Of a stretch of DNA of 16,767 nt, positions 1 through 16,767 are shown piece by piece. Under the pieces are notes generated by a model. The model ran no database searches and was not told the origin of the DNA. It worked only from the letters and a program-made list of their open reading frames with translations. How positions within the stretch are numbered: the stretch's first letter is position 1; the number at the start of each line of letters is the position of its first letter. The position numbers were made by a program, and so were the translations under genes. The DNA is from a virus (taxonomy: Duplodnaviria > Heunggongvirae > Uroviricota > Caudoviricetes). The stretch lies in IMG/VR virus record IMGVR_UViG_2713897055_000004. One strand, 5' to 3'.

Positions 1-77
1 CCAAAACGCACTTCACGCACCGACGGCTGCGAGTTCACCTCCATATCCGGCTTCACTTTCCAGCGAAAGGTTTTCAT
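1..77 (-). CDS. M: Minor tail protein M, N-terminal fragment (gene continues beyond window start)
   Basis: Minus-strand ATG at 77..75 overlaps the H stop (ATGA). Translation MKTFRWKVKPDMEVNSQPSVREVRFG matches the remembered N-terminus of lambda gpM. Gene order after H also fits. Confidence 0.8.
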   Translation of the reverse strand, partial: MKTFRWKVKPDMEVNSQPSVREVRF

Positions 78-2653
78 CGCCCGCTCCCTGATAACATACC
101 GCCATCACGCAACTGCAGCCGGAGCTCATCCTGCGCCCCCTTGCGGGCCATGTCATACACCGCCTTCATCAGCTGCGGCCCCGCCTGTCCGTTGATACCG
201 TCGTTCTGAATCACCACGTGATTGTTCTGATTAAAATTAATACCTTCCGCCCGCCGCATCTGCGCCGGACTTCCGGCACCACCCACATACCCCCCTTCCG
301 CATAGCCGCGCATCAGACGGTAAAGATTCCCCACGCCTATCCGGCTGGTTGCCTCCTTCGTGAAGACAAACTCCCCGCGGTGAACTATCCCCGCAGGCTC
401 ATATTTGCCGCCCGTGCCCGTAAATCCGCCGGTCGCAAAATGGAAGTTCGCCGCCGCAGCCTCAATGGCCGTCCCCGTGGAGGCAGACGCCCCACCACCG
501 AAAGCACCACCAATGGCGCTGCCGATACGCCCGACAATGCCCACCATGGCCTGTTTAAGCAGGATTTCTGTCATCATGGACAGCACCGAACGGGTGAATC
601 CCCGCCAGTCTGCCTCTGCACCGGTCAGCATCGCCGTCATATTCTGTGCAATACCGTCAAAGGTCTGCGTGGCAGCACTTTTAACCTGCGAAAAACTGTC
701 CGTCGCACTTTCCGTCCACTCACCCCAGCCGGACTTCAGACCGGCCAGCCAGTCACCGCGCAGCATGTCTTCATCCGCCCATGTCTGTTTCAGTGCCCCG
801 GTGACCCGGGCCAGCGCCTGCGGATTATCGCCATACACGTCACGAAGACGCTGCGTTTCAGACTCCCGCTGCGCCTGACGGTCAGTGAGACCACGGGCTT
901 TTGCGCTGATGGCGGCCTGCTTCGCGCTCTGCTGCTCTTCAAACCGTGCCGCCTGCTGTGCCAGCTCATTCAGCCGTTTCTGGTATTCAACCTTGTCACC
1001 CAGCTCAGCCAGCTGGCGTTTGTACTCCAGCGTTTCTTTCTCATGAGCCAGCAGGGATTTTTCCTGCCCGGATAACTGTCGTTTCGTGGCAGCCTCTTTC
1101 AGGACCGCATACTGACTTTCTGCCTTCCATAAATCACGGCGCTGCCGGCTGATTTTCTCATTCGCACCGCTGTGTTTTTCCAGCGTCCTGAGTTCAGCTT
1201 CAAGGGCAAGCAGGGCTGCATGCGCCCGGTCTTCCTGACGCTCCCCGGCTGACACTCTGACACCTGACGACTTCGGTTTTTTCTGCGTTGATTCATAATC
1301 CTTTTTCGCCGACGCCATCAGCGTGTTGTAATCTGCCTGCAGGATTTTCCCGTCTTTCAGGGCCTGATTCAGCTCTTTCTGCCGGGCGGTATATTTATCC
1401 AGCGGCGACAACAGGCGTTCATACGCTTTCTGCGCCTCTCCGGTATACTTCAGCTGTGACGCCTCACGCTCAGCCCTGTCCCTTGCCGCCAGTTCACCGG
1501 CTTTTTCCATATCCGACTGCAGCGTTGCCGCCGCCAGCCCCAGACGGGCATTTTCCCGGTCATCCCATGCACCCTGAAGGTTGGCCCGGAAAGAGGAGGT
1601 TTTACCGCGGCGCTGGCTCCGGCTCTGGTACCACTGCCATTTTTTATCCGCCTCATCAAATGCCTTCTGCGCACTGGCGAGCATATCCGCTGAGGATTCA
1701 GGACGACCGATATCCAGAATGGCATCCCACATCGATTTGAACGCCTTTCCTGTTTTATCCGCCCAGGTTTCCAGCGTCCCCATGTTCTCTTTCAGGCGGC
1801 GGGTCTGCTCATCAAAGCCTTTCGTGGCAGCATCGTTCGCCGCCTGTAAGGCACCGGCCTCGTCTCCGGAACGCTGCAGCTGTGCAACATACGCAATCTG
1901 CTCCGCCGTCACGTTGCGGAACTGGCGTGCCATCGCAGTCAGCCCCGACGTCGGGTCGGTGGTCAGTTTTCCGAAAGCCTCTGCAACCTTGTCCACCTCC
2001 ACACCGGAGGCAGACGCAAAACGCACCACACTCTGGTTAATGGCATCAAACTGTTCACCACCACGCACACCGGCACTGACCAGGGCTGCCAGTGACTCTC
2101 CCGCCTGGTTAAACGTCAGCCCTGCCGCCTGCCCGGCTCTGGAGAGCGTCAGCATGCGCTCTGCCGTCAGTCCTGACTGATTACCGGAAAGAACCAGGGT
2201 TTTATTAAACGCTGAAAGCGTGGAATCCCCCTGGTACCAGGCGTACGCCAGCGCACCGGTCGCCACCGCCAGCGAGGTGACCCCGACCATCGGCAGGCTG
2301 ATCGCACCGGCAAGCCCCCGGAACATGGGGATCATCCCGCCGAATGAGTCCTTCACCTGACCGCCCTGTTGCAGCAGGATGAGCCAGGGATTCTGACCAC
2401 CGGCAAGCTGCGTGGCCACGTCGGTGAACTGCATGGGTAGCATACGCATGGCGGCTTTATACTGCCCGACGGACATCCCGGCTTTTTGTGCAGCCAGCGC
2501 CTGGCGGCTCAGCCCCTGCTCAACAGCAGTGGCGGTTTTTCTGGCGTCAGTCTCCAGTCCTGAAAAATGACGCCTTACGCGGGTCATCTGCTCATCGAAA
2601 CGGACCGCATCCAGACTCAGGTCAATAACAAGATCACCAACCGGCTGGGACAT
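74..2653 (-). CDS. H: Tail tape measure protein
   Basis: 859-aa ORF, collinear along its whole length with remembered lambda gpH (853 aa), including the Gly-rich C-terminal part. ATG at 2653 is preceded by GGAGGTG. Position between G/T and M. Confidence 0.95.
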   Translation of the reverse strand: MSQPVGDLVIDLSLDAVRFDEQMTRVRRHFSGLETDARKTATAVEQGLSRQALAAQKAGMSVGQYKAAMRMLPMQFTDVATQLAGGQNPWLILLQQGGQVKDSFGGMIPMFRGLAGAISLPMVGVTSLAVATGALAYAWYQGDSTLSAFNKTLVLSGNQSGLTAERMLTLSRAGQAAGLTFNQAGESLAALVSAGVRGGEQFDAINQSVVRFASASGVEVDKVAEAFGKLTTDPTSGLTAMARQFRNVTAEQIAYVAQLQRSGDEAGALQAANDAATKGFDEQTRRLKENMGTLETWADKTGKAFKSMWDAILDIGRPESSADMLASAQKAFDEADKKWQWYQSRSQRRGKTSSFRANLQGAWDDRENARLGLAAATLQSDMEKAGELAARDRAEREASQLKYTGEAQKAYERLLSPLDKYTARQKELNQALKDGKILQADYNTLMASAKKDYESTQKKPKSSGVRVSAGERQEDRAHAALLALEAELRTLEKHSGANEKISRQRRDLWKAESQYAVLKEAATKRQLSGQEKSLLAHEKETLEYKRQLAELGDKVEYQKRLNELAQQAARFEEQQSAKQAAISAKARGLTDRQAQRESETQRLRDVYGDNPQALARVTGALKQTWADEDMLRGDWLAGLKSGWGEWTESATDSFSQVKSAATQTFDGIAQNMTAMLTGAEADWRGFTRSVLSMMTEILLKQAMVGIVGRIGSAIGGAFGGGASASTGTAIEAAAANFHFATGGFTGTGGKYEPAGIVHRGEFVFTKEATSRIGVGNLYRLMRGYAEGGYVGGAGSPAQMRRAEGINFNQNNHVVIQNDGINGQAGPQLMKAVYDMARKGAQDELRLQLRDGGMLSGSGR

Positions 2654-3098
2654 ATCTCACACCTCCGGAAATCCCCGCTGAAGCCATCATTAATGCAACA
2701 TCATCCTCGCTGACATCCACCACATCCGCAGAAGGTGAAATATCGCCCCCTCCCTCCCCACCGAACCGGACGCCTCCGGCAAGTCCTGCCGCTTTCTGCA
2801 TCAGCATGTCTTCCTCATCCGGCCTCTCCGTCTGCGCTTCCTCACGCCGGGGGACAAGCAGACTGAAATCCGAGGGATGCATATCCGGATCGCAAAAAAA
2901 CAGGCTGAGTACGGCGTACGTCAGCCCGGAAAAATGCATATCCAGCTGGGTATCGTGAAAATAATGCGTGCGGTAAAAACGTCGCCAGTCGGCATATTCG
3001 GTGGATGTCATCCCGGCAAGCATGGCGCGCCAGTCGGGTCTCCCCATCTCACGCGCCAGTCTGAGGGCAAAGTTCAGCTCGCCGTCGAAGACTTTCCC
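2634..3098 (-). CDS. T: Tail assembly chaperone T-frame segment, expressed only as a G-T fusion by programmed -1 frameshift (fusion spans 2634..3505)
   Basis: The -1 frame from the slippery site reads VFDGELNFALRLAREMGRPDWRAMLAGMTSTEYADW..., matching remembered lambda gpT. There is no independent good start. Frame arithmetic checked: the codon at 3092 is in the frame of the 2634..3047 ORF. Confidence 0.8.
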   Translation of the reverse strand, partial: GKVFDGELNFALRLAREMGRPDWRAMLAGMTSTEYADWRRFYRTHYFHDTQLDMHFSGLTYAVLSLFFCDPDMHPSDFSLLVPRREEAQTERPDEEDMLMQKAAGLAGGVRFGGEGGGDISPSADVVDVSEDDVALMMASAGISGGVRYVPAGW

Positions 3099-3505
3099 GC
3101 AGAAAAATCATCATCAGTCAGCGTGTTATTTTTCGCCACTTCAGTAATATCAGTATCCGGACGAACAGCTTCGATCATCCCGGACAGGCACAACACCACG
3201 TCTTCCGCCCGGGCAATGGCATCGGCAGGCCAGGTGGTGAGCACTTCCTGCTCTATCTTCATCACGGCCTCATTCATTGACGGTGACTGCGTTTTCTGTG
3301 GATGGTTATGCCACAGGGACATCGCCACCAGAAACGCCCCGGTTCTGACAAGGTCTTCCACGCTCACCTGCAGGTTGCCGCTGGCTTCTGCCTCTTCTGC
3401 CCGCCGTTTCAGGAGGGCAAGATGCTCAATACGCTGCAGCGCAGACAGCTCAGAAAGCGTGACAGACACACCGTTATATTCAAATTGTTCTGTTTTCAGA
3501 AACAT
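3074..3505 (-). CDS. G: Tail assembly chaperone G
   Basis: 143 aa. MFLKTEQFEYNGVSVTLSELSALQRIEHLALLKRR... matches remembered lambda gpG. Lies immediately downstream of V. Confidence 0.9.
   Translation of the reverse strand: MFLKTEQFEYNGVSVTLSELSALQRIEHLALLKRRAEEAEASGNLQVSVEDLVRTGAFLVAMSLWHNHPQKTQSPSMNEAVMKIEQEVLTTWPADAIARAEDVVLCLSGMIEAVRPDTDITEVAKNNTLTDDDFSAGKSSTAS
3092..3098 (-). promoter_or_regulatory. Slippery heptamer G_GGA_AAG for the G-T -1 ribosomal frameshift
   Basis: Minus-strand sequence GCG GGA AAG TCT in the G zero frame (codon phase verified from the G start at 3505), 6 codons before the G stop. Same heptamer and position as the lambda G-T frameshift site. Confidence 0.8.
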
Positions 3506-3520
3506 GCTTTATCTCCCCTC

Positions 3521-4270
3521 TCAGCCTGCAGCGCCATCCGTGACGGTGATCTCCGCCACCGCCGCAAACTCACCATTGCCGGTGACAACAGGGATCTGCG
3601 CTTTACCGGCCGCAACACCTTTCACCGTGATCGTGTTCCCTTTCACGGTAATGGTCGCAAAATTCTGATTCGCCGACGTGGCGCGGAAGGTTTTATCCGT
3701 CGCCCCTTCCGGCTGAACAGCCACGGTCAGGGTGATATTCTGACCTTTTGCCACATTGCCCGTTGGTGGCGTCACGGTAATACCGGTGACCGGTGTGATG
3801 TCCCCCTGATCTTCCGCCAGCGACGGACGACCGATATTGGTGATTTTTACCGTACGGGTGATCACCTCTTTGGCGGTCACCGCTTTACCAATGGCGCTCA
3901 CCCAGCCACGAAACACATCCACCGTGCCATTCGGGAAACGGATTTTGTAGGCCCGGCTCTCACTGCTGTCAAACCAGGCAATCAAATCGCGCTGCCCTTT
4001 CTCGCCCGGCTTCCAGGCCAGCGTAAAACTGGTGTCACCGGCAGATTTCTGCCCCTGCCCGGTGGATACCCAGTCAGCATCCTCATCATCCAGATAGTTA
4101 TCATCGTAGGATTCTGCCGTCATCTCGCCGGGGGTCAGATCTTTTATTTTTGCCAGGCGCGTCCACTCATCGTCTGACAACGGGTTTGCATAAGCATCAC
4201 CCTTGCCGGTGTAAACCCACAGTGTGGTACCGGCACCTTTTACCGGCTCCAGGGGATTTGGTGTTGCCAT
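3521..4270 (-). CDS. V: Major tail tube protein V
   Basis: 249 aa. Collinear with remembered lambda gpV (for example [29 protein letters not shown], and the C-terminal region ending [13 protein letters not shown]). Confidence 0.95.
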
Positions 4271-4277
4271 ATCGTCC

Positions 4278-4673
4278 TCACATCTCGTATGTAATGGAAT
4301 AAGTCAGATCTGCAGAACTCCACAATGCCATATCGTCATCACGACGATACTCATAGCCCTGCGTAACCATCGCGGTAATCATGCCCGCCAGTGCCGGGAT
4401 CGCAGTTATCGCCGGGTAAATCCGGCTTTCCATCCACAGATCAAGCTCTGAATCCGGTACCTGTGCCGGTAAAAACACCTCAATATGCAGTGTGGCCCGC
4501 CAGGTATCTGCATCCAGCTCTTCACCGGTATACTCTGCATCCGTCAGATAAACCGCGATCGCGGGAAAATCCTCTTCGTCAAAAACAACGGGGCGACCAT
4601 CAAACAGCGTCGCCCCGTGTTCATGCTGCTCGAGTGCATCCAGCACTGCGGCACGAATATCAGTATGTTTCAT
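4278..4673 (-). CDS. U: Tail terminator protein U
   Basis: 131 aa, same length as lambda gpU. MKHT(D/E)(I/L)RAAVLDALE and the C-terminal LWSSADLTY(S/V)ITYEM match. Confidence 0.9.
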
Positions 4674-5245
4674 CGTTTTATCGCAATCCTCAGTTGTTGT
4701 TTCAGCGCATATGCCAGTTCTTTGGGCAGGCGTTCTCGACGGATACGGTCAACGTTTTCATCAAACGCCTGTTTCAGTGGGGCCGCCATCGGGATTTTCA
4801 CCACCTGAATGGGAAGGCGATTACGCTTTTTCCTGCCCTTGTCGTCATAGCCCTTCTCATATCTGGCTTCGGGAAGACGTTGCATAACATGCCAGCGCCC
4901 ATTATTTAATCGCTGGATAAATGCCCGCTGATAACGATGCTGACCGGCTTTGAGTATGCTGTCCGGACGACGCCCCAGCATTCTGATCCCCAGCTTAATC
5001 ACAGGGAGATCACCGCGGTTAACGATAATTTTTGCATTCGGATTTCTGACCGTGGCCCGTTTCAGTCTGGACCGTTCCTTAACCAGTTTCCGGCGTACCT
5101 TTGTCTCACGGGCAACCTGTGATGAAGACTGATTAATCGCCGTTGTGGCCACGCGGTTAATCGTCATTGCTGAAGCCGCCGGAATGGCGTTTTTACGAAC
5201 CCGGCTCAGATTGTCAATCGCCTGATCAAGCCCTTTTATCGCCAT
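4670..5245 (-). CDS. Z: Tail completion protein Z
   Basis: 191 aa. MAIKGL(D/E)QA and the C-terminal IERIRRERLPKEL motif match remembered lambda gpZ (192 aa). Confidence 0.9.
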   Translation of the reverse strand: MAIKGLDQAIDNLSRVRKNAIPAASAMTINRVATTAINQSSSQVARETKVRRKLVKERSRLKRATVRNPNAKIIVNRGDLPVIKLGIRMLGRRPDSILKAGQHRYQRAFIQRLNNGRWHVMQRLPEARYEKGYDDKGRKKRNRLPIQVVKIPMAAPLKQAFDENVDRIRRERLPKELAYALKQQLRIAIKR

Positions 5246-5260
5246 AATTTCACCCTGCGT

Positions 5261-5614
5261 TTATCGTCGCCGGTTAACAGCGGGTGGTTGCCCACGGTTG
5301 AGCCAGAGATAACAGCTGCCCCCGTCATCCGGAGAAACACGATCCACCCAGAACATCCCGCCGTTAATGGTCAGCGTGTCACCACGTCGCACGGCACGCA
5401 CCGTATCCGTCCGCACAAATAATGACGGGCTGCTTCCTTCAATACGGACCCCGCCACCGGCAAAACCCAGCGACTCCGGATCGTCAAAAACCCCCTGAAC
5501 TTCACCGCCACGTTGTGCTCCGGAGGTGAACTGCGCACGGATCCCCATCACTTCAACAATCGTGCTGTCCACCCCCGCAAGGGCGGCATCAAAGGCATTC
5601 TTAAAATCACGCAT
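5261..5614 (-). CDS. FII: Head-tail connector protein FII
   Basis: 117 aa, same length as lambda gpFII. GVFDDPE, VRIEGSSPSLFVRTD and FWVDRVSPDDGGSC(Y/H)LWL(N/G)RG.PPAVNRRR match. Confidence 0.9.
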   Translation of the reverse strand: MRDFKNAFDAALAGVDSTIVEVMGIRAQFTSGAQRGGEVQGVFDDPESLGFAGGGVRIEGSSPSLFVRTDTVRAVRRGDTLTINGGMFWVDRVSPDDGGSCYLWLNRGQPPAVNRRR

Positions 5615-5990
5615 ACTCAGCCGTTCCGTGCTGTATCATGGCCATTGCCAGTGATGATGGCACCAGAACACGCATCCCCCGGAACGTAAGCTCAACAGGA
5701 CGGCCTGTCTCCGGGCAATACCCCATCACATGCAGGCACTTGCGCACACGGACGGCTTTAACATCATCCGGAGCATCCGTGTTGTTCAACGGCTCACCAT
5801 CGTCTGTGTCATTTTGATCAGACCAGCTCTCATCAGAGTGCATAATGCCCTCCCGGGAAGCTGCAAGCTCCTCTTCCCACTCAGACACACGCTGAGCAAT
5901 ATCCGCAGCACTCCCCGACATATCCGCCTCGCGCCCCAGCAGACCAGCCAGTTGACGAAGACGATTCAGATTTTCTTCTTTTGTTGCCAT
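5607..5990 (-). CDS. FI: DNA packaging/head assembly protein FI (start taken at the ATG at 5990, not the upstream alternative start at 6023 in the ORF track)
   Basis: Position between E and FII. The ATG at 5990 is preceded by a GGGGG-containing Shine-Dalgarno-like sequence. The acidic N-terminal half fits FI. Sequence similarity to lambda FI is weaker than for neighbouring genes, so the call is mainly by synteny. Confidence 0.75.
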   Translation of the reverse strand: MATKEENLNRLRQLAGLLGREADMSGSAADIAQRVSEWEEELAASREGIMHSDESWSDQNDTDDGEPLNNTDAPDDVKAVRVRKCLHVMGYCPETGRPVELTFRGMRVLVPSSLAMAMIQHGTAEYA

Positions 5991-6002
5991 CTCAGCCCCC
6001 TG

Positions 6003-6033
6003 TGAAAAAAGACACGGGGGCATTTCGCCCCCG
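6003..6033 (-). terminator. Candidate intrinsic terminator/attenuator hairpin between E and FI
   Basis: Minus-strand RNA: CGGGGGC-GAAAU-GCCCCCG (7-bp perfect GC stem) followed by UGUCUUUUUUCACAG. Sits 9 nt after the E stop and just before the FI ribosome-binding site. Confidence 0.35.
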
Positions 6034-6041
6034 CTCCCGGA

Positions 6042-7067
6042 TTATTTCACCTGTACCACCACAAACTCATCCGGATCCGGCAGCACCATCAGCGGTGCAG
6101 ACTGCGTCATGGTGAATTCACGGGCCGGATCGCCCACGGTCAGCCAGTGTTTCGGGTAACGGGAAGAAGCCACCACACCTTCGGACAACGCCTGTGCATC
6201 CTGAATGGCACCGTAACAACGGATCCCCTCTGCTGACGTATTTCCCAGGACCAGCGTGCCCTCTGGCAGATAACGTTTTTCGGTACCGTCCTCTGCCACA
6301 TAAGACGTTTTCGCCACCACAATAGCCAGATCGCCGTAATACCCTTTGAAAGACACCACCGCTCCCAGGTCTTTCACTGCCGTTTCGAGTTGTGAATTTG
6401 AGCCGCGACGGGTATCCAGTTTTTCGCGGAACAGCTTAAAGCCATTCAGCAGACGCCAGACCGTACCGTCCATAATGGCGATATTCACAAGACCGCTGGC
6501 CTGATCGCAGTAGAGGTCAATATCATGCGTCGGATCAAACGTATCACGGTCCTGCTCAGACCATTTTTTACCATCAGCCTGCTCAATGTTATTTCCTTCA
6601 GAGCGCCCGAAATCAACCTCGACAGTATCAAACTGCTCCCCTTCCATGGTGTATTTGCCATACAGCACGGCATTCACCGCCTGCATTTCTTCCACCTGGA
6701 CAATGGCATGCTCTTCCTGTTTGAGGTTATCGGTGATGATACGCAGACGACGGTAGGCCGGGTCGTTCAGCTGCGCCGGATCTTCACCGGGAAGGCGCTC
6801 CACCGCCTGCTGGTAATTAAATTCGTGTTTCGGCTTGACGTAGCCCGGACGTAACACGCGGGTTTCACCACCACGATGACGCAGCACTTTTCCTTCAACA
6901 ACCGGGGAGACATAGGCTGCCACCGGCGTTCCGGTAATTTTGTCCAGCATCACCTCTTCGGTGTGGAAATTCACCGTACGGCGGAAAAACAGTTCCAGAA
7001 ACAGCGCACGAAATTTCACTTTTTGTTCGGTATAACCGAGTAACTGGCGGGTCGTAAACAATCCCAT
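6042..7067 (-). CDS. E: Major capsid protein E
   Basis: 341 aa, same length as lambda gpE. Long collinear matches (KLDTRRGSNS(Q/E)LETAVKDLG, TGDPAREFTM.QSAPLM.L.DPDEFV.VQ). Confidence 0.95.
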   Translation of the reverse strand: MGLFTTRQLLGYTEQKVKFRALFLELFFRRTVNFHTEEVMLDKITGTPVAAYVSPVVEGKVLRHRGGETRVLRPGYVKPKHEFNYQQAVERLPGEDPAQLNDPAYRRLRIITDNLKQEEHAIVQVEEMQAVNAVLYGKYTMEGEQFDTVEVDFGRSEGNNIEQADGKKWSEQDRDTFDPTHDIDLYCDQASGLVNIAIMDGTVWRLLNGFKLFREKLDTRRGSNSQLETAVKDLGAVVSFKGYYGDLAIVVAKTSYVAEDGTEKRYLPEGTLVLGNTSAEGIRCYGAIQDAQALSEGVVASSRYPKHWLTVGDPAREFTMTQSAPLMVLPDPDEFVVVQVK

Positions 7068-7095
7068 AAATCAGTTCCTTTCATTCAGAAATCAG

Positions 7096-7117
7096 TCAGG
7101 CCAACGCGGTGGCCTGA
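7096..7117 (-). promoter_or_regulatory. Intercistronic hairpin between D and E
   Basis: Perfect inverted repeat TCAGGCCA-ACGCGG-TGGCCTGA (8-bp stem) in the 57-bp D-E spacer, upstream of the E Shine-Dalgarno sequence AAGGA. Confidence 0.3.
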
Positions 7118-7124
7118 TAACGTG

Positions 7125-7472
7125 TTACGGCAGCGCCGCGTGACTCAGGGCTGTGCCGACAAAGGCGTTGGCCTTTTTGTGTTCATCCACACGTTCAGGC
7201 CAGCGGATTGCCTCCGTCGCAAAGGTCCCCGACTTGTAATAGGTCAGCACCGTCTCTGTGCCTTCAAGCGGCAGTACCAGTATGCCAGCCGCACTACCGG
7301 CTTTCTGTCCGTCCCAGACCACCAGTTTCCCGGTGGACTCATCCAGCATCAGGGGTGTCAGTGCCGGTGTTGCCTGAGAAATCCCGCTGCTGCCTGTGGC
7401 GGTATGAGCCGGATCATTACCGGCAAAAATACGTACTTCCGCACGTTGTTCAGTGATGGTTTTCGTCACCAT
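7125..7472 (-). CDS. D: Head decoration protein D
   Basis: 115 aa. DPAHTAT, TPLMLD, KLV.WDG, GIL, YKSGTF match remembered lambda gpD (110 aa). Confidence 0.9.
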   Translation of the reverse strand: MVTKTITEQRAEVRIFAGNDPAHTATGSSGISQATPALTPLMLDESTGKLVVWDGQKAGSAAGILVLPLEGTETVLTYYKSGTFATEAIRWPERVDEHKKANAFVGTALSHAALP

Positions 7473-7507
7473 TTTGTTAAAACCTCATATTGATGTCAGC
7501 ACTGACT

Positions 7508-8110
7508 TCATGGCATGGCCATGAGCATTTTCACGTCCGCATCACCGTCTGCTGACGTCTGTGGCACGCCACCCCGCACCGCTGCCGGTGAATGATTCGC
7601 CATGAAATGTTCAAACAAGGCGGTTGTGGATGCAGAGACCGGTTCTGCCTTACCTGATCCCGCAGCCAGCACAGCCCGGGCGTTCTCCACGGTCATTCCC
7701 GGGCAGGCCGCCAGTTTTTCAGCCTGCGCTTCTGCCCCTTTTGCCTCATCCAGGGCCATGATCTGATCACGAAGTGAGGGCCCGGCATTCGCCTGCGGTG
7801 AGGCAGCCAGGATCGGGCGGGCTTTTTCCACCGTCATCTCCGGCATCGCCGCCAGCGTTGCCGCCAGTTGTTCACGACCTTTCGCTTCTTCACACGCCAT
7901 AATGCGATCGGCTTCACTCTGCGCGGATGCCACCGGCTGCTGTGGTGCCGCCGCGGCCAGAATCGCCCGGGCCTGTTCAATGCTCATGCCCTGTTGTCCT
8001 GCCAGCATCGTGGCAAGCTGTTCACGTCCTTTCGCTTCCTGACACGTCAGGATCCCCATCACTCGCTGGTTCTCCTGCGCGGCAGCTTCCGTTGCAGTTA
8101 ATTGCGGCAT
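7508..8110 (-). CDS. Nu3: Nu3-like scaffolding protein, in-frame internal start within C
   Basis: Internal ATG at 8110 preceded by a perfect AGGAGG 4 nt upstream. It lies at the position equivalent to the lambda Nu3 start (MTKETQ in lambda, MPQLTA here). Same frame and stop as C. Confidence 0.6.
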   Translation of the reverse strand: MPQLTATEAAAQENQRVMGILTCQEAKGREQLATMLAGQQGMSIEQARAILAAAAPQQPVASAQSEADRIMACEEAKGREQLAATLAAMPEMTVEKARPILAASPQANAGPSLRDQIMALDEAKGAEAQAEKLAACPGMTVENARAVLAAGSGKAEPVSASTTALFEHFMANHSPAAVRGGVPQTSADGDADVKMLMAMP

Positions 8111-9013
8111 AGTGCCTCCTGTATCATGAGTGTTCAGCGCCGCAGCCATCACGCTGATGGCATCCGACGCATTGATTAATTCATCCGCCAGTCCGGCCTT
8201 AATAGCGGACTGACCTTCAAAAACGGCAGCCTCTGTCCCCGTGACAGCTTCCACAGACAGCCCCGTATACATCGCCACTTTTTCGGCAAACATCCGGTGC
8301 GCCGCATCAACCCGCTGCTGCATGTCCTGACGCACCTCTGCCGGTAAGGCTTCAAACTGATTGCCATCCACCTTGTGCGCCCCGGCATAAATCAGCGTGA
8401 TATCCACCCCGGCCTGCGCCAGATGACCGGCATAGCTGACATGGCTCATCATCACGCCAATGGAGCCGATACGGGATGTCTGGGTAACCAGCCGTCGGGA
8501 GCAGGCCGACGCCAGCAGCATGGCTGCAGAACAGGCCGTGTCATTGCACAGTGCCCAGACCGGCTTCTGCTGCCGGAGGCGGTAAATCATGTCAGCGCAG
8601 TCAAACGCGCCTGCGGCCTGCCCGCCCGGACTGTCAATGTCCAGCAGTACGCCCCGCACCTGGCTATCCGCCATTGCCTGCTGAAGACAGGCGACAATGC
8701 CGTCATAGCCTGTCATTCCGGAAAATGGCCGCATGCCACCCAGCCGGTGCACCAGCGTGCCGGTCACCGGCAGTACAGCAATACCGTTCACCACCCGGTA
8801 AACACGGGCCGGTCGTTTACCTCCGGCCATGTACTCGTCCGTTTCAGCCAGCATTCCGGGAGCATCAAGCTGTACCTGCTGTTGTGGTACCGAAAGACTT
8901 GCTGCCCCCATCTCGCGCCCGAGCGCGCAAAAGAAAACCCGCGCATAGGCGGGCTCCAGAAGCAGTGGTTCATTGAATGCTGCGGCAATAATGTGTGAAA
9001 GATTACGTCTCAC
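7508..9013 (-). CDS. C: Prohead protease/scaffold protein C (S49/ClpP-like), GTG start
   Basis: 501 aa. The N-terminal two thirds match remembered lambda gpC (AFNEPLLLEPAYARVFFCAL, GMTGY.GI, TGSIGVMM.H, ITLIY.G.HKVDGN). The C-terminus carries an extra triplicated motif. The start codon is GTG at 9013 (verified), overlapping the end of B. Confidence 0.9.
   Translation of the reverse strand: MRRNLSHIIAAAFNEPLLLEPAYARVFFCALGREMGAASLSVPQQQVQLDAPGMLAETDEYMAGGKRPARVYRVVNGIAVLPVTGTLVHRLGGMRPFSGMTGYDGIVACLQQAMADSQVRGVLLDIDSPGGQAAGAFDCADMIYRLRQQKPVWALCNDTACSAAMLLASACSRRLVTQTSRIGSIGVMMSHVSYAGHLAQAGVDITLIYAGAHKVDGNQFEALPAEVRQDMQQRVDAAHRMFAEKVAMYTGLSVEAVTGTEAAVFEGQSAIKAGLADELINASDAISVMAAALNTHDTGGTMPQLTATEAAAQENQRVMGILTCQEAKGREQLATMLAGQQGMSIEQARAILAAAAPQQPVASAQSEADRIMACEEAKGREQLAATLAAMPEMTVEKARPILAASPQANAGPSLRDQIMALDEAKGAEAQAEKLAACPGMTVENARAVLAAGSGKAEPVSASTTALFEHFMANHSPAAVRGGVPQTSADGDADVKMLMAMP
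7622..8062 (-). repeat. Three diverged tandem in-frame repeats (about 141-150 bp each) inside the C/Nu3 coding region
   Basis: Protein repeats around EAKGREQLA..LA...(M/L)(S/T)(I/V)E.ARAILAA at residues about 318-364, 371-417 and 418-464. DNA copies are visible near 7730, 7871 and 8021 (for example ttcacgacctttcgcttc versus ttcacgtcctttcgcttc, 150 bp apart). Lambda gpC as I recall it has one copy. Confidence 0.6.
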
Positions 9014-10595
9014 GTGGTGTTGTCTCCTCTTCCGGCCTGCGACTCTCCGCTATCTGCTGCTGATACGCCTGCGCTATCCACACCGGACGTGAGAGTCCGG
9101 CTTTTTCCCGCTCTGCAGATTCCCTGACCTGCTGGCGGAAAATGTCCTGATAATCCTCGCCCATCAGCGCCAGCTCTTTCTCATACGTGCTCAGTCCGGC
9201 CTCAATGCGCATCACTGATTCCTGAACCTCCTTGAGCCCGTCAATGGCCATTCTTCCGGCTCCAATCCACTCAGCCCGTGACCAGGCTGATCGCGCCTGA
9301 TAAAAATCAAAACGTGCCCGTGGCGGACGAATAATCCCCCGAAGAAGTGCCTCTTCCAGCCAGCAGGAAAACATCTGCGTGGCCAGCCGGGACGCAATAA
9401 ATTTTCGCCGCCCCATAAAATAGCGCCACGACTCATTGGCGGATGCGCGGGCACTTGAATAACTGACCTTCGAGTAATCACGGGACAACTGTTCGTAGGA
9501 AACGCCAAGACCGGCGGCGATATACCGCAGCAGCGCCTGTTCAAGCGCCGAAAATCCATTGTCTGAATCCTGCGCGGTCTGTAGTTTCAGATCATCACCG
9601 GGGAAAAGGTGCGGAATTTTGACACCGCCCAGCGTCACGCTATTCGTGTCATACCAGGTGGAGAACTTATCCAGAATATTAATAAGCGGATTATCCTTCT
9701 GCCCCTGCGGCGCACCGGCGATATATTCAAAGGCCTTTTCGGTATCAAGGTCACTTTCAATCGTCGCTGCATACATCGCCTTCACTATGGCCGACTGAAG
9801 CTGTGTTGCCTGCAGGGAATCGAGCATCTTCAGCCGTTCCATTACGCTGTAAAACTGATTGGCCCCACGGGTCTGCCCGTCCTCCACCGGCTCGAAAATA
9901 TGCAGCATGGCCGGACGCCCGGTGGGAAGTTCACGCGGGATCCGTTCCCATCGTCCACTCCCGGAGAACGGAAAATCATCCTCACAGATATGGTACGCAA
10001 CGGCACGACCATATCGATCGACCTCCACACCGGCCCGCAGAAAACGGTTCCCCATACCGTGTCCTGGCGTGTCCACCCGTTTCGGACTCACGGCTTTAAA
10101 ACGCGTACGAAACAGTTGCGTGCTCTCCGTATCCCAGACCGGCTGCACAAAGATTTCGCCGTTAAACGCATGAACGCCCACACCTTCACGGATAAATTCC
10201 GTAAACGTGCGTTTCCCTTCCACGTCGATCTCGCCAAACATCCCTTCGGCGTATTCCGACCAGGCCGCCTCCACCTCATCGACAAAACTTTTTGCCGCAG
10301 TCTCCCGCATCCCCAGCCAGCGCCAGTTCGGACGGTAGCTGATCAGAAACATATGCCCGACAATATGATCCTTATGCAGGGCCACCGCATTAGCCGCTAT
10401 CCCGTTATTGCGCACCAGATCATCTGCCCGGGCATTCCCCAGACGCAACGCAGGCAGCAGGGCTGCATCGGCACTCTGCGCCGGTGGCAACCACTCCGCC
10501 ATTTGCCCGCCAAATCCTGCGCCGCCCCCGTTGTAGCTGAGACTCTCACGAAGCGGAACGCCGTTCACATCAATCAGGACAGGCGTTCGTTTCAT
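9003..10595 (-). CDS. B: Portal protein B
   Basis: 530 aa versus lambda gpB at 533 aa. Extensive collinear identity (GNARADDLVRNNG, FEPVEDGQTRGAN.FYSVME, LQSAIVKAMYAATIES.LDT, LLRYIAAGLGVSYEQLSR, GRMAIDGLKEVQE). Confidence 0.95.
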   Translation of the reverse strand: MKRTPVLIDVNGVPLRESLSYNGGGAGFGGQMAEWLPPAQSADAALLPALRLGNARADDLVRNNGIAANAVALHKDHIVGHMFLISYRPNWRWLGMRETAAKSFVDEVEAAWSEYAEGMFGEIDVEGKRTFTEFIREGVGVHAFNGEIFVQPVWDTESTQLFRTRFKAVSPKRVDTPGHGMGNRFLRAGVEVDRYGRAVAYHICEDDFPFSGSGRWERIPRELPTGRPAMLHIFEPVEDGQTRGANQFYSVMERLKMLDSLQATQLQSAIVKAMYAATIESDLDTEKAFEYIAGAPQGQKDNPLINILDKFSTWYDTNSVTLGGVKIPHLFPGDDLKLQTAQDSDNGFSALEQALLRYIAAGLGVSYEQLSRDYSKVSYSSARASANESWRYFMGRRKFIASRLATQMFSCWLEEALLRGIIRPPRARFDFYQARSAWSRAEWIGAGRMAIDGLKEVQESVMRIEAGLSTYEKELALMGEDYQDIFRQQVRESAEREKAGLSRPVWIAQAYQQQIAESRRPEEETTPRET

Positions 10596-10798
10596 AACCT
10601 CACTCCCAGCGGACGACGGCGACGGCGGGTTGTCCCCAGTACCGACTCCGCATCATTGATCGCACGGTTAAGCTCATCCAGAGAAGCCGCCGTATATTCA
10701 ATTCTGCGACCATCTTTCTGGACAGACACCACCCGTTTACCGGTTAATAAATCAAGGCGCGCCTGACGCAGCGCCTGTAGTTCAGCGACTGTAACCAT
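10592..10798 (-). CDS. W: Head-tail joining protein W
   Basis: 68 aa, same length as lambda gpW. L.TGKRV..VQKDGRR.E(Y/F)TA.S and the C-terminal RRRR matches. Confidence 0.9.
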   Translation of the reverse strand: MVTVAELQALRQARLDLLTGKRVVSVQKDGRRIEYTAASLDELNRAINDAESVLGTTRRRRRPLGVRL

Positions 10799-12710
10799 TC
10801 ACTCCTCCGGACAGCTTCGCTGCCAGTTCTTTAAGGGTTGGCCGGGTCGTCTCTTCTTCCCGGGATTTTGCCAGTACAGCCAGATCAAGCTGCCAGCGTT
10901 GCACGGACACACGTAATGCCGCATAGGCATACACCAGGCAGTCCAGCGCTTCGTTACGCCGCTTTTTGTTATCCCACAGCAGACGCATCTTTCCTTTTTC
11001 CCACTTCTCCACAAGCTCTTCCGCGACCAGTTGCTGCGCCTCTGTCTGCGAAAAAATCTCCGGATCATCAGGAAAACGGATGGCATACGACGTGGCTTCA
11101 TCCGCAGGCGTGGGATCGGCTTTCATACGGGCATAGAGAATTTCTTTTGCGGTGTCCGTCCCCACTTCACACAGATACACGCCCCGCTGATTGCGGGTTT
11201 TCGGCATGGTGATCACCGGCTTGCCATAGACAGATGCGCCTTTTACCGGCAGCACCCGGAAAACACCGTGTTTTTTTGACCTCTGATAGACAATTTCACC
11301 ATCGATCCCCCCGGTGTCCCAGCAGACACGGGAAATGGTCATTTCGGTTCCGTCTGCATGGCAGTATTTTTTGTTGATCGCCGCATCCACACGTAACAGC
11401 GTCTCTTCCTCATCGGGACGGCCCATAATGATGATTTTATCCACCAGAAAAGCTTCCTCTCCCGGTGCCCATCCCCAGACATACATCTCAAAACGGTTTC
11501 GCTGCGAGTCAATGCCCGCCGTCAGATAAACCACCCGGGCAGGCACCGCCGCCGTGTAATGCACGACCTTATCCATCAGTACCTGGTGATCGAGTTTTTC
11601 GCCCACGGCCTCTTCCCAGGTCTCGCCCAGCGTGGTGTTCACAAAGGTTTTCAGGCCGTTGGGATCTTTCAGTGCATCCAGCCAGTCATAGACTATCTGT
11701 ACCCAGGTGGTGAACGGACTGTACGCCGTCCAGATATGGAACGTGATGGAGCGCGGCGGCGGAATTTCATTATCCGCGGCGCTGAAAAACGTCAGACCGT
11801 CACGGGTCCACATCCCCGTGTTTTCACAGATCCACCGCCCGTTGCTCTGGTCAAGCTCAGACTGATGGATCACGCAGCCATGATGTTCACAGAGGTAGAA
11901 AACGCTTTCGGGGCTGTCCTTCTCCCATTTAAGGCCAAAAGGCGTGGATTCATCGCCAAATTTCAGATACTGCTCCTCCCCACAGTGTGGGCAGGGCACA
12001 TAAAAACGCATGAAATGCGCCGACTCGTTGGCCGCTTTTTCGATCTGGCAGGTGCCTTTGATTTTAGGCGTCGAGCCGCGAATGGATTTGGGCCATACAG
12101 AGCCCTCAATACGTTTATCCCCAAGCAGGGTTGGCGAACCCTCTTTTTCGACATCCGGTTCGAACGAGGAAAGTTCGTCATAGCAGACCACGTCCACGGA
12201 TTTTTCACGGTAGTTTTTAGCGGCAGCCCCGCCCAGGCACCAGAAGCCCACGCCCGATGAAAAACGTTTCAGCGTGAGGGTATTATCACGATGTTTACGC
12301 CCAAACCACGGTGCAAGATCGAGTAAAACCGGCACATCCCTGATCGTGGGTTCCACATGAGATTTCATAAAATCTTCAGCAGCAGAATCCGTGGGCTGGA
12401 AAAGAAGGCTGTTGCGTGATTTATGCTCAATAAAATAAGCCTCCACTCCCAGCAACATCTTTGTATAACCAACACGGGCAGATTTAATCAGATTAACAGT
12501 GCGGATCCGGTCATTCCCCATGCTGTTCATGATGGCAACCTGAAACGGCAGTGTTTCCCACCGCCCCGGGGTGTAAGATGACTCTTTCGGAAGGTAATAA
12601 TGTCGATCTGCCCACTGAACTGTCGTCAGAGGGACAGGAATTTTTAGCGCAAGGAGGCCGGTTGCTATCGCTCCTGCAGAATTAGCCGCCCTCAGTTCGT
12701 CTGAAATCAT
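10782..12710 (-). CDS. A: Terminase large subunit A (start taken at the ATG at 12710)
   Basis: Near end-to-end collinearity with remembered lambda gpA ([43 protein letters not shown]). ATG at 12710 is preceded by AGGTGG and overlaps the Nu1 3' end as in lambda. The ORF-track start at 12752 is an upstream alternative codon. Confidence 0.95.
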
Positions 12711-13230
12711 CAATCCACCTGCGCACATTCTCACCGGCTTCAGAAGCCACATCGGATGCTTTCGCGATTTCAGTTTTCACAGCATCAAGATGTACGGGTG
12801 ATATATCAGGGTATTTACGCTGCAGTGTCTGAGGGACACGGACAAGGATCCCTGATATATTCTGTGCCACTCGCTGAAAGATGTAGGTAAATAACTCCGT
12901 CTCGAGGACAAGGCCTTCCTCACGAGCATTTTTCAGCTCCTGTGCATCGGCCTGTGCCTTCGTCAGTCGGTAACGTTCGTAATCAATGGTGCCGGGCTGA
13001 AGGTCTGATTCGCTGGCAGCCCTCAAATCCTCGACCTCTTTACGGAGTTTTTCATTTTCAATATCAGCTTCGCGCTGAGCATACCATTCGATCGCCTTCG
13101 CAGAATCAAAGATGACCTCAACACCTTTTCCTCCACCAGATATCTGAGGGAGCCCCTGAGTTTGCCAGCGATCAATAGTACGTATATCGACATTAAAGAT
13201 TTCAGCAAGCTTCTTTTTATTAACATTCAT
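12682..13230 (-). CDS. Nu1: Terminase small subunit Nu1
   Basis: 182 aa versus lambda Nu1 at 181 aa. M.VNKK.LA.IF...IRTI..WQ.QG(L/M)P...GGGKG.EV..DSA..I.WYA.R.A.IENEKLR.EVE.L matches. Located right next to cos. Confidence 0.95.
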
Positions 13231-13460
13231 TCAGCAATTCCTTATCAAAAATCAGTTACGACATGAAATGCCAAAAAAGACAGATTTTTCAGCGTTCTGA
13301 TGTCGTTTCTTTCTTGATAATTATTTCTTTAAAAACAATAAGTTAACAACAAGAAGAACTGACATGCTTTTTCCCGAAAAATTTTCATAAATAGCGAAAA
13401 CCCGCGAGGTCGCCGCCCCGTAACGGCCCGGATCGCCGGAAAGGACCCGTAAAATGATAA
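13231..13460 (-). other. cos: cos region (cosB with three R-site-like elements, cosN, cosQ-like flank)
   Basis: Minus-strand sequence GGGCGGCGACCTCGCGGGTTTTCGCTATTTATGAAAAT is identical to the remembered left end of lambda. R-like cores TGTCGT/TGTCAG lie at 13255-13265, 13301-13309 and 13357-13366, with the middle one inverted as in lambda cosB. Upstream flank TTTTACGGGTCCTTTCCGGCGATCCG resembles the lambda right end (cosQ side). Confidence 0.85.
13407..13418 (-). other. cosN: cosN 12-nt cohesive-end sequence (GGGCGGCGACCT on minus strand)
   Basis: Exact 12-mer of the lambda cohesive end, in the expected orientation and distance (about 190 bp) relative to Nu1. Confidence 0.85.
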
Positions 13461-13919
13461 TGGTTATCAGTTGCAACAAAATCCAGTTTCTTCCACCATC
13501 GCACCGGACCAGCGACCATGAGGGGACAACGCCGCGCTCCGTTAACGCGGTAAACCCCGGTGTGTATCGTTTTTGATTATCCCCGCACACTCTCGCAGAG
13601 GAGTCTCCCTGTCGGGCTGCGGTCTCTGTTAATGCAGGAATACGGCGACGATACGGCGCATGGCTATGTCAGGCTGAAATGCCTTTATCCGTTAAAAAGG
13701 ATATCAATTAAGTTATCCCGTGTAGGGTATAAGCCATTGTCGAGACCACTCATTGAATGGTCTCTGCAATAACCGATGTCTTTCCATCAGTCCGCCACCA
13801 CAAAGAATCTTTTTTGCCATAAGGCAGGAGGTTCATCTTTCAGTGGCTGCCAGTGTTATTTCCCCACTTTCTGGCTTGGGTTGTTTCGCTGTACTGCCGT
13901 TAATTGGTGAGTCCGGGGA

Positions 13920-14405
13920 TTATTTCAGTTCGTTACCAGGCATTTCTTTTAGCTCTTTCAAATGACAACGATTGAGGCTAAACCACTCCCCGTGCGACCT
14001 ATAGTTGTAATATTTTTGGTGCAATTTGGTTTCAAGCTCTCTATCGGCCGGAATCTTTGCAATTAGATTTAGCTTCCCACCACTCATGCGAGATATCTCT
14101 GAAATTCGTTTATTAACCCTGCGACTAAACCCTATTTTTGTTAGCCCACTATCTTCAGCATGCAGAACGTACACATATGATTTTTGCGAAGCACTGGGTG
14201 CAACTTTGTTGTAATTAATCATGTCAAACATGAAGCCTTGCTTTAGCAAAGTTTCAAAAAAGATAGAATTAACACACCCATTCCTTCTCAGCTCTGCACT
14301 TAGCTTGTCAATTTCCTCTATGATGTCGCCAGACCCCTTTCCACTTATAAGAAAATCTTGGTACATGCGACCAATTCTTGAGGTAATTTCAACAAAGTTA
14401 TTCAT
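13920..14405 (-). CDS. T5orf172 / GIY-YIG-like domain protein (moron; function unknown)
   Basis: 161-aa ORF with ATG at 14405 and AAGG upstream. The C-terminal half has the pattern YVYVL...GLTKIGFS(R)..N.R...I.......L.......ELE..LHQ.Y...R..GEWF, which I recognise as T5orf172/MUG113 (GIY-YIG-like). The ORF is clearly AT-rich by eye compared with the flanking phage genes. Confidence 0.6.
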   Translation of the reverse strand: MNNFVEITSRIGRMYQDFLISGKGSGDIIEEIDKLSAELRRNGCVNSIFFETLLKQGFMFDMINYNKVAPSASQKSYVYVLHAEDSGLTKIGFSRRVNKRISEISRMSGGKLNLIAKIPADRELETKLHQKYYNYRSHGEWFSLNRCHLKELKEMPGNELK

Positions 14406-14551
14406 AGCGTTTACCTTTTAGAAAGATGAGCCTGTTCGCACAGAAAAGCCGTCCCCGAGATGGTCGCCACCATATACGGCAATTCTCAGGCTCAGCTTTC
14501 TGAAAGACTCGGGATTGTTACGCGCTGCGATGCGCGGTTTACTGCAGATGT

Positions 14552-14577
14552 AAAAAAAAAGCCCCGCATCGCGAGGC
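14552..14577 (-). terminator. Rho-independent terminator downstream of Rz/Rz1
   Basis: Minus-strand RNA GCCUCGC-GAU-GCGGGGC (7-bp stem with one G-U pair) followed immediately by U9. Sits 34 nt after the Rz stop. A separate U8 run directly follows the Rz stop (14603-14610). Confidence 0.65.
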
Positions 14578-14610
14578 TCATTAAATGGACTTTGTGATTT
14601 GCAAAAAAAA

Positions 14611-15054
14611 TTATTTCAGGCATTGCGTCCTGATGTACTCCTGCAGGTAGTTAACCTGCGCGGTTATCCTGTCGATTCCACTTCGGAGACGGTAATAATT
14701 GAGTTCAGCATCTGCTGTAAGTCCTGGGCTTTCTCCATCGCCCATGCTGCTGGCTCCGGTCGTTGACTTTGCACAGGTGGCGGCGACTTGCAGGCGCTTA
14801 CGACCAGCAGAAACATCAGCACGGAGACTTTCGATAGTCGCATTAGCATCAGCAAGCTCCTTTGTGTATCTGGCGTCAAGTTCTGCTACATCACGTTGCC
14901 GCTTCTGCATATCATCGATGATGGATGTGGCTTTATCGCGCTGCTCTTTGTAGGCGATGGCGTTATCACGGTAATGATTCAGCCCCAGACTAAGCACACC
15001 ACAGACCACCAGCAGAATAACGGTAAACGCGGAAATAATTCGGTTTATGCTCAC
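14611..15054 (-). CDS. Rz: Inner-membrane spanin subunit Rz (GTG start at 15054)
   Basis: From the GTG: [41 protein letters not shown]...[22 protein letters not shown], collinear with remembered lambda Rz ([39 protein letters not shown]). The ORF-track start at 15147 is an upstream TTG with an implausible N-terminus. Confidence 0.85.
14664..14849 (-). CDS. Rz1: Outer-membrane lipoprotein spanin subunit Rz1, embedded in the +1 frame of Rz
   Basis: ATG at 14849 preceded by AAGGAG with a 7-nt spacer. 61-aa product [36 protein letters not shown]... has a lipobox-like VSAC and a Pro-rich mature part like lambda Rz1 (60 aa). Entirely nested within Rz. Confidence 0.7.
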
Positions 15055-15200
15055 CCCACCAGCCCTGCCGAACTCAACGCCATCCAGGCTATGGAAAGAA
15101 AAAGAGCAACCATCATTAGCGAAAATGAAACGCCGACAATCACACAAATGGTCTTTGTCAGCGTTATGATTTTATCCGATATCATTAGCCACCTCTCCAT
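15051..15200 (-). CDS. Small hydrophobic ORF (49 aa; 44 aa from an internal ATG at 15185), possibly a duplicated Rz N-terminal signal-anchor remnant
   Basis: Not in the ORF track because it is under 60 aa. Its ATG overlaps the Ant-like stop (TGATG) and its TGA overlaps the Rz GTG start (GTGA). Product [49 protein letters not shown] has one predicted transmembrane helix. The segment [22 protein letters not shown] resembles the Rz N-terminus [22 protein letters not shown]. Confidence 0.3.
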
Positions 15201-15772
15201 CAATCCGCCTTTGTTATTTTCCCTTTGCCTGTATCAGCCAGGACAAAATCAATCAGCAGATTCGCTTCGTTTATCAATGTGCGGATTTTTGATACATGCG
15301 CAGCTTTAACCTGTTTCCACTCATTCAGCCCGGTAGCAAACACACTGACAATGTTTTTATCCCGTTGCATGTCAGCGCAAGCCTGATTGAGTTCTTCCAT
15401 CACGCTCATTTGACGAGGATTAACGACAAAACCCTTCGTCCAGTATTCATAGAGAACATCGTCGCACTCTTCCTGATACTGAATGACTCTGTCGCGGATT
15501 TCAGGTTTAACTTTATTTGGGTTGATGGTTTGCAGCCAACCTGCAAGTTTACGTAAAGCAAGACAGATAACCAGACGACGCTGAGTATCACCGGGGAGCT
15601 GAATCATCATTTCGATGATGCAGGTCTTAAATCTCTCTATCAATTTGCGGTGTTGAGACTGCCAGGTCATACCCATTCCCTCAACGACAGGTTTCATGGG
15701 AACGTATGGTTCGCCGTTATGGTTAACCACATAAAGAGAATCGCCGTGAAACGGCACGGTCATCATATTCAT
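15200..15772 (-). CDS. Ant-like protein (P22 antirepressor N-terminal-domain-like), inserted between endolysin and Rz
   Basis: 190-aa ORF with ATG at 15772 preceded by AAGGAA. The N-terminal pattern VPFHGDSLYVV.HNGEPYVPMKPVVEGMGMTWQSQ..KL...F......I......GD.QRR.V.CL.L.KL.GWL.TINP.KVKPEIR is what I recall for the P22_AR_N family. This is a domain-level recollection, not a computed hit. Confidence 0.55.
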   Translation of the reverse strand: MNMMTVPFHGDSLYVVNHNGEPYVPMKPVVEGMGMTWQSQHRKLIERFKTCIIEMMIQLPGDTQRRLVICLALRKLAGWLQTINPNKVKPEIRDRVIQYQEECDDVLYEYWTKGFVVNPRQMSVMEELNQACADMQRDKNIVSVFATGLNEWKQVKAAHVSKIRTLINEANLLIDFVLADTGKGKITKAD

Positions 15773-15788
15773 CGGTTATTTCCTTTTA

Positions 15789-15859
15789 GTGATAACCCCT
15801 GCGCACAGGAATAACCAGCCCAAAGAGGGTTAACCAGACCACTGCCGGTTATCCACCAG
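15789..15859 (-). repeat. Array of four direct repeats with exact 19-bp spacing upstream of the Ant-like gene
   Basis: Minus-strand copies CTGGTGGATAACC, CTGGTTAACC, CTGGTTATTCC and GGGGTTATCAC. The GG(A/T)TA cores start at plus-strand-equivalent offsets exactly 19 bp apart (counted by hand). The array ends about 17 bp before the Ant-like ATG. Confidence 0.4.
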
Positions 15860-15918
15860 GGCTCATCCTGAAAGGTTCTTTGGTTTATTTACGCTTGTGC
15901 GAAGCGCAGAAATGACAA

Positions 15919-16767: not shown

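Follow-up and report, generated by a model that had tools for sequence, protein, structure and literature searches.

A T5orf172/MUG113-type GIY-YIG nuclease-family gene is one of several interchangeable cargos in a slot between the Rz and packaging genes of lambda-like and P22-like phages

Introduction

Phage lambda bor and other lambdoid morons are extra genes of distinct base composition near the right end of the phage genome. The bor gene lies between Rz and cos on the opposite strand, has its own promoter and is expressed in the lysogen. The late operon is read differently, since in the lambda model RNA polymerase modified by Q reads through the intrinsic terminators of this operon.

The T5orf172 genes of ICP1, T5-like and other phages act in the manner of homing endonuclease genes. 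Their most common location is close to terminase genes (35% of neighbourhoods), and they mark the boundaries of genetic exchange (PMC10448857). Zn-finger domains are present in 87% of the surveyed T5orf172 homing genes (PMC10448857). As a sequence-directed nuclease, the T5orf172 protein Odn (gp88 of ICP1) brings about the destruction of a phage satellite, and the E180A substitution abolishes its cleavage activity (PMC8263062). The GIY-YIG fold is also used in PD-T4-3/CMoRE, a single-protein anti-phage restriction enzyme of 248 aa with a C-terminal domain that senses modified cytosine (PMC12923530).

A preliminary description of a lambda-like prophage sequence drew attention to a low-GC gene between the spanin genes and cos, and proposed it as a moron with a T5orf172/GIY-YIG-like C-terminal half and an undescribed accessory function. 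Here we compare this gene, its protein product and its surroundings with the systems named above.

Results

Location and base composition of the gene

The window analysed is the whole 16,767-nucleotide stretch of the Caudoviricetes record IMGVR_UViG_2713897055_000004 (IMG/VR). The following genes were taken from its list of open reading frames (ORFs), while cosN was read directly from the sequence:

16047-16580, minus strand: endolysin gene
15200-15772, minus strand: gene for a 190-aa protein
14611..15147, minus strand: Rz spanin gene with embedded Rz1 (start codon of Rz uncertain)
14664-14879, minus strand: Rz1, inside Rz, with the lipobox VSAC
13920..14405, minus strand: ORF of 161 aa encoding a two-domain protein, with an ATG start and the stop codon at 13920-13922
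13407..13418, minus strand: cosN, GGGCGGCGACCT
12682-13230, minus strand: Nu1, downstream of cosN and followed by terminase A (large terminase)

The cosN 12-mer and its surroundings are identical to lambda cos. The ORF runs in the same direction as the lysis and packaging genes, and its described position was borne out, with Rz/Rz1 upstream and cosN, Nu1 and terminase A downstream. The Rz locus is called "lysis protein" in the annotation of a near-identical prophage. Scans of the whole window for Rfam families and tRNAs gave no match.

The low GC content reported for the gene was also recovered. The ORF has a GC content of 0.389 (GC3 0.395) compared with 0.540 for the whole window, 0.505 for Rz, 0.477 for Nu1, 0.514 for the 173-nt leader (14406-14578) and 0.449 for the 236-bp 3' flank (13684-13919). 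A sliding-window GC run with stretches of 486 bp placed the minimum of the window at a stretch beginning at 13942, and only 0.07% of the 486-bp windows are equally low.

The ORF is carried in a slot with fixed flanks

Four features surround or include the ORF:

14550..14579, minus strand: intrinsic terminator after Rz (stem 14579-14559 with 9 pairs, 6 of them G-C, a 3-nt loop and nine T)
14406..14549, minus strand: 5' leader with a Shine-Dalgarno sequence, common to all cargo types
13684..13919, minus strand: 3' flank of the slot, common to all cargo types, with a 35-codon ORF remnant at 13713-13820
13662..14605: insertion segment of ~940 bp (terminator, leader, ORF and 3' flank), absent from ETEC L5_E1779

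The matching element in the epsilon34 and HK106 records is annotated as a rho-independent terminator. The Shine-Dalgarno sequence AAGG is found at 14417-14414, 8 nt before the ATG. The terminator and the ribosome-binding site (RBS) described earlier thus both exist, the former with its 9-pair stem and nine T and the latter as AAGG before the ATG. They were taken as marks of an independent cassette, a reading that gains no support, since both are common to phages with different cargo. The leader is 94–96% identical in Sf101, CUS-3, JEP4, SE1 and EC.P3, all with Rha or KilA-N-like cargo, and the 3' flank is 95–99% identical in these five phages and in HK106. Overall, blastn gave 94–99% identity for 13684-13919 and 14401/14406-14578 across phages that carry an unrelated gene in between. 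Because these parts are conserved whatever the cargo, the terminator, leader, RBS and 3' flank are parts of the slot and not of the gene. The exchanged unit is approximately the ORF alone, reaching from its start codon to within a few bases of the stop. The best explanation of this arrangement is that cargo is swapped by recombination in the shared flanks, with only the ORF being exchanged.

Several smaller features were seen within the flanks. The leader RNA is slightly more stably folded than shuffled controls (z = -2.3), from which we draw no conclusion. An apparent upstream ORF in the leader (MVATISG...) was treated as spurious, as its frame is not kept between phages. The 35-codon remnant in the 3' flank has no Pfam match, and in the epsilon34 record part of the corresponding 3' stretch is noted as similar to the N-terminus of ST64T orf118.

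An allele of the locus free of cargo was found in a lambda-like prophage of E. coli ETEC L5_E1779. There, positions corresponding to 12610-13661 of the window adjoin those corresponding to 14606-14644 (blastn), the Nu1-Rz spacing is just 441 bp, and the end of Rz abuts the cos region. The ~940 bp between 13662 and 14605 are therefore an insertion relative to this prophage.

Cargo variety and distribution

Related phages vary in what they carry between Rz and cos. Sf101 and CUS-3 have Rha+ORF11CD3 in the slot and JEP4 has a different Rha. SE1 and EC.P3 carry a KilA-N-like DNA-binding protein there, and HK106 a homologue with 29–32% identity. Further cargos annotated near the slot in E. coli are KilA-N, the Gp49/Sf6 gene 66 family, DUF1398, YlcI/YnfO and PerC.

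The two-domain protein is identical (100% aa identity) to epsilon34 gp68, g341c gp64 and the NM-3 ORF, which are the only three distinct phages (5 records) with this protein among 50,697 phage records. They share with the window the terminator, the leader, the 3' flank and the position after Rz, and the epsilon34 gene differs in 1 of 486 nt. The epsilon34-type phages, which are P22-like podoviruses, have DUF2560 and terminase genes of P22 type downstream, whereas in the window the module is joined at about 13667-13683 to lambda-type cos, Nu1 and A in a Stx2a-type prophage. HK106 and Chlobot were the phages with a ~32%-identical version in the same 50,697 records. HK106 gp64 (and its Chlobot counterpart) has the same two-domain architecture, slot and flanks (92–97% nucleotide identity), but only 29–32% protein identity, and its ORF is unalignable as DNA. 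The HK106 packaging module is HK97-like, with an HNH gene downstream.

In complete E. coli genomes the gene is present in 58 out of 5426, always as a single chromosomal copy. Among these copies, 56 have at least 99% nucleotide identity, and the full-length ones have at least 98.6%. The full Nu1-cos-gene-Rz arrangement of the window was found in three E. coli genomes only, the closest being a Stx2a prophage. In the contexts inspected, the gene is located directly after Rz or the lysis gene, or following a 50-aa ORF, and always before the packaging module, which can be of lambda type (the window), P22 type (E. coli W) or PBSX type (WCHEC4533 and D7). The encoded protein is identical across these three module types in E. 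coli and in the Salmonella phages. The 60%-identical alleles are next to packaging genes of Terminase_2 or Terminase_3 type, and alleles of both 60% and 30% identity still occupy the same slot. Truncated and fused derivatives of the gene are also on record. A search of GTDB species genomes with one motif pattern gave one mis-binned contig with the identical gene and otherwise distant T5orf172 proteins.

The presence in 58 of 5426 E. coli genomes and in three distinct phages, together with the cargo-free Rz-cos allele, agrees with the proposal of an acquired accessory gene and not of a backbone gene. The gene is horizontally acquired, has a low GC content and is one of several interchangeable cargos in lambda-like and P22-like phages. 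As a sequence the gene is not undescribed, as the identical epsilon34 gp68 has been public since 2008 and the identical RefSeq protein WP_001058931.1 is already named "GIY-YIG nuclease family protein". Gene 68 is not discussed in the epsilon34 genome paper. The gene belongs to a known nuclease family, in which it is annotated but uncharacterised, and the sequence itself is not new.

The protein has a GIY-YIG domain and a family-specific N-terminal bundle

The encoded protein has two domains:

14196..14405, minus strand: N-terminal acidic three-helix bundle, residues 1–70, of no described family
13923..14195, minus strand: C-terminal GIY-YIG (T5orf172/MUG113) nuclease domain, residues 71–161

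A Pfam profile search matched residues 77–154 to MUG113 (PF13455; E=4.2e-13, 50.1 bits) and to T5orf172 (PF10544; E=1.1e-9, 39.2 bits), both above the curated gathering cut-offs of 22.3 and 20 bits, respectively. Over its full length the protein falls into PHROG 4284 (E=1.4e-75), a family without a known function. NCBIfam gave no match for the 161-aa protein, and sequence and profile searches against PDB chains gave nothing even at E<=10.

The AlphaFold2 model (pLDDT 86.7) consists of the N-terminal three-helix bundle followed by a β-β-α-β-α-β-α domain, which contains the β-β-α-β-α core fold of the GIY-YIG superfamily. With the full model, a Foldseek search of the PDB gave nothing at E<=0.001. 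With the model of the nuclease half, GIY-YIG nucleases were the only matches among solved structures. These include SLX1, I-TevI and HIGLE, with PD-T4-3, Eco29kI, T4 EndoII and UvrC ranked lower. The suggested T5orf172/GIY-YIG-like nature of the C-terminal half is thus upheld by both the Pfam scores and the fold matches.

The candidate catalytic residues are Y79, K90-I-G92, R100 and E125. The strand equivalent to GIY is V78-Y79-V80, which is conserved in all genuine family members. The second strand is K90-I-G92, where Lys replaces the second Tyr of YIG, and ICP1 Odn has KVG at this position. All genuine alleles, including the 29%-identical allele of HK106, retain both Y79 and K90-I-G92; the only member of the alignment without these first motifs is P0014, a chimera fused to Rz. 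R100 and E125 are invariant in the family alignment down to 29% identity. R100 is located 8 residues past G92, as for the catalytic Arg of GIY-YIG enzymes, and aligns with the Arg of Odn. The spacing in I-TevI and UvrC is the same. The sequence E125-TKL-H129 (E-x-x-L-H) has the same form as E180-QRI-H184 in Odn, and on the basis of this motif, without superposition, E125 is the putative equivalent of the catalytic Glu E180. There is no invariant Asn of the I-TevI N90 type, a residue that completes the metal site, in the expected region, which instead has an invariant H138-G-E140-W-F. Since the motif residues are kept and the Odn-like E125 motif includes the putative catalytic Glu, the gene product is predicted to be an active nuclease.

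Compared with the canonical GIY-YIG enzymes (I-TevI, SLX1/HIGLE, the UvrC N-domain, T4 EndoII and R.Eco29kI), the protein has KIG in place of YIG and neither His nor Tyr at the fourth position after the Arg. The resemblance to Odn extends to the sequence, with the first half of the domain being aligned by BLASTP (E=3e-5). Odn and the T5orf172 homing genes have the same Pfam domain as the present gene and are likewise sporadic, near terminase genes and at a mosaic boundary. They differ from it in belonging to lytic phages and not to a temperate lambdoid phage, and in encoding proteins of 190–410 aa with Zn-finger (CapR/DUF723/DUF4397) or RepA_N DNA-binding domains, whereas the present protein has only 161 aa and combines its nuclease domain with an acidic helical bundle without a recognisable DNA-binding domain.

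The helices of the N-terminal domain span residues 3–21, 25–41 and 47–68 in the AlphaFold2 model. The domain has a pI of 5.2, compared with 9.7 for the nuclease domain. In agreement with the earlier remark that the first ~75 residues match nothing recognisable, residues 1–76 have no match in Pfam or NCBIfam and, using phmmer with the N-domain against 1.8 billion representative proteins, no relatives were found beyond its own family. The phmmer matches were the protein's own cluster, a 23-residue fragment identical to the N-terminus of the query and a repetitive protein of 4141 aa, and a profile search with the domain returned only truncated copies of the same gene. What the model adds is the three-helix structure, a generic bundle without a recognisable sequence-specific DNA-binding module.

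Selection and the question of homing

The gene is clearly under purifying selection. The dN/dS ratio is 0.14–0.19 relative to the 60%- and 30%-identical alleles, and four close alleles differ from one another only by a few synonymous changes. This speaks against a dead hitch-hiker.

Nucleotide identity is higher in the ORF than in its flanks, with 99.8% vs 98% for epsilon34 and 98.6% vs 90–94% for strain D7. We considered this pattern as a signature of homing and rejected it, since the Rha and KilA-N cargos behave alike. For the Rha cargo of Sf101 and CUS-3, the ORF is 100% identical and the flanks 98–99.5%, and for the KilA-N-like cargo of SE1 and EC.P3 the values are 98.5% and 97.7–98.8%. 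Because cargos that are not nucleases show the same, the conservation of the ORF over its flanks lends no weight to nuclease-driven homing and is a feature of the slot, not of the nuclease. Of the features typical of homing genes, sporadic presence with an empty allele was found (58/5426 E. coli genomes; ETEC L5_E1779), while a separate sequence-specific DNA-binding domain was not. The divergence of alleles to 60% and 30% identity within the slot fits long-term residence as well as homing. In its domain, position, sporadic distribution, empty allele and truncated or fused derivatives, the gene fits the general picture of T5orf172 genes.

Expression and moron status

As expected for a moron in the sense of Hendrix and Juhala, the gene is extra, absent from a related phage and of deviant base composition. 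A simple consensus scan for sigma-70-like promoters on the minus strand between 14558 and 14406 found none, a type of scan that a weak or non-sigma-70 promoter would escape, and a scan of the same consensus type found no terminator on the minus strand from the stop codon to cos. The own promoter and own terminator that would allow expression from the prophage were thus not seen in consensus scans. With no promoter and no following terminator, the idea of a strict moron with a role in lysogenic conversion like that of bor receives no support. The gene also differs from bor in being co-oriented with the late operon. In the absence of its own promoter, the gene would most likely be transcribed only by read-through of Q-modified polymerase. 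It is thus probably read within the late operon, late in lytic growth, and would be silent in the lysogen.

Discussion

The observations on the ORF, its composition, its domain and fold, the slot anatomy, the sporadic distribution and the purifying selection are in our view best explained by an active, late-expressed nuclease with a part in selfish spread or in conflicts among mobile elements. We give this reading a probability of about 0.45, with activity, expression, target and role all being predicted. The gene product would be a small Mg-dependent GIY-YIG endonuclease of the T5orf172/MUG113 type and is probably active. Its N-terminal bundle may be more likely to serve in oligomerisation or partner binding than in DNA recognition. 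The slot at the very end of the lysis cassette of the late operon supplies the terminator, the leader with its RBS and the 3' flank, and the nuclease would be made as Q-modified polymerase passes the terminator in the late lytic phase, with no production in the lysogen. The enzyme would then most likely act on DNA selfishly or in conflict, as has been shown for other phage T5orf172 nucleases, either through homing-like spread of its gene into genomes without it or by cutting the DNA of a competing phage or satellite. Speaking against a role of the homing type, the extra domain is acidic (pI 5.2) and has no recognisable DNA-binding module.

A GIY-YIG protein of a prophage could also be a nuclease for defence or superinfection exclusion, expressed from the prophage as a true moron like bor or rexAB and cutting incoming phage DNA. 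We regard this as unlikely, as the leader has no promoter-like site and the gene is oriented with the late operon behind a strong terminator. Neither PD-T4-3 nor any validated PADLOC model was matched by its sequence; PADLOC-DB gave no validated system and only the candidate models PDC-S57 (E=4e-4, at the domain level) and PDC-M64B (E=0.034). Nor does the protein have a modification-sensing or other target-discriminating domain, and there is no partner immunity gene, the adjoining small ORFs being the same whatever the cargo. That other phages fill the same slot with Rha+ORF11CD3 and KilA-N-like DNA-binding proteins would suit a different role, namely that of a DNA-binding regulator or anti-repressor-like factor that uses the nuclease fold for binding and would be the functional counterpart of these alternative cargos. 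Iyer, Koonin and Aravind reportedly placed T5orf172 in 2002 in a shuffling network of viral DNA-binding domains, which we count in favour of such a regulator. A precedent exists in CapR, a domesticated T5orf172-family gene of the ICP1 satellite that acts as a repressor (PMC10448857). CapR, however, binds DNA via a Zn finger that is absent from the present protein, and the catalytic-type residues are kept under purifying selection, which is unexpected after a loss of catalysis. A regulator therefore also appears to be an improbable explanation.

The top fold matches of the nuclease half, SLX1 and HIGLE, are nucleases of Holliday junctions and flaps. Together with a gene position directly before the packaging module, a probable late expression and a lack of a specificity domain that fits the recognition of structure rather than sequence, they would be in line with a structure-specific nuclease whose task is to trim branched intermediates of replication or recombination ahead of packaging, comparable to T4 endonuclease VII and T7 endonuclease I. 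We consider such a function quite doubtful. Very little weight is given to the gene being a functionless hitch-hiker or decaying remnant moved by recombination in the flanks of the slot. The gene is rare, truncated and fused copies exist, and the slot moves any cargo. Yet the ORF is intact in 58 genomes with full-length copies of at least 98.6% nucleotide identity, differences between close alleles are all synonymous, dN/dS is 0.14–0.19 between distant alleles, and alleles of 29% identity still share the two-domain architecture and the motif residues.

A more specific and decidedly speculative version of the conflict nuclease can be formulated. The stretch between Rz and the packaging genes of enterobacterial lambdoid and P22-like phages might be a late conflict-gene slot, in which one shared terminator, leader and RBS would drive the exchangeable Rha, KilA-N-like and T5orf172 cargos. 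The T5orf172 cargo, recruited via its unique N-terminal bundle by a protein partner and not by a DNA sequence, would cut the DNA of a competitor that hijacks packaging, such as a PICI-type satellite or a co-induced prophage, in an Odn-like manner. If true, temperate coliphages, Stx2a phages among them, would possess an anti-satellite nuclease comparable to Odn.

The new findings are modest and consist of the slot anatomy, the family-specific N-domain and the presence of the gene in a Stx2a-type lambda-like prophage. The slot, in which entire ORFs are replaced between a constant terminator, leader and RBS on one side and a constant 3' flank on the other, explains mosaicism at the boundary between lysis and packaging genes. 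It is also a natural site for testing the function of cargos, and its anatomy is the practically useful result. If the proposed role is true, a widely copied "hypothetical" gene would gain a function. If the nuclease is active against competitors or satellites, the idea of T5orf172 proteins as conflict nucleases would extend beyond lytic vibriophages to temperate phages of enterobacteria, among them Shiga-toxin prophages.

Flanks of the cargo slot

The slot between Rz and cos, whose cargo in the window is the T5orf172 gene (a predicted GIY-YIG nuclease), has two features in its flanks:

13713–13820 (-): 35-codon ORF in the 3' flank common to the slot cargos
14416–14507 (-): predicted long imperfect hairpin of the 5' leader, immediately 5' of the Shine-Dalgarno sequence

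The 35-codon ORF gave no match in a Pfam search, and the epsilon34 record notes, for part of the corresponding stretch, similarity to the N-terminal end of ST64T orf118. The ORF appears to be the remnant of a gene, now providing homology for recombination. On the other side of the cargo, the outer stem of the leader hairpin is predicted to extend to the bases preceding the Shine-Dalgarno sequence, and the whole leader has an RNA fold z of -2.3. As the leader is conserved regardless of which gene lies downstream, it is conceivable that it acts as a translational control element.

Cargo variants and relatives

Truncated or fused derivatives of the T5orf172 protein are present in the databases (P0014, P0005, P0004 and P0017–P0025). 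P0014 is a chimera: its N-terminal part has a Phage_lysis (Rz-type) Pfam match, and the final ~40 residues of the T5orf172 protein follow. P0005 is a derivative fused with PF10834. The N-domain is also found alone, in several fragments of 46–111 aa. Some of these derivatives may be artefacts of assembly or gene calling, and others suggest deletions inside the slot.

Two tandem cargos occupy the slot of E. coli D7 (L007 3441–3821), namely the T5orf172 gene followed by a gene of the Phage_gp49_66 family (N4 Gp49/Sf6 gene 66). The leader and the distal 3' flank in D7 are far more divergent (83–90% identity) than the T5orf172 ORF (98.6%).

The nearest relatives of the window are the Stx2a-converting prophages of E. 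coli MDP9-27 and also of STEC1588 and MFDS1006657, in which stx2AB belongs to the same late transcript, ~7 kb upstream. The T5orf172 gene is absent from all records of Stx-converting phages in the collection of 50,697 phage records, where the matches cover the flanks only.

The cos region

13486–13666: GC-rich non-coding segment of 180 bp, immediately before cos as read on the late strand

We take cosN (13407–13418, - strand) and its surroundings (13380–13430) to be the exact phage lambda sequence (ACGGGGCGGCGACCTCGCGGGTTTTCGCTATTTATGAAAATTTT). Farther along, Nu1 and the cosB region have only ~78% identity to another lambda-like prophage. The GC-rich segment is found with 96% identity in a prophage whose packaging module is HK97-like (HNH and terS); there it comes directly after the post-Rz region. 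It may be a conserved cos-proximal element, e.g., cosQ.

An antirepressor-like gene in the lysis cassette

15200–15772 (-): 190-aa gene within the lysis cassette, flanked by the endolysin gene and Rz

The product has a P22_AR_N (antirepressor N-terminal) domain according to Pfam (E = 4.7e-45), and a weak ORF11CD3 match (E = 5e-4) that falls under the cut-off. The Rha cargo in the slot of Sf101 also terminates in ORF11CD3. With this gene near the T5orf172 gene, the late region of the window contains, as judged from domain content, two genes belonging to the Bro/Rha/KilA/T5orf172 domain network, only 800 bp apart.

The Vibrio phage ICP1 has its anti-satellite T5orf172 nuclease Odn (ORF88) adjoining a Bro-N/Ant gene (ORF89). 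These neighbors resemble the pairing of a nuclease gene with an antirepressor-like gene seen in the window.

Follow-up and report, generated by a model that had tools for sequence, protein, structure and literature searches.

The window, meaning the whole 16,767-nucleotide stretch analysed here, includes the late lysis and packaging region of a lambdoid, Stx-phage-like E. coli prophage, in which all the genes relevant to this analysis lie on the minus strand. Downstream of the endolysin gene R, and separated from it by a 274-nt gap, come an Ant-like gene (ant), a small ORF, and the spanin genes Rz and Rz1. A terminator-like hairpin closes this block, beyond which lie a T5orf172/MUG113 gene and then the terminase genes Nu1 and A. 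The features are as follows:

16047-16580, minus strand: endolysin gene R, 177 aa, Phage_lysozyme family.
15200-15772, minus strand: Ant-like gene (ant), 190 aa, P22_AR_N domain, phrog_524.
15198-15202, minus strand: TGATG junction, overlap of the Ant-like stop codon and the first ATG of the small ORF.
15192-15198, minus strand: GGAGAGG, Shine-Dalgarno-like, 6 nt upstream of the second ATG of the small ORF and within the MERWL codons (anti-SD duplex -7.7 kcal/mol).
15051-15200, minus strand: small ORF in its full RefSeq form, 49 aa, phrog_4906, identical to WP_000443009.1.
15051-15185, minus strand: conserved core of the small ORF, 44 aa from the second ATG (MISDK...).
15051-15054, minus strand: GTGA junction, overlap of the Rz GTG start and the stop codon of the small ORF.
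14611-15054, minus strand: i-spanin gene Rz, GTG start, PF03245, phrog_13.
14664-14849, minus strand: o-spanin gene Rz1, embedded in the +1 frame of Rz, PF06085, lipobox LVVSAC (start inferred from the 61-aa Rz1 of relatives).
14559-14579, minus strand: terminator-like hairpin with a T-run, closing the unit ant/small ORF/Rz/Rz1.

The N-terminus of R is weakly hydrophobic and resembles the SAR endolysins reported for Stx phages, whose lysis system has been described as a SAR endolysin plus a pinholin (PMC8136144).

A preliminary description of this DNA had drawn attention to the small ORF and to its overlaps with both neighbours, and each of these features is confirmed in the sequence: the frame runs over 49 codons (150 nt) from ATG to TGA at 15051-15200 of the minus strand, its ATG (15200-15198) and the TGA of the Ant-like gene (15202-15200) have one base in common, and its own TGA (15053-15051) overlaps the GTG of Rz (15054-15052). 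This GTG is the start used by RefSeq and aligns with the start of lambda Rz. Comparison with relatives was based on 91 loci, made up of the window, 9 GenBank/RefSeq records, one stray genome contig and 80 IMG/VR contigs, the latter chosen by peptide patterns and thus possibly biased towards intact copies. Stop/start overlap with both neighbours stands for the window but does not hold as a general rule, only the 4-nt overlap between the inferred Rz start and the stop of the small ORF being widespread (76 of 91 loci).

The frame contains a second ATG at codon 6 (15185-15183), with the GGAGAGG motif upstream at good spacing. The extra N-terminal codons (MERWL, MEWWL or MGWL) are limited to copies located downstream of an Ant of the P22_AR_N type, which therefore carry two in-frame ATGs, 4-5 codons apart, and the MERWL-type codons contain the Shine-Dalgarno sequence of the second ATG while adding no net charge to the product. 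Copies that lack this type of Ant have a single start, located one codon further in (MSDK..., 43 aa) and preceded by a strong Shine-Dalgarno sequence of their own (AAGGGAGG, AAGAGG or AAGGGG; -7 to -11 kcal/mol), so that, whichever of four unrelated contexts lies upstream, the core ATG has a site of -6 to -11 kcal/mol. Because the extra codons are confined to Ant-linked copies and include the ribosome-binding site of the second ATG, the conserved product of the family is, as judged from these start regions, the 43-44-residue core, beginning at the second ATG in the Ant-linked copies.

The small ORF had been presented as unannotated, which is correct for the ORF track of the first stage only, the databases holding it already as RefSeq WP_000443009.1 and as PHROGs family phrog_4906. 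The phrog_4906 HMM matches with E=1e-26, residues 1-49 aligning to profile positions 1-49 of 49, and the 43-aa variants match it too (E=2e-23 and 2e-19). In E. coli O22:H8 RM10809-3, PGAP annotates a 100% identical copy as a 49-aa 'hypothetical protein' (WP_000443009.1), located between genes for a 'phage antirepressor N-terminal domain-containing protein' and a 'lysis protein'. Several GenBank phages likewise annotate it as a hypothetical protein (e.g., ORF53 of P13374/P14437), others such as VT2-Sakai and Stx2 phage I leaving it without annotation. In the literature, a search by peptide and lysis-cassette terms found it named only in a bulk RIBOseq listing (PMC5597208), a comparative Stx-phage paper from the same search making no mention of it. 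As an object, the small ORF is thus already known (RefSeq, PHROGs, RIBOseq list). What is added here is the second ATG as the conserved start, the independence from Ant, the lack of homology to Rz, the conserved geometry of coupling to Rz, and the membership in an array of ORFs for very small transmembrane proteins (mini-TM ORFs) in the endolysin-spanin interval.

The family is abundant in Stx-type and other lambdoid E. coli prophages. Of 5426 complete E. coli genomes, 1696 contain the 135-nt core; its copies number up to 11 in one genome and 4588 in total, with the label 'hypothetical protein' in all rows sampled. Among GenBank phages, 276 records carry the small ORF, mostly Stx-converting phages, out of 559-650 records matching the same endolysin/Rz backbone; it is missing from about half of them, H-19B being one phage without it. 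A profile search for remote homologues among 1.84 billion representative proteins returned 26 clusters only, all of the E. coli prophage type, and a scan of one genome per species gave only two matches, one to a 328-nt contig labelled 'Xanthomonas pisi', which is probably a contaminant, and one in Bacillus that is spurious. Sequence searches of Pfam, NCBIfam, PADLOC and PDB gave no significant match, the sole Pfam match being the sub-threshold DUF7186 (E=0.055).

The frame of the small ORF is open in all 91 loci, which align over 43 codons without gaps and comprise 24 DNA variants and 20 protein variants, neither frameshifts nor stops being found across these relatives. As a check on the bias mentioned above, blastn and tblastn both give 276 GenBank phage records, with at least 80% query coverage in 275 of 276 and in 276 of 276, respectively. 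Several of the 26 clusters from the protein search have frameshifted or truncated C-termini, indicating that disrupted copies exist, as a small minority. Nei-Gojobori estimates of dN/dS, which pool non-independent pairs over only 42 codons, are 0.435 (nine divergent loci) and 0.51 (all 24 variants); in the same loci dN/dS is 0.10 for R, 0.20 for ant, 0.41 for Rz and 0.48 for the transmembrane part of Rz, so that purifying selection constrains the small ORF about as much as Rz (0.435 versus 0.41). The most divergent pairs display an excess of synonymous change (Fisher p=0.0007-0.005), the replacements are exchanges among I, L, V, M, F and A that stay hydrophobic, and seven core residues (S3, K5, S20, F21, W34, L37 and G41) remain unchanged, also in the two most divergent members.

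Its orthologue in E. coli O157:H7 Sakai was listed as the novel gene XECs191 in the RIBOseq screen of Hücker et al. 2017 (PMC5597208), with a predicted inner-membrane location and one transmembrane helix. In LB it reached an RNA RPKM of 30.0 and a RIBOseq RPKM of 12.6 (RCV 0.43, coverage 0.55), and fell below threshold in both BHI conditions, thus passing in one of three conditions (PMC5597208). This signal is weak and was measured in an uninduced lysogen that carries several near-identical copies of the prophage; it provides weak, though independent, evidence of translation. Taken with the conservation of the frame, its dN/dS and the independent ribosome-binding sites, we hold with high confidence that the small ORF is a real coding gene. 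The first part of the earlier suggestion of a 'real small membrane protein that modulates lysis' is thereby upheld, as far as a real, selected and probably translated gene is concerned.

The prediction of one hydrophobic helix in the product is borne out by AlphaFold2, which, from the family alignment, models core residues 2-40 of 44 as a single uninterrupted helix (mean pLDDT 89). Charged residues are found at core positions 4, 5 and 11 only, apart from single variants at positions 18, 35 and 44 among the 20 protein variants. The conserved charges (D4, K5 and K11) are all N-terminal, residues 12-43 being uncharged in nearly all variants, and the C-terminus (SSAGLVG) is uncharged as well, except for rare variants that end in E or carry R35. 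One long helix followed to its end by uncharged residues, with all charges on the N side, points to a single-pass membrane micro-protein in the modelled structure; with K5 and K11 located N-terminally, the positive-inside rule makes an N-in/C-out orientation probable. Conservation is not concentrated on one face of this helix (its moment at 100 degrees does not exceed that of shuffles, p=0.76), and thus gives no positive sign of a specific helix-helix interface. Holins typically end, past their last transmembrane domain, in a hydrophilic and charged C-terminal tail. Such a tail is absent from the product, and Pfam, NCBIfam and PHROGs returned no match to holin families; PADLOC defence-system models matched neither the small ORF nor ant.

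What lies upstream of the small ORF varies considerably, as seen from gene architectures derived from motifs and from inspection of representative loci. Calling the small ORF (ii) and the other ORFs of 28-60 residues with a single helix (i), (iii) and (iv), the order is R-(iii)-(ii)-Rz in about 40 loci. An Ant of the P22_AR_N type precedes the small ORF in 34 of 91 loci only, the window itself being of the type R-Ant-(ii)-Rz. About 11 loci have R-ANT231-(i)-(ii)-Rz, where ANT231 is a 231-aa protein of a different antirepressor family (phrog_63), and elsewhere another mini-ORF and a DNA methyltransferase gene stand between (ii) and Rz. A divergent member of the family (P0034) resides in a phiP27-like E. 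coli prophage in the order two holins, GH108 endolysin, ANT231, (i), (ii), a 60-residue lipobox protein, HNH and terminase. The small ORF, which lacks a downstream Rz there, is therefore strictly tied neither to Ant nor to Rz. With differing Ant types and mini-ORFs upstream of a constant small ORF, the slot between R and the small ORF is, by these comparisons, a variable cargo site of which the small ORF is the constant right-hand border. The mini-ORFs (i), (iii) and (iv) correspond to phrog_6632 and phrog_1115/4493/3246; like phrog_4906 they encode single helices, are packed stop-to-start in the R-Rz interval and often adjoin the small ORF, but their pairwise similarity to it is not significant (z<=1.4).

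How the block might be transcribed was approached by crude consensus scans. These returned one weak promoter-like match, inside ant, and no sigma-70-like promoter between R and the small ORF, either in the window or in two Ant-less relatives (L002 and L006), nor did they find a promoter and terminator of its own flanking the inserted gene, as in moron-type insertions. Downstream of R, the window contains a stable hairpin (ΔG -21.5 kcal/mol, z=-4.6); at the corresponding place, L002 and H-19B have a canonical terminator hairpin. A strong terminator after Rz is common to the small ORF and Rz/Rz1. Given a hairpin or terminator ahead of the block and a shared terminator behind it, expression looks Q-dependent, and the simplest reading of these scans is late, Q-dependent expression together with the lysis genes.

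On balance, and with moderate confidence, we favour an account in which the small ORF is a genuine conserved gene, expressed late and encoding a single-pass inner-membrane micro-protein of 43-49 residues at the distal end of the lysis cassette, its translation also feeding that of Rz and its product having a probable accessory part in lysis. The peptide would probably be accessory through helix-helix contacts with the pinholin, the anchor of the SAR endolysin or the transmembrane domain of Rz, and would adjust lysis without being required for it, a speculation from position. The small ORF cannot be essential for lysis, since about half of the phages that share this R/Rz backbone do without it. 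The second part of the earlier suggestion, a lysis-modulating role, is likewise drawn from position, and we advance it as a tentative possibility only.

A further part of this account concerns the translation of Rz. In the window, the best anti-SD pairing upstream of Rz involves a G-rich stretch that ends only 2 nt from the GTG. With a GTG start and an SD-like stretch that lies too close, reinitiation would be the most economical route to Rz translation: ribosomes terminating at the UGA of the small ORF probably reinitiate at the overlapping GUG of Rz, and the small ORF would replace R of lambda in feeding Rz translation. Lambda and HK75 have the same 4-nt stop/start geometry at their R-Rz junction (ATGA), but there the upstream partner is the endolysin R and Rz starts with ATG, whereas here a 49-codon membrane micro-protein gene precedes a GTG. 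We consider it fairly probable that this translational coupling is functionally relevant.

Could the frame then be kept open solely to deliver ribosomes to a poorly initiating Rz GTG, the peptide itself being inert, a need that would have arisen once cargo genes separated Rz from R? The 4-nt overlap found in most loci, the weak start context of Rz and the comparable R-Rz coupling of lambda and HK75 would all fit such a function. A dN/dS of 0.44, strictly hydrophobic replacements, seven invariant residues and a constant length with no indel in 24 variants are, however, unexpected of a spacer, and copies of the small ORF that are uncoupled from Rz are intact as well. The two genes are separated in 7 loci by about 900-930 nt (methyltransferase genes in the two inspected, L021 and L047); further small ORFs intervene in L008/L009; Rz proteins with an alternative N-terminus (MNRVLCVV..., type B) have their own ATG and an AAGAGAG Shine-Dalgarno sequence 5-8 nt past the stop of the small ORF; and no Rz follows it in L095/L096. 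The inserts and the loci lacking Rz indicate that coupling to Rz is not the sole reason for the small ORF and that the link to the spanins is not obligatory. A function limited to coupling fails to explain the constraint on the peptide and the intact uncoupled copies, and we consider it unlikely. Co-variation between the small ORF and the transmembrane part of Rz is uninformative in this respect, identical small-ORF proteins occurring with different Rz variants and linkage acting as a confounder.

To a similar degree, we doubt that the small ORF is a moron-type gene, whose peptide would be made in the lysogen for the benefit of host or prophage (e.g., superinfection exclusion or modulation of a host membrane protein, on the model of HK97 gp15 or of small E. 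coli membrane regulators), with no role in lysis. In keeping with such a gene, it travels with interchangeable cargo (two unrelated Ant types and other mini-ORFs), accompanies ANT231 and mini-ORF (i) in a phiP27-like backbone that has a different endolysin and no Rz, and gave its RIBOseq signal in an uninduced culture. That signal is nevertheless low and explicable by spontaneous induction. The lack of a sigma-70-like promoter between R and the small ORF (in the window and in L002/L006), the Q-dependent look conferred by the hairpin or terminator ahead of the block and the terminator common with Rz, and the lack of a PADLOC match also argue against it.

Much less credible is the origin proposed in the preliminary description, in which the small ORF would be a second copy of the Rz signal-anchor, possibly a scar of the recombination that inserted the Ant-like gene. 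Both are N-terminal hydrophobic helices. From about codon 24 (HYRDNA box, ~14985) downstream, Rz of the window is 94-98% identical to Rz of HK75 and of Salmonella P22-like phages, in which Rz directly follows the endolysin, and the 5' transmembrane-coding part upstream of this recombination point is of the same lineage as the small ORF and co-inherited with it. The alignment statistics do not support a common descent. Against the Rz N-terminus of the window, the Smith-Waterman score is 21 for a shuffle mean of 22.8 (p=0.68; p=0.81 with segment-preserving shuffles), the additional transmembrane control sequences in this test being illustrative only. The nucleotide alignment to the Rz 5' region, which the preliminary description had suggested, gives p=0.22 (Smith-Waterman, codon shuffles). 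Family-level comparisons give z=-1.0 with type-A Rz, z=1.5 with type-B Rz and z=2.8 with lambda Rz, this last value corresponding to an uncorrected p=0.015 in one of seven comparisons, while positive controls (Rz type A versus B, mini-ORF i versus i, iii versus iv) reach z 5-17. Profile comparison with hhalign gives a probability of 0.4% over one aligned column, and the small ORF matches neither PF03245 nor phrog_13. The claimed resemblance is, as far as these alignments go, the generic look of two hydrophobic helices, with no homology to the Rz anchor. A scar of Ant insertion fails independently, since 57 of 91 loci keep the small ORF, with the same Rz overlap, in the absence of this Ant type. 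Duplication and scar alike are effectively excluded by the protein, nucleotide, family-level and profile statistics.

Equally improbable, and effectively excluded, is that there is no gene here but a chance open frame, or selection on the opposite strand, on RNA structure or on an upstream-extended Rz frame: the small ORF is short, the Rz frame has 31 open codons ahead of its GTG (TTG at 15147) and the antisense frame has a dN/dS of 0.55, but the frame of the small ORF has the lowest dN/dS of the six (0.79 for the extended Rz frame), RNA folding is not unusual (z=-0.7) with no Rfam match at E<=1 in 13000-16767, and the core has independent Shine-Dalgarno sites in four contexts and an orthologue in the RIBOseq listing.

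As to significance, the small ORF lies within the cassette that decides burst time and the release of phage and toxin. If it does modulate lysis, it would be an extra component of the Stx-phage lysis system and would matter for the release of toxin. Even as a mere coupling device or dispensable passenger, it is a useful point of annotation: its conserved start is the second ATG, Rz of this lineage probably depends on it for translation, and the R-Rz interval is a cargo slot. The array of mini-TM ORFs is the only part with a potential for surprise. Its families (phrog_4906, phrog_6632 and phrog_1115/4493/3246) might form an unrecognised class of membrane-level lysis regulators, which would act on the pinholin, the SAR-endolysin anchor or the Rz transmembrane domain and, if real, would tune the timing of lysis and hence the release of Shiga toxin; we regard the existence of such a class as doubtful.

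Among known systems, phrog_4906, WP_000443009.1 and XECs191 (PMC5597208) belong to the same family as the small ORF, the RefSeq copy having the same ant-ORF-Rz arrangement, and no difference separates them from it. With the Rz signal-anchor of PF03245 proteins, the product shares a single N-proximal hydrophobic helix, a short basic N-terminus and a probable N-in/C-out orientation, but Rz continues after its transmembrane domain into a periplasmic coiled-coil of ~100 residues, whereas the small-ORF product ends 3-6 residues past the helix.

The small hydrophobic type I toxins Hok, Ldr and TisB are of similar size and also consist of a single hydrophobic helix. In contrast to them, the small ORF lies inside a probable polycistronic late operon, is stop/start-coupled and has no sequence match to these toxins; with regard to a type I toxin-antitoxin system, the region 13000-16767 contains no antisense RNA family (Rfam, E<=1), and RNA folding is not unusual. 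Comparable in position are membrane proteins encoded beside endolysin or spanin genes that tune lysis rather than execute it, such as the P2 antiholin LysA, which has several transmembrane domains and whose gene lies between those of endolysin K and spanins LysB/C, and the Mu releasin gp25 (DUF2730), a larger, membrane-tethered cytoplasmic protein. Although homologous to neither, the small ORF of the Stx-type prophages may, by analogy, work likewise.

The Rz gene of the window (14611-15054) is a mosaic, with a breakpoint near 14985: from about codon 24 (the HYRDNA box) to the stop it shares 94-98% identity with the Rz genes of HK75, mEpX1 and Salmonella P22-like phages, and the first ~70 nt, which code for the transmembrane domain, find their only match in the Stx-phage lineage that also bears the small ORF (phrog_4906). 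Damaged copies of Rz are found among the related loci, one being frameshifted at the end of the transmembrane segment next to an intact small ORF (L042, ~2700), and another broken by an N-run or a deletion (L026, ~830).

Upstream of its GTG, the Rz frame remains open for 31 codons, up to a TTG at 15147 (window 15054-15147, minus strand), and thus runs across most of the small ORF. The extended frame is probably not coding, as suggested by its dN/dS of 0.79 versus 0.435 for the small-ORF frame.

The R-Rz interval of relatives is occupied by at least two more families of single-helix ORFs of 28-60 residues, one carrying a WKFLLVW motif (phrog_6632) and the other ISRALAFAIKW or LIRAMAFAIR motifs (phrog_1115/4493/3246). 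These ORFs are arranged stop-to-start with one another as well as with Rz and the small ORF; in H-19B, the ORF abutting Rz is of the phrog_6632 type, not phrog_4906.

Further single-helix mini-ORFs in related loci
L002, 1810-1992
L006, 1861-1998
L008, 612-824, 961-1077 and ~1090-1175
L094 (H-19B), ~1380-1480

In a phiP27-like prophage of E. coli (L095/L096, 2211-3322), which encodes a GH108 endolysin and two holins, a divergent member of the small-ORF family is found together with the second antirepressor family, ANT(231 aa), and a mini-ORF of another short family, (i), and is followed by a 60-residue lipobox protein (LLVGC; phrog_7528) in place of Rz/Rz1. A 328-nt contig of the 'Xanthomonas pisi DSM 18956' assembly (NZ_JPLE01000251.1) encodes a 933W-type small-ORF protein, identical to the Stx2 phage I copy, and includes the 3' end of ant and the start of Rz; this contig is most likely an E. 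coli phage contamination of the assembly.

Just downstream of the endolysin gene R, the 274-nt gap separating it from the Ant-like gene contains a stable hairpin, and the same place in Ant-less relatives (L002, 1744-1776; H-19B) is occupied by a canonical intrinsic-terminator hairpin followed by a T-run.

15915-15941, minus strand, stable 11-bp hairpin (ΔG -21.5 kcal/mol, z=-4.6)

Late transcription would accordingly need to pass a terminator located inside the lysis cassette. At the other end of R (16047-16580), no Shine-Dalgarno sequence is detectable at 16581-16602 (anti-SD duplex +0.3 kcal/mol), and R has no holin gene ahead of it in the window. In locus L005, which is nearly identical, the class II holin is found ~1.1 kb upstream of R, the two being separated by one frameshifted ORF and one opposite-strand ORF.

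Beyond Rz, the following gene is flanked by the Rz terminator and cos/Nu1.

13920-14405, minus strand, T5orf172/MUG113 (GIY-YIG-like) protein of 161 aa

Its product gives a weak PADLOC match to a candidate system (PDC-S57, E=4e-4). Because L005 carries a Rha-family regulator at this very place, the position is another cargo slot.

At the start of the small ORF, the copies linked to the Ant-like gene possess a pair of in-frame ATGs, 4-5 codons apart (window 15183-15200, minus strand), with the N-terminal variants MERWLM, MEWWLM and MGWLM, one of which involves a 3-nt indel that keeps the frame. Formally, this pair is like a dual-start motif, but the extension bears no net charge.
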